A DNA stretch of 64,000 nucleotides from a phage: sequence record NC_101835.1; one strand, given 5' to 3'. The notes below the pieces were generated by a model. That model was not told where the DNA came from. It saw only the letters and a list, made by a program, of their open reading frames with translations, and did not search any database. Positions 1-64,000 of the stretch are shown here, one piece after another (positions within the stretch are counted from its first letter, which is position 1; each line of letters starts with the position of its first letter). Made by a program: the position numbers and the translations under genes.

Positions 1-46
1 GGTGGTGCAGTTCTGATGTATAACTATCTTGAAAAAGGAGACAGCA

Positions 47-232
47 ATGGTAAAAAATAAATCTTTAGAGCAGGCTGAAAACCTTCTCCACGAGCTGGTA
101 AAGGAGTGGAAAGTTGAATACTCAGATTTTAATGCACGAGAGGGTGAAGATTATTGGCCTACGGAGCGCTCAGAGGGCGAATGGTATCAAGATTTTATAG
201 AGTGGTTATATCAGACGTGCGATGAGGGGTGA
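47..232 (+). CDS. hypothetical small protein
   Basis: ORF with ATG 7 nt after AAGGAG; track TTG start at 29 less likely. Confidence 0.5.
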   Translation: MVKNKSLEQAENLLHELVKEWKVEYSDFNAREGEDYWPTERSEGEWYQDFIEWLYQTCDEG

Positions 233-234
233 CG

Positions 235-699
235 ATGTTTGTTAAATATGTAAAAACGTGCCTCAACAGTCTTGGCAGAGAGCATTGGTACACCTTGCTT
301 GAAAAAGGGGAAATTTTAACAAAATCTGGAAAGATAACTTTGATACCTCTTGATAGTAAAGGTAAAGACCCGTCACGACTTGTTATAGATGATTACGTTA
401 CAGGTGTGACGTTCGAGGTCTCTGTGGAGAGGTTAATACGCAGAGCTGGCGGCCCTTATGACCGAAGAGAGTATGTTTTCGATTCCGTTACAGAGATGGG
501 GGAGCATCCGTCTTTAATGTTCAGGATGGTAATCAGAGATATGAGGTCATCTATAGATAGGATCGTAAAGGACATTAAGGAACCTTTTAGAGTAAAAGTT
601 AAGAAGTTTTTCGATTCTAAGATTAACATACTCGCCGTTGCACTAGGTGTAGTTCAACTTCTGTTAATTTTGCACTATTTTGAACTGCTATTTAAGTAG
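235..699 (+). CDS. hypothetical protein with C-terminal hydrophobic segment
   Basis: ORF overlapping previous stop; GAGGGG upstream of ATG; C-terminal ILAVALGVVQLLLILHYF membrane-anchor-like. Confidence 0.5.
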   Translation: MFVKYVKTCLNSLGREHWYTLLEKGEILTKSGKITLIPLDSKGKDPSRLVIDDYVTGVTFEVSVERLIRRAGGPYDRREYVFDSVTEMGEHPSLMFRMVIRDMRSSIDRIVKDIKEPFRVKVKKFFDSKINILAVALGVVQLLLILHYFELLFK

Positions 700-761
700 T
701 AGTTGAGATATGGCACAAAGGATGTGCCATAGTGAAATAAACTAAGAAAGAGGTAGAGAGA

Positions 762-1109
762 ATGCCAAAGATTAAAACGTTATTACTGTGGGTAGCTGTT
801 TTAGCTTTTATAGGGTACTGGACTTGGGAAACTGAATTAAAAGATATCGGATATACCAGTCTTGAGAGCAAGGCGTGCATTGGCATAACCGATGCGTTCA
901 GGCAAAATGCTATGGATCACGAATGTGTTGATGCAGATATAGATGAGAAACTGTCTAAGGACAAAGATTTTTACCATGGGCATGCTTTACTTGATAGTGG
1001 TGACACTGTAGAGTTCTGGTCGTGGTTTCGTGAAGATGGAACAATAAAAACAGCAGTAAAGATCTCTAACAAAGAGTTAATGCTGTTGCAGCAAAAGGAG
1101 GCTCAATGA
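762..1109 (+). CDS. hypothetical protein, N-terminal signal/TM segment
   Basis: AGAGGTAGAGAGA RBS before ATG; N-terminal LLLWVAVLAFIGYWTW hydrophobic. Confidence 0.55.
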   Translation: MPKIKTLLLWVAVLAFIGYWTWETELKDIGYTSLESKACIGITDAFRQNAMDHECVDADIDEKLSKDKDFYHGHALLDSGDTVEFWSWFREDGTIKTAVKISNKELMLLQQKEAQ

Positions 1110-1393
1110 TCTGGATATCCTATGCTGATGGCACCATGCTGTATACTGCAGGTACCAGATATGAAGTTCAGGAGAACGATAAAAAATTTATCGTAAAAAC
1201 ATTTGACAAGGACGACAACCTTTTGCTAGAATTGACTTACAAAGTTGGAGAGGTATCCAATATCCAGTTGGATTGTGGTCATAAAGATAATCCACTCAAA
1301 AAACCTGGAGTAGGTAAGGCTTCAGAAGAACGTCTGTCTCGTATTGCAGAAAGCGTTTCTCCCCAAAAATCTAAGAAGAGGACTAGAAAATGA
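1106..1393 (+). CDS. hypothetical protein
   Basis: AAGGAGG RBS; start overlaps upstream stop (ATGA). Confidence 0.5.
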   Translation: MIWISYADGTMLYTAGTRYEVQENDKKFIVKTFDKDDNLLLELTYKVGEVSNIQLDCGHKDNPLKKPGVGKASEERLSRIAESVSPQKSKKRTRK

Positions 1394-1584
1394 AAAACTT
1401 ACGTTTTAACACTTATTACTACAACACATTGAATGATTTGTATTATATTGTTCGAAGTAAAAGTCCTGAAACAGTCCTATTCTGCCGCGAACCTTTCAAA
1501 GGGGAGGAAGTAGAGTCTGAGATGAATGTTAGCCAGATCACCTCTTTGTTGCTCTCAGGCGCAATGGAAGAAGCAATATTCTAA
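1390..1584 (+). CDS. hypothetical protein
   Basis: ATGA-coupled ORF, AGAGGA upstream. Confidence 0.45.
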   Translation: MKNLRFNTYYYNTLNDLYYIVRSKSPETVLFCREPFKGEEVESEMNVSQITSLLLSGAMEEAIF

Positions 1585-1602
1585 ACCAGGCAGGAGGGTT
1601 TT

Positions 1603-1791
1603 ATGAAGCACTATTGCCTGTCTGGTAGAATGGGTGCAGATTGTGATTGGGTTTTCTTAAAACTTGTCAGCATTCGAGAGTTCATCCCAGAGGAAGAGCA
1701 AGAAAGCGAGCTGATGTCATGGATCAACCATTACGGTAACACTTTTCGGCATGTTAAGGTAGAAGAGTTGCCAAGCGAGGCTGAATTATGA
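1603..1791 (+). CDS. hypothetical protein
   Basis: GGAGGG RBS before ATG. Confidence 0.45.
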   Translation: MKHYCLSGRMGADCDWVFLKLVSIREFIPEEEQESELMSWINHYGNTFRHVKVEELPSEAEL

Positions 1792-2084
1792 AACTTTTTG
1801 AGTGGTTTAAAAAGTTTAAATATAAAGCTGTAGCCATCGTGCCGTGGTCCATTCAGTGGGTTGATGAAGGTGGTCTACCGATACCTGGTGACAAAGATAC
1901 TGGGTACTGGATTATGATGGAGAACGGGTTTGGAAAGCGAAAGTATACGTGCACAAACTCTACTCGATCTGCACTTAATAGAGTGCCTGGTTACAAACTT
2001 ATGGTTGTGTGGAAAATGTCAGGCGTGCCTCCAGCCAATGCTCAATTTCTTACTGACAATCCGACCACGGTAGAGGGAGATTGA
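1788..2084 (+). CDS. hypothetical protein
   Basis: ATGA overlap with upstream stop. Confidence 0.5.
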   Translation: MKLFEWFKKFKYKAVAIVPWSIQWVDEGGLPIPGDKDTGYWIMMENGFGKRKYTCTNSTRSALNRVPGYKLMVVWKMSGVPPANAQFLTDNPTTVEGD

Positions 2085-2086
2085 TA

Positions 2087-2368
2087 ATGAAAAAGATTAA
2101 CAGTAGTGAAGTAGAGTTTAAACTTGTCGGAAAAGGCACTTACTGGGAAGTTCGTCAAAAGGTATATTTGTTCGGTCTTATTCCCTACTGGTCTAAATTC
2201 TACTGGGGAGCTAACGAGTTGGGAAGATACGCCACCAAATCAATGGCACTTATTGGTATAGCAGAGTACATTGCAGCCCGAGACAGGGTTGGAACCACTT
2301 ATTACTACACTGCTGACGATATTCGTAACAGTGTTTACGTCCCACAACCACCTGATGGAGACCGTTGA
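2087..2368 (+). CDS. hypothetical protein
   Basis: ATG after GAGGGAGA; track TTG start 2081 less likely. Confidence 0.5.
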   Translation: MKKINSSEVEFKLVGKGTYWEVRQKVYLFGLIPYWSKFYWGANELGRYATKSMALIGIAEYIAARDRVGTTYYYTADDIRNSVYVPQPPDGDR

Positions 2369-2592
2369 TGAAAGTTAAAGTTTTAGATTCAAGCTTCTAT
2401 ATTGGTCAGGAGCCTTTAGTAGGAAAAGTGTTTACTGCTGTCCCTAACGAAGATTACCCTGACCTTTTAAAAATAAAAGGAGCAGATCTTATTGCCGCTG
2501 GTGCATCTCAAGAATGCTTTGACAGTCAGTGGACCTATAACTTTGCCCTAGGTGAGGATGTAGAGGTAGTGGAGGACGATCATGAAGGTTAA
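2368..2592 (+). CDS. small acidic protein, paralog family 1 (copy A)
   Basis: MKVKVLDSSFYIGQ..GKVFTAV..ADLIAAGAS..GEDVEVVE; clear paralog of 2582-2836. Confidence 0.55.
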   Translation: MKVKVLDSSFYIGQEPLVGKVFTAVPNEDYPDLLKIKGADLIAAGASQECFDSQWTYNFALGEDVEVVEDDHEG

Positions 2593-2836
2593 AATTCTTG
2601 ATTCTAACGTCTACTTGGGACAATCCTTCCTGAATGGAAAGGTCGTTCCTGCGGTATACTTTGAAGGGTTGCCGTGGGATGATCCTGTGCGGCAACATCA
2701 CAGTTATGTAGGCCACAACGTGGTGTTTATCTTGGGATCAGACCTGATCACCGCTGGTGCACCTGAATATTATTTCGGGGAAGAGTCCTACTATGCCTTT
2801 GGGGTAGGGTCAGATGCAGATATTGTAGAGCTGTGA
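2582..2836 (+). CDS. small acidic protein, paralog family 1 (copy B)
   Basis: MKVKILDSNVYLGQ..GKVVPAV..SDLITAGAP..GSDADIVE; GGAGGA RBS. Confidence 0.55.
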   Translation: MKVKILDSNVYLGQSFLNGKVVPAVYFEGLPWDDPVRQHHSYVGHNVVFILGSDLITAGAPEYYFGEESYYAFGVGSDADIVEL

Positions 2837-2848
2837 TGGGTAACCGTT

Positions 2849-3247
2849 GTGAAAAATAAACTGTTTAAAGTTACAATGAAAATTCGCGGGGCTTGGAGCG
2901 TAAAGCAAGGGCGTATTCCAGAATTTGAGAAAGACTTCTACGTAGTCTCCACCTCGGAGGAGGCTGCATGCTGGCAGGCTGGCTATGCCTATGCAAGAAC
3001 CTGGTACGAAGGATACCAGACTGGGGGCTATGACGGAGAAATTATCAGCAAGGGTGTAGAAGAAATTAATGTGTTGACAAGTGAAAAAGTTTTTGTTATA
3101 GTGCATCCAGATTCCAGAGTGAAGCATTACTGGAATGCCAGAACAAAAACTTGGACACCGTTTGCAGATTCTGCTACGCCACTTTTAAACCAGAAAGCTC
3201 TTGACTCTGCCCCAAGTTATGGGGTTGTTGAAGAAAAGCTAAACTGA
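2849..3247 (+). CDS. hypothetical protein, paralog family 2 (copy A)
   Basis: GTG start inferred; C-terminal HPDSRVKHYWNARTKTWTP matches HPHSNIAYYWDVLNNEWTP of 5059-5454. Confidence 0.5.
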   Translation: MKNKLFKVTMKIRGAWSVKQGRIPEFEKDFYVVSTSEEAACWQAGYAYARTWYEGYQTGGYDGEIISKGVEEINVLTSEKVFVIVHPDSRVKHYWNARTKTWTPFADSATPLLNQKALDSAPSYGVVEEKLN

Positions 3248-3264
3248 AACAGTGAGGTGTCACC

Positions 3265-3555
3265 ATGATGGATTTAATTCTAAATATTGATAACGCAGGA
3301 GAGTTTAAAGACGATGGTGTAACAAGCATGGACAAACCCTGCTCTGCTAAGGTTGACTCAAAATGGACCTACAAGTTTGACGGAGAGATCTTCGCAAATG
3401 ATGAGAAGGTTGTAGATGCTGCAGCCATTTTAAACGCTCTAGGGTACGACCCTGTGAATTCTTTGATCAAGGATCCTGTTGAGTTTGCAGAGTATGTTCG
3501 AAAAATGGCAGATCTTGCTGTGGATATTTTAAAAACTATCGACAACAAGCTGTAA
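3265..3555 (+). CDS. hypothetical protein
   Basis: GTGAGGTG RBS before ATG. Confidence 0.5.
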   Translation: MMDLILNIDNAGEFKDDGVTSMDKPCSAKVDSKWTYKFDGEIFANDEKVVDAAAILNALGYDPVNSLIKDPVEFAEYVRKMADLAVDILKTIDNKL

Positions 3556-3561
3556 AAACTG

Positions 3562-3590
3562 TTGACACAACGCTTCAGATTTAGTATCAT
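3562..3590 (+). promoter_or_regulatory. sigma70-like promoter (TTGACA-N17-TATCAT)
   Basis: TTGACA at 3562-3567, 17-nt spacer, TATCAT at 3585-3590, about 50 nt upstream of hpf-like ATG. Confidence 0.45.
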
Positions 3591-3639
3591 TGTTTTCAAA
3601 GAGAGATAGTTATTCCCTCTTCCTTAAAAGGAACACGTT

Positions 3640-3960
3640 ATGCAAATTGAAATCACTGGCAACAATGTAGAAATCACAGAAGGTATGGTATCTTTTATTT
3701 CCCGCAAAATGTCCAAGCTGGAGCGTTTACATCCCTCTGTTAACTATGCACGTGTGAGTGTAAAAGTTGAAAATGATCACCAGGAAGTTATGGCGTTCAT
3801 TTTTGACAATTCTGGAAAAGAAGTTATTGCCAAGGCTAAAGGCAGTGATGCTTACGAGGCAACTGACCGTATGGTAGATGTTGCAGCACGTCAGCTGGCT
3901 AAATGCGGTGGAAAGAAAGGTAAGGGGAAAGGCAAAGTAAAGATTGACTTTGGAGAATGA
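3640..3960 (+). CDS. hpf: ribosome hibernation promoting factor / RaiA (S30AE) family homolog
   Basis: N-terminus MQIEITGNNVEITEGM.. recalls bacterial HPF MQLNITGNNVEITEAL..; KLE and ARQLAK segments; lysine-rich tail. Confidence 0.7.
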   Translation: MQIEITGNNVEITEGMVSFISRKMSKLERLHPSVNYARVSVKVENDHQEVMAFIFDNSGKEVIAKAKGSDAYEATDRMVDVAARQLAKCGGKKGKGKGKVKIDFGE

Positions 3961-4097
3961 GGTGCTACAATGGGTGTGATTAAGAAATTAGTCCCAAATG
4001 TAGAGATTGCATGCTTTGAAATTATGTTTGCAATCGCAGTTGTAGTTAATGTGTTAGGTTACGGCTATTAATATCAAATAATTGAGGAGACCTCTAA

Positions 4098-4367
4098 ATG
4101 AAAATTAAATTATTCCAAACTGAGCTGGCAGACAAAAATTGTGGACTGGTTGAAGGCATGATTGTTGAAGCACAACCAGTGGACTATATGAAGGTGGTTC
4201 GTGATGCCCTAGGTGAAGGTTTTGATCTGATGGAGCCAGCTCTGCGAGAAGATGTTATCGAGATGGCTAAAAAGCACACACCTGAAGGTTTGGTGGTGTT
4301 TGTTGCACCGGGTAACGGAGAAGAGTTGATTGTAACTCCTGATGTGTATGAGATTGTAGAGGAATAA
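4098..4367 (+). CDS. small acidic protein, paralog family 3
   Basis: GAGGAG RBS; MKIKLFQ.. ending ..TPDVYEIVEE; shared architecture with 5534-5791 and 6471-6758. Confidence 0.55.
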   Translation: MKIKLFQTELADKNCGLVEGMIVEAQPVDYMKVVRDALGEGFDLMEPALREDVIEMAKKHTPEGLVVFVAPGNGEELIVTPDVYEIVEE

Positions 4368-4458
4368 TCCTGCTTGGATTAGCATACTTCCTCGCTAAGG
4401 AAGATTTGTAATTATTTGTGGGAAAGGAGTCCCAATCTCTTACCAGAGGTGATACTAT

Positions 4459-4722
4459 ATGATTGTTTATTTTAAAACTTCAGGTGGATACCCTGATTCT
4501 CAAAGCTTGATCGGAAAAACGTGCACAGCATACTCACCTCTTGATGAGGAGGTAAGCGATATTTTACGAAATATGTATCGGATTGACCCCCAAGAAGCCT
4601 TTGATCAAAACCTTGTATTTGTCAAGGGCTCAGATATGAAGTCTTTGGGAGCATTCCCTGAAGCAGATGATGATGCCGTTTATTCGTTCATGACTCCTTT
4701 TGAAGCTATGGTTGTTGGGTGA
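4459..4722 (+). CDS. small acidic protein, paralog family 1 (copy C)
   Basis: GAGGTG RBS; GKTCTAY / FVKGSDMKSLGAF resemble family 1. Confidence 0.5.
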   Translation: MIVYFKTSGGYPDSQSLIGKTCTAYSPLDEEVSDILRNMYRIDPQEAFDQNLVFVKGSDMKSLGAFPEADDDAVYSFMTPFEAMVVG

Positions 4723-4726
4723 TAAT

Positions 4727-5059
4727 ATGAAAGTACGCTTTATTGGTGAAACAATTCCTGTGCATCTCCGGTCGCCTGAGGATTCTGCAGATCTTGCATC
4801 TCAAAAGGCGAGAGGTTATGATAAGAAAGTAACCTCAACCGATGTAGTGCTTGAGGCTACTAGTCTACCTGACCCTGCTGCATTCTTTAATCATTATGGG
4901 TACTATTTCAGCAATCTGATGAATATCGGTGAGCTTGTGTTTATTAGTGGTGGAGAAATTGTTAGCAAGCTTGGCGGCGATCCGGATATCTTTCATGAAA
5001 CCTGTCCTTTTGCATTTGTGGTAGGTTCAGATGTGGAAGTTATTGAGGAGGTGCGGTAA
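4727..5059 (+). CDS. small acidic protein, paralog family 1 (copy D)
   Basis: ATG at 4727 (track TTG 4700 less likely); C-terminal FVVGSDVEVIEE matches family 1. Confidence 0.5.
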   Translation: MKVRFIGETIPVHLRSPEDSADLASQKARGYDKKVTSTDVVLEATSLPDPAAFFNHYGYYFSNLMNIGELVFISGGEIVSKLGGDPDIFHETCPFAFVVGSDVEVIEEVR

Positions 5060-5454
5060 TGGTAAGCCTATACCGTGTTGAGTATAGCTCAGATACTGTA
5101 TACAACGTAAGAAGCAAAGATCGCAGCGACAGAGTGCAAGAAATGTATGTTCTTGCCGACAGTCCGTTATCTGCAGCGTTCAAGGCAGGGGCTCTTGCAT
5201 CTCGTTGGAAATTTGAAGGTGGATCTTTCTATGAAGAAACCCTTGAAGATTCTGTTGTTATTTCTTCTGTAGAGGTTTCAGATGACTACGAAGGGAAAAA
5301 GTTCGTAATGCGGCACCCACACAGCAACATTGCGTACTACTGGGATGTTCTGAACAACGAGTGGACCCCAGATCTTCAGAAGGCTACTGTGCTAACACCG
5401 TTTTTGGCAGATAAGTTCCCACCAGAAGGTAATTTATCCGCACTGTTTCAGTAA
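5059..5454 (+). CDS. hypothetical protein, paralog family 2 (copy B)
   Basis: GGAGGTG RBS; paralog of 2849-3247. Confidence 0.55.
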   Translation: MVSLYRVEYSSDTVYNVRSKDRSDRVQEMYVLADSPLSAAFKAGALASRWKFEGGSFYEETLEDSVVISSVEVSDDYEGKKFVMRHPHSNIAYYWDVLNNEWTPDLQKATVLTPFLADKFPPEGNLSALFQ

Positions 5455-5533
5455 TTTTCTTGCACACAGGTGTTGACAACGCCAACCCTGTGTGAAATAA
5501 TACCTTCATCTTAATAAGACAGGGGACCGATTG

Positions 5534-5791
5534 ATGAAGATTAAATTGAAAAACCTTGAAACGGCAGAGATTCAGGACGGTGTTGATTTCCGTTCTAAAG
5601 ATGGTGACATCTTAGAGGTAAATATTCCAACCTACGAGCTGATTAAAGGTTTTGGCAACGTTCCGGAAGAGGATATTACAGAAATTCTTATGATGTTGAT
5701 TCTTGACGGAACTGTGTTTGTAGGTGAAGGTGAGAACGCTATTGCAATCCCAGGCCATTTTTATGAAGTAGTTGACGAAGAGGTGCTGTAA
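5534..5791 (+). CDS. small acidic protein, paralog family 3
   Basis: MKIKLKN..KDGDILEVNIPTYELIKG..HFYEVVDEEVL. Confidence 0.55.
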   Translation: MKIKLKNLETAEIQDGVDFRSKDGDILEVNIPTYELIKGFGNVPEEDITEILMMLILDGTVFVGEGENAIAIPGHFYEVVDEEVL

Positions 5792-6142
5792 ATGAAAGTA
5801 GAAATTACCGGTTTTGATGTGAATGTGGTTCCGGAAGATATTTTAGCTAAACTTCCAGAAGGTTTTGGTAACGGCGTTGTGGTGGATGCTGTTCCTCCTA
5901 CCAAAGACATTCTGCTGCAGTATGGTGTAGCAGAGGAAGATGTCGATAAAGTTCTTACAATGATGGCAATCGATCGTGTTGTCGTTGTTAAAGGTCTCGA
6001 TAATTTTGAGAGTGATCCCTTGATTATTCGTGGAGATGACTACAAAATCATCGATAATGAAGGCCAAGAGTTCTATGAACCTTGTGCAGAAGATATTCTT
6101 AACTTATTACTGGAAGCAGGTACCGAAGAGGAGGACGAATAA
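5792..6142 (+). CDS. small acidic protein
   Basis: ORF directly abutting upstream stop; acidic C-terminus EEEDE. Confidence 0.5.
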   Translation: MKVEITGFDVNVVPEDILAKLPEGFGNGVVVDAVPPTKDILLQYGVAEEDVDKVLTMMAIDRVVVVKGLDNFESDPLIIRGDDYKIIDNEGQEFYEPCAEDILNLLLEAGTEEEDE

Positions 6143-6471
6143 TGAAGATTGACCCGTTACTGAAGGCTCGTGCAGAAAAAGCGTACACCATTAAGCTGAC
6201 CAACCTGGTTCCTACTTGTCATCCAGATGTAGGTTGGCCTGAAGGTCTGGTAGAGGGGACTGTAACAGCTGCATACCTCCCTAACATCAAATACCTCATG
6301 GAAATCTTGGAGCTGGATGAGGAAACGGCAGAAGAGTTCCAGTTGGACATGAAACAAAGTGGGACTCTGGTTATTCACGGGTGGTACAATACTAGAGATG
6401 CAGAAGACCCTCTGGTAACTTCTAATCTGGCATATGAAATCTTAGGGCCTTTGAACCTGGAGGAAGACTAA
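6142..6471 (+). CDS. small acidic protein
   Basis: GAGGAGGA RBS; start overlaps upstream stop. Confidence 0.5.
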   Translation: MKIDPLLKARAEKAYTIKLTNLVPTCHPDVGWPEGLVEGTVTAAYLPNIKYLMEILELDEETAEEFQLDMKQSGTLVIHGWYNTRDAEDPLVTSNLAYEILGPLNLEED

Positions 6472-6758
6472 TGAAAGATCTGGTTAAGATTAAGATTAAA
6501 GATACCAATGGAGAACTCAGTCATTTTGGAATTAATGATGGTGACGAGCTGATCGCACACCTGCCTACCAAGGAGGTTGTAAGCAAAGCAGTTGCCGGAG
6601 AAGAAGCTGCAATGCAGGCTGCAGGTGTGGATGAAAACTATGTAGCTATGTGCATGTGCCGAGATCAGGTTGTTCTGTATAAAGCGTATCGACCAAACGG
6701 AGCCACGGAGTGGCTTGTATTCCGACCCGAAGGATATGAAATCTTAGAGGCACTATGA
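6471..6758 (+). CDS. small acidic protein, paralog family 3
   Basis: GGAGGAAGA RBS; NDGDELIAHLPTKEVV.. ending EGYEILEAL. Confidence 0.55.
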   Translation: MKDLVKIKIKDTNGELSHFGINDGDELIAHLPTKEVVSKAVAGEEAAMQAAGVDENYVAMCMCRDQVVLYKAYRPNGATEWLVFRPEGYEILEAL

Positions 6759-6847
6759 TAAATCTTGCCAAGGTTGCAACGGCACTGTTAGTTATTTGCT
6801 GGTCTGTAACCTTAACACTGTGTCTTGTATTTCAGTGAGGTGCTTGT

Positions 6848-7111
6848 ATGAACATCCTGATGTGGGTTATAGCAGTGGCGTTTGTTGCATGTTTTTGCTG
6901 CTGGGTTGCGGTGAGGATTTCTGTAGCTACCCTTCGGAAGTTGGGGTTCTCAGAATGGGATATTAATATCCTTTCTTTTCGCAATGAAACAATCTCAGCC
7001 GCCCTGCTTTGTAAGAAATTTAAGTGGGAACCTTGTGAGGTCATGAGCTATCTAAGAACAGGCGATATCCCTGAAAGATTTAAAAAAGTTCTTGACGGCA
7101 AGGATAAATGA
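6848..7111 (+). CDS. small membrane protein
   Basis: GTGAGGTG RBS; N-terminal MNILMWVIAVAFVACFCCWVAV hydrophobic. Confidence 0.5.
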   Translation: MNILMWVIAVAFVACFCCWVAVRISVATLRKLGFSEWDINILSFRNETISAALLCKKFKWEPCEVMSYLRTGDIPERFKKVLDGKDK

Positions 7112-7120
7112 CAGTATAGT
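7092..7120 (+). promoter_or_regulatory. sigma70-like promoter (TTGACG-N17-TATAGT)
   Basis: TTGACG 7092-7097, 17-nt spacer, TATAGT 7115-7120. Confidence 0.4.
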
Positions 7121-7139
7121 GACTAACAAGAGGTGAGGA

Positions 7140-7280
7140 ATGACTGATTTTACTGAAGCTTTAATGATGGCCTTGTCTGTTTTAGCGCTATCGGTGTGTT
7201 TTGGGGCGTTATTCACATCTCTGGTTAAAGTTTTACATACAGTATTATTACCCAAGGAGCGCAGTAATGACGAAGATTGA
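7140..7280 (+). CDS. small hydrophobic peptide (46 aa)
   Basis: ATG after AGAGGTGAGGA; below ORF-track size cut-off; hydrophobic core ALSVLALSVCFGALF. Confidence 0.3.
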   Translation: MTDFTEALMMALSVLALSVCFGALFTSLVKVLHTVLLPKERSNDED

Positions 7281-7518
7281 CTTAAATGCTGGAGACCATG
7301 TTGTTGTCAAATGCATCGGAGATTATCTTGGATTCACAATCGGCAATACTTACGAGGCGGTAGTGGCGAAGGTTTACCATGATAAAGTCCTCAGTCTTGT
7401 ATTTGACTGCGATGATGATGGGGATGACCGATACGTCTGTGAGGTGCTGGCACGAGACGATAGTGAAGACCAGAAATTCCTGGTTATTGAACTGAACGGT
7501 ATTTTTGTAGAACGTTAA
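7267..7518 (+). CDS. hypothetical acidic protein
   Basis: ATG after AAGGAGCG; track start 7201 less likely. Confidence 0.5.
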   Translation: MTKIDLNAGDHVVVKCIGDYLGFTIGNTYEAVVAKVYHDKVLSLVFDCDDDGDDRYVCEVLARDDSEDQKFLVIELNGIFVER

Positions 7519-7546
7519 TTTAAAACAACATAAGGAGACTCTTACT

Positions 7547-7852
7547 ATGGCTAAATCTAAAGTTGAACTGTTCACCTCTCTTCCTTCTGACACTGCAGAG
7601 CGTGATCGCCTTCGCAAAACAATCGAAGAACTGGTAGAACTCCAACTTCAGATTAAAGATCTGAAAGATGCCATTAAGGATATCATTCTCGTTGAGAAGC
7701 AGGATCACCTGTATTCTCCTAAATTCATCAAATCTCTGGTGGCTACCGAGTTCGATATTCGCTATGAGGCTGAAAAACGTCGCGCTAAAATCGAAGAAGA
7801 GGTTGAGCACATGTCTGAGGCAGACATTCTGTTCAAACGCTCTGTAGAATAA
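7547..7852 (+). CDS. hypothetical coiled-coil protein
   Basis: TAAGGAGA RBS; followed by strong intrinsic terminator. Confidence 0.6.
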   Translation: MAKSKVELFTSLPSDTAERDRLRKTIEELVELQLQIKDLKDAIKDIILVEKQDHLYSPKFIKSLVATEFDIRYEAEKRRAKIEEEVEHMSEADILFKRSVE

Positions 7853-7859
7853 TGACAAA

Positions 7860-7884
7860 GAGGGGGGCTTGGGCCCCTCTTTTT
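7860..7884 (+). terminator. rho-independent terminator
   Basis: GAGGGG/CCCCTC stem, 8-nt loop, then TTTTT. Confidence 0.65.
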
Positions 7885-7907
7885 ACTATCTATGAAGGAG
7901 ATTTGAG

Positions 7908-8234
7908 ATGGGTATACCGATTACTGTAAAAGAGCTAAATGAACGTGATGCAGGTGGTCTATGGCCTGCACGAAAAATCCGCTGCGTCTATATGAAAGAG
8001 AATCTTGAACATCTTGATCAACAGATAAAGGTCGGCGATATTTTCGAGGTCTTCTATTCCAATCGGCGCAACTGGGAAACCATTCAGCCTTCTGGTTTTG
8101 TTCTTGCCAAACTTGACACTGGAGAAGTGATTATCCCTGGGTTGGATATTGTCTTCGAAATTATCCAAGAGTGGGATCCGGATAAGATTAGATACGAAGA
8201 ATTATTCGGTAAAGGTATTATCAAACCTGTGTGA
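7908..8234 (+). CDS. hypothetical protein
   Basis: GAAGGAGA RBS. Confidence 0.55.
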   Translation: MGIPITVKELNERDAGGLWPARKIRCVYMKENLEHLDQQIKVGDIFEVFYSNRRNWETIQPSGFVLAKLDTGEVIIPGLDIVFEIIQEWDPDKIRYEELFGKGIIKPV

Positions 8235-8242
8235 GGTGGATT

Positions 8243-8542
8243 ATGTCTACAAAGGCGGCTAAATACTCCTATATGCCATCAACCTCTGCAGAGGTAGACT
8301 TTAGTTTCGATGTGTTTCCACTGTTTGAGGTGGTTCTGGCATACCCAACAATACTAACTACTCCTGAATCACTTGTGCCTGTTAAGTTGCAGAACGCTAT
8401 GCATTCTATGCACTACAACAATAAATGTAGGCACAGATGGTGTCAGGACGAGGAAAAAGATTTGGATAGTTTGAGAGATTTTGACAGTCACCTTTTGACA
8501 CCTTTTAGCTACTCCAACCTTGATAAGCCCTCATGGGTATAG
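8243..8542 (+). CDS. hypothetical protein
   Basis: ATG after GAGGTGG; track start 8231 less likely. Confidence 0.45.
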   Translation: MSTKAAKYSYMPSTSAEVDFSFDVFPLFEVVLAYPTILTTPESLVPVKLQNAMHSMHYNNKCRHRWCQDEEKDLDSLRDFDSHLLTPFSYSNLDKPSWV

Positions 8543-8566
8543 CAAAATATCAAATTTAAGACACCT

Positions 8567-8593
8567 AGGACGCTCTGTGGCGTCCTTTTCTTT
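8567..8593 (+). terminator. rho-independent terminator
   Basis: AGGACGC/GCGTCCT stem, loop TCTGTG, then TTTCTTT. Confidence 0.55.
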
Positions 8594-8755
8594 GTCTGGT
8601 GCACGATTGCATACCTTGGACAGATAATCTCGTTACAGAGCGTTTAAGAGCTTCCTACAAACAACTCCATATTTCGAGCGTAGCGAGAACGCACGTCCGT
8701 TTTGACCCAAATCACCATACGCTCGGATTTTAACCAAACCCTCGCGGCGTTTCTA

Positions 8756-8784
8756 TTGACACATTACAGCTCCAGTGATAATAT
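8756..8784 (+). promoter_or_regulatory. near-consensus sigma70 promoter (TTGACA-N17-TAATAT)
   Basis: TTGACA 8756-8761, 17-nt spacer, TAATAT 8779-8784. Confidence 0.55.
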
Positions 8785-8804
8785 CCACACATCATTTGGA
8801 GAAT

Positions 8805-8906
8805 ATGGAATACACTATGAGAACATTGTCCGAAGTTTTAGTGGTGATCCTGATGATCATTACGTCCATAGCGGCTGTTGCCGGAATACTCACAGGTGGA
8901 ACATGA
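8805..8906 (+). CDS. small hydrophobic peptide (about 30 aa)
   Basis: Just downstream of promoter; GGAG before ATG; ..LSEVLVVILMIITSIAAVAGIL..; stop overlaps next ATG (ATGA). Confidence 0.35.
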   Translation: MEYTMRTLSEVLVVILMIITSIAAVAGILTGGT

Positions 8907-9115
8907 TCAACACACATGCATCTGAAGAGACATCCGAAGGAGTGACCATATGTCCCTTGGATGAGCCAGTTAAAGAGGAAAACTTAGATTCTGAGGACTC
9001 TTCATCTTCGTCCCAGACAGATCCTGAGGCTGATGACCTGACGTGGGAGGACATCGTAGATATCTGGTTCTCTATTATGCCTGAGCACGAAGAGTTCAGA
9101 GGTGGTAGACTATGA
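8903..9115 (+). CDS. small acidic serine-rich protein
   Basis: ATG after AGGTGG, coupled to upstream peptide; replaces the longer track ORF 8702-9115 which reads through the promoter. Confidence 0.35.
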   Translation: MINTHASEETSEGVTICPLDEPVKEENLDSEDSSSSSQTDPEADDLTWEDIVDIWFSIMPEHEEFRGGRL

Positions 9116-9234
9116 AGCACCGAGCCCACACAGGTTCCTCATGCTAAAGCATGGCCTGAAGAGGCAAACGTGCATAATTCCTGCGCATTTGGACGTATAA
9201 TCCTGTTCACACTCTCATTTCCAGAGGAGATTTT

Positions 9235-9450
9235 ATGAAGATAGAGATATTTGGTGGAGCTGACAACACTCGTGGCCTGATTTACCTTGAATTCGATGAA
9301 TCATACCTGCCAGAGGTGTTAAATATAGACTCTGTTGCTGAGGCTTTGGGAGTAAACCCTAAAGAACTCCACTCTTGTGCTGAGATCGATGGTTGGGAAG
9401 AGACCATGAACATTGATTTCAGTGAAGTAGAGGATGAACCGCTGGACTGA
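9235..9450 (+). CDS. small acidic protein
   Basis: GAGGAG RBS; MKIEIFGG.. acidic; last rightward gene before the non-coding zone. Confidence 0.5.
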   Translation: MKIEIFGGADNTRGLIYLEFDESYLPEVLNIDSVAEALGVNPKELHSCAEIDGWEETMNIDFSEVEDEPLD

Positions 9451-9800
9451 CACACAATTAGCTGCCCGGCTAAAGTGCTGGAAGCACCTATAACACATCT
9501 TTCAACTAAATTTCCTACCACCACAATCACTTACCTCCCACACATGACTGTTTGCTTGTTTAGTGAGCAGTCATGCCTTGACATTCTTGCCTATCCTGAT
9601 AAAATTAAGTTCTTCTCTTTTCTTTTACCGAGTAATTCGGGTTTTCTGTTCTCTTCGGTTTGAAGGGGTATGGAGATACACCTGAGTGAACAGGGTGAAC
9701 AACCGAACCTTTGGCTATGGCATTAGCATGGCGAAGCGGACGGGTGACGAAAGAGGGGCCGGAGGACACCAGTCACTGCCATATGATATATGGGTGATAA

Positions 9801-10342
9801 CCTGAAGAGTCTGAATAAGTGTTTAAGTACCAGTCAGAGGAAAAGGTGAATGGTAGCCGAAGGGGGGAGGGGGGTTTCTTGTATCTTTAATTTGTATATT
9901 ATGTATACACTTGTAAACCAATCTAATCTGAATCTGTTTACCACACAAAGCGGATAGAGACAAATATTGCCTATTAAACTTGAATTATTTATAGAAAATA
10001 CCACAACACTACTTAAGTCTTTGATTTTACACACAAATCCTGCAGATATTCACCCTCCATATTTAACATACTTGTAACATATTCCATACTCTACCTGCCC
10101 GATCAATTCACCCAACTACATCCCCATATTTTCCCTGTCTGTACTACCCCTGCCCCGCCGGGAGTCCCATCATATCTGGCTTTCCAGCAAATATCACACC
10201 CACAAATATCATTGCCTGAAGAGGGTTTCATCCCATAATACCTGCCTTACCTGAAGAGCGCTTCATACACCACGTAAATTTTTTAATTGACCTCCCCCTG
10301 CCCCGCCGGAGAGGTTGGCTTTTCCCACACAGACCTGAAGAG
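9801..10342. repeat. dispersed direct repeats (CCTGAAGAG x4; CCCCTGCCCCGCCGG x2)
   Basis: CCTGAAGAG at 9801, 10215, 10250, 10334; CCCCTGCCCCGCCGG at 10148 and about 10295; GACCTACAGG x2 near 10390-10450. Confidence 0.5.
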
Positions 10343-10918
10343 TCAGCCAGAAATATCTGAATAGGCCCAATTCTACCACGATTTTGACCTGACCTACAGG
10401 GAGGCCCGAAGGGTCTAGCTTTCAGCTAGAGTCCTTGCAGGACCTACAGGAGCGCTGCCAGGCGGACGGAATGGGAATACTTCTCATTCTTATAACAATT
10501 CTCAAATATCGAGGCAGTGAGAGAAATTAATAGGCCAGGCCGTTCACACAGTGGCACAACATTTGCAACCTATTTTGTGTGGATGAATGAGAATACCTAT
10601 CATTATGAGAATAGTTATCATTACTGGCAATTTAACATAATACCCATTATGCGCACCACTGGCGATCCATACAGGGATTGATAACATGAGTTACTGTTTA
10701 CGCATATAACAATTATATTTATTACTATTTGTGTTGGGTATAGTTAGCAGCCGATAGATTAGATATTGACCTGCAGACTTCCAACTGTCTAGACGTCTAA
10801 ACGCCCACACAGCAAGGATTATACATACACAACTGAATGTAAACAGGGCCGCAAAAATGCTACCATACCAGATTGTAAATTTTTCATGCAGCACTTGACA
10901 AAGAGGAGGAAAACTTGT

Positions 10919-10960
10919 CTGACATACTGTGACATAATATGACATAATAGTGACACACTG
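10919..10960. repeat. tandem 10-11 bp iterons (TGACATA-type)
   Basis: tgacatactg / tgacataata / tgacataatag / tgacacactg in direct tandem. Confidence 0.5.
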
Positions 10961-11052
10961 GGCATACTCAACACTGGATACAATAACAATTGTTACTATT
11001 GCATGCCTCACTGTTCACGCATAGATGATAAGCCATGCCATTCGTTTGCATG

Positions 11053-11312
11053 ACAATAATTAACTTGTTTACAATCTTTCACTGGCTATGCCAGGTGACC
11101 TTTGGTCACCCCTTCGGGTGTTTCTATGACATAATATAAAAGCAGGGCAACTATTAGAAGATCTATAGTTGCCTTGCTTGTTATGTCATGATTAACTAAA
11201 TACAAGGCAACTATGATCTGATTAATAGATTGCAGACAAACTATCACGGGGGTGATGGTTACTGCTTTTATATTATGTCGCGACTCCGTCGCGCCATGCC
11301 ATTCGTTTGCAT
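11053..11312. repeat. inverted-repeat element bracketed by 19-bp direct repeats
   Basis: CCATGCCATTCGTTTGCAT at 11053-11071 and 11294-11312; inverted arms 11127-11146 and 11262-11279; palindrome 11147-11174; GGCAACTAT 9-mer x4 in alternating orientation. Confidence 0.5.
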
Positions 11313-11972
11313 AGTTGCCTTATTGTTACAGGTAAAATAATTACATTATTAATTATTTCTTATCTTTCTCTTAGTCATCTAATGATTCCAGTCAGTATAG
11401 TAATGTACAGTAAACATTAGACGACTAAATATTTCTCTGTTTATGATAACTCACCGTGACAATTTCGGACTGTTTACGAAAAATGTTGACACCTAAGCTG
11501 ATTTATGTTATGCAGTTTACACGAATAATTATTTTATGCAGGTATTGACTATTCCGTTATTCTGTGGTTGGAATAAATACTTTGCAGGCTATAGAATGGC
11601 GTGCGTACATGAATTCTGAGATCTGGCGGCTATAGTTATACTCGATTTTTCACGTAGAACACGCTTTTTAGTTTGTGTAAGTGTATGACTTATAAGAATT
11701 TTTACTTGTTGACAAGATATTGAAGATCTGCATCAGGTTAAAATTTGTGCAATAGCTGCATTACGTGCAATTTTGGAAGGGAAAACGGGTAAAAATAGCC
11801 CTGCTACCACACAATGAAAAGTTATGCAATAGTTATTTTACATGTATATTTGTACAGTGTGTGGGGTTGATGGCTCGTCAATTATTCCACTTGCCAGGTA
11901 GGGCCGTTTATGGTAGGAGAAGAGCAGACAAAAAGAAAGGGGCCTAAGCCCCTTGATAATTCAGTTAAAAAA

Positions 11973-12392
11973 TTATAATGATTCGTATATTTCAAAAATC
12001 CGATTTGCCAGGTCGTTACGGTAGCGGAATTTTTCCTCACGTTTGATCATAAGATCTTTATAGCCGTACTCTTTAAGCACTTCATTAACTTTATGGCGGC
12101 ATACTTTCATATTATCCTGCGCGTCACCAATAAATCTGTTGCTATGGTGCATGGCTTTAATTTCTTCTTCCAGGACCAGGGCAACTATGCGGACCGGATC
12201 AAGCTGATAGGCGGTAACATCCATGCGGCATTGTAAACGGCTTTTTACGTCTGCCACCGGATATACTGCAACCTCTTCCCCGTCAACATTGACAATAATT
12301 AGTTTACCATCGATTTCGAATCCTTTCGCCGCCGGACCGTGACAAAAAGCGTTATCAAAGCTATATGCCGGATTATTAGATTTAATGTTCAT
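11973..12392 (-). CDS. hypothetical protein
   Basis: AAGAGG RBS before ATG; last gene of the leftward array. Confidence 0.55.
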   Translation of the reverse strand: MNIKSNNPAYSFDNAFCHGPAAKGFEIDGKLIIVNVDGEEVAVYPVADVKSRLQCRMDVTAYQLDPVRIVALVLEEEIKAMHHSNRFIGDAQDNMKVCRHKVNEVLKEYGYKDLMIKREEKFRYRNDLANRIFEIYESL

Positions 12393-12536
12393 GGTGTTTT
12401 TACCTCTTAGTTAATTTTCTTACAACTTCCCTTCAAAAAAGAATATAGCAAAACTGCCGATCCCTGTCAACCAGGGATAGCATAATTTTTATGTGATCAA
12501 GGGGCTTTATTGCCCCTGACCATGTAACTTGTTGTA

Positions 12537-12800
12537 TTATTTGTTGCTCATCCAGTTTTCCCAAGCTGCCTGATAATCTGCCTCACTACGGCGGATCTCT
12601 TCTTGCTCTTCAAGGCGGATCTCTTCTTCCAGGTACCCCAAGATGTCAGCCTTTTTAGTCTGGCGCAGCATCCAGTCATCTTTTTTGCGAGTGAAGATCT
12701 TATAAGCTTTCTCGCAAACCTCTTTTTTGCTACCTTTCTGGACTTCAAGAACACGATAAGCCATATATTGAACTAATTTGAGCTGATCAAGACGTTTCAT
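12537..12800 (-). CDS. hypothetical protein
   Basis: AAGAGG RBS. Confidence 0.55.
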   Translation of the reverse strand: MKRLDQLKLVQYMAYRVLEVQKGSKKEVCEKAYKIFTRKKDDWMLRQTKKADILGYLEEEIRLEEQEEIRRSEADYQAAWENWMSNK

Positions 12801-12860
12801 GATGTTTACCTCTTTGTGCGGTTCTGATTAGTGGGCCTTTTGGCCCGTGTCATTATCTTA

Positions 12861-13133
12861 TTACTTATGGCGGCAGAATTCAAGCGTTTTTAATTGATAA
12901 TCTTCCTCAGCTTGGAGTACGACCGCCTCGATCATTTCGTTGGCATTGTTAAAGCCATAACCTTTAGCGAACTCATCCGCGCCACCTTCGTGATCATGTT
13001 CTGCGTTCATCGCTTCCACAAAATGGAATTCCAAATTGTTGAGGTAGGGGCTTGATGTTCCGTCCTCTTTTTCGATGAGATCCCAAATAGCATTAAAACG
13101 TGATTCGACTTCTTGATTAATCCAGCTTGACAT
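12861..13133 (-). CDS. hypothetical acidic protein
   Basis: GAGAGGAAAA RBS. Confidence 0.55.
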   Translation of the reverse strand: MSSWINQEVESRFNAIWDLIEKEDGTSSPYLNNLEFHFVEAMNAEHDHEGGADEFAKGYGFNNANEMIEAVVLQAEEDYQLKTLEFCRHK

Positions 13134-13344
13134 AGTGTTTTCCTCTCTCCTGGTTGTTGTGTGGGCACTTTTGCCCCTTCAAGATAAATGTTACCCCACC
13201 CCATGGCAGATGTCAACGGTTTTTATAGTTCTTATATGACAGGCAGGCCCGGTGATTGTCTCCCCCCGTCGCCAGGTGCCTGCCGTGAAACAAGTATAAC
13301 AAAAAACAGGACCATTGCAAGCCCTGTTTTGTAGTTTATAAATA

Positions 13345-13536
13345 TTATATTTTTTCGCCTATGTAGTCCGGTCGGTTTTTCTCTGTCATGCGCTTTAGCA
13401 ATTCTTGCATGTTGCTTATGGCTTGTAGTGTATCCCCTTCCAGGCTTGAATCGACATAATCAGGATCGTCTATGACCTTTCTATGATTATGATAACGCAG
13501 TACCGCCAATACCTTTCTGACTTGTTCGATATTCAT
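13345..13536 (-). CDS. hypothetical protein
   Basis: AAGAGCGG RBS. Confidence 0.5.
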   Translation of the reverse strand: MNIEQVRKVLAVLRYHNHRKVIDDPDYVDSSLEGDTLQAISNMQELLKRMTEKNRPDYIGEKI

Positions 13537-13685
13537 TTTTACCGCTCTTTAAAACAAGGTGCCAACCGTTTCCAATAGATCACTGACTGCCAGGACAATA
13601 CCGATCAGCACATATCTAACCATAAGGGGAAAGAGCGCCAATATTGCCACCACAATCCCCAAGGTGATAATTATCTTTCTCATGG

Positions 13686-13970
13686 TTAACGGTTCACGTA
13701 AGTTTTCCCGTTCACGGTTATGGGCAGATCCTCCAGGTCTGGATCTTCCTTAAGGTCGCGAGCAAGCTCACCGCACCGGATACCCTCGAATCCGTAGTAC
13801 TCTGTTGTGCCGTCCTTAAAAGTTTTAGCGGCAAGGCATAAGCGATAAGTAACCCCGATTTGATTGACGGCATGAATATCCGTTAGATTAACCTCTTTTG
13901 CCAGCTCTTTAGCCATTACAGGCGCATTAAGTCCAACAACCAGGGCAACCACTGCGATCATCTTTTTCAT
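13686..13970 (-). CDS. small secreted protein (signal peptide)
   Basis: MKKMIAVVALVVGLNAPVMA signal-like N-terminus; GAGGATGG upstream. Confidence 0.5.
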   Translation of the reverse strand: MKKMIAVVALVVGLNAPVMAKELAKEVNLTDIHAVNQIGVTYRLCLAAKTFKDGTTEYYGFEGIRCGELARDLKEDPDLEDLPITVNGKTYVNR

Positions 13971-14061
13971 TGTGTCCATCCTCTTTCTGCTACGTTTAAG
14001 GCGGCGGTAACCGCCTGTTTATGCTTTGTTGGTTAATTTTCGGGTATAGGTATAAATTAAA

Positions 14062-14277
14062 CTATGCTGTACGCTCAACTATAACAACGGCTTGAGGGAT
14101 CTCACCTTCAACCACTATCAAGGCTTTTTTCTGCGTGATAGATATCTTTACCCGCTTCAGCGTGGCGGTAAAATCTTTCATTTCGTCACGTGGTGTTTTA
14201 GTGCAATACCAGATCTCAGGCTTGCCGATCTGTAAGTTGCGTAAAAATTCTGTTTTGCCTGTTTTGTTAGTGATCAT
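14062..14277 (-). CDS. hypothetical protein
   Basis: GTGAGG RBS. Confidence 0.5.
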   Translation of the reverse strand: MITNKTGKTEFLRNLQIGKPEIWYCTKTPRDEMKDFTATLKRVKISITQKKALIVVEGEIPQAVVIVERTA

Positions 14278-14286
14278 TTGGCAACC

Positions 14287-14391
14287 TCACCCGATACCGT
14301 TGGAAGACAAGATCGCATTAGCCATGGTTGCAATCAGGCCAATACCCAGGGCAATAACCAAGATCACTGCATCGATTAATTTCTGTTTCAT
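14287..14391 (-). CDS. small hydrophobic peptide (34 aa)
   Basis: MKQKLIDAVILVIALGIGLIATMANAILSSNGIG; AGAAGAGAA upstream; below track cut-off. Confidence 0.3.
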   Translation of the reverse strand: MKQKLIDAVILVIALGIGLIATMANAILSSNGIG

Positions 14392-14468
14392 GGTGTTTAT
14401 TCTCTTCTGTTAGTAACCTTATTCATGGGGCCGCTACCACAGCCCCAAGGTAAGGCAGCTATGTGCTT

Positions 14469-14714
14469 TTAGTGTTTCATTCCAACCATCGCGGCACGGA
14501 TCGCCGTAGTGCTGTACTTGAAGCCGTCCGGGGTCTTATCTTGTCCGGTTAGCTCCAGAAAAAGCATCATATCCCGCGCCGCATCATTACGATTAGCATT
14601 GGCGTTAATAAAGCCTTGGGCCAACCGGTACAATGACTCATCGTTATTAATCCAAAGGCTTACATTCCAATGAGTTTTGTTTTTGTAACCGTTATAACCT
14701 TTATTGCTTTTCAT
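14469..14714 (-). CDS. hypothetical protein
   Basis: AGAAGAGG RBS. Confidence 0.5.
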   Translation of the reverse strand: MKSNKGYNGYKNKTHWNVSLWINNDESLYRLAQGFINANANRNDAARDMMLFLELTGQDKTPDGFKYSTTAIRAAMVGMKH

Positions 14715-14805
14715 GGTGTTTACCTCTTCTTTGTTCCAGGTGGCGGATCATTCTACCACCTTATGTATTATGCTTTGTTAGATGGTTGTTTGTTGTCAAA
14801 CTATT

Positions 14806-14985
14806 TTACCGATAATCATCATATGCTTTATTTACCTGGCGAATATAACATTCAAAAGCCAAATCAATAGATTTATATTCACGGATATACTCACCATAGG
14901 AAACCACATACATTTCTATAGCTTCCTCATATGCGAGGAGAATAGAATCTAAGCCTACGATCTCAGTCTTTGCAATAATAGCCAT
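14806..14985 (-). CDS. hypothetical small protein (59 aa)
   Basis: MAIIAKTEIVGLDSILLAYEEAIEMY..; AAAGAGGATAAAAAATC before ATG; below track cut-off. Confidence 0.35.
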   Translation of the reverse strand: MAIIAKTEIVGLDSILLAYEEAIEMYVVSYGEYIREYKSIDLAFECYIRQVNKAYDDYR

Positions 14986-15060
14986 GATTTTTTATCCTCT
15001 TTGTGGTTGGTGGGGTTCGTTGCCCCTTTGATTTATATATTACAGTCTTATATGGTCATG

Positions 15061-15294
15061 TCAACTATTTTCAAAAAATTTTTCTGCTGTGATATTCTTC
15101 CCGGTAGGGTTCGCTACTTTCAAAATTTTATCATGCACTGGACGCCCAAAAGAATAAGCGCCGTACACAGTAAACCAATAATCGCCGTCAGGTTGTACTA
15201 TTACTGCCGCATATGGTACGCCTTTTTCGTTTTTGCTGACAAAATAGATCACGTTGCCATTAATAGCCTCGGCGCGTTTAATTTGTTCCATCAT
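15061..15294 (-). CDS. hypothetical protein
   Basis: AGAGAGG RBS. Confidence 0.5.
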   Translation of the reverse strand: MMEQIKRAEAINGNVIYFVSKNEKGVPYAAVIVQPDGDYWFTVYGAYSFGRPVHDKILKVANPTGKNITAEKFFENS

Positions 15295-15350
15295 GATGAT
15301 TTGCCTCTCTTTATTTTCATAATTGGGGGGCCTTTTCGGCCCCGCCAGGT

Positions 15351-15635
15351 TTATTTATTGATAGCGTGCAGCGGGAAAGGTACGCCAGGTTGATAGATAA
15401 CCTTTACAACCTCATCAGGACAAAAGAAGTTGCAGAACTCACCGCAATAGGCCTCATCCTCTTTCAACTCTTCATCAACATACTCAAAAAAGTAGTCGAT
15501 GCTTGGATAATCTTGACCAGGGTTATAATCAACCATAGTGAGGACCAGTTCAAGATCATTGCGGATGATATGCATACCAGCTTTTAAATACTTCGCTTCC
15601 ATTTTTACTACATCGCCAGCGGTAACAATAGCCAT
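15351..15635 (-). CDS. hypothetical acidic protein
   Basis: Start moved to MAIVTAG (AGGAG RBS); track start 15701 lies upstream of the RBS. Confidence 0.5.
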   Translation of the reverse strand: MAIVTAGDVVKMEAKYLKAGMHIIRNDLELVLTMVDYNPGQDYPSIDYFFEYVDEELKEDEAYCGEFCNFFCPDEVVKVIYQPGVPFPLHAINK

Positions 15636-15866
15636 GGTTTTAACTCCTGTTTCTGTTAATGATTGGAGGCATAACCCCCCTCGACAACTCTTATTATCCA
15701 TATTGTAGGGCTTGATGCAAGTACTTCTTTAAAAAAAAAAATTTTTTAAGTGCCTTGGAGGCCGCTGTAACGCCAAAATAATAAAGGCCATGCAACCGCA
15801 TAGCCTTTATGTGATTATATCGCTGCAGGCCCTGCTAGGGGCCTTATTTTGCATCATTTGCCGGAA

Positions 15867-16175
15867 CTATACAGAGAAAACATCGTTCACAATAGCGATC
15901 ACAATGCCGCCCACCTTGTCACGGTCAACAATGCACAAATCACCATAGATCATGTGGTAGTCTGGATGATCTTTCACGGAATAGTCAATGAGCGTTTTCT
16001 TGTCGTCCAGCTTTGTAACTTCCATTCTCATAACGATATGAGAATCATCAAAGGCATTATTCCGAAAAGTCATAGCCTGACCACCAGGGCACCCAGTGAT
16101 CTCCACTTCCACACCGTCTACGATCTGACCATCAAAGAAATAAAGATTATTAGCCAGGATAAACATGTTTATCAC
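15867..16175 (-). CDS. hypothetical protein
   Basis: AAGGAGTG RBS. Confidence 0.5.
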   Translation of the reverse strand: MINMFILANNLYFFDGQIVDGVEVEITGCPGGQAMTFRNNAFDDSHIVMRMEVTKLDDKKTLIDYSVKDHPDYHMIYGDLCIVDRDKVGGIVIAIVNDVFSV

Positions 16176-16214
16176 TCCTTGTTAACTGCGTGTTATTTTA
16201 CCACGATTAAAATT

Positions 16215-16258
16215 TACTTTACTGATGGCCCTGGCGTCAAGGCCATCTAAAAATAAAT
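16215..16258. repeat. 44-bp conserved hairpin element, copy 1
   Basis: TTTACTTTACTGATGGCCCTGGCGTCAAGGCCATCTAAAAATAA; hairpin GATGGCC/GGCCATC; directly follows the stop of 16259-16459. Confidence 0.55.
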
Positions 16259-16459
16259 TTACAGGCCTACAATCTCTTTGATTCGTTTAACTGCTGCCTC
16301 AGCGCCTTGGGGGTAGAAATTATGGTAACCGATCACGCGAGTGATACTAATCGCAGTTTGATGATCTTCATAATAGCCCTTGAAGATTTCTTGACCGTCA
16401 ATCAGCACGGCAATTTTTTCTTCTTTTTTGAAGTTAATAACGCGGATATTGTTGCTCAT
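16259..16459 (-). CDS. hypothetical protein
   Basis: AAAGGAGAAA RBS. Confidence 0.5.
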   Translation of the reverse strand: MSNNIRVINFKKEEKIAVLIDGQEIFKGYYEDHQTAISITRVIGYHNFYPQGAEAAVKRIKEIVGL

Positions 16460-16716
16460 TTTGTTTCTCCTTTCTGGTTTTTGTGTTGGTGGGGATTAGC
16501 TCCCCGTTGATTATTATTATCCATATTTCGGACCGGATTGCAACACCCCGGAAGAAAAATTTTTTGAAAAAGTTAGGCCCCCAGGGATCGGGGGCCGTTA
16601 TCAGTTACTTACAGCGATAAAATACATCCCTACGCCTAACAATATTTCAAGGGCGATGATCTCAAGCCATACCATAACCCGGCGCACCTTATCGGTGCGG
16701 GGCTTATCCTTGGTTG

Positions 16717-16964
16717 TCATCGTCTCCCCCTTTCATCCTGGTAGTAGTGACGTGGTTTACAATGGCCCCCAGGAGTACCATCACCACGCACATCACAAGA
16801 AAAATTATCTCTGTCGTTGTTCGATCCATTGTTATAAAATTCCTTAAGATCAGGCCTGAAAATAAAGCGTTCGTTATTGAATCCATCACGCCAGGCGGCT
16901 GGCTTCAAATCTTCATCAAAGGGATTAATTAACGTGGTATTATTTAAACGGCTGGCCCACATAT
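16717..16964 (-). CDS. hypothetical protein
   Basis: ATG after GAGAGGAATAGAAAAT; an alternative overlapping frame (16704-16889) also exists, so the call is uncertain. Confidence 0.3.
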
Positions 16965-17310
16965 TTTCTATTCCTCTCAAATAGGCGATCCGCCTCAGTT
17001 AAACAAATCTCATGGGCGTGATCTCTGGTTTTAGCTTCATCGAAAACCTGTTGTGCAAGGCTGCAGCGTAGGGAGACTGGAAGATCACTATAATAGGCGT
17101 TGACAAATGTTTGCGCGTCATACAGGTCGGAAAATACTTTACCCTTTCTATTATCGCCTTTGTCAACAATTGCAAGGATAACAAGTACAATAGTTGCAAC
17201 CACCCCCAGGAAAATAGATATAATAAACCATAAAAAGGCGGATCTACCCATCTTGCCAGCGATCCAGGCGTTAAACAAGGCAACTAATACGGCCAAAATA
17301 ATAAATTCCA
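16940..17310 (-). CDS. membrane protein (two predicted TM segments)
   Basis: AAAAGAGGTACATAGA before ATG (MEFIIL); hydrophobic ILAVLVALFNAWIAG and FLWFIISIFLGVVATIVLVILAIV. Confidence 0.5.
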
Positions 17311-17375
17311 TTCTATGTACCTCTTTTGCAGTTCTGTTTAACAATAAGGCGGCAAATATGCCGCCTGTTACCTGA

Positions 17376-17755
17376 TTAAAAATTATCGCCGTAAATCTTT
17401 CCGCTTTCTGCCCACACCACCACGCGGGGCATACTATCCCACACGTCTTGTTTTAGATTGAGCGCGTGCAATTCTTCGGTGGTGCCCATACCAGGCACGG
17501 GCTGATTGTATACTGCAAAACGACCACCCGCATAGTCATAGGCCAGAGTTAAATCACACTGGATCATCTTTTTGATCATGGCATTAAGCATGGCGTTAGC
17601 CGCATACTGATCACGTTTTAAAGGCAACTCTTTGATTAGTTTGCGATAGTTTTCAATGTGATCGCACACTGTTTCACGTGGAAGATCTTTCATATCCTCG
17701 CGAAAGGTAACCAGGTTAAACATGACGGTGTCAATAGCTTTAGTAGTGTTTTTCA
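17376..17755 (-). CDS. hypothetical protein
   Basis: AAAGAGGAAAACATC before ATG (MKNTTKAID). Confidence 0.5.
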
Positions 17756-17810
17756 TGATGTTTTCCTCTTTGTTTTGTGTGGGGGGCAAACGTCTTGCCC
17801 CTTGAGTTTT

Positions 17811-17838
17811 AATATAGCAGGTTTTTAGATTATTGCAA
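17811..17838 (-). promoter_or_regulatory. sigma70-like promoter (TTGCAA-N16-TATATT)
   Basis: On minus strand, followed by a GC hairpin (17781-17801) and RBS of 17376-17755. Confidence 0.4.
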
Positions 17839-17846
17839 CACTTTAT

Positions 17847-18470
17847 TTATGAAAAACTCATCTCTCCATATTCATCCACATCAAACCGCCAATCATTGGC
17901 CTCGATAAGGCCGATCAGGTTTTCGGTAGTAAATTGTTCAAGATAAGCTTGCTCCAGGTCTACGTAAACCTTGCGGGATAGTTCCCGTACGTTCTCGGTG
18001 ATCAACTCTTCCAGCTCTTCAACCTTACTTTCTTGCTTGGCTGTCAGGTCTAGCCATGTAGTATCGATGTACCCGCTTACAGTGTTTTCGTGACTATAGC
18101 GGCTATATGGATCACGCTCAACACTTGCGGATAGCTCGCCATCGTGCATTGTGCCGAACAAGTGACGAATTGAGCGGAATTTAGTCAGAGACTTGACTTT
18201 ACGCAAGAATTTTTCTAAATCCACGTTTTCCGCACTGATTGACGCGCCGTCGCCCTGGCACCAAAAGCCGGACCAATGTACCTTGGTATCTTCAAGGCCA
18301 TACTCTGGAAAGATATGTTCTTTATAGTCTTCAATTACACTTTCTGCAAAAAAGTTATCCCCGCTGTGTTCTTCTCTTTCGCGGACCATTTCAATAGCTT
18401 TTTCTTTTTGTTCATCGGTCAGCACGTCGAAAGATAAATTGTAACCTGTGGTAATGTTAACGGTGGTCAT
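17847..18470 (-). CDS. hypothetical acidic protein
   Basis: ATAGGAGAAAATATC before ATG. Confidence 0.55.
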   Translation of the reverse strand: MTTVNITTGYNLSFDVLTDEQKEKAIEMVREREEHSGDNFFAESVIEDYKEHIFPEYGLEDTKVHWSGFWCQGDGASISAENVDLEKFLRKVKSLTKFRSIRHLFGTMHDGELSASVERDPYSRYSHENTVSGYIDTTWLDLTAKQESKVEELEELITENVRELSRKVYVDLEQAYLEQFTTENLIGLIEANDWRFDVDEYGEMSFS

Positions 18471-18527
18471 GATATTTTCTCCTATTTTCTTTGTTAGTGG
18501 CGGGAAGTTTTCCCGCCTGTGTGTTTA

Positions 18528-18555
18528 AGTATACTTATCGAGATTTACTTGTCAA
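18528..18555 (-). promoter_or_regulatory. near-consensus sigma70 promoter (TTGACA-N16-TATACT)
   Basis: Minus strand TTGACA (18550-18555) and TATACT (18528-18533); then 5-prime UTR hairpin GGCGGGAAAACTTCCCGCC and RBS. Confidence 0.5.
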
Positions 18556-18805
18556 CACTATTTTTTAAATTATTGTGGCGCAAAATGCTTAAAATCTCTT
18601 CAACGTCATCAACACGGCGGCAATTTTTAAACGCTACCAATTGCCCCATGATTTTAATCACTGGACGGCCTTGCCAGTGCCCCTGGAGAAAGCGCGCCTT
18701 GACTTTATCGGTGGAACTATCACGCCACCAAATGGCCTTGTTATTGCAGTAGTAAAAATTATTCAGGACAACATCAACTTTATCAAAATTTTTTAATTTA
18801 CGCAT
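18545..18805 (-). CDS. hypothetical protein
   Basis: AAGGAGTAAACGCC before ATG. Confidence 0.5.
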   Translation of the reverse strand: MRKLKNFDKVDVVLNNFYYCNNKAIWWRDSSTDKVKARFLQGHWQGRPVIKIMGQLVAFKNCRRVDDVEEILSILRHNNLKNSVDK

Positions 18806-19051
18806 GGCGTTTACTCCTTCCTTCTTGCTTTGATGTGGTTAGTATATCCGGACTATTCCAAGGTGTCAAGCTTTAAATAAAATCACTGTCAATGATATTT
18901 TTTAACACCATAAAACGGCCCTGGGTGATGTTTTCAGGTTAATAAAGGGGATTGCATAGGTAGGGGCTTTTGTGGCGTTTGTGGGGCCAACCAGGGGCGC
19001 TATTCGTAGGATAGAAATAAAAAACCCCGCACAATGGCGGGGCGTTGGTTG

Positions 19052-19249
19052 CTATTTGTCTTTGTGGCGGTATCGTTCCGCTTGTCGTTCACGTTCCAAA
19101 AGCAGGCTGGGTAATTTGCGATCATAGTGATTTCGCCAGATCTTCCCAAATCTTTTCGGCTTATTCAGTTTATTGTTACGCTGGCGTCGTTCCGGCAGCT
19201 CTTCGGAATCATGAGATCGCTTTACAATCTTCTCAAAATTAATCTTCAT
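19052..19249 (-). CDS. small basic protein
   Basis: AGGGGGGAATAT before ATG (MKINFEKI); K/R-rich. Confidence 0.4.
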   Translation of the reverse strand: MKINFEKIVKRSHDSEELPERRQRNNKLNKPKRFGKIWRNHYDRKLPSLLLERERQAERYRHKDK

Positions 19250-19592
19250 ATATTCCCCCCTTGCTAACTTCAATATTGGCCTGAATAGCCCGGATACGGC
19301 GCTTTATAACCTCCTGATCCTTGCAATCATATCCCCAAAAGTCTACGATTTTTGCGCCTCCAGCCTTTAGGCGGTATAGTGTTTCTTGCATCTTGTAAGC
19401 CGGGATCGGTCGCGGTGTTACCTGGTCGCCCTTCTCATTCTTGTACTTGATAATGTAGTCTTCATTGTCGTTGAATACCCAAAATGGGTATTCTGTGAGC
19501 GCGTTGCTCTCTTTTTCGTTTTTAGATTGGATCTTGTTTACAATTAAAGCCGTAGCAATAGCGCCAATAATAAAACTTGCCCCGCTGATCAT
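19239..19592 (-). CDS. membrane-anchored protein
   Basis: AAAGGAGAAAGTAC before ATG (MISGASFIIGAIATALIV). Confidence 0.5.
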   Translation of the reverse strand: MISGASFIIGAIATALIVNKIQSKNEKESNALTEYPFWVFNDNEDYIIKYKNEKGDQVTPRPIPAYKMQETLYRLKAGGAKIVDFWGYDCKDQEVIKRRIRAIQANIEVSKGGIYED

Positions 19593-19667
19593 GTACTTTC
19601 TCCTTTCATTGTGTTGATAAACTATCTTTATAGATGGCCCTGCTACCAGGACCACCGAAAAAACAGC

Positions 19668-19913
19668 TTATTTGACGATACCGACAAAACAGATCCCGCC
19701 TTCCCCTATATAGGCAATATCGGTAATTTTATAATTTGTCAAGATCCGCGTGTTCAGATCATTAATAAAATCGGTCATCGCGTTGGTGTGGTTGTCTTCC
19801 GTGTCTAAGGCATAATCCCAGGTGTAAACCTTTTTACGTCCGAAGCCTTTTACCATGATACGGGCGCTTTTGGTGTTGGTAGGGGCATAATATTTGGTGA
19901 TTAGTGCTGCCAT
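19668..19913 (-). CDS. hypothetical protein
   Basis: AGAGGAG RBS. Confidence 0.5.
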   Translation of the reverse strand: MAALITKYYAPTNTKSARIMVKGFGRKKVYTWDYALDTEDNHTNAMTDFINDLNTRILTNYKITDIAYIGEGGICFVGIVK

Positions 19914-19956
19914 GGTTTTAACTCCTCTGAATTAGTTCAGTGTTAACAGTATAAAG

Positions 19957-20000
19957 TTTACTTTATTGATGGCCCTGAAGTCAAGGCCATCTAAAAATAA
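19957..20000. repeat. 44-bp conserved hairpin element, copy 2
   Basis: TTTACTTTATTGATGGCCCTGAAGTCAAGGCCATCTAAAAATAA; directly follows the stop of 20003-20344. Confidence 0.55.
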
Positions 20001-20002
20001 TC

Positions 20003-20344
20003 TTACTCGTTTTCTTCCAGCTCCGCAAGCTCTTCTTTTGCTTCTTCTAACTCTGTCTGTAGTTCCTGGTATTCTTCATCGTCCTCAATATCCAGGCTGT
20101 CGATGTAGTCGCTAAATCCGCAGCGGTAAGCGATAGGATCTAGCTCCTTGAGGATACGCGACGGAAGAAAAGAAATGTTTCCGATCATAATTTCGCCGTA
20201 GATCTCGTCTAACCATTCATCATAGTTTTCGTCGTACTTGTCCTCGTCGATTTCAAAGTTATCGATCTTGTTCTCAAGGTCTGCGATCTGTTTTTTCAGC
20301 GCGGCGATCTGCATAGCTTTTTCTGCGGCGGTCATAGTAGTCAT
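20003..20344 (-). CDS. acidic coiled-coil protein
   Basis: AAAGGAGAAAACACC before ATG; E/D-rich. Confidence 0.5.
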   Translation of the reverse strand: MTTMTAAEKAMQIAALKKQIADLENKIDNFEIDEDKYDENYDEWLDEIYGEIMIGNISFLPSRILKELDPIAYRCGFSDYIDSLDIEDDEEYQELQTELEEAKEELAELEENE

Positions 20345-20395
20345 GGTGTTTTCTCCTTTTGTGTGCTCTGGGAAGTTTTCCCGTTTACGTGTTTA

Positions 20396-20423
20396 AGTAT
20401 ATCGATCTAAGTTAGTTTGTCAA
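20396..20423 (-). promoter_or_regulatory. near-consensus sigma70 promoter (TTGACA-N16-TATACT)
   Basis: Same promoter-hairpin-RBS layout as 18528-18555; hairpin GGGAAAACTTCCC. Confidence 0.5.
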
Positions 20424-20577
20424 TTAAAAATTTAAGAAAAATTTTGCAAAACTGTTAGCGCTACTCATTAACATTTGCGCCAGGATGTAACCGACAACGC
20501 AAACGATAATAGTTACCTTTGTGTATTGGCGTGTAGTGCTCATCTTAAAGCCCCCTTTTTTCGCTTAGTTGAGATTA

Positions 20578-20622
20578 GTTTACTTTATTGATGGCCCTGA
20601 AGTCAAGGCCATCTAAAAATAA
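20578..20622. repeat. 44-bp conserved hairpin element, copy 3
   Basis: GTTTACTTTATTGATGGCCCTGAAGTCAAGGCCATCTAAAAATAA; directly follows the stop of 20625-21020. Confidence 0.55.
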
Positions 20623-20624
20623 AC

Positions 20625-21020
20625 TTAGTAAGTTTTCAGTACTTTACCGTCCAACCTGTCAAGCTGGATCTCGATAGCTGCAGAAAACCTATTGTAAACC
20701 ACATCGCCCATAGAATCCAACCAGTCTATGACATTATACACCTGCTCTTTATTCTTGCAAGTCCGGATCCGTTTCATTACGTAAGACGGATCAATATTAG
20801 TGCTCCCGTTGTTGTGGTCATGCGCCTGGCCTGCTGCACTGGTTATAGATTTTACAACCACCTGAAAGGGCTTTAAGGTGCCTTTTGCGTTCATCTCACG
20901 CGCTTTTGCGGCGCGGTTGTTATATGTTACACAACGGCGGCAAATGTTGACTAAATGCATGTCAATAATTTTTTCATCGTTTGCCAGTTCGTTCATGATG
21001 CGGCGTACGTTCTTATTCAT
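20625..21020 (-). CDS. hypothetical protein
   Basis: AAAGGAAAAAAGATC before ATG (MNKNVRR); track start 21119 lies upstream of promoter and RBS. Confidence 0.5.
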   Translation of the reverse strand: MNKNVRRIMNELANDEKIIDMHLVNICRRCVTYNNRAAKAREMNAKGTLKPFQVVVKSITSAAGQAHDHNNGSTNIDPSYVMKRIRTCKNKEQVYNVIDWLDSMGDVVYNRFSAAIEIQLDRLDGKVLKTY

Positions 21021-21069
21021 GATCTTTTTTCCTTTGTGCTGGCGGGAAACATTCCCGCCTTTTGTGTCT

Positions 21070-21097
21070 AGTTTACTTAAATTTTGCAGCGTGTCAA
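21070..21097 (-). promoter_or_regulatory. sigma70-like promoter (TTGACA-N16-TAAACT)
   Basis: Followed by 5-prime UTR hairpin GGCGGGAATGTTTCCCGCC (21043-21061). Confidence 0.45.
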
Positions 21098-21103
21098 TGA
21101 TTT

Positions 21104-21502
21104 TTATTCGTGGGCGCATGTCACAATGTGCTTTTTATAGCCCAGGTGGTCAGCAAGTGCCGACAAAAACTCTTCTTCGTAGATCCAGCCGTCGGCAGTG
21201 ATCCCCATAGCATTTAATGCGCTCTCAAGTGCTGCGTTAGCTTTATCGTAACCGTGACCGCTAGCCTTGCCGCCAGTATAACCGTACTTATTGTTCTTGT
21301 TGTCGTGAATCCAAAACACGCAGTAGTGAGTGTTACCACTGGCGGCGGCATAATACCGGATCTCAGCTACTTCGTGCAAATTATTGTCATCGTCCAGGCC
21401 CACCAGATTATAAGCCTTGTAAAATCCACGATCACGGCGGCAGTTCTTGACATCAGAAAAAGAAAAGTCGGCATTATCAAAATTAAAGGTTGTGGTTTTC
21501 AT
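21104..21502 (-). CDS. hypothetical protein
   Basis: TAAGAGGATAAAATC before ATG. Confidence 0.5.
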   Translation of the reverse strand: MKTTTFNFDNADFSFSDVKNCRRDRGFYKAYNLVGLDDDNNLHEVAEIRYYAAASGNTHYCVFWIHDNKNNKYGYTGGKASGHGYDKANAALESALNAMGITADGWIYEEEFLSALADHLGYKKHIVTCAHE

Positions 21503-21566
21503 GATTTTATCCTCTTAGTGTCTTTTGTGATTTCAGTATATTTTGTGTCAGACTACATGTCAATAT

Positions 21567-21768
21567 TTATTTTTTATTAAACCAGTGGTTGATCTGACCT
21601 TTTGTCAGGGCGCAACGATTAAGCTGTTGCAGGGTATAGCTATGACCGCGACGAAATTTATAAAGGCCTTGCCCGTTGTTGATGGTTACATCCACCCGGC
21701 AAATCACTTGATTGGTGACCACCTGGCGAGTGTTGCGACGTACTTTAATTCCGTAGGCGTTCATGATT
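21567..21768 (-). CDS. hypothetical basic protein
   Basis: AGAGGATAAAAAAATC before ATG (MNAYGIK). Confidence 0.4.
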
Positions 21769-21850
21769 TTTTTATCCTCTCTGTTAATTGGTGTGGTGTT
21801 GTTCACCTTGCGAGGATAAGAATAACAAGAACTGTCCGAGCTGTCAACCA

Positions 21851-22027
21851 TTAGTTAAAATTATTTTTTGGGTAGAATTCTCCAGCCGCCGCCCCTGCCA
21901 GGTTAACCATCATTTTTTCGTACTCTTCTTTATGTTCCAACGCTCCCGCCATAGCCTTTTCAACCAGGGCGATAGCCTCAGCGTCATTAATAGCTACATT
22001 TTCCAGGGGGATCATATTACCTTCCAT
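21851..22027 (-). CDS. hypothetical small protein (58 aa)
   Basis: AGGAGGTACAAAA before ATG (MEGNMIPLENVAIN..); below track cut-off. Confidence 0.4.
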   Translation of the reverse strand: MEGNMIPLENVAINDAEAIALVEKAMAGALEHKEEYEKMMVNLAGAAAGEFYPKNNFN

Positions 22028-22069
22028 TTTTGTACCTCCTCTTCAATTGTTACCTATCCTATAGCATAG

Positions 22070-23040
22070 GCCCACCAGGTTTACAAGCCTTCATTCTCCC
22101 CTACCTGGTCAGTTAGGTCCTGCCAGGCTGGCCCCGCCAGGTTGCAGCGGTTAGCGCATCAGGTTAGAAAAATTTTTTGAAAAGTGTTGACAGCGGCCCC
22201 GCCAGGTGGCACAATATACCTATCGAAAGGACGGCAGGCACTGGTGACGGGGGAGACAACCACCGGGGATGGGCGCTGCATAAAATGAGAACGATTATCA
22301 TTATCATTTAAAAATTTATGCAAAAAATCCTTGCTTTCTTTGTCCTGTGTGATACTATAATAACAAGCCGGGGCAACAGGGGCCGGGAGACAATCACCGG
22401 GCCTGCCCGTTATTCTGCAAACGAGAATGATTATCATTCAAAATTCTAAATGAGAACTCCTCGCATTTAATAAATTTAATTAGCACGCTAATTACCTACC
22501 GTGACAATTATATATAAAATAATACCTCCTAAAATATTTCCATATACAAATTTTAAAAATCCATTTCTGAAAACGAAAAATCGATTTCGTCCCCAAAAAT
22601 TTCAGGTCGAGATCCGGAACGATTTCCAGAAAATCCGATTTAGAAAACGAAAAACAGATCGAGTACTGAGAAATTTATCGAGAAAAATTTTCAGAAAATC
22701 CAAGCCATGAAATGAAAAGTAGATCGAGTACTGGAAAAATTGTACCGCAACCCACTGATAGTGATGGGTTTTCCGTCATAAATCACTAAGAGTGAGTGGA
22801 GAAAGGTATGGTGGAGAGGTGTGTATGTGTGGGAAATCTGTAATGGTGGCCTGAAATATGGTGCAAACGGCTAGATAGATTGGCACAATTTTCCGCGCCT
22901 GTGTTGAAAAAATCCATTTTAGTTTTCGATCCATTTTCTGATTTTCTAAGGATTTTAAAATATCCTGGTAGGTAAAATATCAAAAGGAGGAAATCCATTT
23001 TAGAAATCCCCCTTATACTTGATATGCCAGGAATTTTCAA
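22070..23040. repeat. non-coding repeat island (GC-rich motifs, tandem about 60-nt units, AT-rich iterons)
   Basis: GGCCCCGCCAGGT x2; two units GGGAGACAA(C/T)CACCGGG...GAGAA(C/T)GATTATCATT; 22500-23040 has repeated AAAATCCATTT(T/C) and AGATCGAGTACTG. Confidence 0.5.
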
Positions 23041-23043
23041 GTA

Positions 23044-23373
23044 TCAGTTGTCTTTGTTTTTAGGTTTGTACATGCGCAGAGGTATGGTCTTTGTAACATT
23101 CCATTTCCTCAACCCTTCCCAGCTCCAGTTGTGGGCGTGGTATCCGGTTATGCATGCACTACTGGAGTGATCGTAAGCATAAGAGAACGCTAAGCGCACC
23201 AGGTGGGGCCAGTCCTTCCATGGTTGTGGACCGTAAGCTTTTCTCCAACACCGACACAAACTAAATGTCTCAAGGATAGGAAGGATAACAAACCCATACA
23301 CTGTCACCAAAATAGTCAGTGCAATGATTGTCAGGAACACATACCCTGCAGTTGAAATGATGATCTCTGTCAT
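23044..23373 (-). CDS. membrane protein
   Basis: AAAGGGGA RBS; N-terminal TM YVFLTIIALTILVTVYGFVILPI. Confidence 0.5.
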   Translation of the reverse strand: MTEIIISTAGYVFLTIIALTILVTVYGFVILPILETFSLCRCWRKAYGPQPWKDWPHLVRLAFSYAYDHSSSACITGYHAHNWSWEGLRKWNVTKTIPLRMYKPKNKDN

Positions 23374-23573
23374 TTGTCGTCCCCTTTCTTACGGATATAA
23401 ATGTGAGAACCTGCCTGTATATAAATTTCTCGACCATCTTCTGCGAAGATGTGGAATACACGGTCACCTTCGTACTCAATACGAGATATCTTCATAGTGG
23501 TCTTCCCACCGGGGATACGGATCTCATCACCCACAGCAATGTTCCATGCGGATTTAAGCTTAAACATCAGCAC
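23370..23573 (-). CDS. hypothetical protein
   Basis: AAAGGAGGG RBS. Confidence 0.5.
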   Translation of the reverse strand: MLMFKLKSAWNIAVGDEIRIPGGKTTMKISRIEYEGDRVFHIFAEDGREIYIQAGSHIYIRKKGDDK

Positions 23574-23805
23574 CCTCCTTTGGGAACTTAAACTCTGGCA
23601 TAGCCATGTACGCTACAACAGGGTTGTGATCAAAGTAGAACTGACCGTTAATTATCCCGGTTTTGTCCACATAGTTACCAGATCCTGCAAGAACAACCTC
23701 GCAAGCTCCGAAATCCACATTGCCATCCTCATCAGCCATGGCTACGATATACTTTCCAAGAGGCATGTTTTTAACGCCGTCTACAAATGTCCACTCTGTG
23801 TTCAT
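23560..23805 (-). CDS. hypothetical protein
   Basis: AAGGGTAAAG before ATG. Confidence 0.5.
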   Translation of the reverse strand: MNTEWTFVDGVKNMPLGKYIVAMADEDGNVDFGACEVVLAGSGNYVDKTGIINGQFYFDHNPVVAYMAMPEFKFPKEGADV

Positions 23806-23814
23806 ACTTTACCC

Positions 23815-24147
23815 TTAAGGTAGCCAGTAAACAATCTCGCCTTTCAGCTTCATGTCGTTTCCAACATAAATTTCCCAGCCATCCATCTTAGCCACTGCAG
23901 GAGTGAAGTCCGTAGAACCACTAACCTCTTTCCAAGTCCCGTAGTCAGGTTGCCAGATATAGAATCCACCTTCCTTGTCCCATGCTCCATATACCACATC
24001 GAGCAGGTTGCCCATTGCAACAATAATAGGCCGTGGGAATAATACATCTACAGATGCGCCACAATTTCGGGTATCTTTTAAGTTGCAATCCCAAAAGATG
24101 TCTGCCAGTGTGGCGGCGATAGCTTTACGTCTTTCCAATGTTACCAT
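23815..24147 (-). CDS. hypothetical protein
   Basis: ORF with GTGAG upstream. Confidence 0.45.
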   Translation of the reverse strand: MVTLERRKAIAATLADIFWDCNLKDTRNCGASVDVLFPRPIIVAMGNLLDVVYGAWDKEGGFYIWQPDYGTWKEVSGSTDFTPAVAKMDGWEIYVGNDMKLKGEIVYWLP

Positions 24148-24154
24148 ATCATAC

Positions 24155-24346
24155 TCACTTGTTGTTAAGAAGTTCTAAAACTTTCTGTTTTACTTTATCA
24201 AGATCTGTTGATTCAAAAACTGTGCGATATCCCCAACTTTGCCCGTAGGAGTGACTGCAATCCCCGTAGCACCATTGCTCAATTTGATAGTATTCAAGGA
24301 ACGGGTGCTGTCTAACTATGATACCATCCCGGTTAAAAATTACCAT
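24155..24346 (-). CDS. hypothetical protein
   Basis: AGAGAGTGATG upstream. Confidence 0.45.
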   Translation of the reverse strand: MVIFNRDGIIVRQHPFLEYYQIEQWCYGDCSHSYGQSWGYRTVFESTDLDKVKQKVLELLNNK

Positions 24347-24409
24347 AATACATCACTCTCTGTTAGTTTATGCATATATTATACACTGCAGTTTTCAGAT
24401 GTCAATCTT

Positions 24410-24604
24410 TTACAGGTTACTCCAGTATAATCGGCATTTACATTTTGGGCAATGAGGTTCTTTTATGTAATAACCATCAGTCTTTGGAACACTTTTTGGT
24501 GCAGTTTTAAGATTGTACCTGGTAAAACATCGGAAGCAGGTTACCTCTCCCACCTGTTGATCGTTGATCCACTCACCAGAGTAAAGCTCTTTCTTGTTTC
24601 TCAT
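24410..24604 (-). CDS. zinc-ribbon-like small protein
   Basis: GGGAGAG before ATG (MRNKKELYS); CFRC ... CPKCKC cysteine pairs. Confidence 0.45.
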   Translation of the reverse strand: MRNKKELYSGEWINDQQVGEVTCFRCFTRYNLKTAPKSVPKTDGYYIKEPHCPKCKCRLYWSNL

Positions 24605-24855
24605 AATTCTCTCCCAAATCCTCTGCAATCTTATACCAAAATCTCCAGCCAGAAAGCACACGGGAACACTTTGAGGATTGAATCTTTACTTGGCTCGGAA
24701 GTTCTTTTTCCGTATGGTAGGTAGAAATACCCTCCTGCAGATTCGAATATAGCTCCTTCGGTTGTATCTACCACAGCAAGAATTAAGATTTTAGTCTCCA
24801 CAGTGCTCTCCTCTCTTAGTTGTTGTGGAGACTATATCACCTCAGAAGATGGTCG

Positions 24856-25254
24856 TCAACACTTTTTGTACTCTACTACAACCACATCAATATCTGTGGT
24901 TGCAAGATTAATTACATCTTCTACATGTTCCCACTTTAGACCGCCAATACCGCATCCGATTTTAGGAATGTAGAACGGCAATGACACACCTTTGAATACC
25001 TCGTTGACTCGCTCAAAACCTTTCATGATTGAGAAGTATTCAGCATTGGGCCCTGGGTAGAACTGGGTATACAGGTTGATTCCATATACGACCCTGTTCT
25101 TGGCAAAATGCTCCCAACAAGAAAACATACCCAGCTTGCCTAGATCACCATAAGCAGTCTCTTTGTCGGCTGCCAGTGCTTGAGGGAACTCACGGGCAAT
25201 ATCTTTCGCTATGCCTGCACCCATTGTGTGAAAGCAGTTACAACCGTGGATCAT
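24856..25254 (-). CDS. macro-domain protein (putative ADP-ribose hydrolase)
   Basis: N-terminal HGCNCFHTMGAGIAKDIAREFP and later IPKIGCGIGGL recall the glycine-rich phosphate-binding loops of TARG1/DarG-type macro domains. Confidence 0.55.
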   Translation of the reverse strand: MIHGCNCFHTMGAGIAKDIAREFPQALAADKETAYGDLGKLGMFSCWEHFAKNRVVYGINLYTQFYPGPNAEYFSIMKGFERVNEVFKGVSLPFYIPKIGCGIGGLKWEHVEDVINLATTDIDVVVVEYKKC

Positions 25255-25304
25255 GTGGCCCGACCCTTTCTTGAAAAGAGAGATTAGATCTCCCCCCTAT
25301 AGTA

Positions 25305-25730
25305 TCAATAATCACGGTATGCCAGCTCCTCTTCCGCAATTTCAAAAAACTCAGTCCAGCACTGTGGCATATTGGAGTTACCGAAGTGGCTTTCATAGTA
25401 AAGGTTCTCACCGCTCGGGAGGTAGAAATCTGTTACCTCGTAGAATCCACAATCGTCGCACTCACCTTCTTCAAACTTGGCCTCAACCTTAATACCGAGG
25501 AAGGTGAAAAGTTTATGGATATCTTCAGTTTCGAACTCCCAGCAAATATTGTTTTCCGCATCGGTATAGAACTGGATCAGCAGACCATTGTCCAGTTTAC
25601 CAAAATACTCTGTGAAGTAACTTCCTTCCCAGAAATCTTTATGACAAATAATATCCATGCGTTTGCCCATAATAATGGTGTGAGCGTTTTGGGCATCGTC
25701 ACGAATCAGTTTTGGCATTTCATAGATCAT
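25305..25730 (-). CDS. hypothetical acidic protein
   Basis: GGAGAA RBS. Confidence 0.5.
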   Translation of the reverse strand: MIYEMPKLIRDDAQNAHTIIMGKRMDIICHKDFWEGSYFTEYFGKLDNGLLIQFYTDAENNICWEFETEDIHKLFTFLGIKVEAKFEEGECDDCGFYEVTDFYLPSGENLYYESHFGNSNMPQCWTEFFEIAEEELAYRDY

Positions 25731-25798
25731 CTTAGTTCTCCGGGTTCAACAGGTGGTGGTGCTACAGGAAGATCATAAAACATGGCTATCACAGTCTC

Positions 25799-25996
25799 TT
25801 ACACAGGAATTGCTTCAAATAGACCGTTATCTATACCGTCCTTCAGATAGAGATTATATTCTATGTCGGTATCTGTATAAAGGGCAGCATCCAGCATTCT
25901 ATCTGTGAGTCCATCCATCGGGTGGAGAAACCACCACCCACGCCAGTCAAAGTAACAGCCTGGTGCATCTTCTCTTACACGGATTCGATAAATCAT
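25799..25996 (-). CDS. hypothetical protein
   Basis: AGGAGG RBS. Confidence 0.45.
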   Translation of the reverse strand: MIYRIRVREDAPGCYFDWRGWWFLHPMDGLTDRMLDAALYTDTDIEYNLYLKDGIDNGLFEAIPV

Positions 25997-26092
25997 GGGC
26001 AGTGGCCTCCTGTTAGTTATACATCCCAGTTTTCTTCGTTCATCACGTCCTCCCGTTTTATGAAGTTATAATTGCACACCTTTCAACCTGTG

Positions 26093-26509
26093 TCAACAGA
26101 AAACTTCAACAAATTCTTCCACAGTTTTAATGTCATGGGAAAAAGGTTTACGGCTATAACGGGCAATAGCACTATCAACCACCGCCCGATACTCAAGATC
26201 TTCAGAATATTTCATGAAGCATTGCAGCGTCTCTGGGCAGATAGCTAAATAGCTCCACCACCCTTCTTCAGATTGGTAGTCGAATCCCATACTCTCCAAC
26301 CATGAAGCATATACTCCAGCACCCTCAAGCCAGTGAGTATTTTCATCCAGAAACTTGTTAACAGACATGTGAGCTTCTAAGCACTTGTCCAGCTCTTTTC
26401 CGTTAACCAGCCACGCACTAACTGTGGCGCATCCAAGGTCTACAGATTGAGTTGACAGGTTGTATTGGTCATAGTTCTCAGGTTTAACAATGATATCTTC
26501 TAATGTCAT
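26093..26509 (-). CDS. hypothetical protein
   Basis: AAGGAGA RBS. Confidence 0.5.
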   Translation of the reverse strand: MTLEDIIVKPENYDQYNLSTQSVDLGCATVSAWLVNGKELDKCLEAHMSVNKFLDENTHWLEGAGVYASWLESMGFDYQSEEGWWSYLAICPETLQCFMKYSEDLEYRAVVDSAIARYSRKPFSHDIKTVEEFVEVFC

Positions 26510-26528
26510 TTTTCAGATCTCCTTATAC

Positions 26529-26556
26529 AAAAATGCCCCACCCTTTCGGGCAGGGC
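26529..26556 (-). terminator. rho-independent terminator
   Basis: Minus strand hairpin GCCCTGCCCGAAAGGGTGGGGC then TTTTT; identical copy at 38270-38296. Confidence 0.6.
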
Positions 26557-26571
26557 TATGTCAGTTAGGTG

Positions 26572-27150
26572 CTAAAAGTATTCATAGAGGTATCCATCGG
26601 GAGCTGGAATTTTTTCATGAATGTAGTAACCAACATATATTCCGGTTTCTCTGCTGCAAGAGTTGTGGGATACCCATTCTTTAAGAACGTTGCCATTCAT
26701 GTCCAACCTCCTTACATTTTTGCACCGTCTACCGCTGGTGCTTCTATGTAACAGAATATCCTCTGTCTGCTTGTCTTTATTTTCTCCCCAAGTCGTTAAA
26801 CGGATATTATCAAAAGAGTATCCTTTGAAATCGTCTATCCTGTCACAAGAAGGCTTTTTCCTTTTGTCGTATCCGCTGGCTACCCATTGGTCATACAACT
26901 CTTTGTAACCGTTTAGGTATAGCCACTCTTTAAACTCTTTTTTGGTGTAAGTCGGAGGAGGGTGACCTCTTTGCTTGCTGTTGCACTTTTGAGTCTTGTA
27001 CAACACACGTATTACACCTTTTTCTGAAGAGTCTTTAGCAAATTGGTCAGCCTCCCTGCTGGCCTTCTTACAGCACTCTTTGCACGTTGATTTGTTGCTG
27101 GTGTAGAAGTCGGAGGCCTCCTTGTCCTCCCCACAACGTTTGCATTTCAT
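26572..27150 (-). CDS. zinc-ribbon + HNH-like (DRID variant) endonuclease-like protein
   Basis: N-terminal CKRC..CKEC; C-terminal CDRIDDFKGYSFDNIRLTTWGENKDK resembles HNH_3 motif with R replacing the first His. Confidence 0.45.
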   Translation of the reverse strand: MKCKRCGEDKEASDFYTSNKSTCKECCKKASREADQFAKDSSEKGVIRVLYKTQKCNSKQRGHPPPTYTKKEFKEWLYLNGYKELYDQWVASGYDKRKKPSCDRIDDFKGYSFDNIRLTTWGENKDKQTEDILLHRSTSGRRCKNVRRLDMNGNVLKEWVSHNSCSRETGIYVGYYIHEKIPAPDGYLYEYF

Positions 27151-27158
27151 AACTGACC

Positions 27159-28385
27159 TCAGAAAGGGATCGAGTCATCAAAGGCGTACTGTGCTGGATT
27201 CTGATCCATCGGGTCATCTTCCTCATCATTTACAGGAGGAGCGTCTACAGTGTTTTGCTGTGGAGCTGCTTCCTGTTTGGCAGCCTGAGGTTCTTGATGG
27301 TCAGTTGACCCAGCACCGTTCTTGATCCAATCGTACAACGGCTCAGCCAGATTAGTCAAGACATCTTTTGCTTCTGCAGTAATTGCCACTGCAAAATCAT
27401 CAACTTTCGTTTTCTTGTCAATACGGCGACAAGCGTTCAACACCGCATTACCGACACTGGCACCTACTTCATCTTCAGTTCGGTTGGTGGCTTGAGCATA
27501 CTCTTTCTTAAGCTCAATAGTGACTACGTGTAGTGTTTTAGCCACTCCTAATGGGTCGTCTACCTTAAACCCGCGATCCAGGATGATCTGCAACGCATTG
27601 ATGCTATGCCCCGTTTCCACACCGATAGGGTCGTAAGAGGATTTACGCTTGCCACCGGAGCCTTGAGTGCCGTTCTCTGCCTTAGGAGGATAGGCCTTGA
27701 AACCACTGATAATGTTTCCAGTGTCTTTGTCAACAATGGCTGCAACACGACCACCTACCACCAGGTCTTTAAGCTGCTCATCAGTGACAACCATAGCACC
27801 TTCGCCAATCTTGTGGTCATTAACAGTAACCACGTTGCCAACAATCTGAGTCACATCACCATAGATGCGTAAAACGTCCTGATTGGCATTCTGCTGAGGT
27901 TTCTGCTTCTGGCCTTGTGATTGTGCACCTTGTTGCTGTTTTTGCTGCTGAGTCGCTGCTGGAGCCTCTCCTGCACCCAGCTTGACCATCTTAGCCAGTG
28001 AGCCTTTGTAATAGGTCTTACCGTTATGCTCGTTTGCCTTCAAAGGGATATTTACGATCCATCCTGGCGTTACGGTTTCCCACTTGTCATCAATTTTAAC
28101 AGAGACAGAGTCTTGATGACCCGGTTTAAGCAACTTATCGCCCATACTGATCCAAACTTCTTCACCACCTTGAAGCAGGTTATCAGAGGAATCCAGTTCA
28201 GAAATCAGTAAAGAGATGGTGTGGCTGGATTCAATTTTCTTACCTTGCCACACAGTGGTTTTAATACCTGTTGTAGGATCAGCACCTTTGATAGGCTTGA
28301 TGCTGACACGTTTAATCATGCCGTGAGCCAGTAAAACAGTTTCACGCGGATTCATCGGGTTAGCGAATTGTTGAATAACGCTCAT
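27159..28385 (-). CDS. putative ssDNA-binding protein with SSB-type acidic C-terminal tail
   Basis: C-terminus ..DDPMDQNPAQYAFDDSIPF resembles E. coli SSB tail DDDIPF; Q-rich linker; sits in the replication block. Confidence 0.5.
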   Translation of the reverse strand: MSVIQQFANPMNPRETVLLAHGMIKRVSIKPIKGADPTTGIKTTVWQGKKIESSHTISLLISELDSSDNLLQGGEEVWISMGDKLLKPGHQDSVSVKIDDKWETVTPGWIVNIPLKANEHNGKTYYKGSLAKMVKLGAGEAPAATQQQKQQQGAQSQGQKQKPQQNANQDVLRIYGDVTQIVGNVVTVNDHKIGEGAMVVTDEQLKDLVVGGRVAAIVDKDTGNIISGFKAYPPKAENGTQGSGGKRKSSYDPIGVETGHSINALQIILDRGFKVDDPLGVAKTLHVVTIELKKEYAQATNRTEDEVGASVGNAVLNACRRIDKKTKVDDFAVAITAEAKDVLTNLAEPLYDWIKNGAGSTDHQEPQAAKQEAAPQQNTVDAPPVNDEEDDPMDQNPAQYAFDDSIPF

Positions 28386-28750
28386 TATTTGTCTCCTTGT
28401 TCTTCGTTAGTGTTTGCCGTGTGTGCAAACCCTGCTTGAATTAATTTGTCCTGAACTTGAGCCAACAGGCCCATTGCAAAACTTGTAGTCCCAGAGAGGG
28501 CCATTAGCATATCTCGTTGTTGAGCTACCCAACCTAAGGCATAGTCCAAACGACGATATTTTTCTTCTTCACGCAGAGCCTGAAATAATTGTTCAGCCTC
28601 CGGTTGTTGTGTGAGCTCCTGAAGTCTTCCCATGAAAGAAGAAAGCACTAGCAGAAGAGACACTTGATCTTTACTTAACCCTAAGAAAAATTCTTGAGGT
28701 TGTTCTTGCTCGTTCATCGCAACCGACGCTTGATCGTTCATTTGTTCCAT
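28385..28750 (-). CDS. hypothetical protein
   Basis: GGAG RBS, ATGA coupling to SSB-like gene. Confidence 0.5.
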   Translation of the reverse strand: MEQMNDQASVAMNEQEQPQEFFLGLSKDQVSLLLVLSSFMGRLQELTQQPEAEQLFQALREEEKYRRLDYALGWVAQQRDMLMALSGTTSFAMGLLAQVQDKLIQAGFAHTANTNEEQGDK

Positions 28751-28833
28751 TATGGAATCTCCGATTTTATTTGAACAACATAGAAGGAGACACTATTTTA
28801 GCATCCCCTTCTGTAAATTACAATAGGTATTTG

Positions 28834-29079
28834 TTAGCCAATCACTTCGAAAGTTCCCCAATTCCCGTCCAGCAGGCAGGTGATCGGATCTCCATCGTCG
28901 TCAAAGATTTCAAAGTTTTCAGCATCCAGGATGTGGCCCTCGAACACAATACTCTCGTCGCCACCACCAGAAATAACAGCGTATTCCTTACCTTGAGTCA
29001 AGTTTTGACACCCTTTGCCACCAAAACCTACTTCCACACAACGTACTTTCTGTCCTGCGCGAGCAACTACTTCAGCCAT
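28834..29079 (-). CDS. hypothetical protein
   Basis: AGGAGA RBS. Confidence 0.5.
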   Translation of the reverse strand: MAEVVARAGQKVRCVEVGFGGKGCQNLTQGKEYAVISGGGDESIVFEGHILDAENFEIFDDDGDPITCLLDGNWGTFEVIG

Positions 29080-29096
29080 CTTAAGGTCTCCTGATA

Positions 29097-29398
29097 TTAA
29101 TCGTCAAGTTCAAAATAGATTTTAACAGCTTCATCAAAGATTGGAATCCCGACGTTGTTGATAAGCTGCCAAACTACCATATCTTTACCTGGATCTGGGA
29201 GAATGTCAACCTTTCTCCATGCGCTGTATATCCAGTTCGGACCACCTTCTGCACTAACTGGCAGATTTTCACCAGCTTCCTGTAGATACTTATACAGCAA
29301 AAGATATTCTGGATACTCTAGAACACTGTCCTCTGTAGTATATAGCAGTTCACGGTATACTTTTAAGAACCCTGCTGGGGTAATGTTTTCAGTCTTCA
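29097..29398 (-). CDS. hypothetical protein
   Basis: AGGAGAAGCGGCAA before ATG (MKTENI). Confidence 0.5.
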
Positions 29399-29778
29399 TT
29401 TGCCGCTTCTCCTGCATTCATCAGGTCTGCCATAGCGTCACCCACGAAGAGAACAACCACATCGTTGACAGCGTCAGCATCATCTTTGTTGACGTTGCTG
29501 AATTTAGGACACACAGCAATGATCATATAGACACCGTTACCAACCTGGACTGTCCGTGTGGTGCACATCATGGCGGTATTTGTGCCTTCTTTGAAGGCGA
29601 AGCCTTGAAGACGCTCCTCTAAAGTGTTACCGGTAGACTTCAGAAGCGCCAGCTCGTCCAAGGCATAGATGATATCTCCGGAAGTTAGTGTTGCCTTGCC
29701 ATCAGACACCATAATCACTCCATCAGTACCGTCAAGCTTAGAGGCTTCAAAGATATCAATATCCCAAATATTTTTCAT
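29389..29778 (-). CDS. hypothetical acidic protein
   Basis: GAGGAAGCG RBS. Confidence 0.5.
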   Translation of the reverse strand: MKNIWDIDIFEASKLDGTDGVIMVSDGKATLTSGDIIYALDELALLKSTGNTLEERLQGFAFKEGTNTAMMCTTRTVQVGNGVYMIIAVCPKFSNVNKDDADAVNDVVVLFVGDAMADLMNAGEAANED

Positions 29779-30050
29779 TACGCTTCCTCGTCGTCTAAGT
29801 AATCATCAAGAGAGGCGAAGATTTCACCGAAGTATTCTAAGATTTCTAGCTCACGTGTGGTGCAGCAAACATAATCGCCTTGGTCGTCCTTAATAGTGGC
29901 CTCTTTACCCAGAATATCTACTTCAAGTTCATCGTTCAACAGGACGGCCCCTGTGTAAACTTTGTCAGCTGTGCAGTCCCGAAAAGCAGAGTCCTTCTCC
30001 AGATAGTCTGGCTTAACCTTGGCTTTAATTCGTTGGTATTGTTTGGTCAT
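29778..30050 (-). CDS. hypothetical protein, tandem paralog pair (copy 2)
   Basis: AAAGGGGACCACAGCA before ATG (MTKQYQ); KPDYLEKDSAFRDCT / IKDDQGDYVCCTTRE matches 30114-30368. Confidence 0.5.
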   Translation of the reverse strand: MTKQYQRIKAKVKPDYLEKDSAFRDCTADKVYTGAVLLNDELEVDILGKEATIKDDQGDYVCCTTRELEILEYFGEIFASLDDYLDDEEA

Positions 30051-30071
30051 TGCTGTGGTCCCCTTTCGTTT

Positions 30072-30100
30072 TGATAGGGCCATTATATTAGGCCCTATCA
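30072..30100. repeat. perfect 10-bp-arm palindrome
   Basis: TGATAGGGCC-ATTATATTA-GGCCCTATCA between two paralogous genes; no flanking T-run. Confidence 0.5.
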
Positions 30101-30113
30101 CTGTTGTCAAGTA

Positions 30114-30368
30114 TTAATGTTCAGGTTTTACAAAAACGACTTCATTAACAGTGCACCAGACAGAGTCTCCTTCATCATCTTTAAAGGTAAGGCACTGTGC
30201 TGAGTTTTCCAGCTCATCGATCTCTTCTTGTGATAAAGGGGCCCCTTCTTCCAGAAGGGCTTTTACCAGAGGGTTCTCACAAAACTCTGCTTCATAAATT
30301 GCACCGACTGTGCAATCTTTAAAAGCTCGGTCATTTGCAACGCATTCTGGCTTCAAAGTAATTTTCAT
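30114..30368 (-). CDS. hypothetical protein, tandem paralog pair (copy 1)
   Basis: GAGGAGA RBS; KPECVANDRAFKDCT / FKDDEGDSVWCTVNE. Confidence 0.5.
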   Translation of the reverse strand: MKITLKPECVANDRAFKDCTVGAIYEAEFCENPLVKALLEEGAPLSQEEIDELENSAQCLTFKDDEGDSVWCTVNEVVFVKPEH

Positions 30369-30444
30369 CTTGGCAGTCTCCTCAGTTATTTAAAAATCAA
30401 CGCTCTGTTTGTGTGAAGCATCTTATATCTAATCTTACTTCTTG

Positions 30445-30816
30445 TCAATGGCTATTTTCAATCAGCCACACAGGGTCGAGGTAAATTTGTTGGCGTGTTG
30501 CCCAATGACAAACTTCATTGTACATCTGAATCTCTTTGTCTGTCAATTCACGAATAGGCTCATCTATACCCTCATTTTTGTGGTAATCCCAGTCGGCATC
30601 GATTTCCCACAGCCATGACTTGTTGTCACCACGCTTACGCACACAGAAGTCACCAGGACGGCCTGCCAATGCATTTAAGAACTCGTTCTCCGCTCGCTCT
30701 TGGAGAATACTAAGGAGCAAAACGTTAGAACATGACCGTAGAATATGCTTCAGCTCACAATCATCAATCTCAACTTCAATACGTTGTTTGACTGTGTGGG
30801 TACCTTTTACTAACAT
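30445..30816 (-). CDS. hypothetical protein
   Basis: GAGGAGGTAGG before ATG (MLVKGTH). Confidence 0.5.
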   Translation of the reverse strand: MLVKGTHTVKQRIEVEIDDCELKHILRSCSNVLLLSILQERAENEFLNALAGRPGDFCVRKRGDNKSWLWEIDADWDYHKNEGIDEPIRELTDKEIQMYNEVCHWATRQQIYLDPVWLIENSH

Positions 30817-30826
30817 CCTACCTCCT

Positions 30827-31021
30827 CTAAACGAACTCTGCAAGGGTTGTGTTGTTCACTGCACCGCAGTAAATGGAGTATCCCAGCCCATTAGAGTGCA
30901 GAAACCACGGCGTGCCGAAATTATCTTTCACGTAGACATCGCCGTTGCTTGTAAAGGGCCAATATTCTTCACCAAGGGTGAAATACCTACTCATACCCTC
31001 AGCCAGATACTTTACTTTCAT
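30827..31021 (-). CDS. hypothetical protein, tandem paralog trio
   Basis: GAAGAGGG RBS; shares ..KDNFGTPWFL.. motif with the next two genes. Confidence 0.5.
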   Translation of the reverse strand: MKVKYLAEGMSRYFTLGEEYWPFTSNGDVYVKDNFGTPWFLHSNGLGYSIYCGAVNNTTLAEFV

Positions 31022-31245
31022 AGGCCCTCTTCAACAGCTACAAACTTGGCAAGCAGGGTGGTTCCGTAGATATGATACTCACCGTTTGCCAGATGGGAGA
31101 TAAACCAGGAAATCCCTTCCTCGTCTTTAATCATCTTGTTTGCACGATTTTTATCGTAATAAACCTCGTAGGTCTTTCCTTCTTTAAAGAATGACAGGTC
31201 TGTCATCTTTTCTTCTACAAAAGTAGCTTTAACCAAAGTTGTCAT
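31018..31245 (-). CDS. hypothetical protein, tandem paralog trio
   Basis: AAGGAGA RBS; IKDEEGISWFISHLANGEYHIYGTTLLAKFV. Confidence 0.5.
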   Translation of the reverse strand: MTTLVKATFVEEKMTDLSFFKEGKTYEVYYDKNRANKMIKDEEGISWFISHLANGEYHIYGTTLLAKFVAVEEGL

Positions 31246-31526
31246 TGATCGGTCTCCTTCTTGTTAAGTCTGAATACTGCAATAATAGCATTCCCAAGGT
31301 GCAGTGTCAAATCATTTCCAAGATACCACAACATTCCACGGTCATCTTTAATGAAAGGGTAACAATCTGGTGCCTTCCAGACATTGTACACTTTCCCAAC
31401 CTGAAAGAAATCAGGCCCTGTTGGGATTTTGGTGCCAGGCCACACTTGGGATGCCTGAACACACTCCACCTGCATAATAACAGGGATAGTCATAGATGTA
31501 AATGTTTTTGTTGGTTCTACTACCAT
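31242..31526 (-). CDS. hypothetical protein, tandem paralog trio
   Basis: AGAGGAGAC before ATG (MVVEPTK); IKDDRGMLWYLGNDLTLHLGNAIIAVF. Confidence 0.45.
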   Translation of the reverse strand: MVVEPTKTFTSMTIPVIMQVECVQASQVWPGTKIPTGPDFFQVGKVYNVWKAPDCYPFIKDDRGMLWYLGNDLTLHLGNAIIAVFRLNKKETDQ

Positions 31527-31575
31527 AAAAGTCTCCTCTTTGCTCAACAACACTTCCATGTGTTGATAGTTTACA

Positions 31576-31929
31576 TTAGTGACAATCACCCCAATTACGA
31601 CCACACAAGTATTCACCTGTGATCTGGAACGGGACTCCCATCATTTTAGAAGCTTGCCAGAAGCAATGTACCACCATTTCGCCCACAGGACTCCAGATAA
31701 GTTCAAGCTTTCCGTCATCGTTCAAGATAGGATCGTACACCGTGTTTCCGTTTCTGTCAACCACTTCGTTTCCGTTTTCATCCTTGCGTGCCTTTTTGTA
31801 CTTATGACCGTCGAACACATGAAGTTTGGCCTCCTGCTCTGCCTTAAATGCTTCCAATTCTTCAATTGTGTCGAAGGTGTACACAGTCTTATACTTAGGT
31901 GTGTCAGGGACCTGAAGTTGGTACTCATC
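31576..31929 (-). CDS. DNA polymerase (family A), C-terminal segment / putative exon 2
   Basis: Begins DEYQLQV (completes HDE motif C with the upstream exon) and ends ..CGRNWGDCH, like the C-terminal His of T7 gp5 / Pol I; no SD before it. Confidence 0.6.
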   Translation of the reverse strand, partial: DEYQLQVPDTPKYKTVYTFDTIEELEAFKAEQEAKLHVFDGHKYKKARKDENGNEVVDRNGNTVYDPILNDDGKLELIWSPVGEMVVHCFWQASKMMGVPFQITGEYLCGRNWGDCH

Positions 31930-32205
31930 CAATAGTTCAGGTAGGTCGTTAAGCTACCCCGCACCATTACGTGCATAGCCATACGTTTTCACGTAGGATC
32001 GGACCATCTCATATTCCTATGATAAGCAACCACAGGAATCCTCCCATTTCGACCGCACTTGCTGGTCTACTTCCTTTCGGAATGGCCTCTGAGCGTTCGC
32101 TCTTTTGAGCGCTTCGTTGCGGATTACCTTGCCATAAGGTTTAGGCTTCCCGCAGTTAAAGAGGTTATTCGACATAGATTACTCTATGAAGCCACAATGT
32201 TATTT
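31930..32205 (-). other. putative group I self-splicing intron in DNA polymerase gene
   Basis: 276 nt between ..YYH and DE..; 5-prime exon ends in U, intron ends in G; GUGG near intron start can pair with exon CCAU; P-like AACUGCGGGAAGCC and Q-like AAUCCGCAACG; GAAA-capped hairpins. Confidence 0.5.
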
Positions 32206-34629
32206 ATGGTAATAAATAATACGACGAACACCTTCATCGTACCACCCACGCTTCACCATTTGGTGGTGCATAAGTATCCCAACCAAGTCACACAGCGATG
32301 CACCACCATTCTGTTGATATGCATTAAGTAAAGAGTGTTTAGATCGGGTCCAGATGGCATGACCATCAAAAGAGTAGATAAACTTCTTACCCGTTGCTTC
32401 CCAGAATTTCTCCAGATCCTCTTTACGGCCCTTAAGACCAGGGTTGGCATCCCAAAGCGCATCGATTACCCTTTGTCCCAACTCTGGAGAGATGTCCAGC
32501 ATATCTGCAACTTTATCTTTTTGTGCCCCGTACATAACCCCATACGTGATAGGTTTACCGTCGTTACGGGACACCTCTCTACCTGCTACTTTTGTATATG
32601 CCTCAGCATTGTTTTGGTGTGCGTCCCCGTTACTTACAACATCGTAATACAGGCCGTTGTCGAACTCAAAGGCACCCCAAGCCCCGATAAGCTGCTCTAA
32701 GTTGGACCCGTCAATACCGATCTCAAAGTATCCCGGAGGAACACCCCACAGACTACGCATCTCTTTACCCATAACCACTTTAGGAGATGGTTTAGGCATG
32801 TTTGCACAAATACTGTGTTTCTGTCTGGAAGTGTTTGTTAATCCAGAGCTTTTAGCAGGAAGCTTATGGTCAATCTTCAAACGTGGGTGATTAAGAAGAC
32901 CAGTGTCAACCTTATCCTCCTTGATTGGATCAAGTACCGATCTGCGGTTTCGCAATGATAACCATAAGACGATATCTTTAGCCATCTCTCCGTTCAATTT
33001 TTCAAGATTCGGACACAGGTGTCCAAACGTATCTTTCAGTTGCGGAGAAGTAATAAGTGCCCTAGCTTTTCTACGTATTTTCCCGAATACTTCCTTTTTA
33101 ATCCTTTCGGAGTTAGGAAAGCTTCGGAACTTGTGCACTGTTGTCTGAAACTTAGCATCAGTTTTGTTCCAGAAGTTGATAATTAGGTCACAATACTCTG
33201 ACTCTAAAAGCTCGTCCATGTATGCATATACTCGTGCATCAACATCTGCATCAGGTAGAGCTTTCTTCTTGCTGTCTTTAGTTACATCCTTAGTTCTCCA
33301 CATTGTCGGAAGCCAACCAGCACTGATCAGGTATCGCTTAATGTCGTCCTGATTGCTGATTTTCATAGGTATCTTGCAGTCAGGCATTCGCTTCTGCTGC
33401 AGATCGCTTATTGCCTGATCCATCAGCTCTTTAGGCAAAGGTTGTGGTGTGGAGGTGCCCTTAATATAACCTCTCAAGAAATCAGCCATCTTGTCGGGGT
33501 CTTTGCAGCCCATCTCTTCACACCATTTTATCCCCATCTTACTGACATCTCCTGTGGAGGTAAATGCTCTCTTAGGCGGGGCTTTGAACTCTAGAGCGCT
33601 CATGTCTACAGGATAGCCAAGCTTATCTTTTAACCATTTCCAACCATTATTAGAGATTGTCCCGTCTTGGTTAAACGGCTTTTCAGGGAACTTGGGCCGC
33701 TGAGACATTGACAGCTCTTTTAAAGGCAGTTGTGGTTCAACACGATCAGCGATTTCTTTCATCCACGCATCGCAACGGTCACGTAAAGCAATAGCTCCAT
33801 CTATGTCGAAGTATACACCCTGACGGGCCTGCAGCTCCATCAGGAAGTGCTGCAGCATGCCTCGACGTAATGCGTTCTTCCAGGTGATCTTCTTGAACCC
33901 TTTCGGCTTCTCTTTGGCAGGATCGTACATAAAGTTCTGCATGTCAGATTTGCCGTAGAATACACCTTTTGATTCCGCTACCAGTTCTTTCCAGAGCAGC
34001 TCCTGGATGATAACGTCCTCAAATACACGATCCACATACTTCCACAACGGAAGATCGCGCCAGTCATCAATTTGAACTTTCTGGTTACCAAGGGCATAGC
34101 CCCATGCCATAAGGCCGTGGGGACCAACAGGCTGCATTTTCTTAGTAACCGGGTTGAATACAGCGTCCGGACAACCTTTTGGTAAAGGGCGATCAGGCCA
34201 CAAGATTCGGCTCATCGCCAACGTATCAAACAGGTTAACCTGGTGGTCGTTGATAGTCCCCATGCATTTAGGATCACGGAACATATCAAAATGAATACCG
34301 GATAATCTTTCCATCAGCATAAAGTCATAACTGTAGCAGTTATGGCAGTTCAAAGCTGTTGGTGACCAGTCGGAATTGCCTGTAAGCCAACCTTCCAACT
34401 CCGAAAAATCTGCTATGCGAACTTCAAAACCTTTATAAAGAGTTTTCTTTGCCAGAATGAAGTTCTTAGCCTTTTCTATATCCTCCTCGGAGTAGTGTGT
34501 GCGGTCATTTAGAGGAAGGAACAGCATAAAACGGTTCTTATTCAGCTCTTTAAACAGGCCGCAGTGATAATAAAGATCTGGATCTTCCAAAAGCCCTGAG
34601 GCCTCCAGATCGAAGCACCAATTACTCAT
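32200..34629 (-). CDS. DNA polymerase (family A, T7 gp5-like), N-terminal 808 aa / putative exon 1
   Basis: N-terminal FDLEASGL..HCG exonuclease motif like T7 gp5; motif A region IGIDGSNLEQL; motif B KPITYGVMYGAQ; ORF stops at ..RIIYYHK, i.e. at motif C. Confidence 0.85.
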   Translation of the reverse strand: MSNWCFDLEASGLLEDPDLYYHCGLFKELNKNRFMLFLPLNDRTHYSEEDIEKAKNFILAKKTLYKGFEVRIADFSELEGWLTGNSDWSPTALNCHNCYSYDFMLMERLSGIHFDMFRDPKCMGTINDHQVNLFDTLAMSRILWPDRPLPKGCPDAVFNPVTKKMQPVGPHGLMAWGYALGNQKVQIDDWRDLPLWKYVDRVFEDVIIQELLWKELVAESKGVFYGKSDMQNFMYDPAKEKPKGFKKITWKNALRRGMLQHFLMELQARQGVYFDIDGAIALRDRCDAWMKEIADRVEPQLPLKELSMSQRPKFPEKPFNQDGTISNNGWKWLKDKLGYPVDMSALEFKAPPKRAFTSTGDVSKMGIKWCEEMGCKDPDKMADFLRGYIKGTSTPQPLPKELMDQAISDLQQKRMPDCKIPMKISNQDDIKRYLISAGWLPTMWRTKDVTKDSKKKALPDADVDARVYAYMDELLESEYCDLIINFWNKTDAKFQTTVHKFRSFPNSERIKKEVFGKIRRKARALITSPQLKDTFGHLCPNLEKLNGEMAKDIVLWLSLRNRRSVLDPIKEDKVDTGLLNHPRLKIDHKLPAKSSGLTNTSRQKHSICANMPKPSPKVVMGKEMRSLWGVPPGYFEIGIDGSNLEQLIGAWGAFEFDNGLYYDVVSNGDAHQNNAEAYTKVAGREVSRNDGKPITYGVMYGAQKDKVADMLDISPELGQRVIDALWDANPGLKGRKEDLEKFWEATGKKFIYSFDGHAIWTRSKHSLLNAYQQNGGASLCDLVGILMHHQMVKRGWYDEGVRRIIYYHK

Positions 34630-35360
34630 ACTGTCTCCTCCTGTGTCTTCTCAGCATTCTTTCTTGCAGCTATTGCATCGTCCCTGTTCTTGAAATACCC
34701 AAGGCATTTCCTTTTACCATCTACATAAATTCTGGCTACCCATCTTTCATGGGTTTTATCCCAATTCACCCCTGAGCAACCGCTGGTGTTATTATACTGC
34801 ACGGCTCTTCCACTCTTGTGCGAAAAACCATTATCTTCGAAGAACTTTCTTGCCCACTCTGCCTCTTCAAAAGTTCTGTACTGGCCTAGCCAGACCCTTT
34901 CACCTACAGAGTCTGTGCCTTGAGCTACCCATGCCCCTCTTTCTTCAGAATAGTGCACCCCGACCCTGCCAGATTTGTTGTTGCTACGAGGTATCTTGCA
35001 ACTTTTCTTTTTGTTATCTGTAGGTTCGAGTAGTTGCAAATTTTGAATACTGTTGTCAGCCACACCACCTGTTTCCCTTATCTCCTTGATGTGGTCAACC
35101 TCATACCCTTCCGGTACAGGACCGTTAAACATTTCCCAGATTATAACGTGGGCACCTTTAGTGCAATGCTTTCCTAGACTAACCACAGGCCTGCCATCAG
35201 CATCTTGCCCCTTGTCAGCTCTGGAGCCTGCTGAAGTTTTAACATATCCTACACCGCTGCCTGCCAGAATGTCTATCTTCCAAAAAAGATTTTGACCGTC
35301 ATACTCCAATATTTCTGACCACAAGTGATTAGCTACACAGTGATCTCTGAACTCGTTCAT
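34626..35360 (-). CDS. HNH homing endonuclease with two AP2 domains
   Basis: HNH core GYEVDHIKEIRETGGVADNSIQNLQLL..N; AP2-like repeats SGRVGVHYSEERGAWVAQ and SGCSGVNWDKTHERWVARIYVDGKRKCLGYF; stop overlaps polymerase start. Confidence 0.75.
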   Translation of the reverse strand: MNEFRDHCVANHLWSEILEYDGQNLFWKIDILAGSGVGYVKTSAGSRADKGQDADGRPVVSLGKHCTKGAHVIIWEMFNGPVPEGYEVDHIKEIRETGGVADNSIQNLQLLEPTDNKKKSCKIPRSNNKSGRVGVHYSEERGAWVAQGTDSVGERVWLGQYRTFEEAEWARKFFEDNGFSHKSGRAVQYNNTSGCSGVNWDKTHERWVARIYVDGKRKCLGYFKNRDDAIAARKNAEKTQEETV

Positions 35361-35418
35361 AAAGTGTTCTCCTTAAAGGGGAGGCGGTTGTACTACCCCT
35401 CCCACTCTTTGTTAAACA

Positions 35419-37497
35419 TTAAAAAGGCGTTTCATCATCCTCAAAACCAGGGACCGGGTCAGAGGATGGATCATCGTACTGGAGGTCTTCCTGCGTGTCA
35501 ACAGGCTTAACAGTAGGAGTTACAACCTTATCAGCCACAACCTTGCCCATAGGTGTTTCTACAACTGCATGCTCCTGATCCTCAAACATAGCCTGAGGTC
35601 TCCAAACAACCTCCCCACCTTCTCCGTCTGTAAACATTTGCATTTCTTTGTCCCAGTACCAATTACTGGCATCATGGAACTTACCTGTATGTGGGTCCAT
35701 AACTAAAGTGTCAGCAATACCTAAAGTTTTTGCTGGACGGTTTTTAAGACCTACCAGACGGACACGCCCACGAGAACGATCCACCATTTCTTCGGCCTCG
35801 ACACCTATGACTACCCAACTCAACTGTTCAAGCCCAGCCGATCCTCGCAAATTCTCTTTTCGCACAGGATACCAGAAAGGTAATGGGTTACCATCCTTGT
35901 CCTTAGGGGGCACAATCTCTGTACGTTTGAGGTGAGCGATCACCAAGATAAACACGTTAAACTGCTTACAAAACGCAGCCAGCTGAGTCATAGCCATGTC
36001 CAGTTCTTTTCGCTCATCTTTAACATTAAGCCCTGAAATTACCATAGACAGGTGATCCAGCACAATATAGCGACAATGGTACAGGCAGACCATTTGCTTA
36101 AGCTTGGTAATCAACTCGTCCACTGGAATAGACCCGAAATGTTTGAACACTTTGATTTTTCCAGCTTTTGCCCATGATTGGTGAATCTCTGCATGTTCTT
36201 GATCAGTTAAAAACTGGCTAGGATCTTCAACAAACTCTTTAACATCAAACCCTAACTGGTTTGCATACAAGGAGTTAATTGCTTCCTCTGGGTCCTCCTC
36301 AAGATGAATCATGCATAGACGATCATCCTCTTCGTAGTCATCGGCCTTTGGACATGTCGGGTCCATTAGGTATCTTGCAATACAGTGTTCCAGTTTTTTG
36401 GCTACAGTTGTTTTACCACCTCCTGATGGACCTGTAAGCATTACGAGTGTCCCTTTGTGCAAGCCTTTTAGCATTTTTTGCAGTTTTGGAAACTCTGCGC
36501 TGATATCTACCCCGTTGGAAGTCTTTTTCCGCAAAGATTCGATAGAGAAGTCTTCTAAATCCGACACAGCATCAGGCACATACTTAACAGGATGCCGGAA
36601 CATGTTTACAATATCTTCCAGCTTTTTAGCCTTCAGCATGTCACGGATATCTTTTACACCATCAGGGTCGTTTACCTCGCCAGGATATTCCACGTGGTAA
36701 ACGTTGTCAGCCATCAAAAATGCTGCAATATTATGTGTGGCTTCAACACCTTTGATAACGTGTTTTTGCTTCTCTACCTCGTTAGCCGCATCGTTGTCCA
36801 TTGCAAGGACCACTGTTCCGTAGCTACGGATAAATTTCTCATTGTTTGCAAAAGTATCTACTGCGTTTGCACATCCACAGTTAATTCCAACAAAAGGTAG
36901 GCAGGGTTTTCCTGCCAGATCACCCCCGTTGATAACTGCATCGATCCCGTCCTGGACCTCTTTAGCCCACTGTTTCACCTTTGCCGGGGCTTTAGCGTTG
37001 GTGAGAATCCCTTTTACTTGTATCTGATATGCAGCCTGCCATGCTGCAATAACATCACCTTCCCCCTCACAAACGTTAATCTGCTTACGGTTGTTAGAAG
37101 ATGCACACAGCTTTTGCCCAAACATTTGGGAGTTAGCCTTTACGATCCCAACCGTCGTAAAGTGCCCACGTTGCTCTTTGGGGATCGTCCAGTCACGCTT
37201 TTTGAAACCGGACAGATTCCCGTAGCGGTCGTAATATGGGAAATATGTTGCAGTAACTGTCACACCGTCTTCTTGGGACAATGCTGATCGCACACCAAAA
37301 TATTGTGCAGCCATCAGACCGATATTTTGTTGTGGGACAGGGACGATTTTAGTATTTTCTAAAACAGTCTCTACAGTTTCAACTTCTTTTTCATCACGAT
37401 AGTCTCGTTTCACACTTCCCCCACTTTTATACTTAGTTGCTTTCGGGTTTGGCTCACCGAAACGGTTGTATGCAGATGCCATAAATTTACTTCCCAT
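35419..37497 (-). CDS. bifunctional DNA primase-helicase (T7 gp4-like)
   Basis: TOPRIM residues CEGEGD and VLAMDNDAANE; Walker A LTGPSGGGKTT; Walker B YIVLDHL; acidic C-terminal tail ..FEDDETPF. Confidence 0.85.
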   Translation of the reverse strand: MGSKFMASAYNRFGEPNPKATKYKSGGSVKRDYRDEKEVETVETVLENTKIVPVPQQNIGLMAAQYFGVRSALSQEDGVTVTATYFPYYDRYGNLSGFKKRDWTIPKEQRGHFTTVGIVKANSQMFGQKLCASSNNRKQINVCEGEGDVIAAWQAAYQIQVKGILTNAKAPAKVKQWAKEVQDGIDAVINGGDLAGKPCLPFVGINCGCANAVDTFANNEKFIRSYGTVVLAMDNDAANEVEKQKHVIKGVEATHNIAAFLMADNVYHVEYPGEVNDPDGVKDIRDMLKAKKLEDIVNMFRHPVKYVPDAVSDLEDFSIESLRKKTSNGVDISAEFPKLQKMLKGLHKGTLVMLTGPSGGGKTTVAKKLEHCIARYLMDPTCPKADDYEEDDRLCMIHLEEDPEEAINSLYANQLGFDVKEFVEDPSQFLTDQEHAEIHQSWAKAGKIKVFKHFGSIPVDELITKLKQMVCLYHCRYIVLDHLSMVISGLNVKDERKELDMAMTQLAAFCKQFNVFILVIAHLKRTEIVPPKDKDGNPLPFWYPVRKENLRGSAGLEQLSWVVIGVEAEEMVDRSRGRVRLVGLKNRPAKTLGIADTLVMDPHTGKFHDASNWYWDKEMQMFTDGEGGEVVWRPQAMFEDQEHAVVETPMGKVVADKVVTPTVKPVDTQEDLQYDDPSSDPVPGFEDDETPF

Positions 37498-38250
37498 TAA
37501 TTCTGCTCCTTACTACAGGCTCGTTTGCTAAGAATACGGCTTTTGCCCAGCCACGTGGTGTGAGGCTTCGGATCATCTTCGTTCTTGCACTCTTTCCACC
37601 CAGCTTGGCGTGTTGCATGGAATACCCGCTAACCGCGTCAACTATTTGCGGGACAGGTTTTGTGGCCGGGATTATAAATCCATTACCTATCCAGCCGCAA
37701 GTTATTTTTGGATAGGCATCACGTGGAGCTATAAATTCAGGAAACCAAGGGTTTACATCATCCTCCGGTAAATACCCTCCATAGTCAGAAGGATGAAAAC
37801 GGTAATCAGGTTTGCGCCACAGTGTGGACATAACACCAACAGGATTCTCTACATGCCACGGGCAATCGTAAATCTCTCCCAGCTCTTCCGCAACCCGAGC
37901 ATCCTTTACAGCATTAATTTGGATCATGGGGTCCTTAGCCAGCTTTTTCTTAAAATGTGCAGCACCTGATACCGCTAAATGCGTGCACGGAGGAAATGCA
38001 AGAATAAAGTCTGGGGCTGGGTACATGCAAAAAGTTTCCTGAGGGAACCATGGGTCAATCCAATAATCCACATAGTGGATGTTGGGATGATCGGTTATCA
38101 CCTCTGCATAACTGCCGTGATCAGCACCTTCTGCATTGAAGCATAGGCACAGGTACCCAGCTTTTGCCCAGTCAATGACTGCACCACCAGACCCGTCAAA
38201 TAGACTCCACACAACACCTTTGTGGTAGTGTTCTTTGTAGATAAATTTCA
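37487..38250 (-). CDS. C5-cytosine methyltransferase-like protein
   Basis: FDGSGG (motif I-like), FPPCTHLAVSG (PC motif), WHVENP (ENV-like) in canonical order; start placed at TTG after AGGAGA because the track GTG start sits inside the terminator. Confidence 0.45.
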
Positions 38251-38269
38251 ATTTGCTGTCTCCTAATGC

Positions 38270-38296
38270 AAAAAGCCCCACCCTTTCGGGCAGGGC
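38270..38296 (-). terminator. rho-independent terminator
   Basis: Second exact copy of GCCCTGCCCGAAAGGGTGGGGC + TTTTT (minus strand). Confidence 0.6.
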
Positions 38297-38302
38297 CTAG
38301 TG

Positions 38303-38785
38303 TTAAACCCGGATACCTATTGTATACTCGGTGGATACCAATGTCAAATCTAAATTTAAAATTTCTTGCATCTCATAGTATGCGTCCAGGGTGAGATACA
38401 TTTCCCCATCCTTTTCTACATACTTGTCCAAGTGCTTGAGGCATTTCGGATAACTATCGAGCGCAGCTTTCAGACACTCAAACTCTGTGCTGTTGATGAG
38501 TCCTTCCATCTTGGCTACCCGTTCTGGGGTAACGATAGCACTGTAGTGAGATTTAGCTTCCTGAATGCAATGGGTCCAAGCATCAACTTTCTCTTCGAAA
38601 AGTCCGAAGAATTTCTTTTTGGTGAGCTTCAGATTCTTTAAGTGCTTAAGCACTCGGTTGCCGATCACAGCCACATCACGAAACTTAAGGATCACTTTGT
38701 CGATATCTTCGCGACCTATTTTCACAAAACAGGCCTTACACATTTCAGGGGAGGAATAACCAACTTTCCACATAAAATCTGACAT
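38303..38785 (-). CDS. hypothetical protein
   Basis: AAGGAGAGGGTGGT before ATG. Confidence 0.5.
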   Translation of the reverse strand: MSDFMWKVGYSSPEMCKACFVKIGREDIDKVILKFRDVAVIGNRVLKHLKNLKLTKKKFFGLFEEKVDAWTHCIQEAKSHYSAIVTPERVAKMEGLINSTEFECLKAALDSYPKCLKHLDKYVEKDGEMYLTLDAYYEMQEILNLDLTLVSTEYTIGIRV

Positions 38786-38797
38786 ACCACCCTCTCC

Positions 38798-39193
38798 TTA
38801 TTCCTGAAAAGCAACGATATCATATGAACTTGCAGACGATCCTAGTGAAGAATGACTCCAGTCCAGGTTATCAGAGTAGTCAGCGTACTGTGCACCACTA
38901 CGTAGTTTATATTTTACCCACTTACCTGGTGCAGGGTTTTCACCACCTTCCCATACTTCCCAGTCTTCTGGCAGGCCGTCCTGAGGGTAGTCATCCACCT
39001 CACTAATAATCTTAGGGTTTGGCACCAAGACCCATGCAGGCTCTTCCTTCCGGGTAAGTGTCCACACAGCGTAGGTATCTGAGCAGGCGCATGATAGCAA
39101 AGTATATCCACTATTCAGAACTTCTGCAAGCTCTTTTTCAGCATCTCCCAATTTGGTTAAGTGGTATTGGATAATCTTCACACCTGTAATCAT
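38798..39193 (-). CDS. hypothetical protein
   Basis: GGGAGG RBS. Confidence 0.5.
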   Translation of the reverse strand: MITGVKIIQYHLTKLGDAEKELAEVLNSGYTLLSCACSDTYAVWTLTRKEEPAWVLVPNPKIISEVDDYPQDGLPEDWEVWEGGENPAPGKWVKYKLRSGAQYADYSDNLDWSHSSLGSSASSYDIVAFQE

Positions 39194-39495
39194 CAGAAAC
39201 CTCCCACTTCTTCAGCAAATGCAGCTGCTGTCGTCGCTGCATCCAGATAGGACTCTAGTTCACGGGCTGCACGTTTGTAAATTGAGTGGCGCATATCGTT
39301 TGGCAGTTGGTGGAAGTCCACCTCTTCACCGTTGTGGTAAACACGCACATCGGTAATTTGTCTAAATCCGTAATAGTCAACATCAGAGTCACGGCACTCC
39401 GAGTCTGGCAGCTGGACAACTGCTTGAGCTTCCACAGTAAACATATCGTCAAGTTCGAAATCGATTTCAAAAGTGTATGGTTTATAACGTTTCAT
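39193..39495 (-). CDS. hypothetical protein
   Basis: AAGGAAG RBS. Confidence 0.5.
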   Translation of the reverse strand: MKRYKPYTFEIDFELDDMFTVEAQAVVQLPDSECRDSDVDYYGFRQITDVRVYHNGEEVDFHQLPNDMRHSIYKRAARELESYLDAATTAAAFAEEVGGF

Positions 39496-39555
39496 CGTTT
39501 AGTGCTTCCTTAGTTTTTGTGGGGAGGAGTGCCTCCCCTTTAGACTAACATCTTA

Positions 39556-39897
39556 CTACTGAAGGTCTTCAGAGTCAAGCTCAAAAAGAATCAAACTGTG
39601 CATGCCTGCAGAGAGATCAACGCACCCTGCAATAATAAGGGTCTGATAGTAAGGTTCAGCACCATCAATGTCTTCGTTAAAATCTACAACAAGATAGTCA
39701 CCTTTGTTAAAGGTGTATTTGTCCGATGTAAACGCAAAACCTACCCAGTCCCCTACTGCAGGATCTTTATCAGTCACCTTTGTTAGCAGTAGATCTTTTT
39801 CACGAGATCTTTTAGTAAAATCGTGAATCACAACATCCTTCTCTTCAGGAGTTGGATTGCCGCACACGTAGTTAACTATATTTCTCCACAAACTCAT
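39556..39897 (-). CDS. hypothetical protein
   Basis: AGAGGGGGA RBS; coupled to helicase gene. Confidence 0.5.
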   Translation of the reverse strand: MSLWRNIVNYVCGNPTPEEKDVVIHDFTKRSREKDLLLTKVTDKDPAVGDWVGFAFTSDKYTFNKGDYLVVDFNEDIDGAEPYYQTLIIAGCVDLSAGMHSLILFELDSEDLQ

Positions 39898-41264
39898 ACG
39901 TCCCCCTCTTCGGCTCTGGTTTCAAAATCTTTCCTGACAATTTTGTCTAAGTCAGGGAATGTTGTATTGTAAAACTCTACGACTCGCGGGTCAACAATAA
40001 TGTCAACTTCTCTTAGTGGACGCAACAAGTTTATTCCTTGTATTGTCTTAACTCGACTCAAAGCAACATACGTCATCCCCGGAGAGAAAGCTCCGTTCTT
40101 TCCAAGGTCTAGGTTGTAACAATCTAGCGTAAGTCCTTGACTTTTATGAGATGTTACGGCGTACCCAGATTTCAGAGGAAGTTGCTTGTATGACCCAATC
40201 ACTACCCTCTCTATAAACTTCTCCATCTTCCTTTCTGCAATATTGTATCTCTGAGAGGGCTTATACTCGTTATTCTCCCACAACCTCTGCTCTATGTCAA
40301 CCTGTGTTCCATCTTCAAGCTCTACCACCACCGCCTTGTTCTTAAATTTAACAATTGTGGCACGTGTTCCGTTAACATAATAAGGTACTTTGTGCGTCGG
40401 GTCAACATCGTTGGCGGTTATCATAACTTTCATGCCAATTTTCAACTTCATCTCCTGCTCAACTGGCAGGGTGGAGGGAAACTTACCCTTCATTTCACCA
40501 GTGTATACCTTCTCTGGGGCGTTGATGGCATCATAGAACCTTCTGTTTACTTCCTCTGCTTGTTTGTTGGTGGCGCAAATTGTGAGAGCATCTGTTGGTA
40601 CACCACCTTTGTAACAGCGAGCATTAAGTTCTGCTACAACCTCTTTTATGCGACGACCCTCACGAACACAGTTGAGCATTGTGGCAAATCGAATAGACTC
40701 CTGTCGGAACTGATCTATTAGGGCTATGTTGTGGAGGTCAAGCTCTTTCCAAGATTCGGTATAGCAACACAGGTCCGTATGGTAGAAGTTGAAGTAGGCT
40801 TCCTTCTCCATAGAAGAGACAACAGGAGGTGCCTGGTAAAAATCGCCAAACAATATGACCTGTATGCCCCCGAAAGGTTTGTCATTTTTTCGAAGGAAGC
40901 GGAGTTTCCTATCCATCTCTATAAACTTATCAGCACGAATCATAGAGATTTCATCGATAATTAGGATGGTAAATGCCTTGCTTTTCAAAGGCTTTGCTGT
41001 TTTTGCCCTTATTGCGGTCCAGTCCGACTCCATGCTCACACCTGCTGCAAGATCGAAGGTTCGGTGTGCTGTTGCTCCATTAACGTTTAAAGCGGCTACC
41101 CCTGTCGGGGCAACCGTTATGCAAGAGTCTCCATACATTGACTGGATCATGTTGATGAGGTACGTCTTCCCACAACCTGCGGGTCCTGAAACGAAGACAT
41201 TCTCACCGCTCATGATTGCAACGAGGGCAGCATCTGTGCCTACATCATACTGCCCTTTTTCCAT
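39894..41264 (-). CDS. SF1B DNA helicase (Dda/Pif1/RecD-like)
   Basis: Walker A SGPAGCGKTY; Walker B LIIDEISM; C-terminal YAVTSHKSQGLTLD motif. Confidence 0.8.
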   Translation of the reverse strand: MEKGQYDVGTDAALVAIMSGENVFVSGPAGCGKTYLINMIQSMYGDSCITVAPTGVAALNVNGATAHRTFDLAAGVSMESDWTAIRAKTAKPLKSKAFTILIIDEISMIRADKFIEMDRKLRFLRKNDKPFGGIQVILFGDFYQAPPVVSSMEKEAYFNFYHTDLCCYTESWKELDLHNIALIDQFRQESIRFATMLNCVREGRRIKEVVAELNARCYKGGVPTDALTICATNKQAEEVNRRFYDAINAPEKVYTGEMKGKFPSTLPVEQEMKLKIGMKVMITANDVDPTHKVPYYVNGTRATIVKFKNKAVVVELEDGTQVDIEQRLWENNEYKPSQRYNIAERKMEKFIERVVIGSYKQLPLKSGYAVTSHKSQGLTLDCYNLDLGKNGAFSPGMTYVALSRVKTIQGINLLRPLREVDIIVDPRVVEFYNTTFPDLDKIVRKDFETRAEEGDV

Positions 41265-42469
41265 TACGCCTCCTCGTAAAGAATGTCGATAGTATTACCG
41301 TCACGATCAACTACATATTCAATAGGGTCTCCATCTTTGCGTGCTTCCGGAGCTACCACAATCTCATAGCGGCATGCACGGCACTTAGCGCTATTGTGTT
41401 GGTATGGCACACTAACCACATCTGCAGGATCAACCATAACAGTCATTACAGTGCCGTAGCTCTTTGCATACTCTTTGCTGGCGCAGTGTAAGCCATAGGA
41501 GCACGCAGCTTCCGGATCATCCTCTACAAAGTTACGAGGCATGGATACAAAAGCACCCTGGTATTGTGGAACTTTACCACTGTGCCAATCCACCCACTTG
41601 CTGCCGTTAAACTGAACCCCTTTGTAGCAAATGATTCGACCATCTTCTGCAATCTGGATATCGTTGGCCTGCATAAAATCGTAGAGCATGTTTACAGATT
41701 TTGCAGAAGGATTGCGTAGCAGGCGAACGAGGAATTTCACATAGCGGTCATCCAGCGTTCCGTCTGCATAATCTTTCTCAATTTTCTTTGCAATGGTGGA
41801 TCGCATCTCTACACCGTAGTAGTAGAGCTTACCATCTTTCATGATCAGGTTGTCTGCAAGTGTGGTGAACTCATTCTTGCGTTCCAGCCAGACAAGGATT
41901 TCACCAATTGCCTCATCATATTCCTGAACAGAGATATGGTCGAAGACTTTCTGGTAAACTTCCTCACTTTCGCTGCGGCGAATTTCAAAAATGCCTTCGT
42001 TGCAGGTGATCTGGAGGAGTTCACCACAAATAACTACCAAAGGCTCGATGCTTCGAGTCTGTTGCTGAGACACACTGCTCACCACCTCCAGCACCGGGTC
42101 TTTGACTTCTACTAAAGGTTCTTCTGACTTGATTGCCACCCCAGTGAACCCCACACCGTGAACAACACACAGTGGGTATACCACGCCCCAACGTTTAACG
42201 GAACCTTCGCCTAAGTCTAAGATCATGGCGTACTTACCATTATCTTCCAGCCCATATCGAAATAGACGGGCCTCTTCACGGGTTTCAAAATCCTCACGGG
42301 TGTAGCAGACGCTGTCACGGTCAGGATCGAACAATTCTGGGGCACCCACTGCCAGTGTCCAGGTTGTGTCACCTTTCTCAATGGCACATGTGAAACCCTT
42401 CTTCTCAAGTTCTGCACGGCGGTCGCGTGCTTCTTTACGAGTTTTGAAATGTTCGTAGATGAAAATCAT
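41264..42469 (-). CDS. rIIB: rIIB-like protein
   Basis: C-terminal AACSYGLHCASK..VMVDPADVVSVP..KCRACRYE resembles T4 rIIB (TCSYGLHVCSK..VHPRDVVSIP..KMRTCQYE); directly downstream of rIIA-like gene. Confidence 0.7.
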   Translation of the reverse strand: MIFIYEHFKTRKEARDRRAELEKKGFTCAIEKGDTTWTLAVGAPELFDPDRDSVCYTREDFETREEARLFRYGLEDNGKYAMILDLGEGSVKRWGVVYPLCVVHGVGFTGVAIKSEEPLVEVKDPVLEVVSSVSQQQTRSIEPLVVICGELLQITCNEGIFEIRRSESEEVYQKVFDHISVQEYDEAIGEILVWLERKNEFTTLADNLIMKDGKLYYYGVEMRSTIAKKIEKDYADGTLDDRYVKFLVRLLRNPSAKSVNMLYDFMQANDIQIAEDGRIICYKGVQFNGSKWVDWHSGKVPQYQGAFVSMPRNFVEDDPEAACSYGLHCASKEYAKSYGTVMTVMVDPADVVSVPYQHNSAKCRACRYEIVVAPEARKDGDPIEYVVDRDGNTIDILYEEA

Positions 42470-42479
42470 CTTGGTCTCC

Positions 42480-44462
42480 TTATTTGATGTTATTCTTTGT
42501 ATCGATCAGTTCACGGTATTCAATCATAGCAGGAGTGTCCCAATATTTCAAGCCTACATGCTTCAAAAGTGGGTATTTCTTTTCCAATCTTGCAATATAG
42601 GCCTTCCCGCATTTAACTCGGTTGGCGATTAAGATTTTGGCACGATGATTTAGCTCACTGTGCTTCCACGTGGTGTTACCTTCCCACTTGTGGAAATGTG
42701 GCCGATAATTTCCAAAATCTTGCATGGGAATAATTTTCCCTAATTGTCTATACAGGCTGTCATAAGAAGTCTCATTTGCTGCACGGGTCAGTAAGAATTT
42801 CCAAGCATCCTCTTTCAACAGGTGCTCCACATTCTTCTCTGTAACATACTGGCAATCAGGATCAGTCCAAAGCAGACGAGATTCAGATACCAGATACAGA
42901 TCTTCACCTTCAGGAATCTGAAGTGCCGCACGTACACGGTCATAATCTTGCTGGTAGATGTTACTCATCTGCCCCAGCCAACAACTTCCACGTTGGATAT
43001 CACCCTCATAAGGGATGCAGTGTTTAATCTTCCGGAACTCTGCCTTAGTAATACGCTCACGGCGGAAGTAACCATCCTTCTCAAGTTTTTTAACCCAATA
43101 GCCTGGCTCATAACGAGTTTTTGTTTCACCTTTCTTGGCAGGTCGGCGAGGGAGCTCCGATAACAATTTGACCGTATCTGCAAAGAACGGGTGGTGTGCC
43201 GCTTCTTTAAACTCTTCCACCAGATCCGTGGTACGGCAATAGAAAACGTTGCGTCCGGTGATCTCGCTTAAGTAGTTACACTTATTTCGGTTATATTTGC
43301 CGTCTCCGTCGTTAAATACTAAATAGACTCCCCGTAAGAACTCTGACTTTCCATAACGAGCATAGCCTATGCGGCCTTTATTTAAGCCGCCAGCGAAAAT
43401 TTCACAATCGCCTAAGTCTCCAAGTCCTGTTTCTTCCCAACGGTTCCACATAAAGTTTTTGCCGAAGATGTGTCCGAACACCCCACTATTCTTCATCATT
43501 TCACGTGCTTCTGAGGATGTTTTTGCTGTTTCCAATTCCGCAACAACTTCTGCCCCACGAAGACGGATACCTTCTTTGACAAAGGCCTCCAGGCGATCCT
43601 GGAATCCACCGTCGTCATGGCCCTCTATGGTCCATTCACGCCCAGGGTTAATATTGCAATCCCCAATAGGAATTTCCACGCAGATTGCAGGGTAATCGGT
43701 CAATGTCTCCAGGAACTTGGAGCGGTAAGGTTGGTGACCCATCACAACACGGCTCTCATCAGAACTGGTATAACCTTTCAGGATGGTCATTTTCCAGCCA
43801 TCCTTCTCGTAATGATACTGTGCCTCAACCTTGTCACCTTCTAACATCTTACTGGTCATAGGATCGGTGACGATGAACGGAAACTTCGCATAGCGTAAGC
43901 ACGATGCAATAGCAGTGCGATATTTCAGGACATGCTCTTTCTTAACATGGAACTGAACTTTTACCCCGTTGTGCTCTTCAGTCTTCCGCTCACGGATCTT
44001 GGTAACGTTTGGGATACCCTGATCCAAGAACAATAGATATGTGCTTTCAACACCATTGTGCACACTGATAACATCGAAAGTGTCCACCATACTGAACGGA
44101 GCCTTTGAACCAACACCTTTATTACCTACCAGAGCGTTGCTGTTGCGCTTGGTTGACTCCCCGAGATTCATGAAAGTGTTGCGGACCATCTCTTCTGACA
44201 TGCCCAATCCAACGTCCTGCACAAAGAAGTATGGTTCAAGGTCTGTAGGGGAGTGAATGATGATCGGTACATCACCCCGTCCAGACTCAACATGGGAGTC
44301 CACAGCATTGAAGATTGGTTCACGGCAGCTTGCCAGCACCTTATCTTCGTAAATCCCTTTAATGATTAGCCCAAAAGTCTCTTTGTTCAGAGAAATTGAG
44401 CCCCTGGTGACCTCCATATTTCCGGTTAGTACTGCTTTAGTTTCATTACTGTTTACAATCAT
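42480..44462 (-). CDS. rIIA: rIIA-like protein (GHKL ATPase fold)
   Basis: N-terminal FNAVDSH, FFVQDVGLGMSEE and GNKGVGSKAPFSMVDTF match the T4 rIIA N-terminal ATPase-like motifs. Confidence 0.75.
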   Translation of the reverse strand: MIVNSNETKAVLTGNMEVTRGSISLNKETFGLIIKGIYEDKVLASCREPIFNAVDSHVESGRGDVPIIIHSPTDLEPYFFVQDVGLGMSEEMVRNTFMNLGESTKRNSNALVGNKGVGSKAPFSMVDTFDVISVHNGVESTYLLFLDQGIPNVTKIRERKTEEHNGVKVQFHVKKEHVLKYRTAIASCLRYAKFPFIVTDPMTSKMLEGDKVEAQYHYEKDGWKMTILKGYTSSDESRVVMGHQPYRSKFLETLTDYPAICVEIPIGDCNINPGREWTIEGHDDGGFQDRLEAFVKEGIRLRGAEVVAELETAKTSSEAREMMKNSGVFGHIFGKNFMWNRWEETGLGDLGDCEIFAGGLNKGRIGYARYGKSEFLRGVYLVFNDGDGKYNRNKCNYLSEITGRNVFYCRTTDLVEEFKEAAHHPFFADTVKLLSELPRRPAKKGETKTRYEPGYWVKKLEKDGYFRRERITKAEFRKIKHCIPYEGDIQRGSCWLGQMSNIYQQDYDRVRAALQIPEGEDLYLVSESRLLWTDPDCQYVTEKNVEHLLKEDAWKFLLTRAANETSYDSLYRQLGKIIPMQDFGNYRPHFHKWEGNTTWKHSELNHRAKILIANRVKCGKAYIARLEKKYPLLKHVGLKYWDTPAMIEYRELIDTKNNIK

Positions 44463-44959
44463 TTATTGCGCTCCTTGTAGTAGATATGACTCCCGAATTG
44501 AGCTGTCCTCTGCATCTTTTTTGCCCATTTCGGTCGTACTTTGGTTGTATGGTAGTGTGTTGCTCCACCTGTTATATCCATAGCCATGTATGCAACATGG
44601 TTGTTATTATAGACCTTTAGAAGCATCTTTGCAAGACTTTTAGCGTGATCCCATGAATCTTTTTCTGTCACCTTAAAAGTTTTGCCGTGGTTTGTCCACG
44701 AAAACTGGTTGGGTTGGTAGACAATCTTTCTTATAGTGTCTGGGTATTTAGGGTGAGATTTCCTGTTTAATGTGGCAAACCCAGATGCCAGCATACCCAT
44801 CGTGCCATCCCCTCTAGCTTCCCTGTAGATATTACATGCCAAAATGTTTTCCTTAGTATCTGAGGGCTTGCAAGTATGATATACTTTTTGTTTTGGTGCT
44901 GCAACAACAGGCAGCGATAAAAATGCGCTCAAAATAATAGCAAAGATCTTAATTTTCAC
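44459..44959 (-). CDS. secreted cell-wall hydrolase (SleB/Hydrolase_2-like)
   Basis: GTG start after GGAG; signal peptide MKIKIFAIILSAFLSLPVVAA; NIYREARGDGTMG..LNR..YPDTIRKIVYQPNQFSW. Confidence 0.6.
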   Translation of the reverse strand: MKIKIFAIILSAFLSLPVVAAPKQKVYHTCKPSDTKENILACNIYREARGDGTMGMLASGFATLNRKSHPKYPDTIRKIVYQPNQFSWTNHGKTFKVTEKDSWDHAKSLAKMLLKVYNNNHVAYMAMDITGGATHYHTTKVRPKWAKKMQRTAQFGSHIYYKERNK

Positions 44960-45007
44960 AATAACTCCAAATAGAAAATCCCCGCCGAAGCGGGGTGGTA
45001 TTAGAAA

Positions 45008-45388
45008 TTAATCGTAGTGTGCCAAAATCTCTCCATCGTTGCAAGTTCCCTCTACAAAGTTATGAAGATTCATGCACTCATCTTGATAGAAGAATTTACC
45101 GCTTTTCAGCCGTAAGCCAAACAACTCCGCATCTCCACGATGGCAAGCCTCTACAAGTTCATAGATTTCATACGGCAACTCTCCGTCGTCATGGAAGAAC
45201 CCAGCCTTATCGTTGACATAGATGAAGAAATAATCACTGCTATCGCAAGCGTCCAATATTTTAAACCAGATTTCATCTACATCTTTTTCTCGGATATCGA
45301 TCACGCAAGTGGAGCTGCATTCGTACTCCTTCTCCGGCTCCTCGGTCAATACCACCAGGTAGTTTCCCCGCTTACCTACTTTAGCCAT
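45008..45388 (-). CDS. hypothetical acidic protein
   Basis: AAGGAGG RBS. Confidence 0.5.
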   Translation of the reverse strand: MAKVGKRGNYLVVLTEEPEKEYECSSTCVIDIREKDVDEIWFKILDACDSSDYFFIYVNDKAGFFHDDGELPYEIYELVEACHRGDAELFGLRLKSGKFFYQDECMNLHNFVEGTCNDGEILAHYD

Positions 45389-45397
45389 ACAACCTCC

Positions 45398-46582
45398 TTA
45401 AGCTTTAGCCAAAATGGCGCTAAACTCTTCACCAAACTCTTTTACAATCTTCATCAGGTTTGGGTATGCTTTGATCAGCTGAGCAACAATCTTGTCACGA
45501 CCTTTACCGATAAGCAAGGCATTTCCTAAGGCATTAGGTTTCATCATCGCCATAAAGACTGAGAATACAAAATCTCGGTTCTCGTCCTTGAAGTTTTCCC
45601 AAAGGAAATCGAGGAAGTTTGCCACACAGCTAACAAGATCTTCGTCGGAGATACTTGCATTTTCCATCATATTACGAATAGCGATACAACCTTCAGATCC
45701 AAGAATCCACAAGATGTCTGGCTGTTTAGGGCCTACGTATTCTTTGCAACCTCCTGCCATAATCCGACCTATTTCCGGTAAGTTGCGTTTCTTGGTGTGG
45801 TAAGTCCAGATCTCTACCGCTGCAGTGTGACCAATAGCACCTTGTAGAAGAACACGGGCCATAGCGTCAGAAATAATACCGCTGTCAAAATCGTGCAAGA
45901 TATCAGATGCAGCAACCCAAGATCGCGGTGTGGCAAAAGATGGACAATTAATCTCAGCCATGGCCTCATAATTATCAATAGCTGATGGAACTCTTTTCAG
46001 ATATCCAATTACAGAGGAGTGCACCCCATTAAGGAATGCGTAGTCCTCAATAAACACCTCTGCGTTGCTTGTAACTTCTACAATGATAAAGCGGTTAGCC
46101 AGAGGGGCTTCGAGCGCCGAAAGAACAGCACCATCTGTAGAACGGTTACCTGCAGCTACAAAAACAGAGCCCTTAGGGAATGCATAGGTGCCACACTTGT
46201 GGTCGAGCATAATCTGCATTGCAACCTTTTGCAGGTAGTTATCTGCATGAGTGAGCTCATCCAGAAAGACAATTCCGCTCCAGTCAGGATCCGCAGGCCA
46301 AAATTCTGGGATTGCAAACACTGTACGTGTAGTCCCATCCGCTTCTACAGGGATAGGTAGCCCAGATAAGTCGGCAGGATCTTTATCTGACAGCCGCACG
46401 TCAACCAGGTTGTCATCTCTCTCACCGAACATATTATCAGCGATCTGCTTCATCACCTGACTCTTTCCCACACCCATTGGTCCTAAAATCAGGACAGATC
46501 GGTTATGACGCTGGGCAAACTGAATGATAGCTGGCAACTCACGGACAGTGATTTGACCACTTTCAAATACGTTTCTTGACAT
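45398..46582 (-). CDS. AAA+ ATPase (MoxR/CobS-like, AAA_5-type)
   Basis: Walker A LILGPMGVGKSQV; Walker B IVFLDELTHA. Confidence 0.7.
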   Translation of the reverse strand: MSRNVFESGQITVRELPAIIQFAQRHNRSVLILGPMGVGKSQVMKQIADNMFGERDDNLVDVRLSDKDPADLSGLPIPVEADGTTRTVFAIPEFWPADPDWSGIVFLDELTHADNYLQKVAMQIMLDHKCGTYAFPKGSVFVAAGNRSTDGAVLSALEAPLANRFIIVEVTSNAEVFIEDYAFLNGVHSSVIGYLKRVPSAIDNYEAMAEINCPSFATPRSWVAASDILHDFDSGIISDAMARVLLQGAIGHTAAVEIWTYHTKKRNLPEIGRIMAGGCKEYVGPKQPDILWILGSEGCIAIRNMMENASISDEDLVSCVANFLDFLWENFKDENRDFVFSVFMAMMKPNALGNALLIGKGRDKIVAQLIKAYPNLMKIVKEFGEEFSAILAKA

Positions 46583-46884
46583 TAGTAAAAGTCCTCTACT
46601 TGTGTGTAAGTGTTTTCAAAGTTTTCCAAAACAGATATCACATCGGATCTGTCAATATCGTACACAACTTCCCAGTTGTATGCAACCCTTTCTGCTGTTG
46701 CCTCTTCTGGCGCTAGTCGTCTGCTGGCATAAAAGAGTGTTGGAGTACACTTTCTTGCTTGCCCTCTAACTTTCCCATAATAATATCTGTGAATATCTTT
46801 GTCAAAATTTAACTCTTTTTCTGCACGAAGTTCATATTGCTGGTATAACATGTTTATTACTCTTTTAAGTGGCATCCTTGCCAC
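46582..46884 (-). CDS. hypothetical protein
   Basis: ORF coupled to AAA+ gene; true start ambiguous (GTG/ATG candidates). Confidence 0.4.
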   Translation of the reverse strand: MARMPLKRVINMLYQQYELRAEKELNFDKDIHRYYYGKVRGQARKCTPTLFYASRRLAPEEATAERVAYNWEVVYDIDRSDVISVLENFENTYTQVEDFY

Positions 46885-46890
46885 TACCTG

Positions 46891-47271
46891 CTAGAATACG
46901 GTCCGAATCCAGACAAGGTTCTTATCTGCCCAATCATAGAGGCAAGTCATTGCACTGTTGAATTGCTCACACGGAGGATAATCTTCTTCCATCTGGCGCA
47001 TAGCAGAGCCTTGTGGGTAAAGCTCCTGTGCTGCAAACCACGCGTCGTAGTCATCAACGGTGTCGAAGTAGTATACAACATCCTCCAACTCAGGATCGAA
47101 CTTTGAACTATCAGGATCCAGTTGTTCAGGGAACTTGGAGCGTAACTTGCCAGCCACAATACTTGCCAACTCGCTAACATGCTTATTGTCCCACTCCACT
47201 AGCTTCCCGCCTTCAGTGATGCGTCCTAACCACTGATCATGAAGGTCAACTGTTGTCTTCCACTGGGCCAT
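46891..47271 (-). CDS. hypothetical protein
   Basis: AAGAGGTGG RBS. Confidence 0.5.
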   Translation of the reverse strand: MAQWKTTVDLHDQWLGRITEGGKLVEWDNKHVSELASIVAGKLRSKFPEQLDPDSSKFDPELEDVVYYFDTVDDYDAWFAAQELYPQGSAMRQMEEDYPPCEQFNSAMTCLYDWADKNLVWIRTVF

Positions 47272-47273
47272 TA

Positions 47274-47531
47274 TCAGTCCACCTCTTCTTCTCGTTGTAG
47301 TTCAAGATACCCGTAGGTCTGGACATCTTCAAGGGTGTGGAACTCCTCATCTGCCGCTAATGCACGAACAACTTGGCACAAAACCTTATGAGGAACTTCA
47401 TCCAGACCAAGATTCAGTGCAGGGAACACCTTATCTAAGTCAACAAAATAAATGAACTGTAGCTCACCAGCTTCAAAAGGTGTATCTTCAATAAACATCT
47501 TCTCGGCATTAGTCAAGATCTGCACTTTCAT
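47274..47531 (-). CDS. hypothetical protein
   Basis: GAGGAGG RBS. Confidence 0.5.
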   Translation of the reverse strand: MKVQILTNAEKMFIEDTPFEAGELQFIYFVDLDKVFPALNLGLDEVPHKVLCQVVRALAADEEFHTLEDVQTYGYLELQREEEVD

Positions 47532-47887
47532 TATTCTACCTCCTCTTCTTTTTCTTCGGCATTAGTTTCATGGCTACCCCACTCTGGAGTTTCCACCTCG
47601 ATAGTAAACTCACGCACTACACGGTAATTACCCATGAAGCGCTCCACTTCGTCAAGGCTTACGGAGAAGCCATTGGCAACCAGGTCTGCAGCACCCTCTT
47701 CTACCAGGTAGTCCAGATTGGCTTCCAGAGCTTCAGGCTCAAACCCTGTCAATGCAATCAGATAACCTTCCCCTTCATCAGGTAGGACAATACAGCCCAA
47801 CTGATTTTCTTTAAAAAGGCAGTGACCATCATTATTGATCGGGTGTTCATTGCAGTAAATAGCTGCACGATAAGTAACTTTAGACAT
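47531..47887 (-). CDS. hypothetical acidic protein
   Basis: AAGGAGACC before ATG (MSKVTYRA). Confidence 0.5.
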   Translation of the reverse strand: MSKVTYRAAIYCNEHPINNDGHCLFKENQLGCIVLPDEGEGYLIALTGFEPEALEANLDYLVEEGAADLVANGFSVSLDEVERFMGNYRVVREFTIEVETPEWGSHETNAEEKEEEVE

Positions 47888-47900
47888 AGGTAAGGTCTCC

Positions 47901-48173
47901 TTAGGCAATTGTCATTTTACATTCTTGAAATTTTAACACAAGACGGTGATTGTGCCTAGTGTCTAAAAAGATTTTCTCAACCATCAGGCACACGGTATAA
48001 CCGTCCATCTTGTTGATAACAAAATCTCCAGGGTGAGGGAGGATGTCTCCCGGATTGGGGAAACATAGTCCACTCAGAAAGGCATCGTCAGTGGTGGACT
48101 TAATAGATTTCCACACACTGTCTGCCTGAACATGTTCACCGACGTAATATACATTACCACATGCCTTCATCAT
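47901..48173 (-). CDS. hypothetical protein
   Basis: GAGGG upstream of ATG (MMKACG). Confidence 0.45.
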   Translation of the reverse strand: MMKACGNVYYVGEHVQADSVWKSIKSTTDDAFLSGLCFPNPGDILPHPGDFVINKMDGYTVCLMVEKIFLDTRHNHRLVLKFQECKMTIA

Positions 48174-48175
48174 AG

Positions 48176-49075
48176 TCAAACCCTCGCATAAATTAAACTT
48201 GTATCAGTATACTTCTTTAATGGGTAAATATCCTGTCCATAGATGCAATCATTAAACACCTCATCTACCCAAAGGCTACACTTATATCCCATCATTTCTA
48301 AAACACCCATCTCTTCTTCGGTAAACTTATCACCGCTCTTGCAAGATGTCAATACCTCATTCTGAACTCTTGCTACCTCGAAGCGGTTATTGGCAATATC
48401 GCTATTGGCGATCAAATACTCACCTAGAGGGTGTGCGGCATTAAAGATGCACAGTGGACGGCTGACGTAATAGTCTCCGGGTGTATAAAAATTGTTGAGG
48501 TCTTTCACTAGAACATTCTTATCAGTCACTTCATTTATAACATCATGCATATCGCACATCTTTATATGTTTGAGGATTCCATCCCCCATCACAAAATAAA
48601 AACTTGCTGAGACACTTTCGGCATAGATCTTACTAGATCCGTTGTAGTTGTATTTTACTCGGATGCTAACGGGGGTTTTTCCTGTCGCGTTAGCCATCAT
48701 CCAAAGAAATGGCAGCTCATACTTCTCCTCTGAGGAAACAAAAGGTGAGGTAGCCAGAGATCGAAAACCTCCAGAGAAGTTGAAAGTTACAGAACCGCTC
48801 CGGCGGTATGATACCGCGTATTCTACTTTTATATCGACATACCCATTGGAATAGGTGTGTCCTTCATTATCTAAATATGTCCACTTATCAGACCCAGATA
48901 CCAATCTACGCTCAATAACCTTCATCACTATAGGAATTAATGGGTTGGTACAAACCGCTTTTGAAGTAGCTTTATCATCTAAAGCCTCGTAAATTGCAGA
49001 AAGGATGTCTCCAGCTGAAAGATTGGTTGTTATATCCTGTTGCCACCGCGTACTAAAACTGTTAAGATTTGCCAT
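48176..49075 (-). CDS. hypothetical protein (299 aa)
   Basis: AGGAGC RBS; first gene of leftward operon from the divergent promoter. Confidence 0.55.
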   Translation of the reverse strand: MANLNSFSTRWQQDITTNLSAGDILSAIYEALDDKATSKAVCTNPLIPIVMKVIERRLVSGSDKWTYLDNEGHTYSNGYVDIKVEYAVSYRRSGSVTFNFSGGFRSLATSPFVSSEEKYELPFLWMMANATGKTPVSIRVKYNYNGSSKIYAESVSASFYFVMGDGILKHIKMCDMHDVINEVTDKNVLVKDLNNFYTPGDYYVSRPLCIFNAAHPLGEYLIANSDIANNRFEVARVQNEVLTSCKSGDKFTEEEMGVLEMMGYKCSLWVDEVFNDCIYGQDIYPLKKYTDTSLIYARV

Positions 49076-49115
49076 GAGTGAGTGCTCCTATGTTAGTTTT
49101 CTTTCGAATGGGTGC

Positions 49116-49144
49116 ACTATATCGGAGATTTAGAGTAAAGTCAA
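49116..49144 (-). promoter_or_regulatory. sigma70-like promoter (TTGACT-N17-TATAGT), leftward
   Basis: Minus strand TTGACT (49139-49144) and TATAGT (49116-49121). Confidence 0.5.
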
Positions 49145-49157
49145 CACGTTTTTGATG

Positions 49158-49186
49158 TTGACATCTGTTGAGACAATTGATAAGAT
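49158..49186 (+). promoter_or_regulatory. sigma70-like promoter (TTGACA-N17-TAAGAT), rightward
   Basis: TTGACA 49158-49163, TAAGAT 49181-49186; back-to-back with the leftward promoter. Confidence 0.5.
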
Positions 49187-49217
49187 TTCTTCACTTACAG
49201 AGCACGAGAGACAACTC

Positions 49218-50195
49218 ATGAATCTTGAAAAATATTATACACCAGAAGAGTTAGAGCGCCTGCTCAAAAAATATAGACGCAAACAGAATAATGCACGGAA
49301 ACGAGATATAGAGTTCGACCTGTCGTGGGAAGAATACCTACTATTTGGTAAAAAACTTTTAGGGGAAGGGGTATGCGACTACACCCTTATACCTTTCGAC
49401 ATGCACACAGATGAAAACGGACTGGGAAATCCTTTCTATCCATCTCTGGAGCGGATAGATGATGAAGGTCCTTACGCAATTGATAATTGTTGTGTGGTAG
49501 GGTTGAGGTGCAACGCTCTGAAGGACTGTCTGGTAGATAAAAAGACTGCAATATTGATAAAAGACAAAACTGATCGAAAAATTGTCCAGCAGATGATGCT
49601 CCACCTGAGCGAAGAGCGTATGGAGAAATTGAAAGGTGATTATACTTTCGAAGATTTCATCTTGCAATACGGGACAGAAGAAGATAAACTAGCACTTTTT
49701 GACGAAGAGGAAGAAGATATGTCACCAATGCAGGACTTTAAAAATTTCATGGCTGATCGTGCAGCCAACAAACACATTTCAGATATCGTAAACGAAACTG
49801 TGACAGAAGAAATTGAAGAACAGAACTCTGAAGAGGAAAAAGAGCCTCAGGAGGTCGAAGAGGAGATTGCAGAAGAGGTTCCTGCACTGCCTGATGATGT
49901 TGAGGTTGCTAAGGCTTACACTTTCTATTGTCAAACGTTCTACGATGCAGGTATGAAAGTTGATCTGTCGTTCAGCCAATTTAAGAGTTCATATATTCGC
50001 AAATGCTGTGCTTTAACTGGTGAACGTCTCGGAGCTGGACTTAAACCGCTGTTGGTGACCGACTGGAATAAAGGTTTCACTAAAGGAAACTTTATGGTAG
50101 TATCTCCAATTATGGAAAAAGCCATGACAGATCTTATGAAGACCACTCGCATGACAATGACTGAGTTGGCAGGTATTTTCAAACACGTTAAATAA
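49218..50195 (+). CDS. hypothetical protein with HNH-like DRID-type segment and acidic linker
   Basis: ATG after GAGAGA, downstream of promoter (track start 49152 would overlap it); PSLERIDDEGPYAIDNCCVVGLRCNALK; E-rich linker. Confidence 0.45.
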   Translation: MNLEKYYTPEELERLLKKYRRKQNNARKRDIEFDLSWEEYLLFGKKLLGEGVCDYTLIPFDMHTDENGLGNPFYPSLERIDDEGPYAIDNCCVVGLRCNALKDCLVDKKTAILIKDKTDRKIVQQMMLHLSEERMEKLKGDYTFEDFILQYGTEEDKLALFDEEEEDMSPMQDFKNFMADRAANKHISDIVNETVTEEIEEQNSEEEKEPQEVEEEIAEEVPALPDDVEVAKAYTFYCQTFYDAGMKVDLSFSQFKSSYIRKCCALTGERLGAGLKPLLVTDWNKGFTKGNFMVVSPIMEKAMTDLMKTTRMTMTELAGIFKHVK

Positions 50196-50207
50196 TGACA
50201 GGGGCCA

Positions 50208-51689
50208 ATGGCCCCTTCTGGAGTTTTAATGGATAGCAGAAGTTCAGAAATCGTTGCCTCACAGAAAGATGATGCCCTGAGAATGTTGCAGGCTGCACGT
50301 ATGTATCTCCTTGAAAAGCTGCCGTTTTATGGCACACTGCTGTCAGGGTTGCAGTTCGTAGAAAACCACACATGGTGCTCCACCATGGCAACCGACCATA
50401 AACGCATCTATTACAGCCCTGAGTTCATTATGGGATTGGCTGATGAACGCAAGGCTATTCTTAAGGCCTCTCTAACTGACAAGCAGTTTGAGATGGCTGA
50501 GGTTTTCTATTCCCCCAAATCTGTGAAAGAGGTGGCCTTTCTTCTGTCGCATGAGGTGGGGCATATTATCTGTGATCACCTGGTCCGTGGTAAAAGCTTT
50601 GAGCCGGAACTGTTCAATATTGCTTGTGATCACGTTATCAACACAGGCCTTGTGGTTGACTTTAGCAAACCTCCTTGTGTTTTCTTCTCGAAGGGGAAAA
50701 GCACTACGTTCGTGAAAGGTAAGCCTTTTGGCTTCTTAGCCAGCTGCTACTGCGACATGAAGTTTCATGGATGGATTGCTGAGAACGTTTATGCAGTTCT
50801 TGATAAGCAAAGAGATCAGAATAACGGTAAAAGTAAGAGCGGTAAAGGTGAGAACTCTCAAGAAGATAAGCGACAAACCGATGATCACATGAGTGGTAAC
50901 GGTGGCACCAGTGATGATCTTGGAAAGGCTATGGGGTATGATCAGCCACAACCTGTAATCAGTCAATCTGATAAAGATCAGGCCATGCAGGACTCTGGTG
51001 ACATGCTGGAGGCAGCAATGCAAGCTTCCGGAGGTCGTTGCCCTGAGGCGGTTCGTGAGTTTGTCAAGAATAGAGGTAAGCCTGTAATTAATTATATAGA
51101 CATCATCAAGCAACGCATGTTGTCTAAACGAAAGGCTGAACTGACCTACAGAAAACCTGGTCGCCGATCTGGGTCTTTGACCAGCACAATGCGAAAAGTT
51201 GGGGCTATAAACAAGAACCAGCACGTTATTGTTCCTGGTCGTAATCCGGAAAACACCATAGATATTGTGGTAGCTTTAGACGTTTCTGGCTCGATCTCTC
51301 AAAGAACTTTAAAGAAAATGTTCAATGAAATCACCGGATTGTGCAATCTGTATAAAGAGTTTAAGGTTACAATGTTCTGTTGGTCAACTGAAGTCGGAGA
51401 GGTTAAAGTATACACTCGCGGCAACATAGACGAGATGATCAACTATGAGGTACACTCAACATGGGGCACAACAGCTGCTTGCGTGTTCGAGTATCTGGAT
51501 GCCAACATACCGAATGCAAAAGATGTCATCGTCCTGACCGACCTATACTTTGAGCATAACTTTGAACAAAAGGCTGTTGACAACAAGTGGAAAAAGTACG
51601 ATACTTTATGGGTTCTCACCGAAGGGTATAATAAAAATTATATCCCTAGCTTTGGGAAAACTGTGGAATTAATCGAGTACGCTAAGTAA
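50208..51689 (+). CDS. VWA-domain protein with N-terminal HExxH metallopeptidase-like motif
   Basis: LSHEVGHIICDH zinc-peptidase motif; VWA MIDAS motif IVVALDVSGSIS; typical partner of MoxR-like AAA+. Confidence 0.65.
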   Translation: MAPSGVLMDSRSSEIVASQKDDALRMLQAARMYLLEKLPFYGTLLSGLQFVENHTWCSTMATDHKRIYYSPEFIMGLADERKAILKASLTDKQFEMAEVFYSPKSVKEVAFLLSHEVGHIICDHLVRGKSFEPELFNIACDHVINTGLVVDFSKPPCVFFSKGKSTTFVKGKPFGFLASCYCDMKFHGWIAENVYAVLDKQRDQNNGKSKSGKGENSQEDKRQTDDHMSGNGGTSDDLGKAMGYDQPQPVISQSDKDQAMQDSGDMLEAAMQASGGRCPEAVREFVKNRGKPVINYIDIIKQRMLSKRKAELTYRKPGRRSGSLTSTMRKVGAINKNQHVIVPGRNPENTIDIVVALDVSGSISQRTLKKMFNEITGLCNLYKEFKVTMFCWSTEVGEVKVYTRGNIDEMINYEVHSTWGTTAACVFEYLDANIPNAKDVIVLTDLYFEHNFEQKAVDNKWKKYDTLWVLTEGYNKNYIPSFGKTVELIEYAK

Positions 51690-51695
51690 GAGAGG

Positions 51696-51962
51696 ATGTT
51701 ATTTATGGCAACAGAGGTAGTAATTAAAGCTGAACGCCCAGTTAAAAAAGCTATCAACACGTTCCCTGTGGGAACCATTGTGAGCATGATCACAGAGTCA
51801 GGTCGTGTATCTACGCTGCTGATTGTGAAATCTGCATGTTCTTCTTGTGTGTGGGCTTACGATCTGGACAAGAAAGAACTAAAATATTTTGTTGGGGAGC
51901 TGAAAGCAACCGAGCTCGATGCTCGTATCGAAGTATTTGGTGAAACTATGGAGGAAGAGTAA
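51696..51962 (+). CDS. hypothetical protein
   Basis: ORF in rightward array. Confidence 0.5.
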   Translation: MLFMATEVVIKAERPVKKAINTFPVGTIVSMITESGRVSTLLIVKSACSSCVWAYDLDKKELKYFVGELKATELDARIEVFGETMEEE

Positions 51963-52225
51963 TGACCACGAAAATCACTATTGCAGAACCGAAAGCTAAC
52001 ACGCAACCTATCGAAAAATTTAAATGTGGTGAGGTGGTAACATTTACACCAGATAATGAAGATGCTAAGATTTTCGCCATGGTCACAGCTGAGTGGATGT
52101 GCGACAATACCACACAGGTTCTGCGTTTTGACACCTATCTTACCGATGAAATCAGGAACGACAAGATCGTGACTGGTGTTGATACTGAAATTATTTTCTA
52201 CAAGAGCTTTTTAGAGGGTTTCTGA
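51962..52225 (+). CDS. hypothetical protein
   Basis: ATGA-coupled ORF. Confidence 0.5.
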   Translation: MTTKITIAEPKANTQPIEKFKCGEVVTFTPDNEDAKIFAMVTAEWMCDNTTQVLRFDTYLTDEIRNDKIVTGVDTEIIFYKSFLEGF

Positions 52226-52226
52226 T

Positions 52227-52460
52227 ATGGAAAAAATTCGTAAATTATCCAGCAATCAGGTTGTGAAAGACTTTGAATCTGGAGAGATTCTGTATGTTCG
52301 TGATGCAGATGACGAAGGTGAAGATCTTGTTATGTTGGTGGGGCACGCTGAGGACGGATGCATCCAAGCTGTTTTTCTTGAAACAGCTATGGTGCACTGG
52401 ATAGAGCTGGACTTGAAAGCACGAAAACCTAAAGCAGAAATCCTGATTTACGAAGATTAA
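52227..52460 (+). CDS. hypothetical acidic protein
   Basis: Tightly packed ORF. Confidence 0.5.
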   Translation: MEKIRKLSSNQVVKDFESGEILYVRDADDEGEDLVMLVGHAEDGCIQAVFLETAMVHWIELDLKARKPKAEILIYED

Positions 52461-52476
52461 CAAAAAGGAGATAGCC

Positions 52477-52926
52477 GTGTTGAGCAAGCGTGAATGCGAC
52501 AGCATTAGCCTGAATTCTTATAAGAAACAATGGTTTGGGGTAGAAGTTTGCCGACTGCGGCTAGGCTCCTACCTGAACTTCGTTTATTATGAGAGCGATA
52601 GTCGTATCGTTTCTTATGAAGTGTTCTACACTAAGAACACCTTCGAACTGCGCCGTAAAGTGGATGGTGGGAGAACTACCACCCAGAATAATTGGGAAAC
52701 TATCCTACCTACAGATGTTATAGGAAGTCCCCTGAATGTATCTGAAGATGAAAATCTTATGGTTCATGCTATGATGGGACTTGACAGCTTAGAGCTGGCG
52801 ATCTATGATATGTCCATCGAAGCAGTTAAGCTGGACTACATCGAAAACACTTTAGAGGAAGGTATCAAGAAGTTTCTCAGTGAGAAATTAAAAGACCACT
52901 TTCATAAGGAGCTATATCTGTTATGA
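52477..52926 (+). CDS. hypothetical protein
   Basis: AAAGGAGA upstream. Confidence 0.5.
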   Translation: MLSKRECDSISLNSYKKQWFGVEVCRLRLGSYLNFVYYESDSRIVSYEVFYTKNTFELRRKVDGGRTTTQNNWETILPTDVIGSPLNVSEDENLMVHAMMGLDSLELAIYDMSIEAVKLDYIENTLEEGIKKFLSEKLKDHFHKELYLL

Positions 52927-53168
52927 AGACCCGTAAAGAACGTAACAAAATTTTACCTGGAGCTCTCGAACACCTGATGAAGTGCAGATCTATTTGGCAC
53001 TCTGCCAAGGAAGGGCAGAAGGTGGTTGTGGTTAGTGACAATACCAACCCGTTTGGAGATTATACCACCATGATGGCCCCATATGTCCGTGATGGCGTTG
53101 TAGAAGTGGTCCCTTACAACGGTTTGCATGAACGGCACTTTGAAAGCACTTTGCTAGTGGAGCTATAG
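52923..53168 (+). CDS. hypothetical protein
   Basis: ATGA-coupled ORF. Confidence 0.5.
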   Translation: MKTRKERNKILPGALEHLMKCRSIWHSAKEGQKVVVVSDNTNPFGDYTTMMAPYVRDGVVEVVPYNGLHERHFESTLLVEL

Positions 53169-53170
53169 TC

Positions 53171-53737
53171 ATGGCGGTCAATGTGGCTTACAACACAGGA
53201 AAGCTTGACAGAGACATTGGGTGTCTTGTCCTTTCAGATACAGAAGAGTATTGGGGCTATGGGTTGCTGTCAGACCCACACCCGAGCAACCTTGTATCAA
53301 CGGTGCTATACCGCTACGACCCCGTGCCAACTGTACACGACAAAGACATTCACGACCTTCGGATCAAGTGTCTGGAAGATCTGCTGAACAATGGTTGCAA
53401 TGATCTGCGGGTAGCCAAAGAGAAGCTTACAAACATTCACAAAGAGGAAGTGATGAGCACCCTCAGTAAGAGATCAGTGCACAAAAAGATGATGCTGAAC
53501 TTTGCAATGGGTATCTACATGGATGGGTATAAGGGCGGGGACCCGATTCTCAAGCTTCGCTGCCCAACACTGTGGGAAAGGGTGGTTGACAGTAAGGACG
53601 GCACTGCCCTGCTTGAGCTTCACACTGCAGGTTGGATATGGCGGTATGTTGATGGATACCCTCTATGGGCATGTGGGCCTGGGGAATTTGTTGACAGGCC
53701 TAGTGCGGTGGTGGACTTGCTATTGCAGTTTGAATAA
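53171..53737 (+). CDS. hypothetical protein (188 aa)
   Basis: Tightly packed ORF. Confidence 0.5.
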   Translation: MAVNVAYNTGKLDRDIGCLVLSDTEEYWGYGLLSDPHPSNLVSTVLYRYDPVPTVHDKDIHDLRIKCLEDLLNNGCNDLRVAKEKLTNIHKEEVMSTLSKRSVHKKMMLNFAMGIYMDGYKGGDPILKLRCPTLWERVVDSKDGTALLELHTAGWIWRYVDGYPLWACGPGEFVDRPSAVVDLLLQFE

Positions 53738-53792
53738 AAGTGAGATATAAGGTGTTCATGCACCTACCAACAATACAACAAGAGAGACTGAG

Positions 53793-54068
53793 ATGACGAA
53801 AGAAGAAGCTGACGTATTAGACTTTGCACTGGAGGCTACGCAAGAGGCTCTGGTGTTAGCTTGGAAAATGAACCAGCGTGCTGCAGAATGCAACCGCCGA
53901 ATCAATGAGATTCTGGGCATGTCTATGTATGATTTCACTATGCATGCCGGAGAGATTCCTGAATTAACTGCAGAGATGAATGATCTTGACAATAAGATTA
54001 ATATCATTCTGAAGACAGCAGAAACAACTCACCAAACCGCCCGTAAATTTATCAACGAGAAGGTGTGA
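53793..54068 (+). CDS. hypothetical protein
   Basis: ORF in rightward array. Confidence 0.5.
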   Translation: MTKEEADVLDFALEATQEALVLAWKMNQRAAECNRRINEILGMSMYDFTMHAGEIPELTAEMNDLDNKINIILKTAETTHQTARKFINEKV

Positions 54069-54544
54069 ATATGGACTACAGCTACTGCGGGGAAGAAGTT
54101 CCTTTTAACTACAGCAATCTTACCACAAGCAATCCATATGAGACTCGCCACGGCACGCACATCATTGCCATTGACTTTGATGGAACGTTTAATGCGAGCC
54201 CTTTCATCTTCTCCCGCCTGATCAGGGATCTGAAGAAGGAGGGGTGGACAGTCTACCTTGTGACTTTCCGATTCATTACTCAAGACAATGTAGACATTGA
54301 GTATTGGCGCAAGGAGCTTGATGTTGGTGTGTTTTATACTGGAGGTGTTCAGAAGGCAGCCTATCTGGCTCAGTTTGATATCTACCCAGATATCTGGATT
54401 GATGATTCTCCGGCATGTATTCCGGCTAAGAATCAATTAGAGTTTGCAATGAAGGAGATTAAGTATAAGTCTGAAGCAAAGCGTAATGGATGGCCTTTTA
54501 TTATTGAAGATTACCCAGATCCTGAACCGGAGAAAGAGCCATGA
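54065..54544 (+). CDS. HAD-superfamily phosphatase-like protein
   Basis: HIIAIDFDGTF matches HAD motif I (DxDGT); later WIDDSP acidic motif. Confidence 0.45.
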   Translation: MNMDYSYCGEEVPFNYSNLTTSNPYETRHGTHIIAIDFDGTFNASPFIFSRLIRDLKKEGWTVYLVTFRFITQDNVDIEYWRKELDVGVFYTGGVQKAAYLAQFDIYPDIWIDDSPACIPAKNQLEFAMKEIKYKSEAKRNGWPFIIEDYPDPEPEKEP

Positions 54545-54741
54545 GGCTAAGATATCATTACCTGATGTGGAAGTTATATCATGGTGCTGCTAAAGCTTAC
54601 CGCACCGTGTTTGGTAATGACAATCACTGCATTATGTTACACCTTACCGCCATTGAACATCACAATGAGTGGATTCGTGCAATCGTAATAGGTGACAAAG
54701 ATTTTAAGTAAAGTATTGCTTTCTAGATGGAGACTGATTAA

Positions 54742-55122
54742 ATGTGCAAGTGTAAATCCTATAATTGGAAAGTGAAAGGTGCCAAGCATCAAAATGTTAT
54801 CGTTGATGTGCCTAAAAAGCTCCGTGACGGCAAAAAACGTGTGTGCCTTGATAAGTGCATGGCTAAGCCTATCATGAGTCTATGGGCGGCAGGATTGAAA
54901 ACGCTAAACTGCTGCTGTGGTCATAACAAAGATGTTCCAAGCATCATTATCCCAGAAGATGCAGATCCTAAAGCTTATGCCAAAATACTGACCCGCTATC
55001 CCAGCACCTTCCTGATTGGAAAATGGTGTCACGATGAACTTCAATGGTGGATAGCCTATGGTAGTATAGGCACTACTTTTGGCTTCCCAGCTTTGTCAGA
55101 GCGCTATGTCAAAGTGTCATAA
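54742..55122 (+). CDS. cysteine-rich hypothetical protein
   Basis: MCKCKS..CLDKC..NCCCGH; possible metal-binding. Confidence 0.45.
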   Translation: MCKCKSYNWKVKGAKHQNVIVDVPKKLRDGKKRVCLDKCMAKPIMSLWAAGLKTLNCCCGHNKDVPSIIIPEDADPKAYAKILTRYPSTFLIGKWCHDELQWWIAYGSIGTTFGFPALSERYVKVS

Positions 55123-55285
55123 TAGAATTTAAGGCCTCAAACGAGGCCTGTGCCTTCATAAATTGCCCCACCCTGTGCGATTGCCTTCCTGAATAAAATA
55201 CCCTCTCAGATCTCTTAAAATTAATCTTGACACCAACAACAGATTTGTATAGGATTATCTCACCAACCAAACAGAGGAGACTGCC

Positions 55286-55693
55286 ATGGAGAATCTTGCA
55301 AGTGTGAATGTCGAAATTGTTAAACTAAAGTTCTTGGGCTTTCGAGACCCTTATTCTTTAACAGCTATACTAATGGATACCCACTTCACACCGGGTAAAG
55401 AGTACACAGCCTTCCGTTATATTTGTGGAGATCACGAATCAGCTTATAGTGTGAATACAAACCTAGGCGAGGGATATTTCATCAGAGATATCACAGATCA
55501 CTTATGGGGAATGTGGGAGTTGGTGGAAGAAGAGAATAAATCCCTTCCTAAAGAGATTTGGGTGCACACCTTCCACACAGGTAAGTTTGGAGGTACGGAA
55601 CATAAGTCTATTCACTATGATGAAGAAAGTGCCATCAAACAACAAGCTGTGCTTGGTGGATCTGTAGAAAAATTTGTTAAATGCGAGGACTGA
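55286..55693 (+). CDS. hypothetical protein
   Basis: AGAGGAGA RBS. Confidence 0.5.
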   Translation: MENLASVNVEIVKLKFLGFRDPYSLTAILMDTHFTPGKEYTAFRYICGDHESAYSVNTNLGEGYFIRDITDHLWGMWELVEEENKSLPKEIWVHTFHTGKFGGTEHKSIHYDEESAIKQQAVLGGSVEKFVKCED

Positions 55694-55696
55694 GAA

Positions 55697-55897
55697 ATGG
55701 CTGATTTTTGTAAAGATTGCTCTGAAGAGTTGTTTGGCTTTGACTGCAAAGATTTGGAAGGTCTGATCACTGAGGATCAGTGGAAGGAAGGCTATGCAGC
55801 ACCTGTTATTTGTGAAGGTTGTGGCTATACCTATGTTGACCATAAAGGTAAGCGCGTCAAGCCGTCTGAAGATGGTGCATGTTGGGAGTATTACTAA
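55697..55897 (+). CDS. zinc-ribbon small protein
   Basis: CKDC ... CEGC cysteine pairs. Confidence 0.5.
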   Translation: MADFCKDCSEELFGFDCKDLEGLITEDQWKEGYAAPVICEGCGYTYVDHKGKRVKPSEDGACWEYY

Positions 55898-55902
55898 CTA
55901 TA

Positions 55903-55934
55903 AAAAGAAAGGGGCCGTTTGGCCCCTTTTTATT
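55903..55934. terminator. bidirectional rho-independent terminator
   Basis: AAAAAGAAA-GGGGCC-GTTT-GGCCCC-TTTTT between convergent genes ending at 55897 (+) and 55947 (-). Confidence 0.7.
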
Positions 55935-55946
55935 TACCCCCTCTTG

Positions 55947-58900
55947 TTAACGAGAAAAGGTTGCGTAGGCTTCTAGACGATACTGCTGGTCACCAGGGAA
56001 CATAACACCTATAGAGGCTGTCCCTAGAATCCTGCCTTCCTTTCCAGGCTCCATTCTGAACCCTACCCATCCTGAACTCCTTGCAGCCTCGATGTTGTCG
56101 CTATACCCGAAAGTGGCAAGATCGTCAACACCAGCCCCAAACAGCAACTGAAGCTGACTTCTCGGAAGCCCTATAATTTCAGGAATATACGCACCAAAGT
56201 ACACCATCTGCCCTACCTTAGGACCGCTGCCGTACTCCATCGGTTTGCTTGTAGAGAAAGTCTTCATACCAGAAGTACCTGCCGGATTAGGGTATGCCCC
56301 GTTTGTTGCTGTACCTATCCACATTCTCCACTGTGGTGCCATCTGTTTGACAGTAAAAGATGTTGAAGACGTTTTGCGCCCTGCATCATCAGTAACTACA
56401 AACTTTATGGTGACATTCCCAGTAGCTTTAAATGTTACCAGCCCTGTGGCAGCATCCACTGTTGCAATGTTGGTATTACTACTTTCCCAAGTCTTTCTAA
56501 TACCGGATACGTTGGAAGGGGTAATAGAAGGTTCCTGCATCTGCAGTTTACCACCCACAATCCCTATGCCGTTACCTGGATTATACAGCACACCAACCTC
56601 GTCTACAATGTTCCCTGCTTTGAGACTATACTTCCTTGAGAAGTTGTAGGTTCCGTTATAAGTGTGTGTCCCTGAGAAGGTGACATCTGCCTTCCCGTAA
56701 GAGATGCAAACCAAAGCATACTTCCTGTCAGGCAACGTTTCTCCAGTCTCTGGGTGAGTTTTACCCACCTGGAACACGCTCGGGTCAGTAGAGTCGTGAC
56801 TATCGCTAATGGAGCTTGGACCGCCCATCAACTGTGACAAACAATTCCTTACCCATGTCCAGTTATTATCACTGGAGAAGTCCACAGTCAAATCAAACAC
56901 AACCCACTCATTCGGCTTCCACACAGGTGTTGCAATGGACTTGCCTGCACCGCCTCCTTGGAGTGTTGCCGACTGTTCGGTGATCAGGGCCGCATAGGCC
57001 AGAGTCCCTAAACTCAGAGTCTGGCTTGCTGTCCTTACTACCTTAGAATCAGCATCTGTGAAGTTGTTGATGATTTGGAATGTGCCATAAGTGTTTTTAC
57101 AGGTAATTCTGGCGTTCAGTGTGTCAATCTTCCTCACATCTGCCATAGCAGTGTTAGACACAGAGAAGTCAGAAGCTTTAGCTGAGTTTGCCGCAACAGC
57201 AGGATCAACGTTAAGAGTTGCGTTGAACTGACAGGCAGGGGTAACCAGCAGCTTGTTATCACCTATTTGCTTCCATGAAACACTTTGAACAGGGAGATTC
57301 CATTTAATACCTGAGAAAACCTTAGCAACCCTTGGCCCCAAAGCTCCAGTCCTGTTGTCTTTACAGCACATAGACATGGTGATCGTTGACGGAGTGGCCT
57401 GACCAAATAATTGCTGTGCTTTTGCAGAGGACATGGTGTAGAAATTGTCCTTAACAAACTCATCAGCGGCTAAAGATCCATCAGCCCTCCACCACTGGAC
57501 CTGATACCCTGTTTTATCCCAGCCTCCAACCTGCTTCAAGTCCTCCCAAGAGATTTCCAGATCCCCCGTGGTAGGGTTGATTGCAGCAGTTCCTGGTGTA
57601 CCGGATGACCACAATGGGATATCAAACCACGCAGGTTTAACAGATTGCACTGCATTAGGACCTATTGCAGCAGCAAGTTGTTGACCCATCAGCACGCGAG
57701 CATCTTTCACCAGGCCCCATTCTATCATAGACCCAGAGTAACCTTCTTTCTTGTAGGCAGAGGATCCGTTCAAATGGATGAGCCTGCTGCAGTCGAAGCC
57801 ATACGCTCCACCACCGTTAGGATCTGCAAAGTTGGTTATGATTCTATCCCTAATATTTTTCCATGCCCTACCTCCAATCTCGTAGTCATGGTCATAACAT
57901 CTTTGCAACGTTGTCCAGCAAATGATTGCCATTCTTCTGCCGCCTGTGAACCCGAAAGCGCCGTCATTCAGCTCTTTCCACAGGTAACAGTTGGTTGTCC
58001 ACATAGCCCTGTGGATATTGAACCAGTTTATAGATTTGGCTGAGTTGTTCCACTGAGTCCCAGGTAATTCAGGCCACACTGCATTGACTAGCATGTCCTC
58101 TGTACCGGCATCCATTAAGAAGCCTCTTACCTTCTTGCCCATACCTACCCTGTCTTTAGCAATCCAATTGCCAAACAGTCTCAGTTTTGGACCATAAACA
58201 ACATCCTCTGGGTGCTCAAAAGAGACATACTTTAAGTAGATTGTTGGGTCACCGTAGGTGCCATCACAAACACTTTTGTGCATGTTTTCGCCAAGGTCTA
58301 GACGAAGCCCCGTCACTACTTTAGACGTGTCGGTGAATTTGTCTGTTAAGTCAAATTCATACCACCACCACCCACCACCTAGCATAAATTTCTTGCATCG
58401 CACAGCGTCTGTGTCAGATATTCTCTTATCCCCTGCAAAAGGTGAATCAGCAAACTGATAGTGCAGAGCAGTCTCAAATAGGTGGGTGGAAGTTCCGTTC
58501 TCTGCAAGAACTTGCTTACCTATCAGATCGCACTTAATGATCATCACAACACGCTTGTATCCGTTTGTTACCGGAACTTGCATAGATATGGATGTTCCAT
58601 CCATGTTCGATCTTAGATCACTCATGATGATATAGGGGTCGACAGCGTTGCCTAAAGTTTCAGGCCCTGGAATTATCTTGTATTTCTTGACCTGGCCCAT
58701 AAATCTGTCACTGGCGTAAGTTGCAGCCTCAAAACAAGAGCCACCACCAGGTAATTCTCCAGGTCCCCAGAAAAATGCCCCATAGCAGTTATAGAACCAC
58801 TTATTAGGGTCGTATTTGTTCTTGAAGGTCTGGACCTCGTTGGCCTGTTTTGTCAAGAAAACCTGCGTATCTGTAAAGATTGCAGGATTTACCCTTGCCT

Positions 58901-61583
58901 GACGCGGAGGGTAACCTGTAGTTTGGTTAAACCACAAATTACAAGAGTAATCCCTCATATAGTCATAATCAGAGTATTTGTTTACATCTTCGTTCCAACA
59001 CATGTTTAGGTTGGTACCGCCCATGCATACAATATATTCTGCGACATACTTATCACTTCTGGTAGGAATACCTATGAACCATCTGTTAACAGGCTCATCC
59101 CAAGCTGTGCGCTCATCTTTAACGCAGATAGCAATCCAGTCATGTGTTCCTGTTTTCTTGCACACATCTCGCTTCATACCGTAGTAGAACTCTTTAGTAT
59201 TCGGCTCAGGTGCATTTATCAGATAACTCCATGCCTGATTTGCATAAGTCCCATTGGTGCGCGGATCATGATCAAAGGCATACATGATGATCCTTTCCCC
59301 ACCAAGATGTTCGCCAAGAGTAACTTTGACATTCACATCGCCGTAACCGTTGCGAACAACATCTATGTTGTCAATAGAGATGCCCCTAGGGGTGTAGGCA
59401 ATTTTCAGGGAGTTATCCTCACTAGTGCCACCAAGGGTGATCCCTATGTTGTTTGTTGTCCCGTCGGCATATCTTACTGTGGCTTCCCAGCGTATTCCGA
59501 AATATCCTGCATCATGGCTAACAATTTTCAGTGTACGAGCACCAGAGTTAGGTTTTCCAGGATCAGGCCAAGGATCTGGATGTTCATGGACAGTCAACGA
59601 TGTCCCGTTTTGCTCGTTGACCTGCAACATTTTACCGCCTCTGCCGTTAGGGTTGAACTCCCACAAGGCTTGTGTTTTCACAACATTGTCATACGTGGTA
59701 CGTCTCTGATCGTAGATCTCCTGAGTCACATCGTAGGTTACAGACCCGGCATCCATTCTATGGAGTCGTACTATATACGATGTATCGCCTTCTACAGCAG
59801 GTTGAGCTGCGTTAAGCCCGAAGTATACAGTATCGTTGACATGGAACTGTTTGTTTCTACCGACAGTATGCCACTTGCCGTTGGACGGATACGCAGGAAC
59901 TATGGTGTTCCAGTTCAAAGTCCTTGTCGTATGGGTTCTGCCTGTGCCATGCTTGTCATGATAGGTTATTTTTACAGAGTACAGGCCACGTCTGTTAACA
60001 TTTCTGTTATACTGGGTAACAACAACTTCGTTGGCCCCGCCGTGGTTCCAGTTGGTGGAGAATTGGTAATTTGCATCTGTAACAACCGTACCTGCAGCAT
60101 TTACCAGTTCAATCTTGTCAATAATGAACGTAGCCCCCTCTGGCTGAGGCTTCAACTTCATCTTGACCGTGTCACCAATGTAAATATTGCTAACGCTGCT
60201 AACACCGTTAACGTCGAAAATATCCTCAACACCCCAGCTGTCTACCGGGACATTTTTATACCAATTCTCAGGAACCTCTGTGAACCCCTGGCTATTAAGT
60301 CTGCCTCCAAACAGGTTGTTAGAGCCTGCAAAACTTCCCCTTGGGATGCCTGACCACCAAAGTTTACCATTAACAACAGTAAAGGTCCCTAAGAAACCTT
60401 CTCTATGGATGCCTTGGAAATAAACACTCTCTGTCCAGCTAACTGGCAGGCGTTGCTCAACATATTTAGCTGTAGCAAGAGCTTGATAGTGGATAAAATC
60501 AGACCTAGGACTATTGTTTGCAGATTGTGCACCAATATCATTACACAAGTTGCGAGAGAATCCACGATACTGCTTGGTGCCATTATTGAAGAAAATGCCA
60601 CTTGTGCCGTACCCACGAGCCATTATTACCTCATGGGTGTAGGTGATATTCAGTTCCCGCCATGTATCATCTCCCCAAATGTTTTGACCATAAAATACGT
60701 TAACAAGCTGCTGGTCATCGGGTCTATGCATCCTCTGTGTGGCAATTATTGCCCCGTTAGGACCGCACATAAACCCTTTCCACTCCTCATCTGCAGGAAT
60801 GCCCCTCAAATCGTTACGAGTAATCTGCACAGGAGGCCAAACAAGGTCGTTTCTACTGTTATTTCTCAGAAAGTCGTATCCAGCAATCCAGAAACCTCTA
60901 GGACCACCGAAAATAACAGAGTTGTCATGCACCTCGCAGTTGATGCTTGGGTTTTTCCAAGGACCTGTTTCAGGATTTTCCGATGTCTCACCAATCTTTA
61001 CAGGGGTTGCATGCTGATTTTTGTCAACATGAAGAGAGCCGTAAGTATTATTGCCAGAGCCGTACAGGTGAAGCATACCATCAGCCTCTGGTGCAGCAAT
61101 TACCCACACTGTATTGTTTACGCCACCCATTACTTCAACAAGTCTCTCAGGATGGGTGTCCAAATGCAACCCTGTTACGATCTGTTCCGGCAAAGGTGTC
61201 CACTCTCTGACACAAACATCGTTTCCACCTGCTGCCTCCGATCCGATAAGACCAGCTGTGCAACCAATATAGAAAAATTTATTATCGAATGTGCGGATTA
61301 CAAATGCACGGTCAGCTCTCCAAACATGGTCTACGTTCCAAGCTGCCTCATTAGGATAGTTTATTGTATCAAGATCTCCAGTCCGACACTCTCCGAACCT
61401 ATTATAGCCAGTAATATTAAGCTGACCATCATCAAAAAGTATAGCTAAGCTATTTACATAGGATACTGTGTTGCTTGTACCATCACTGTTGTCTATTGGG
61501 TATGACAGAACAGCAAGTTCCTTAATTCCACCCCTCTTATCGAGGAAATGACGACCAAGTTTTAGCAAAGGGATTGGAAGCAT
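55947..61583 (-). CDS. large tail fiber/tail protein (1878 aa) with Ig-like (Big_2-type) domain
   Basis: Single ORF with GGAGAA RBS; Gly/Asn/Thr-rich; ..ITPSNVSGIRKTWESSNTNIATVDAATGLVTFKATGNVTIKFVVTDDAGRK.. Confidence 0.7.
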   Translation of the reverse strand: MLPIPLLKLGRHFLDKRGGIKELAVLSYPIDNSDGTSNTVSYVNSLAILFDDGQLNITGYNRFGECRTGDLDTINYPNEAAWNVDHVWRADRAFVIRTFDNKFFYIGCTAGLIGSEAAGGNDVCVREWTPLPEQIVTGLHLDTHPERLVEVMGGVNNTVWVIAAPEADGMLHLYGSGNNTYGSLHVDKNQHATPVKIGETSENPETGPWKNPSINCEVHDNSVIFGGPRGFWIAGYDFLRNNSRNDLVWPPVQITRNDLRGIPADEEWKGFMCGPNGAIIATQRMHRPDDQQLVNVFYGQNIWGDDTWRELNITYTHEVIMARGYGTSGIFFNNGTKQYRGFSRNLCNDIGAQSANNSPRSDFIHYQALATAKYVEQRLPVSWTESVYFQGIHREGFLGTFTVVNGKLWWSGIPRGSFAGSNNLFGGRLNSQGFTEVPENWYKNVPVDSWGVEDIFDVNGVSSVSNIYIGDTVKMKLKPQPEGATFIIDKIELVNAAGTVVTDANYQFSTNWNHGGANEVVVTQYNRNVNRRGLYSVKITYHDKHGTGRTHTTRTLNWNTIVPAYPSNGKWHTVGRNKQFHVNDTVYFGLNAAQPAVEGDTSYIVRLHRMDAGSVTYDVTQEIYDQRRTTYDNVVKTQALWEFNPNGRGGKMLQVNEQNGTSLTVHEHPDPWPDPGKPNSGARTLKIVSHDAGYFGIRWEATVRYADGTTNNIGITLGGTSEDNSLKIAYTPRGISIDNIDVVRNGYGDVNVKVTLGEHLGGERIIMYAFDHDPRTNGTYANQAWSYLINAPEPNTKEFYYGMKRDVCKKTGTHDWIAICVKDERTAWDEPVNRWFIGIPTRSDKYVAEYIVCMGGTNLNMCWNEDVNKYSDYDYMRDYSCNLWFNQTTGYPPRQARVNPAIFTDTQVFLTKQANEVQTFKNKYDPNKWFYNCYGAFFWGPGELPGGGSCFEAATYASDRFMGQVKKYKIIPGPETLGNAVDPYIIMSDLRSNMDGTSISMQVPVTNGYKRVVMIIKCDLIGKQVLAENGTSTHLFETALHYQFADSPFAGDKRISDTDAVRCKKFMLGGGWWWYEFDLTDKFTDTSKVVTGLRLDLGENMHKSVCDGTYGDPTIYLKYVSFEHPEDVVYGPKLRLFGNWIAKDRVGMGKKVRGFLMDAGTEDMLVNAVWPELPGTQWNNSAKSINWFNIHRAMWTTNCYLWKELNDGAFGFTGGRRMAIICWTTLQRCYDHDYEIGGRAWKNIRDRIITNFADPNGGGAYGFDCSRLIHLNGSSAYKKEGYSGSMIEWGLVKDARVLMGQQLAAAIGPNAVQSVKPAWFDIPLWSSGTPGTAAINPTTGDLEISWEDLKQVGGWDKTGYQVQWWRADGSLAADEFVKDNFYTMSSAKAQQLFGQATPSTITMSMCCKDNRTGALGPRVAKVFSGIKWNLPVQSVSWKQIGDNKLLVTPACQFNATLNVDPAVAANSAKASDFSVSNTAMADVRKIDTLNARITCKNTYGTFQIINNFTDADSKVVRTASQTLSLGTLAYAALITEQSATLQGGGAGKSIATPVWKPNEWVVFDLTVDFSSDNNWTWVRNCLSQLMGGPSSISDSHDSTDPSVFQVGKTHPETGETLPDRKYALVCISYGKADVTFSGTHTYNGTYNFSRKYSLKAGNIVDEVGVLYNPGNGIGIVGGKLQMQEPSITPSNVSGIRKTWESSNTNIATVDAATGLVTFKATGNVTIKFVVTDDAGRKTSSTSFTVKQMAPQWRMWIGTATNGAYPNPAGTSGMKTFSTSKPMEYGSGPKVGQMVYFGAYIPEIIGLPRSQLQLLFGAGVDDLATFGYSDNIEAARSSGWVGFRMEPGKEGRILGTASIGVMFPGDQQYRLEAYATFSR

Positions 61584-61596
61584 TGTGTTCTCCAGA

Positions 61597-61624
61597 TAAG
61601 AAAACCGCCCCGTCAGGAGCGGTT
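61597..61624 (-). terminator. rho-independent terminator
   Basis: Minus strand hairpin AACCGC-loop-GCGGTT then TTTTCTT, after stop of 61634-63379. Confidence 0.5.
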
Positions 61625-61633
61625 AGATATATA

Positions 61634-63379
61634 TTAACGTTGTGCAATTACTACGTCTACGATATCACCAACACCACAATATGTTAATTGCAGCAAGGTA
61701 ACACTATTAGCCTTGTTATTAATAACAGGCGTTGCCGACAGGATAGCATACTTATCGTGCAAAGTCACGTTGTGACCTACAGCATCCTGAATGACATAGA
61801 TAACCGCAGTGAATGGATAAGGTTTATCTTCCGCTGATGTACCAGGCCATTGTCCTATTGTAAAATCCCCTTTCGCGTGGACAACATACATACTGGCCTG
61901 CCCGTTAGGTGTCCATGTCCCACTGGACGCGTCAACCTCCTCTAAATCAAAATCTACCTTTCCTGCGTGGAAAGTAGGGGCAGTAATGGTTTTACCCGCC
62001 TCAATTTCTTGAGAGGTGGTTATCTTGCCACTGGAGTTAATGCCATTACAAACAAAGTTGACATTAGAGAAGTCTGGCAGCCACCCAGTCACTGTGCCGG
62101 ATATTTCAAGGTTGTGAAGGTAGGTGGTGCCCGTCCCTGCTGCGTTTAAACTAACATCTCCATTTACCTGCAAGTTTCTGGTAACGTTGCAGTTTTCAGA
62201 GTTTGCAGTTGTTGCAGTTAAAGTAGTGGTTGTCAGCTCGGTAATTACACCTTTGTTGGCTGTAAGCCCTTCCCCTTCAAAAGTTGCACGCTCATTGACT
62301 CTTAGGGTATTCAGAGCTATGTTTTGGATAGAGGCTGTACCTCGAATAACTACAGATCCGCCAACTTCTAAATCACCATTTATTAATGCGTCCCCCGTGC
62401 TTTCAATATAGCTAGGGTAAATCATGGTGCCATCGACAGAGTAGGTTATCCCTGTAACAGTGCCTGTCACCTCAAGGTTCTTAACCCTGGTGGTTCCATC
62501 TACCTGCAATGTCGGTTCGGTTGCTGCCTTCATGGCATTACCACGAATGTACACGTAGTCAAAAAAGTTATTACCTAGACCATCAAAATGCACATCGTTA
62601 TTATTAGCCACTGGTTTCCCAGAAGTTATAGTGTCAGCTATAACCCTGTGGGTGGACACTTCATGAGGTTGCAGCTCTGTGCTTCTCCAGTCTGCATGCT
62701 TAGGATCACTCCACGCAAAAGTAAGTGTAGAAGTATTTGCCGTGAGGATTAGGTTCCTGAAGCGTGCAGTAGAATCTGCTCCATTAACAGGCCCATGTAA
62801 GGTGAGTGTGCCACCAACTATAGTGTTAGCAAGTTCTGTAAGACCTTTTACCACCAAAGACCCTACAGTAACTTTCATTCCCTCCATGGCTTCAAATATG
62901 CTATCCACATAGTCAACAACAAACTCTGTGTTTGCTATAGACTCGGATTTGTCGTCCATTGGAGGCGTAGGTACTCGCGGGTCACCTTCGAACCTCGGAC
63001 TGTTAAGTTTTGCGTAGTATTTTGCCATTACTGCAGAATCGGTATATAATCTCCAGTTTGGAGATTGTGAAGGATCTGCTGGCATTCTAACCGGGTTAGA
63101 TTTTGATGCTGCGGGAGCGTACCACCACTGAGGGCCTGTGTCCCCTTTAAACTCGTACAGCTGGTTAAAAACTGTTGTGGATGCACCATACGCCCAAGGG
63201 ATTGGTGGCGTTTTAAAATAAAGGGTGTCAAGCATGGCTTTTCGTACCGTAGGGATGGTGGTCCCATCCTCTACGACAACTTCATCCACAGCGTTACCGT
63301 TGACAATCAGGTGCAAACGTTCAGAATCAACAATTACTTGATCTACCGCCTGCTCAAAGCTTGTCATGTCTTGCGCCAT
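61634..63379 (-). CDS. tail fiber/tail spike-like protein (581 aa)
   Basis: AAGGAGAAATC RBS; repetitive G/T/N/V-rich beta-rich sequence next to the giant tail gene. Confidence 0.6.
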   Translation of the reverse strand: MAQDMTSFEQAVDQVIVDSERLHLIVNGNAVDEVVVEDGTTIPTVRKAMLDTLYFKTPPIPWAYGASTTVFNQLYEFKGDTGPQWWYAPAASKSNPVRMPADPSQSPNWRLYTDSAVMAKYYAKLNSPRFEGDPRVPTPPMDDKSESIANTEFVVDYVDSIFEAMEGMKVTVGSLVVKGLTELANTIVGGTLTLHGPVNGADSTARFRNLILTANTSTLTFAWSDPKHADWRSTELQPHEVSTHRVIADTITSGKPVANNNDVHFDGLGNNFFDYVYIRGNAMKAATEPTLQVDGTTRVKNLEVTGTVTGITYSVDGTMIYPSYIESTGDALINGDLEVGGSVVIRGTASIQNIALNTLRVNERATFEGEGLTANKGVITELTTTTLTATTANSENCNVTRNLQVNGDVSLNAAGTGTTYLHNLEISGTVTGWLPDFSNVNFVCNGINSSGKITTSQEIEAGKTITAPTFHAGKVDFDLEEVDASSGTWTPNGQASMYVVHAKGDFTIGQWPGTSAEDKPYPFTAVIYVIQDAVGHNVTLHDKYAILSATPVINNKANSVTLLQLTYCGVGDIVDVVIAQR

Positions 63380-63388
63380 GATTTCTCC

Positions 63389-63655
63389 TTAAGCTTTTTG
63401 CTCTTCGTTTTTAACGTGGTCAGGGTGCTGGCAACCCCACCGGAGCGAGATGAATTTGCTAATAAGCTGGGGGCAAGCTACTGAAGGCGCGTATATCCAC
63501 GCATACCATTCAGGAAGCGTATCATTATACCCCATATGAATAAACACCCCAGTCATCACCGCCATGCCTATGTTCGACCATAGCTTAGATTGGGACACTT
63601 TCGTAGGGTCATCAGATGCCGCAACCAGTCCCCATAAAAACTGAGTTAGTTTCAT
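63389..63655 (-). CDS. small membrane-associated protein
   Basis: AAAGAGGGTAA RBS; one hydrophobic segment IGMAVMTGVFIHMGY. Confidence 0.45.
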   Translation of the reverse strand: MKLTQFLWGLVAASDDPTKVSQSKLWSNIGMAVMTGVFIHMGYNDTLPEWYAWIYAPSVACPQLISKFISLRWGCQHPDHVKNEEQKA

Positions 63656-63666
63656 TTACCCTCTTT

Positions 63667-64000
63667 TTAAGCATAAGATATGGTGATCCATTGACCATTT
63701 ACAAGTTTTTGGATAGCACCTGTCCAGTAATCACCTTGATAAGGGTGTTTATAAGCGTAGTTACCAGAGCACATCACATGTCCGGGGTAGACCCTTGACT
63801 CTCTGTAGGTGGTTTTGAAACGGTTTGCTATCCTTACATCATCAACCCCTCTGCTGGGCATAGGGATAGTAAGGTTACCACTACCGTCTGCGCTGTTACC
63901 ATTTACCCTACGGACCACGTTTCTTCCACCAACTGTTGCATATTGGCCCCTGACGGTTTCATCGTTACAATCAACTCTTCCACCTATTTGAGCGCTTCCA
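63667..64000 (-). CDS. structural protein, partial (5-prime end beyond window)
   Basis: Reading frame stays open to the window edge on the minus strand; track Met at 63918 is internal. Confidence 0.45.
   Translation of the reverse strand, partial: GSAQIGGRVDCNDETVRGQYATVGGRNVVRRVNGNSADGSGNLTIPMPSRGVDDVRIANRFKTTYRESRVYPGHVMCSGNYAYKHPYQGDYWTGAIQKLVNGQWITISYA

Follow-up and report, generated by a model that had tools for sequence, protein, structure and literature searches.

The phage analysed here is a Vequintavirus (rV5-like E. coli phage), and two of its ORFs probably encode parts of a T7-type replisome, the single-strand DNA-binding protein (SSB) and a primase-helicase of the gp4 type, each carrying an acidic Pro-Phe-COOH docking motif on a long disordered linker, with the tips tethering the two proteins to their partners. 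Both genes lie on the minus strand of the window, that is, the whole stretch of 64,000 nucleotides that was analysed (NC_101835.1). The SSB-like protein ends in AFDDSIPF (...NPAQYAFDDSIPF) and the primase-helicase in FEDDETPF (...PVPGFEDDETPF), and the ORF listing thereby bears out, at the very positions it had named, the acidic, Phe-ended tails that the original prediction had placed on these two proteins. By analogy with T7 we infer that both tails may dock on the phage polymerase. This last claim is limited by four observations, namely the bacterial type of the SSB-like tip, a contrast between the two tips at position -3, the exceptions found in phi92-like phages and in K1F, and the extension present in rV5.

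The SSB half of the finding is already known from a preprint of April 2026, in which Bas52_0087 of Escherichia phage RudolfGeigy (Bas52) is described as an SSB-like protein that triggers the DRT10/UG17 defence (bioRxiv 10.64898/2026.04.29.721553). The primase-helicase tail, the family size and tail statistics, and the 15-residue extension are absent from that preprint, in whose text the word 'primase' occurs 0 times (10.64898/2026.04.29.721553).

Rarity and conservation of the C-terminal tails

When the whole window is translated in six frames, the motif [DE][DE]x[ITSEV]PF has two matches, one in the SSB-like protein and one in the primase-helicase, both directly before the stop codon. When the window was shuffled 1000 times, the motif followed by a stop was obtained 0.012 times on average and never twice. 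Moreover, a search of the rest of a sister genome gave no match beyond these two genes.

Both tails are kept in homologues, the point on which the original prediction had been staked beforehand. Among close homologues of the SSB-like protein a C-terminal PF is present in 44/56, with PF plus an extension in 11/56 more, and 109 of the 147 distant representatives of the family also end in PF. For the primase-helicase the terminal PF was found in 112 of 120 homologues, and 2/120 more have an extension after it. In the alignment of the SSB-like family, which reaches down to 29% identity, no more than 11 columns are invariant, and P407 and F408 belong to them; for the two tails taken together conservation reaches down to about 30-40% identity. 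Conservation is much higher in both tails than in the linkers on which they sit.

The tips differ systematically at position -3, which is I/V/L in the SSB-like family and S/T/E/C in the primase-helicase. Judged from sequence, this contrast suggests that the two tips may have related but non-identical binding specificities. The coordinates of the two genes, of their parts and of the neighbouring genes considered below are given in Table 1.

Table 1. Features of the window considered in this analysis
Feature	Position	Strand	Basis
SSB-like protein, 408 aa, Bas52_0087 ortholog, phrog_4477	27159..28385	-	ORF; profile match; 404/408 identity
N-terminal OB-fold domain, residues 1-138	27972..28385	-	predicted structure, fold comparison
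Q-rich disordered linker, residues 140-169	27879..27968	-	pLDDT <50; length varies among close homologues
Second small barrel, b1-b2-b3-helix-b4-b5 (OB) topology, residues 171-232	27690..27875	-	
Conserved four-helix domain, residues 253-355	27321..27629	-	helices with pLDDT 83-96
Disordered acidic linker, residues 356-400	27186..27320	-	pLDDT 29-45; sequence poorly conserved
SSB-Ct-type tip AFDDSIPF	27162..27185	-	stop codon 27159-27161
Gp4-type primase-helicase, 692 aa (TOPRIM + DnaB-like helicase)	35419..37497	-	phrog_239, Pfam, PDB
Poorly conserved linker from helicase core to tip, residues about 612-684	35446..35664	-	variable upstream of tip
Primase-helicase tip FEDDETPF	35422..35445	-	stop codon 35419-35421
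T7-like family A DNA polymerase exon 1, residues 1-808, ends ...IIYYH	32206..34629	-	phrog_17, phrog_8888
ORF-less group I intron, 276 nt, in polymerase gene	31930..32205	-	Rfam RF00028
DNA polymerase exon 2, 117 aa	31576..31929	-	phrog_8888 positions 185-295; splice reconstruction
Zinc-ribbon/EndoVII-like homing endonuclease, directly downstream of SSB-like gene	26572..27150	-	phrog_1035 E 6e-33; aligns with rV5 gp208

The SSB-like protein and its family

The SSB-like protein matches the phrog_4477 profile over residues 1-408 with an E-value of 2.1e-172, and a deep HMM search placed 246 clusters at 50% identity in its family. It is identical to Bas52_0087 at 404 of 408 positions (99%), and the two are the same protein at the same genomic position, the tip being SFDDDIPF in Bas52_0087 and AFDDSIPF in the window. 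Our structure models agree with the preprint, where two OB folds and a disordered C-terminus are described, along with an FDDDIPF tip similar to that of E. coli SSB (10.64898/2026.04.29.721553).

A fold prediction for an OB fold in this ORF was one of the checks proposed with the original prediction, and when it was run two OB-type barrels were predicted, the second of which is missing from the short members of the family (about 270-310 aa). The length of 408 aa and the Q-rich linker, both foreseen, were likewise confirmed, the Q-rich stretch covering residues about 143-170 (ATQQQKQQQGAQSQGQKQKPQQNANQ). The most conserved part of the family is the four-helix domain, with helices at residues 253-270, 278-300, 304-321 and 328-355 in the AlphaFold model and with G255, G259, H260, N263, G312 and L316 invariant. 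The DRT10 escape positions of this domain, D252 (the D252-equivalent) and Y351, are both present in the window protein; the preprint assigns the escape positions to an oligomerisation interface (10.64898/2026.04.29.721553). The general pattern of the family, consisting of an N-terminal OB fold, a helical domain, a disordered acidic linker and a tip of the D[FW]DDD[IVL]PF type, is found in the window protein.

No Pfam, NCBIfam or PDB sequence match was obtained for the SSB-like protein, and its OB folds were revealed only by fold comparison. Foldseek against viral models returned only uncharacterised homologues and weak matches to DUF2815 or 'helix destabilizing' proteins (E 4e-3 to 6e-2). Membership of the gp2.5 family was considered and rejected, as hhalign against T7 gp2.5 found nothing (probability 0.2%) and Pfam gave no DUF2815 match. 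No other SSB was found in the genome by tblastn with E. coli SSB, T7 gp2.5 and T4 gp32 as queries, and none is annotated. The 408-aa protein is probably the single-strand DNA-binding protein of the replisome and is predicted to bind ssDNA.

Autoregulation by the tail has been described for T7 gp2.5, T4 gp32 and E. coli SSB. The acidic tails of our phage could in the same way work chiefly in cis. As mimics of DNA they would bend back to the DNA-binding surface of their own protein, or to a neighbour's helical domain, and so tune the affinity or cooperativity of ssDNA binding. In T7 the gp2.5 tail fills the groove where DNA binds, and the affinity for ssDNA rises once the tail is removed (PMC12339929). 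The strong conservation of the four-helix domain, which holds the DRT10 escape positions, is consistent with such a role. Nevertheless the AlphaFold model docks the tail nowhere (pLDDT 29-45, residues 363-408), and mimicry of charge would by itself give no reason for a Pro-Phe that is invariant at the end. We consider that a role mainly in cis is improbable, and note that it is compatible with the other explanations, including the tethering that we favour.

There is no sequence match to the bacterial SSB profile PF00436 (Pfam, NCBIfam), and hhalign of the SSB-like family against E. coli SSB aligns only the tip, over the last 13 columns (E 2.9e-6). In the family consensus the tip reads (PP)MDFDDDIPF, which is exactly the C-terminus of E. 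coli SSB, and one family member (P0246) shares the same 13 C-terminal residues with it (PDB 1eqq_A, NEPPMDFDDDIPF). According to the models, the window protein would have in common with bacterial SSBs an OB fold similar to the SSB core and a disordered Q/P/G-rich linker, and by sequence it shares with them a free tip of the DDDIPF type (FDDSIPF before the stop), whereas the second barrel and the four-helix domain are not present in bacterial SSBs.

Replisome partners and comparison with T7

The primase-helicase has homology with phrog_239 (E 8e-160) and with Pfam DnaB_C/AAA_25 over residues 331-589, and its best PDB relative is T7 gp4 (E 1.6e-16). The TOPRIM motifs CEGEGD and MDNDAAN can be read in its sequence. 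The N-terminal Cys4 zinc-binding domain of T7 gp4 is missing, with no Cys before residue about 131, a feature that recalls T7 gp4B or Twinkle and not gp4A. The Pfam and PDB helicase matches stop near residue 590-611. Homologues of 975-1025 aa contain an insertion of roughly 300 aa for which a Pfam scan gave no identification.

The gene encoding the DNA polymerase is interrupted by a group I intron (RF00028 match at 31980-32215, 64.7 bits, E 7.5e-16), whose boundaries were set so that splicing restores polymerase motif C, with YYH joined to DEYQLQV. In the PDB the spliced polymerase has sequence relatives only among T7 gp5 chains (E 5.9e-16). Compared with T7 gp5 the window polymerase (924 aa) has large insertions and half of the front basic patch. 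In the alignment KWKRRW of T7, which holds the patch residues K587, K589, R590 and R591, stands opposite GKKF, so that 2/4 basic residues are kept and 2 fall in a deletion. Opposite T7 R590/R591 the window polymerase has KK, while ICP1 and a further genome (L007) have KK or KR, with RK further on; this remnant of the patch sits in a segment of the polymerase that is conserved generally.

In T7 the acidic tails of gp2.5 and gp4 bind basic patches of the polymerase, the gp2.5 tail being anchored on the front basic patch and the DTDF peptide of gp4 being bound in structure 6P7E (PMC12339929). The T7-type replisome logic proposed originally is supported in part. A gp5-type polymerase, a gp4-type helicase and an acidic Phe-ended tail on both SSB and helicase are shared with T7, the polymerase and helicase being relatives of gp5 and gp4 by sequence; the tip of the SSB-like protein, however, is of the bacterial SSB type and not T7-like. 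The T7 tips end in Asp-Phe, whereas both tips of the window end in Pro-Phe.

We are inclined to suggest that the tips are flexible tethers, the terminal Pro-Phe and its carboxylate inserting in a basic-rimmed pocket of the partner and the acidic run adding electrostatic steering toward it. The likely partner would be the phage's own T7-like polymerase, which would let helicase, SSB and polymerase hand over to one another as they do in T7. Among the partners of the SSB-like protein there may also be host enzymes that recognise the tip of host SSB, for example exonuclease I (SbcB). As experimental background, Bas52_0087 is required for DRT10 triggering, and the defence is modulated by SbcB dosage (10.64898/2026.04.29.721553).

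A comparable pair of tails is present in Vibrio phage ICP1. Its gp4-like primase-helicase is 48% identical to that of our phage and ends in DQDGDEPF, and the last gene of the same replication operon encodes a 388-aa protein (phrog_2544) ending in DLDDSIPF, which apart from the tip has no sequence similarity to the SSB-like family. Paired tails thus seem to recur independently in ICP1. In phi92-like phages the SSB tip is kept and the primase-helicase, which has a zinc finger, lacks an acidic PF tail, its last residues being ...GSY, and in the T7 relative K1F gp4 has no terminal Phe; paired tails are therefore not obligatory, even among relatives of T7.

Since the SSB-like tip is that of bacterial SSB, with up to 13 identical residues in some family members, host SSB partners are an equally good target. 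It is possible, if rather unlikely in our opinion, that the tails serve host mimicry only, in which case the SSB-like tip would recruit, compete for or sequester ExoI/SbcB, chi, PriA, RNase HI, RecQ and others, the helicase tail would do so for a subset of them, and the polymerase would not be a target. The identity of the consensus tip to the end of E. coli SSB argues for this, as does the fact that phi92-like phages retain the SSB tip although their helicase is tail-less. Moreover, the SSB-Ct is already known as a hub for DnaG and chi (PMC3632105, PMC5872125), and the ortholog is tied to SbcB-controlled ssDNA metabolism by the DRT10 preprint (10.64898/2026.04.29.721553). Nevertheless neither the Bas52_0087 tip nor its binding of SbcB was among the tests of the preprint (10.64898/2026.04.29.721553), the replisome is otherwise self-sufficient and T7-type, and the helicase tip is always polar where the SSB tip has I/V/L.

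The extension after the tip, the homing endonuclease and wider significance

In rV5, Seunavirus, Mydovirus-type and phi92-like phages the tip Phe is followed by 15 conserved residues, AP[IV]GLQY-x3-[IVL]-[HY]-x-[ILF]. Unless these residues are removed they would block a pocket that reads a free carboxylate, which speaks against the docking model. In the window copy the PF ends are free in both genes, without this extension. The DNA that encodes the extension overlaps the start of a homing endonuclease placed after the PF codon of either gene. The SSB-like gene of rV5 and of a second genome (L019), and the primase-helicase gene of a third (L006), have behind their PF codon the same extension and the same zinc-ribbon N-terminal endonuclease module (63% identity over 48 aa).

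This arrangement raises the question of whether the tail similarity is a by-product of mobile DNA. In that case an endonuclease cassette landing after the PF codon would, by co-conversion, have brought the tail-coding sequence of one gene into the other. The presence of one extension and endonuclease module behind both genes is what such an event would leave. Nevertheless the PF tails of the helicase are kept in lineages without the endonuclease, among them ICP1 and further Vibrio phages with 42-48% identity, each tail keeps the position -3 residues specific to its own family, and in the window both genes end in a free PF. Co-conversion was rejected as the cause of the similarity on account of the endonuclease-less helicase tails and of position -3, and we regard it as very improbable indeed.

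The extension was also considered as a neutral footprint of the homing endonuclease. This was rejected because lineages without the endonuclease keep the peptide through many synonymous changes, the Arg codons being AGA, CGT or CGA, while the endonuclease frame decays. We tentatively propose, although we think it unlikely to hold as a whole, that the two replisome proteins use one SSB-Ct-like code with an optional, selectable cap. The extension would be under purifying selection in its own frame and would either mask the carboxylate or add a second docking motif, and its DNA would be both the landing site and the translation start of the endonuclease at the 3' end of both genes. Should this proposal be true, the tail would be a regulated interaction switch as well as a shared homing target that arose from the convergence of two tails.

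Tethering by acidic tails is a principle known for decades from T7 and from bacterial SSB, and with the SSB half preprinted in 2026 the gain is incremental. The models give a predicted function to a protein that is still 'hypothetical' in most GenBank records and in PHROGs, and for a large group of E. coli phages, used in therapy or as models, it appears to be the sole candidate SSB. The rule known from T7, by which SSB and helicase each have an acidic tail that ends in Phe, is seen again in the distant T7-type replisomes of rV5-like phages and ICP1, where the tip is a Pro-Phe of the bacterial type. The analysis also provides defined tail peptides for testing against the phage polymerase and the host SSB partners, and it bears on the triggering of DRT10.

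Paired acidic tails in the replication module

The region 27159-37497 shows 96-98% identity to rV5-like E. coli myophages (genus Vequintavirus), FFH2, WalterGehring, JES2013 and RudolfGeigy among them, and all genes of interest form part of one minus-strand replication module, listed here from upstream to downstream.

Coordinates of the replication module and predicted domains of the 408-aa protein
Feature	Position	Strand	Remark
rIIA, rIIB, PIF1-like helicase, methyltransferase		minus	start of module
Primase-helicase, 692 aa	35419-37497	minus	tip FEDDETPF
First ~130 residues of primase-helicase	37108-37497	minus	
HNH-AP2 endonuclease	34626-35360	minus	
Polymerase, exon 1	32206-34629	minus	T7-like family A
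Group I intron	31930-32205	minus	
Polymerase, exon 2	31576-31929	minus	
About a dozen small ORFs		minus	
121-aa ORF	28385-28750	minus	
SSB-like protein, 408 aa	27159-28385	minus	
All-beta N-terminal domain	residues 1-138		AlphaFold2
Q-rich disordered linker	residues 140-169		AlphaFold2
Small barrel b1-b2-b3-helix-b4-b5	residues 171-232		AlphaFold2
Four-helix bundle	residues 253-355		AlphaFold2, confident
Acidic disordered tail	residues 363-408		AlphaFold2
Junction, stop codon immediately after PF	27150-27161	minus	
Zinc-ribbon/EndoVII-like endonuclease	26572-27150	minus	end of module

The original prediction assigned acidic tails ending in Phe to both the SSB-like protein and the primase-helicase. 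Both ORFs and both tails were found where it had placed them, the 408-aa protein ending in ...NPAQYAFDDSIPF and the 692-aa protein in ...PVPGFEDDETPF. The 64-kb window, translated in all six frames, has just two copies of the motif [DE][DE]x[ITSEV]PF, both immediately 5' of a stop codon; among 1000 shuffled versions, motif and stop together had a mean count of 0.012 and never appeared twice, and the motif was not found elsewhere in the remaining ~95 kb of a sister genome. The paired tails are confirmed and chance is excluded.

The tails were also expected to be conserved in homologues, and they are. In the alignment of the 408-aa protein with 56 relatives, obtained by a word-indexed search down to 29% identity, only 11 columns are invariant, two of which are the terminal Pro and Phe, and the tip has the consensus DFDDDIPF. 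When 1.84 billion representatives were searched in full with an HMM (E below 1e-3), 246 SSB-like clusters were obtained, and 109/147 among the matches listed end in PF, mostly as D[FW]DDD[IVL]PF. A PF end after an acidic run is likewise present in 112/120 relatives of the primase-helicase (down to 42% identity, Vibrio phages included). The third residue from the C-terminus is I, V or L in 55/55 close SSB-like sequences, whereas it is S, T, E or C in 111/114 primase-helicases; this consistent difference between hydrophobic and polar residues argues against the two tips being interchangeable copies. There seem to be several tip dialects inside the SSB-like family as well, since distant members have T7-like ...D-x-DF ends (P0254, P0272, P0279, P0288), ...PW ends (P0275, P0277, P0289, P0305, P0315, P0320) or PF plus one extra residue, PFN or PFS (P0221, P0222, P0229, P0235, P0253, P0273).

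The pairing recurs with this helicase clade and the SSB tip is independent of it, because Vibrio phage ICP1 has the pair and phi92-like phages keep the SSB tip without the helicase tail. In ICP1 (locus L013) the gp4-like helicase (L013 11884-13932; 48% identity) ends in DQDGDEPF, and the operon's final gene (L013 19882-21048) encodes a 388-aa protein, phrog_2544, ending in DLDDSIPF. This protein is unrelated in sequence to the SSB-like family and may represent a second, unrelated SSB family with the same tip. In the phi92-like phages the SSB-like protein retains DFDDD[IV]PF, whereas the primase-helicase, which is of the zinc-finger type, has a ...GSY or ...SNY end. All of these zinc-finger enzymes (loci L008, L009, L032-L037) end in a small residue plus Tyr (...GAY being the third form), and this ending may represent another kind of C-terminal aromatic motif. 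In the T7 relative K1F, gp2.5 ends in GGDYDF and gp4 in EDTISV, which, like the phi92-like case, limits the idea of matching tails.

Some further features of the module were observed. The stop codon of the HNH-AP2 endonuclease gene overlaps the polymerase ATG, and this gene is missing from the gap between primase-helicase and polymerase in some relatives (RudolfGeigy, 241Ecol014PP). The 121-aa ORF (phrog_7310, function unknown, no family annotation) has a one-base overlap with the start codon of the SSB-like gene and is conserved next to that gene, on its upstream side, in Seunavirus SSE121 (25% identity, E 9e-12); its product may be a functional partner. About 20 unannotated 'Campylobacter phage' records in GenBank (MG0656xx, host given as Campylobacter jejuni) share 96-98% identity with rV5-like phages of E. 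coli, and their host assignment looks doubtful.

The SSB-like protein and the host SSB tip

No match to the 408-aa protein was found in Pfam, NCBIfam or the PDB sequences, and its PHROG has no assigned function. An AlphaFold2 model calculated from the family alignment, with a mean pLDDT of 75.6, bears out the SSB-like fold predicted for this ORF, with an all-beta N-terminal domain and a second small barrel, and the Q-rich linker noted earlier is disordered in it. When the family profile was compared using hhalign, only the tip aligned with E. coli SSB (E 2.9e-6) and nothing aligned with T7 gp2.5. Since this genome type has neither a detectable nor an annotated canonical SSB, gp32 or gp2.5, the 408-aa protein is the best SSB candidate of the phage.

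E. coli SSB terminates in ...SNEPPMDFDDDIPF (PDB 1eqq_A), and the tip of the family is this host tip: many members end in (E)PPMDFDDDIPF and one (P0246) has the last 13 residues in common with the host protein, whereas the window tip has slightly drifted (AFDDSIPF).

The ortholog Bas52_0087 of phage RudolfGeigy was recently reported as the factor required for triggering the DRT10 reverse-transcriptase defence, with escape mutations D252V and Y351C (bioRxiv 30 April 2026, 10.64898/2026.04.29.721553). In that preprint it was called SSB-like from Phold and AlphaFold2 (two OB folds, disordered C-terminus), its tip FDDDIPF was likened to that of E. coli SSB and interference with the host exonuclease SbcB was proposed. 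The window protein is identical at 404/408 positions, and D252 and Y351 are both present. As this preprint and the name 'single strand DNA binding protein', given to a homologue in at least one recent GenBank record, precede our analysis, the SSB-like identity and the tip are not new. The preprint does not mention the primase-helicase; no earlier report seems to exist of the conserved Pro-Phe tip on this primase-helicase clade or of the systematic way in which it differs from the SSB tip.

T7-type partners and the proposed docking of the tips

The family A polymerase gene is split by an ORF-less group I intron of 276 nt (Rfam RF00028, 64.7 bits), and splicing rejoins polymerase motif C, ...IIYYH being followed directly by DEYQLQV. 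The WalterGehring annotation gives this gene as joined and places a homing endonuclease within it. In the PDB sequences the spliced 924-aa polymerase has T7 gp5 as its sole match (E 5.9e-16). TOPRIM motifs and a DnaB-like helicase core are present in the 692-aa protein, for which T7 gp4 is the best match (E 1.6e-16), followed by Twinkle; polymerase and primase-helicase can both be classed, from these similarities, as T7 types. Unlike T7 gp4A, which has a zinc-binding domain for recognising priming sites, the 692-aa protein lacks such an N-terminal domain, since its first ~130 residues contain no cysteine. Many of its homologues (P0062-P0064, P0103-P0151) reach 975-1025 aa owing to a ~300-aa insertion, in which no intein or other Pfam match was found in the two scanned (P0063, P0120).

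The T7 gp2.5 tail anchors on a basic patch on the polymerase front (K587, K589, R590, R591), and structure 6P7E contains a bound DTDF peptide from gp4 (PMC12339929). KWKRRW of T7 aligns with GKKF of the window polymerase, two of the four patch residues being kept, and the polymerases of relatives have KK or KR, then RK; the segment would be compatible with a T7-like basic docking site.

Both tips are most likely docking peptides, because the two proteins have the anatomy of a flexible tether: a folded core that handles DNA, then a long linker predicted to be disordered, and at the end an acidic, invariant Pro-Phe-COOH tip. Each tip would plug into a pocket of a partner protein, as has been demonstrated for E. 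coli SSB-Ct (PMC3632105, PMC5872125) and for the T7 gp2.5 and gp4 tails (PMC12339929). One partner would be the phage's own T7-like polymerase, so that the helicase is coupled to the polymerase and the SSB handed off. The T7-like replisome originally predicted is partly supported, as its SSB-like fold, tail conservation and T7-type partners hold up, and it is a reasonable inference that both tips would dock on this polymerase. The other partners would be host proteins recognising the tip of the host SSB, in keeping with the identity of the two tips and with the connection to SbcB in the DRT10 preprint; mimicry towards host SSB partners is as good an explanation as polymerase docking. Both sets of partners are plausible and they are not mutually exclusive.

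The extension after Pro-Phe and the homing endonuclease

In 11/56 close SSB-like relatives the Phe is followed by a conserved extension of 15 residues, AP[IV]GLQY[GA]xxx[IV][HY]x[LI], which is also found in 4/147 distant SSB-like proteins among the matches listed and in 2/120 primase-helicases. Its last codons overlap the start of a homing endonuclease in rV5 (gp209, 423 aa; L003 2744-2772, gp209/gp208), in locus L019 and, after the primase-helicase gene, in locus L006 (2940-2995). The endonuclease ATG falls within the Q-Y-G codons of rV5 and L006 and is shifted 18 nt downstream in L019, and the zinc-ribbon N-terminal module of the enzyme is 63% identical between the SSB-like-gene and primase-helicase-gene sites.

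The extension APIGLQYGRNF[IL]HC[IF] is present without the endonuclease in Seunavirus, Mydovirus-type and phi92-like phages (SSE121 and GAP31 among these lineages), where short remnants of the endonuclease reading frame are carried. In these lineages numerous synonymous changes leave the peptide frame intact (Arg being AGA, CGT or CGA) while the endonuclease frame gathers replacements and stops, and for this reason the peptide is taken as under purifying selection. In one phi92-like IMG/VR contig (L032) the SSB-like frame ends early (...AAIRGMSTPSTRS), with the PF tip and the extension encoded further on, which suggests a frameshift or an assembly error. The window represents a third state, in which the endonuclease is present and the stop codon comes immediately after PF. 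Unless removed, the extension would obstruct any pocket that recognises the free carboxylate of the Phe. The association of this extension with the endonuclease is the most unusual finding of the analysis.

Follow-up and report, generated by a model that had tools for sequence, protein, structure and literature searches.

Two families of small paralogous proteins and a promoter-associated palindrome downstream of the polymerase gene in a Vequintavirus genome

The gene block and its setting

The window analyzed here, a stretch of 64,000 nt (NC_101835.1), belongs to the genome of a Vequintavirus (rV5-like) coliphage. A first-pass annotation of this DNA placed two clusters of tandem paralogs just downstream of the polymerase; the position is correct, with the amendment that the clusters follow exon 2 of the polymerase gene, which a group I intron interrupts. 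The five ORFs assigned to these clusters (orfA, orfB, orfD, orfE and orfF) are all located on the minus strand, at the coordinates originally given, and each is preceded by a good Shine-Dalgarno sequence. The ribosome-binding sites single out the 90-aa start for orfA (30050) and the 94-aa start for orfF (31526); ORF 219 of phage rV5 is the ortholog of orfA and has a longer N-terminus in the rV5 annotation. The features of the locus are the following.

28782-28823, minus strand: second promoter-like site, TTGTAA-17-TAAAAT, at which a 12-14-pair hairpin holds the -10 hexamer in its loop
28834-29079, minus strand: G81, 81 aa, acidic, PHROG 4927, outside the interval delineated in the first-pass annotation
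29778-30050, minus strand: orfA, 90 aa, pI 4.2, paralog of orfB, PHROG 11936
30072-30100, minus strand: inverted repeat TGATAGGGCC-N9-GGCCCTATCA, with 10-bp arms and a 9-nt loop that holds the -10 hexamer
30082-30110, minus strand: putative sigma-70 promoter directed toward orfA, TTGACA-17-TATAAT (12/12 consensus), starting 3 nt past the orfB stop
30114-30368, minus strand: orfB, 84 aa, pI 4.2, paralog of orfA, PHROG 12544
30420-30448, minus strand: promoter P220, with the boxes TTGACA-17-TAAGAT, lying upstream of orfB and listed as a promoter in the rV5 record
30445-30816, minus strand: orfC, 123 aa, PHROG 6273, an unrelated gene between the two paralog sets
30827-31021, minus strand: orfD, 64 aa, member of the D/E/F family of predicted barrels, PHROG 12802
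31018-31245, minus strand: orfE, 75 aa, hub of the trio, with the stop codon overlapping the orfD start by 4 nt
31242-31526, minus strand: orfF, 94 aa, with an N-terminal extension of ~35 aa and the stop overlapping the orfE start by 4 nt, PHROG 12922

Searches of Pfam, NCBIfam and PDB sequences yield no above-threshold match for any of the proteins from orfA to orfF, and every PHROG matched by the proteins of the block is labelled 'unknown function'. The paralogs and the orfA promoter both go unmentioned in the rV5 genome paper, and a literature search found no Vequintavirus transcriptomics.

Two paralogous families

The tandem paralogy of orfA and orfB withstands alignment significance testing. 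BLASTP aligns the two proteins with E=1e-10 and 32% identity across 77 aa (4e-8 when scored among the 122 ORFs of the window), the comparison of their ortholog profiles with hhalign gives 96.7% and E=3.5e-10, the Smith-Waterman shuffle z is 15.1, with 0 of 1000 shuffles equally good, and each protein matches the PHROG of the other at ~1e-5. The shared motif that had initially drawn attention to the pair is genuine and takes the form D..AF.DC...Y and DD.GD.V.CT, both parts being invariant across the two families; common to the two proteins are a pair of invariant cysteines and the DD.GD hairpin. Structure models were made for orfB and orfE. The model of orfB is an SH3-like barrel with a helical insertion (pLDDT 79.8, pTM 0.59), and its fold matches are generic: the likeness to the known SH3-like barrels (SH3, retroviral integrase C-terminal domain, KOW, Mib/Herc2) is at the level of fold only, neither orfA nor orfB shows a sequence family match to any of these, and the two-helix insertion that sets orfB against them is absent from orfA. 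With a net charge of about -12 each, orfA and orfB are very acidic; on this structure prediction, they would be SH3-like barrels that comprise an old single-domain family.

The second tandem family, orfD, orfE and orfF, is statistically significant by way of orfE. The orfE-orfF pair is the strongest (shuffle z=9.5; hhalign 79%, E=1.6e-5), the orfD-orfE pair reaches z=7.0 (0 of 1000 shuffles) but just 10% in hhalign (E=0.003), and the orfD-orfF pair is marginal (z=2.9; hhalign 2.4%), so that the trio holds together with orfE as the hub; all 32 control pairs among nine neighboring proteins gave z<3.5. The members of this family are ~25% identical, and the residues invariant across the trio are, in orfE numbering, F20, G23, Y26, D41, G44, W47, A66 and F68. 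The possibility that orfA and orfB themselves belong with the trio was considered and rejected (hhalign E 0.045-0.39, HMM E 1.7 and 1.8).

The trio is part of a wider phage domain superfamily, defined by a domain of ~60 aa with the motif (F/W)(F/W)T.GKEY.V ... I.DD.G..W. An HMM of the superfamily that was built without G81 recovers G81 with E=4.7e-4 among 718 segments of the window, and on this sequence evidence G81 is probably a fourth member encoded at the locus. Searching 1.84 billion representatives with the D/E/F profile (HMMER) retrieves multi-repeat proteins at 1e-8 to 1e-4, and reciprocal PHROG cross-matches occur within the superfamily (PHROGs 12802, 12623, 12922, 4927, 3523 and others). 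The GKEY/DD.G domain is also found as 2-5 tandem repeats per polypeptide, with one DUF3310 fusion. The proteins of PHROG 3523 and the DUF3310 (T7 gp1.7-like) fusions have the same motif and domain length as the proteins described here, and their repeats cross-match the PHROGs of orfD, orfE and G81; there, however, the copies are fused in one polypeptide, whereas in the phage block they are separate, translationally coupled ORFs. A superfamily of this breadth, including multi-repeat and fusion proteins, is probably unnamed so far and appears to be the sequence counterpart of the predicted orfE fold; it would deserve a family definition.

Age and origin of the genes

The first-pass annotation interpreted the clusters as local gene amplification with rapidly evolving accessory functions. 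The notion of rapid evolution is not borne out: the order and copy number of the six genes from orfA to orfF are identical in 16 of 16 Vequintavirus relatives fetched, and the dN/dS values of the block genes, 0.015-0.16, are like that of polymerase exon 2 (0.064). Fixed synteny and low dN/dS imply old, constrained genes rather than recent or fast amplification. The 16 genomes were taken from GenBank phage records because an IMG/VR scan with orfB and a scan of metagenome contigs with an orfA 5' pattern each turned up just 2 loci. The accessory character of the genes, in contrast, is upheld, in that orthologs of A/B and D/E/F are found in Vequintavirus only and the corresponding block in three other genera of Vequintavirinae holds different ORFs. 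All tblastn matches with A/B and D/E/F fall in 115 Vequintavirus-type records, the only additions from a search of 5.8 billion proteins for orthologs are contigs of 130-140 kb, and the regions downstream of the polymerase in KB57, SSE121 and PcCB7V, from three other genera of Vequintavirinae, contain different small ORFs and no member of A/B or D/E/F. The block is an ordinary set of conserved accessory genes of a well-sequenced phage genus.

Local amplification is unproven for orfD, orfE and orfF because these proteins score as well or better against outside multi-repeat proteins as against each other. Thus, orfD scores 87 with a repeat of P0078 and 53 with orfE, and orfE scores 72 with a repeat of P0084 and 59 with orfF (P0078 and P0084 are multi-repeat proteins from other sources). 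There is a considerable, if lesser, chance that the three genes, along with G81, are not local duplicates but either arrived separately from a mobile superfamily or resulted from fission of a multi-repeat gene into coupled ORFs. In addition to the higher scores of orfD and orfE with the outside repeats, the existence of proteins that carry the domain 2-5 times in tandem, the 4-nt stop/start overlaps that join the three genes and the ~25% identity of the members are all compatible with such an origin. Nevertheless, orfE remains the best-scoring partner of orfF, orfD, orfE and orfF are adjacent in every relative, orfA and orfB have no detectable relatives outside the genus, and scores on 65-aa domains are noisy. 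For orfA and orfB, duplication within the genome is the simplest origin because relatives outside the genus are undetectable.

A putative promoter whose -10 box lies in a hairpin loop

The perfect palindrome with 10-bp arms that was reported between orfB and orfA is exact, the arms TGATAGGGCC and GGCCCTATCA being 100% complementary, and unique in the window even with 3 mismatches allowed, with 0 expected from shuffles. The promoter that it overlaps is the best intergenic consensus match in the window, is also predicted independently in the record of phage Gotham, and is followed by a Shine-Dalgarno sequence GGGG 9 nt ahead of the orfA ATG. Conservation of the palindrome is evident for both the boxes and the pairing across 12 sequence variants. 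All of them carry an unchanged -35 box and a -10 box of the form TAYAAT at a constant 17-bp spacing, even phage CM1, which is diverged downstream. As sense-strand RNA, the hairpin has a folding energy of -17.5 kcal/mol, every variant still folds it, at -9.9 to -17.5 kcal/mol, and 90.8% of the stem cells are paired across the variants.

The tool count of stem pairs changed on both sides is three, which includes a mis-registered CM1 row; inspection by eye confirmed compensatory changes from G-C to A-U in the rV5/JES2013 group and from A-U to G-C in CM1. In the hairpin alignment (A6), a 1-nt indel mis-registers the 3' arm of CM1, so that the pairs of this phage, which was instead checked by folding, are undercounted in the covariation analysis. 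The stem covariation is 0.191 compared with 0.153 in shuffled alignments (18/500), a modest signal owing to the closeness of the relatives. Where only one side of the stem changed, the outcome was a sense-strand G-U pair in 5 events and an A-C type mismatch in 3; the strand bias is not significant, so that this test does not separate an RNA hairpin from a DNA hairpin.

The same layout is found again 1.3 kb downstream, at 28782-28823, where the hairpin has 12 pairs with the hexamer unpaired and 14 in the minimum-energy fold; this site is conserved in relatives, and the Gotham record labels it a promoter, the HdK5 record a terminator. A stem of at least 10 pairs tight around the -10 hexamer is present in 2 of the ~62 non-coding promoter-like sites, against a background of <0.001 per position. 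The arms of the two palindromes that embrace a -10 box, TGATAGGGCC and AGAAGGGGATGC, are unrelated. Both boxes of P220 are invariant in relatives as well. The block is probably transcribed by the host sigma-70 RNA polymerase.

The conservation of the palindrome and its location inside a consensus promoter indicate a regulatory role for the element itself. By sequence, it appears to form the hairpin of a strong promoter of the host type rather than a site for the neighboring proteins. Binding by the products of the adjacent genes, suggested in the first-pass annotation, is unlikely given that orfA and orfB have a pI of 4.2, a charge of about -12 and no match to a DNA-binding family; Pfam and NCBIfam searches detect no DNA-binding domain in either. 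A repressor operator with its cognate regulator alongside was rejected on the same grounds: the dyad is present, the adjacent DNA-binding protein is missing. A canonical intrinsic (Rho-independent) terminator was dismissed too, the stem being present but the sense-strand tail, AAAACGAAAGG, lacking a U-tract and the site being absent from the terminator scan. Rfam contains no family over the hairpin, the sole match in the region being the polymerase group I intron.

An operator in the broader sense, at which a dimeric phage or host regulator would bind one 10-bp half-site on each side of the -10 box and repress the orfA promoter, is an unlikely alternative that nevertheless accounts for several observations: the perfect dyad symmetry lies exactly over the core promoter, the rV5 group retains this symmetry through matching changes in its two arms (GGACC/GGTCC), and a second promoter has an equal layout. 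The unrelated arms of the two sites, however, imply that one regulator cannot serve both, and many single-arm changes break the symmetry of the DNA yet retain G-U pairing in RNA; moreover, the adjacent products are strongly acidic, and the centers of the half-sites are 19 bp apart, a spacing that is unusual for helix-turn-helix dimers. Similarly improbable, in our assessment, is an element that functions at the RNA level only, in processing or stability of a polycistronic mRNA, with the promoter match incidental or minor. The stable hairpin, conserved with G-U intermediates and compensatory pairs and flanked by a stop codon and the following ribosome-binding site, fits such a role, but a pure RNA element is an insufficient explanation for the invariant -35 box, outside the hairpin, and the fixed 17-bp spacing in 12 of 12 variants including CM1, or for a 12/12 consensus match, the best among those between genes in the window. 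An RNase III site in particular was rejected because the stem is just 10 bp, too short for a classical site of this kind.

The promoter-associated hairpin has its closest known analogue, as far as the comparison of layouts goes, in the promoter/stem-loop cassettes (PeSLs, for promoter-early stem-loop) of T4-type phages, such as RB49 and phi1 (Arbiol et al. 2010, PMC2839356; Comeau et al. 2014, PMC4122927). PeSLs combine near-consensus sigma-70 promoters with stem-loops, mostly between the boxes or over the -10 box, followed by a Shine-Dalgarno sequence and an ATG, and are located between ORFan genes (PMC2839356). The succession is the same here: the stop of the upstream small gene, a near-perfect TTGACA-N17-TATAAT, a stem-loop on the -10 box, a Shine-Dalgarno sequence and the ATG of a small ORFan. 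The near-consensus promoter (12/12, 17-bp spacer) lies in a short spacer between small ORFan genes, a 10-bp stem that loops out the -10 hexamer is one of the arrangements seen most often in PeSLs, and several promoter/stem-loop composites are present in the same gene block and the early region. There are also differences. PeSLs come in many similar, recombining copies associated with indels between close relatives, whereas here the gene content is identical in 16 relatives, the other composites share just the promoter boxes, and the stems are not repeated, the palindrome being unique at up to 3 mismatches; the lineage is Vequintavirus rather than T4-type, and there is neither a G-run/C-run stem nor a U-tract. 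Two conserved hairpins that enclose a -10 box, within 1.3 kb of each other, suggest that the T4-type phages are not alone in having PeSL-like cassettes.

Predicted fold and possible roles

The AlphaFold model of orfE is a six-stranded barrel (pLDDT 89.7, pTM 0.78; at least 87 for all five models), and this fold matches Gp54 of Escherichia phage Bas11 (PDB 9AXB), with which the model shares a single domain of ~65-75 aa and a prominent beta1-beta2 loop. Sequence homology of D/E/F to Gp54 or PHROG 7421 is non-significant (hhalign E 0.17 and 0.25), the shuffle z against Gp54 is just 3.45, and Gp54 is absent from a profile search of PDB sequences with E up to 10. Gp54 belongs to PHROG 7421, other than the PHROGs of D/E/F, and comes from a phage of the family Drexlerviridae as opposed to Vequintavirinae; furthermore, the locus described here holds the domain in three or four tandem copies, of which the one in orfF is preceded by an N-terminal extension. 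Gp54 is an alternative direct trigger of CapRel-SJ46, a defence protein built as a toxin-antitoxin fusion, which is not triggered by close Gp54 homologues (Zhang et al., Nature 2024, PMC11578894). It is improbable that the weaker likenesses, those of orfD with orfE and orfF and of orfE with Gp54, reflect chance or convergence of small beta-rich proteins, with only A/B and E/F being true paralogs, despite the hhalign probabilities of 10% for D-E and 2.4% for D-F and the non-significant comparison of orfE with Gp54.

Taken together, we lean toward a conserved accessory block in which two old barrel families act on host proteins and the palindrome is a promoter/stem-loop cassette. By analogy with Gp54, the D/E/F proteins, probably joined by G81, and the A/B proteins would be protein-binding modules that interact with host proteins for takeover or anti-defence, and could also be targets detected by host immune sensors. 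The palindrome would be the stem-loop half of the composite cassette, the promoter of which would start a transcript for orfA and later genes; in read-through transcripts that start at P220, the 10-bp hairpin would form between orfB and orfA, and this hairpin might attenuate or insulate read-through or form a 3' stability barrier for the orfB mRNA. A more far-reaching joint scenario, which we regard as speculative and rather unlikely, is that D/E/F and G81 are diversified host-protein binders with the Gp54(Bas11) fold, from a large unnamed superfamily that sensors such as CapRel learned to detect, that tandem diverged copies let the phage mutate or lose a sensed copy with the function kept, and that promoters with the -10 box in a hairpin are PeSL-like transcription insulators outside the T4-type phages.

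Gp54 is the sole member of this rare fold for which a structure has been solved and an interaction, the direct activation of a bacterial immunity protein, is known. The predicted structural tie gives a testable handle on three or four 'hypothetical proteins'. The BFVD includes many small uncharacterized proteins of enterobacterial phages with the orfE/Gp54 fold, often several per genome.

A conserved, probably accessory block downstream of the polymerase

The genes downstream of the polymerase are best interpreted as a conserved accessory block of small putative protein-binding barrels, one family of which has the predicted fold of Gp54 of phage Bas11, punctuated by predicted composite promoter/stem-loop cassettes. 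A block of this sort is commonplace in phages. The minus strand carries all genes from ~10.5 kb to 49 kb, and over 100 Vequintavirus genomes in GenBank (rV5-like E. coli myoviruses) match this region at 94-98% identity. The closest relatives (up to 98.4% identity) are the MG0656xx GenBank records deposited as 'Campylobacter phage'; these host labels look doubtful, the genomes being those of rV5-like coliphage. The five ORFs described in the first-pass annotation are present, each with a Shine-Dalgarno sequence, and lie downstream of polymerase exon 2:

32200-34629, minus: polymerase exon 1, by itself an 809-aa ORF
31980-32215, minus: polymerase group I intron (Rfam RF00028; bit score 64.7, gathering threshold 50)
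~31576-31932, minus: polymerase exon 2
31242-31526, minus: orfF
31018-31245, minus: orfE
30827-31021, minus: orfD
30114-30368, minus: orfB
29778-30050, minus: orfA

The polymerase gene is also annotated as intron-interrupted in phage LL12, and is uninterrupted in JES2013, HdK5, Gotham, ECP2309 and typing phage 4. In CM1 and 241Ecol014PP, an HNH endonuclease gene directly upstream of the C-terminal polymerase exon probably sits inside the intron.

Sixteen Vequintavirus loci from GenBank, IMG/VR and metagenomes all share the order F-E-D-C-B-A (orfC lies between the two clusters) and the same order of the genes that follow; dN/dS ranges from 0.015 for orfF through 0.051 (orfA), 0.080 (orfD), 0.099 (orfB) and 0.108 (orfC) to 0.164 (orfE), compared with 0.064 for polymerase exon 2. 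The low dN/dS and the fixed order indicate that orfA-orfF are real, constrained genes. The rapidly evolving local amplification initially suggested is only partly supported and does not hold within the genus. On a longer timescale, the accessory character of the paralogs survives: judging from sequence searches, these genes look accessory. In tblastn searches of 50,697 phage records, orfB and orfE match only 115, all Vequintavirus-type; profile searches of 5.8 billion proteins return only orthologs, on 130-140 kb contigs, with no orfA/orfB relatives found beyond Vequintavirus. Different small ORFs, none matching the A/B or D/E/F profiles, fill the 4.5-kb stretch that follows the polymerase in Mydovirus KB57, Seunavirus SSE121 and Certrevirus PcCB7V.

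Two paralogous families

The paralogy of orfA and orfB is clear (BLASTP E=1e-10; E=4e-8 all-against-all among 122 window ORFs; hhalign 96.7%; shuffle z=15, against <3.5 for each of 32 control pairs drawn from nine neighbouring proteins). The motifs noted in the first pass recur as invariant shared residues. Both proteins are strongly acidic (pI 4.2, net charge ~-12) and have two invariant cysteines in common. According to the structural model (pLDDT 79.8, pTM 0.59), orfB is a predicted SH3-like barrel containing a two-helix insertion absent from orfA.

The gene orfA (29854-29864, minus) and the next gene, which encodes 129 aa (29555-29565, minus), share the 11-nt direct repeat TGCACCACACG, coding for C-T-T-R; in the assembly-derived variant P0013 these two genes are fused in frame exactly at this repeat, implying a deletion between the copies. 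In several assemblies (orthologs P0016-P0018 and P0021-P0024), orfB is frameshifted at a GGGGCCCC run, which may be a sequencing error.

The orfD-orfF genes overlap each other by 4 nt. The relatedness of the trio stands for E-F (z=9.5, hhalign 79%) and D-E (z=7.0, 0/1000 shuffles, hhalign only 10%), with D-F weak when taken alone (z=2.9), so by sequence the trio holds together through orfE as a hub. The AlphaFold2 model of orfE, built from an alignment of all three paralog families, is confident (pLDDT 89.7, pTM 0.78; five of five models at least 87). Some orfF orthologs (P0055, P0056) contain an 11-aa internal duplication, KAPDCHPFIKE.

The palindrome as part of a predicted promoter

The palindrome reported between orfB and orfA (10-bp arms, 30072-30100) is confirmed as exact and has no second copy in the window. 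Read along the coding (minus) strand, the spacer is TAA-TAC-TTGACA-acagTGATAGGGCCtaaTATAATGGCCCTATCAaaacgaaaGGGGaccacagcaATG, a predicted orfA promoter with perfect sigma-70 consensus and a 17-bp spacer, the -10 hexamer of which falls within the hairpin loop; the annotators of phage Gotham arrived at this promoter by an independent prediction. A comparison of 12 distinct variants shows no change in the -35 box or in the spacing and a TAYAAT -10 box throughout, even in CM1 with its diverged downstream sequence. The stem remains paired in 90.8% of cells. The rV5/JES2013 group has A-U in place of G-C, SYGMH1 providing a G-U intermediate, and CM1 has G-C in place of A-U, again with G-U intermediates; the covariation score is 0.191 compared with 0.153 in shuffled alignments (18/500), and the hairpin folds in every variant (-9.9 to -17.5 kcal/mol). 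Because boxes, pairing and folding are all kept, the palindrome is conserved; the lack of conservation that would have counted against the first-pass annotation is not seen.

The layout recurs at a second site:

28823..28795 (element 28782-28823), minus: weaker predicted promoter (TTGTAA-17-TAAAAT), -10 hexamer inside a 12-14-pair hairpin

This hairpin is nearly invariant in relatives, and different groups annotated the site as a promoter in one GenBank record and a terminator in another. Tight stems surround the -10 box at 2 of ~62 non-coding promoter-like sites compared with <0.1% of background positions. A weaker stem, GAAGTA/TGCTTC, surrounds the -10 box of promoter P220 upstream of orfB (30420-30448, minus), and phage JEP1 has both arms replaced by the complementary GGGGTA/TACCCC, a compensatory change. 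That the palindrome is an operator is less likely: the two palindromes embracing a -10 box are unlike in sequence, single-arm changes break the DNA symmetry and the neighbouring proteins are acidic.

By analogy, the closest known counterpart of the palindrome/promoter is the PeSL (promoter-early stem-loop) cassette known from T4-type phages: a sigma-70 promoter close to consensus, with a stem-loop that mostly overlies the -10 or separates the two boxes, located between small ORFan genes and with demonstrated promoter and attenuator activity (PMC2839356). Unlike PeSLs, the stems here are non-repeated sequences, relatives show no gene-content differences at the palindrome site and no U-tract follows its stem. 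The sequences point to several PeSL-like composites in this genome, a useful testable lead to such cassettes outside T4-type phages. Stem-loops over the -35 box occur at early-region promoters 12442-12470 and 16212-16240 (both minus; ATCCCTG-GTTGA-CAGGGAT and GATGGCCTTG-ACGC-CAGGGCCATC).

A wider domain superfamily

A Foldseek search of BFVD finds the orfE fold in many small uncharacterised enterobacterial phage proteins, often several per genome. With the D/E/F profile as query, an exhaustive HMMER search across 1.84 billion representatives recovers proteins with 2-5 tandem copies of the same ~60-aa domain, one of them fused to DUF3310, and these repeats cross-match the PHROGs of orfD, orfE and an 81-aa acidic protein (28834-29079, minus). 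The latter is a probable fourth superfamily member: an HMM built without it picks it out of 718 window segments with E=4.7e-4. Weaker matches are window ORFs 55286-55693 (plus; E 0.004) and 7267-7518 (plus; E 0.017); orfA and orfB were rejected as members (E 1.7-1.8). Some foreign repeats outscore the D-E pairing, so that local duplication is not established as the origin of orfD-orfF; the three may have arisen by ancient duplication, by separate acquisition or by fission of a repeat gene.

Gp54, 66 aa long and of unknown function, is non-essential under laboratory conditions and directly binds and activates the defence protein CapRel-SJ46 (Zhang et al., Nature 2024, PMC11578894). The likeness of D/E/F to Gp54 is in predicted structure only, sequence similarity being non-significant in profile and pairwise tests. 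In a local alignment, itself non-significant, the F..G and G..W motifs lie opposite G24 and W43, the escape-mutation sites of Gp54 (PMC11578894). This putative link to a known immune-sensor trigger is a useful lead that can be tested. Several other Bas11 ORFs (27217-27654, 17579-17944, 13760-13930) match the HMM of the D/E/F-type (GKEY/DD.G) superfamily at E 9e-4 to 8e-3; gp54 itself gives no match.

By sequence comparison, tandem paralogs among small genes are common in this genome. The plus-strand arm contains further paralogous small-ORF sets, 2368-2592/2582-2836/4727-5059 and 2876-3247/5059-5454 (BLASTP E 8e-14, 2e-3 and 3e-7).

Follow-up and report, generated by a model that had tools for sequence, protein, structure and literature searches.

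Group I introns of this kind have reportedly been known at site 881 of Pol I since the work of Bonocora and Shub in 2004. The introns in the family A polymerase genes of the phages SPO1, SP82, Bastille and Pf-WMP3 are self-splicing group I introns associated with the HNH nicking endonucleases I-HmuI, I-HmuII, I-BasI and I-PfoP3I (PMC3428280). Their insertion point is Pol I site 674, which belongs to the fingers subdomain, in contrast to the intron considered here, which lies at the motif C site 881; the Pf-WMP3 intron is of subgroup IA2 (PMC3428280), to which the present intron also appears to belong. A closer parallel is offered by the T7-like phages PhiI and W31, whose introns are reported to lie in a family A polymerase gene at site 881 of E. 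coli Pol I and to belong to subgroup IA2 with P7.1 and P7.2 (PMC3428280); splicing of both is also reported in the literature. On that description they resemble our intron in the T7-type polymerase, in the subgroup and in the site, 881 corresponding to the motif C His (HDE), and the P6a location of the endonuclease ORF, where the family of our intron has one, is further common ground. However, these phages are podoviruses as against an rV5-like myovirus, and their introns carry an HNH ORF that our copy lacks; for these introns, represented by partial sequences (AY769989/AY769990), the likeness noted here is one of site and description.

Splicing at this very site has been demonstrated by RT-PCR and Sanger sequencing for the polymerase intron of Pectobacterium phage CB7 (CB7_51/CB7_49, with the HNH gene CB7_50 inside; PMC7344957). 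The ribozymes of CB7 and phiTE (Certrevirus, Vequintavirinae) are homologous to ours: within the core that they share, ours and that of phiTE have 76% identity, the CB7 intron is 95.7% identical to that of phiTE, and the CB7 insertion site is identical to the one described below (...IIYYH/DEYQLEV, UACCAU/AAGUAACAUUGUGGC). Unlike our copy, both have a large extension of P5 and house an HNH ORF within P6a, and their polymerase gene additionally contains another intron further upstream as well as a free-standing HNH gene; genus and host also differ.

The window analysed here is a 64-kb stretch of DNA from an rV5-like E. coli myophage of the genus Vequintavirus. On its minus strand, at 31576..34629, it encodes a T7-type family A polymerase whose motif C is interrupted between His808 and Asp809 by a 276-nt group I intron of the IA2 type (Table 1), which on the combined evidence presented below is very probably spliced. 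The ORF list contains an 809-aa ORF (32200..34629, minus strand) with, as the first-pass annotation had stated, the C-terminus ...RIIYYH-K-stop, followed by an ORF at 31576..31932 on the same strand that reads (UUG)DEYQLQV...NWGDCH. Joining the H of the former to the DE of the latter yields a 925-aa product, which is collinear with the polymerase of the intron-less homolog JES2013 and differs from it at 3 residues. The JES2013 gene, from a 98% identical relative, encodes one continuous 925-aa chain with the uninterrupted junction ...IIYYHDEYQLQV; ...RRIIYYHDEYQLQVPD. Because this intron-less allele has a continuous polymerase, both splice sites are fixed to the base, and the insert occupies exactly the 276 nt earlier proposed for it (31930-32205).

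When T7 gp5 was aligned to the joined polymerase (phmmer, E = 1.6e-13), the HDE at the junction fell on H653-D654-E655 of T7 (iiyyHDEyql in the phage polymerase, wvHDEiqv in T7). This bears out the earlier claim that the split lies exactly at motif C, between H653 and D654-E655, and that joining H to DE restores the motif with its catalytic Asp and Glu. Once the exons are joined, the Pfam DNA_pol_A match grows from 620-742 to 620-822; even then its score of 31.8 bits stays under the gathering cut-off of 34.3 because the polymerase is divergent.

Table 1. Features of the interrupted polymerase gene and of the predicted intron fold, in window coordinates
Feature	Coordinates	Strand	Basis
DNA polymerase exon 1, 808 codons, ends ...RRIIYYH, last base U32206	32206..34629	-	ORF list; collinear with uninterrupted JES2013 polymerase; Pfam DNA_pol_A match
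Group I intron, IA2-like, 276 nt, without endonuclease ORF	31930..32205	-	Rfam RF00028, 64.7 bits; missing from intron-less allele; covariation over 18 homologs
DNA polymerase exon 2, 117 codons + stop, DEYQLQV...NWGDCH	31576..31929	-	ORF list; JES2013 collinearity; T7 alignment across junction; lengthened Pfam match
P1: exon CCAU + intron AA (32204-32209) with internal guide UUGUGG (32192-32197), wobble U32206.G	32192..32209	-	6/6 pairs invariant in 18 homologs
P2 hairpin, CAUAG/CUAUG	32173..32188	-	Compensatory changes in 5/5 pairs
P3 5' strand CCUCUU, partner GGGAGG 32040-32045	32159..32164	-	Double changes in 3/6 pairs
P4-P5 domain: P4 UGCGGG/UCCGCA, P5 GCC/GGU, short P5a	32118..32154	-	Fold and covariation
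P6/P6a, ACG/CGC; CGCUC-AAAA-GAGCG; loop is HNH ORF site in relatives	32093..32117	-	Homolog comparison and covariation
P7 5' strand GGCCA, partner UGGUC 32002-32006; pseudoknot with P3; expected guanosine-binding helix	32083..32087	-	100% of cells paired, 2 pairs with double changes
P7.1 UUCC-GAAA-GGAA, GUA linker (32068-32070), P7.2 GACC(A)GC-AAGU-GCGGUC	32051..32082	-	Fold and covariation; IA2 criterion (PMC3428280)
P8 hairpin	32013..32039	-	Double changes in 7/11 pairs
P9 (GAAA tetraloop), P9.1 and P9.2 hairpins	31940..31995	-	Double changes in 10/15 pairs
Terminal (omega) G, 3' splice site	31930..31930	-	G invariant in all homologs

The match of the insert to a group I intron is far beyond chance. 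The Rfam model RF00028 passes its gathering threshold with 64.7 bits against 50 (E = 2.8e-15), spans the full model (1-253) at 31980..32215 on the minus strand, and is the sole gathering-level Rfam match in the whole window; the MFE z-score of the intron is -2.8. The splice-site features that had been read from the letters are all in place: exon 1 ends in UACCAU with its U at 32206, the insert ends in ...CUAUUG with its G at 31930, and the intron GUGG (32192-32195) pairs with the exon CCAU to form the U.G wobble of the 5' splice site. This wobble is invariant in 18 homologs, and with an intron that ends at G31930 the reading frame continues from one exon into the other. A P10 of 4 bp is possible between exon 2 GAUG and intron CAUU (32196-32199). 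G31980, where the Rfam match ends, was rejected as an alternative 3' splice site: splicing there would retain 50 nt between the exons and disrupt the reading frame, the junction given by the intron-less allele is 31930/31929, and the 50 nt correspond to the covarying P9.1 and P9.2.

Comparison of 18 homologous introns backs helices P1-P9.2 and the P3/P7 pseudoknot. Standard pairs occupy 97.4% of the pair cells and 41 of the 75 pairs show double (compensatory) changes, in a hand-curated alignment (ORFs and variable peripheral arms cut, N placeholders fixing the register) which, with the structure drawn on the window sequence, somewhat favours the proposed fold. It replaces an uncurated MAFFT alignment that mis-registered P4, P5 and P7.1 and was left out of the counts. 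None of 500 shuffles equalled the observed pairing, and slid controls reached 33-44%. Thus, the P3-P8 core has a covarying P3/P7 pseudoknot; within P4, pair 65/84 changes from G-C to U-A in 9 of the 18 sequences. P1, the omega G and P10 are all invariant, so covariation is no test of them, and the short P5a of our intron is without comparators among the homologs. The elements previously described as P-like and Q-like proved to be the two P4 strands (UGCGGG 32149-32154 and UCCGCA 32118-32123), and two GAAA tetraloop hairpins are indeed present, capping P7.1 and P9. Subgroup IA2 is recognised by two additional helices, P7.1 and P7.2, that lie between P7 and P3' and are connected by G-U-A (PMC3428280); the two candidate helices joined by GUA indicate this subgroup for our intron, with double changes in 4 of the 6 P7.2 pairs and a single informative pair in P7.1. 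Taken together, the covariance model, the base-exact splice sites and the covarying full fold identify a bona fide group I intron, as initially proposed.

We infer that this intron is spliced, as demonstrated for its CB7 homolog and as reported in the literature for PhiI and W31 at the same site. In the pre-mRNA, the intron guide would pair with the last bases of exon 1 (P1, with the U.G wobble), and an external guanosine at P7 would attack after U32206. The freed exon 1 would in turn attack after the terminal G31930, with P10 aligning the exons, and ligation of ...UAC CAU/GAU GAG... would give one mRNA for the 925-aa polymerase with the junction peptide ...IIYYHDEYQLQVPDTPK. Unspliced RNA would be expected to give only a truncated product, which ends in ...YYHK and is without the catalytic Asp-Glu.

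It is improbable that the intron, though real, is no longer self-sufficient and, having lost its ORF and had P5 and P7.1 trimmed, splices poorly or needs a host or phage protein cofactor, throttling polymerase output. Such a reading could draw on the window variant having smaller P5 and P7.1 arms than any other of the compared Vequintavirinae homologs (arms of this size or less occur only in the Vibrio phage copies) and an A.C at the P6 base where most homologs have G.U, and on references given in PMC11878797, by which the splicing of phage introns can vary with growth state and translation. However, the core helices are all intact, the Vibrio phage homologs are smaller still (253-254 nt) with P7.1 entirely absent, and over 20 lytic phages that were isolated independently carry the identical intron, each time within an essential gene.

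Fainter still is the prospect of a polymerase consisting of two separately translated chains, of 808+1 aa and about 117 aa, that assemble afterwards, with the insert a spacer or dead relic: this exception, allowed for by the first-pass annotation, accords with the in-frame stop two codons into the insert, the in-frame UUG (31930-31932) ahead of exon 2, the two 'DNA polymerase' CDSs annotated in several GenBank records, and the unspliced split phage genes cited in PMC7344957 (Aeh1 nrdA, split by mobE, and CB7_245), but the insert holds a complete group I core constrained by covariation, the split would part His from Asp-Glu inside a single catalytic motif, intron-less alleles encode one chain, exon 2 lacks a purine-rich Shine-Dalgarno sequence ahead of it (..GACCUACCUGAACUAUUG/GAUGAG), as had been noted, and the homologous CB7 intron at the same site is removed from the mRNA (PMC7344957).

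The intron is already known, in that identical copies exist in public genomes and an annotation of the gene as spliced is available; current understanding is unchanged by its finding here. Besides rV5, about 20 other genomes contain it with 100% identity; a 296-nt query across it is 100% identical in both rV5 (NC_011041) and the BASEL phage RudolfGeigy (MZ501102). The RudolfGeigy record gives the polymerase as a two-piece joined CDS over the same 3054-nt span as the window gene. The rV5 paper and RefSeq record instead describe a polymerase of 775 aa, alongside a further CDS called 'DNA polymerase' and two hypothetical ORFs that lie within the intron. The value of the present analysis hence lies in annotation: in the rV5 reference and many relatives the gene still appears as a truncated polymerase plus a second 'DNA polymerase' fragment, with spurious intron ORFs, where the correct annotation would be a single spliced 925-aa enzyme. 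It also contributes a well-documented copy without an ORF to an intron family found at the identical H/DE site in Vequintavirus, Seunavirus, Certrevirus, Avunavirus, Mydovirus, Vibrio, Pseudaeromonas and Pakpunavirus phages. More generally, the polymerase gene stands out as a hot spot of selfish elements, including HNH- or LAGLIDADG-carrying introns, an intein and free-standing HNH genes.

In relatives of the intron, either P6a holds an HNH ORF of 127-181 aa or P7.1 holds one of the LAGLIDADG type. The window copy has no homing endonuclease of its own, its only internal ORFs being of 52 aa and 86 aa. The former (32017..32175) had no match in a Pfam search, and both it and the latter (31722..31982) were rejected as genes as they overlap the ribozyme core or exon 2 out of frame. 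Since the HNH gene that relatives have in P6a is absent, this copy is predicted not to move independently. Close relatives are polymorphic for the presence of the intron at this one site, as expected of a homing intron: at least 35 Vequintavirus records have the uninterrupted junction, 23 have the ORF-less intron (at least 95% identity) and about 40 the HNH-containing form, and near-identical phages can be found in all three states.

Eight synonymous differences are clustered within 43 nt of the insertion site, and a free-standing HNH-AP2 gene (34626..35360) lies directly upstream of the polymerase. We consider it a speculative, rather unlikely scenario that the ORF-less intron is still mobile by 'collaborative homing' with a nuclease supplied in trans, in which case the cluster of differences would be a co-conversion or nuclease-immunity scar. 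The nuclease could then be the HNH protein of a sister intron in a co-infecting vequintavirus or the free-standing HNH-AP2 protein. A strict association of the intron with the upstream HNH-AP2 gene does not hold: JES2013 has the gene without the intron and rV5 the intron without the gene. Nor did the window intron arise from the FFH2/Mangalyan type simply by deletion of the HNH ORF, as the intron of JLBYU08 did; it differs in P5, P7.1 and P8 and is hence a separate or mosaic lineage.

In all probability, the 276-nt insert that interrupts the T7-type family A DNA polymerase gene of this phage is an ordinary group I intron that is self-spliced from the polymerase pre-mRNA. The arrangement read in the first-pass annotation from the sequence alone was recovered exactly: the upstream 809-aa ORF terminates in ...RIIYYH-K-stop, the 118-codon downstream ORF runs from (UUG)DEYQLQV to ...NWGDCH with no Shine-Dalgarno sequence upstream of exon 2, and the insert separates the His codon (CAU, last base U32206) from the Asp codon (GAU, from 31929). 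Its further proposals held equally: a U at the exon end, a G at the insert end, GUGG of the intron opposite CCAU of the exon, two GAAA tetraloops, and P-like and Q-like elements, AACUGCGGGAAGCC and AAUCCGCAACG, which include both P4 strands.

Features of the polymerase region, with positions in the window and, where available, in locus L001 or the spliced CDS
Feature	Window	Strand	Other coordinates
Upstream polymerase ORF	32200..34629	-	
Insert	32205..31930	-	
Downstream polymerase ORF	31576..31932	-	
RF00028 match	31980..32215	-	
Small ORF inside intron, 52 aa	32017..32175	-	L001 3541-3699
Small ORF overlapping intron	31722..31982	-	L001 3734-3994
Free-standing endonuclease ORF (HNH_3 + AP2, 244 aa)	34626..35360	-	
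Difference cluster	31896..31938 and 32206..32215		spliced CDS nt 2415-2457

The DNA of the intron-less relative JES2013 matches the window up to ...UAUUACCAU and restarts at the DE codons, its uninterrupted 925-aa polymerase reading ...RRIIYYHDEYQLQVPD across the junction; the spliced window exons form a 2778-nt CDS whose product differs from it at only three amino acids. The predicted restoration of motif C was likewise observed: the T7 DNA polymerase alignment spans the junction, placing HDE on H653-D654-E655, and exon joining lengthens the Pfam DNA_pol_A match from residues 620-742 to 620-822. The polymerase region of this Vequintavirus is 96-98% identical to those of FFH2, WalterGehring, rV5 and several 'Campylobacter phage' records. 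More than 12 such records (MG0656xx), which give C. jejuni as host, share 97-100% identity with rV5-like phages of E. coli over this region and are probably mislabelled or contaminating coliphages.

A covariance-model search identified the insert as a member of RF00028 (64.7 bits, gathering score 50; E = 2.8e-15; full model length), the sole Rfam family reaching its gathering score within the 64-kb window. The match falls 50 nt short of the true 3' end of the intron; this last stretch contributes the additional hairpins P9.1 and P9.2 and closes with UGAACUAUUG, including the terminal G. The insert has a minimum free energy z-score of -2.8, a P10 pairing is possible between CAUU of the intron and GAUG of exon 2, and P7.1 and P7.2 are linked by GUA, fitting the criterion for subgroup IA2 as quoted in PMC3428280.

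Homologous introns were gathered from 17 other phages, spanning five Vequintavirinae genera, three Vibrio myophages, the Pseudaeromonas phage KLEP7 and the Pseudomonas Pakpunavirus SPA01. All share the insertion site, between ...(Y/A)YH and DE..., with UACCAU abutting AAAUAA..UUGUGGC. Endonuclease ORFs and variable peripheral arms were removed from the alignment, with N placeholders holding the register, and the counted structure, drawn on the window sequence, comprised P1, P2, P3, P4, P5, P6, P6a, P7 (the pseudoknot), P7.1, P7.2, P8, P9, P9.1 and P9.2. In this curated alignment of 18 introns, one row of which supplied the structure, standard pairs fill 97.4% of 1165 cells and two-sided changes occur in 41 of the 75 pairs. 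None of 500 shuffles attained any of the five measures, and sliding the partners by 1-3 columns reduced pairing to only 33-44%. P1 and the splice-site nucleotides are invariant, and hence conserved rather than tested by covariation. At the P4/P6 junction (alignment columns 60, 88 and 124; window 32155, 32117 and 32093), the bases are C, A and C in the window and KLEP7 but U, G and U in the remaining 16 introns. This is a covariation from G.U to the isosteric A.C wobble, compatible with an additional pair in P4 or with the first pair of P6; a base triple is possibly formed there.

Splicing would proceed by guanosine attack after U32206, followed by attack of exon 1 after G31930, leaving a single mRNA that encodes a 925-aa polymerase whose HDE motif is uninterrupted. 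We infer splicing for the present phage. The homologous intron of Pectobacterium phage CB7 lies between CB7_51 and CB7_49, contains the HNH gene CB7_50, and shares both the site (...IIYYH followed by DEYQLEV) and the ribozyme; its removal has been shown by RT-PCR and Sanger sequencing (PMC7344957). That the two ORFs are instead translated separately into two polypeptides is very unlikely, since the ribozyme is complete and constrained, exon 2 has no upstream ribosome-binding site, and the break lies within a single catalytic motif.

The observation in the first-pass annotation is confirmed and its interpretation supported; however, an intron in this polymerase is already known. Copies with 100% identity to it occur in rV5 and about 20 further public genomes, and for RudolfGeigy the BASEL record already joins two pieces into one polymerase CDS over the same 3054-nt span. 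In the 2013 rV5 paper the polymerase is given as 775 aa long and introns are discussed for the terminase gene only, and the rV5 RefSeq still shows two 'DNA polymerase' CDSs. It also lists both small intron ORFs as hypothetical proteins (gp222 and gp221); these coincide with helices of the ribozyme and are almost certainly artefacts, a Pfam search of the 52-aa ORF finding no match. As summarised in PMC3428280, group I introns of type IA2 with an HNH gene in P6a were reported in 2004 from the T7-like phages PhiI and W31 at the His of HDE (Pol I site 881). Polymerase introns of the phages SPO1, Bastille and Pf-WMP3 occupy site 674.

In relatives, the P6a loop holds an HNH ORF of 127-181 aa; in the window, whose intron carries no endonuclease gene, P6a consists of a 5-bp stem capped by AAAA. 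Salmonella phage PVP-SE1 (locus L018, 659-1578) has the same backbone and site but a LAGLIDADG ORF in P7.1 in place of the HNH, so two different endonuclease genes have invaded one ribozyme family. Among near-identical Vequintavirus genomes, the site is uninterrupted in at least 35 records, holds the window-type ORF-less intron in 23 (at ≥95% identity), or holds an HNH-carrying intron, the pattern expected for a homing element and its derivatives. LR694610 and LR694611 (rV5_ev168 and rV5_ev158), named as derivatives of the intron-bearing rV5, have an uninterrupted junction, pointing to loss of the intron or to recombination with a phage that lacks it.

Of 63 nucleotide differences between the spliced window CDS and JES2013, eight, all synonymous, lie within 43 nt of the junction (clustering permutation P = 0.0012). 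This cluster may reflect co-conversion of the flanking exon or immunity of the target site to the nuclease. The exon 2 start of the window is of the HNH-intron type; that of JLBYU08, which carries an ORF-less derivative of the HNH intron, is of the intron-less type. Mobilisation of the ORF-less copy in trans is the sole question here with some novelty.

The free-standing endonuclease ORF sits between the primase/helicase and polymerase genes, its stop overlapping the polymerase start codon. It is missing in rV5 and RudolfGeigy and found in FFH2, WalterGehring and the intron-less JES2013, and is thus independent of the intron. The window polymerase lacks both a second intron and the 323-aa insert that, after residue 671 (window numbering), extends exon 1 of Escherichia phage Mangalyan (locus L002, 117-3515) to 1132 aa; with its CYSGDTQ start and ...VAVCGN end, that insert looks like an intein. 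In SSE121, phiTE, Av-05, 19-1-2 and CB7 (loci L014, L016, L017, L013 and L023), the exon just upstream of the intron is only about 117 aa, so their polymerase genes carry a second intron farther upstream; some records have two places matching the intron query. In Vibrio phage 1.161.O (locus L021, ~725-1623), a related intron interrupts the ribonucleotide reductase small-subunit gene: it differs from the window intron in 5' sequence and internal guide and shares about 80% identity with it in the 3' domain (P9-P9.2), indicating the same intron family in another gene.
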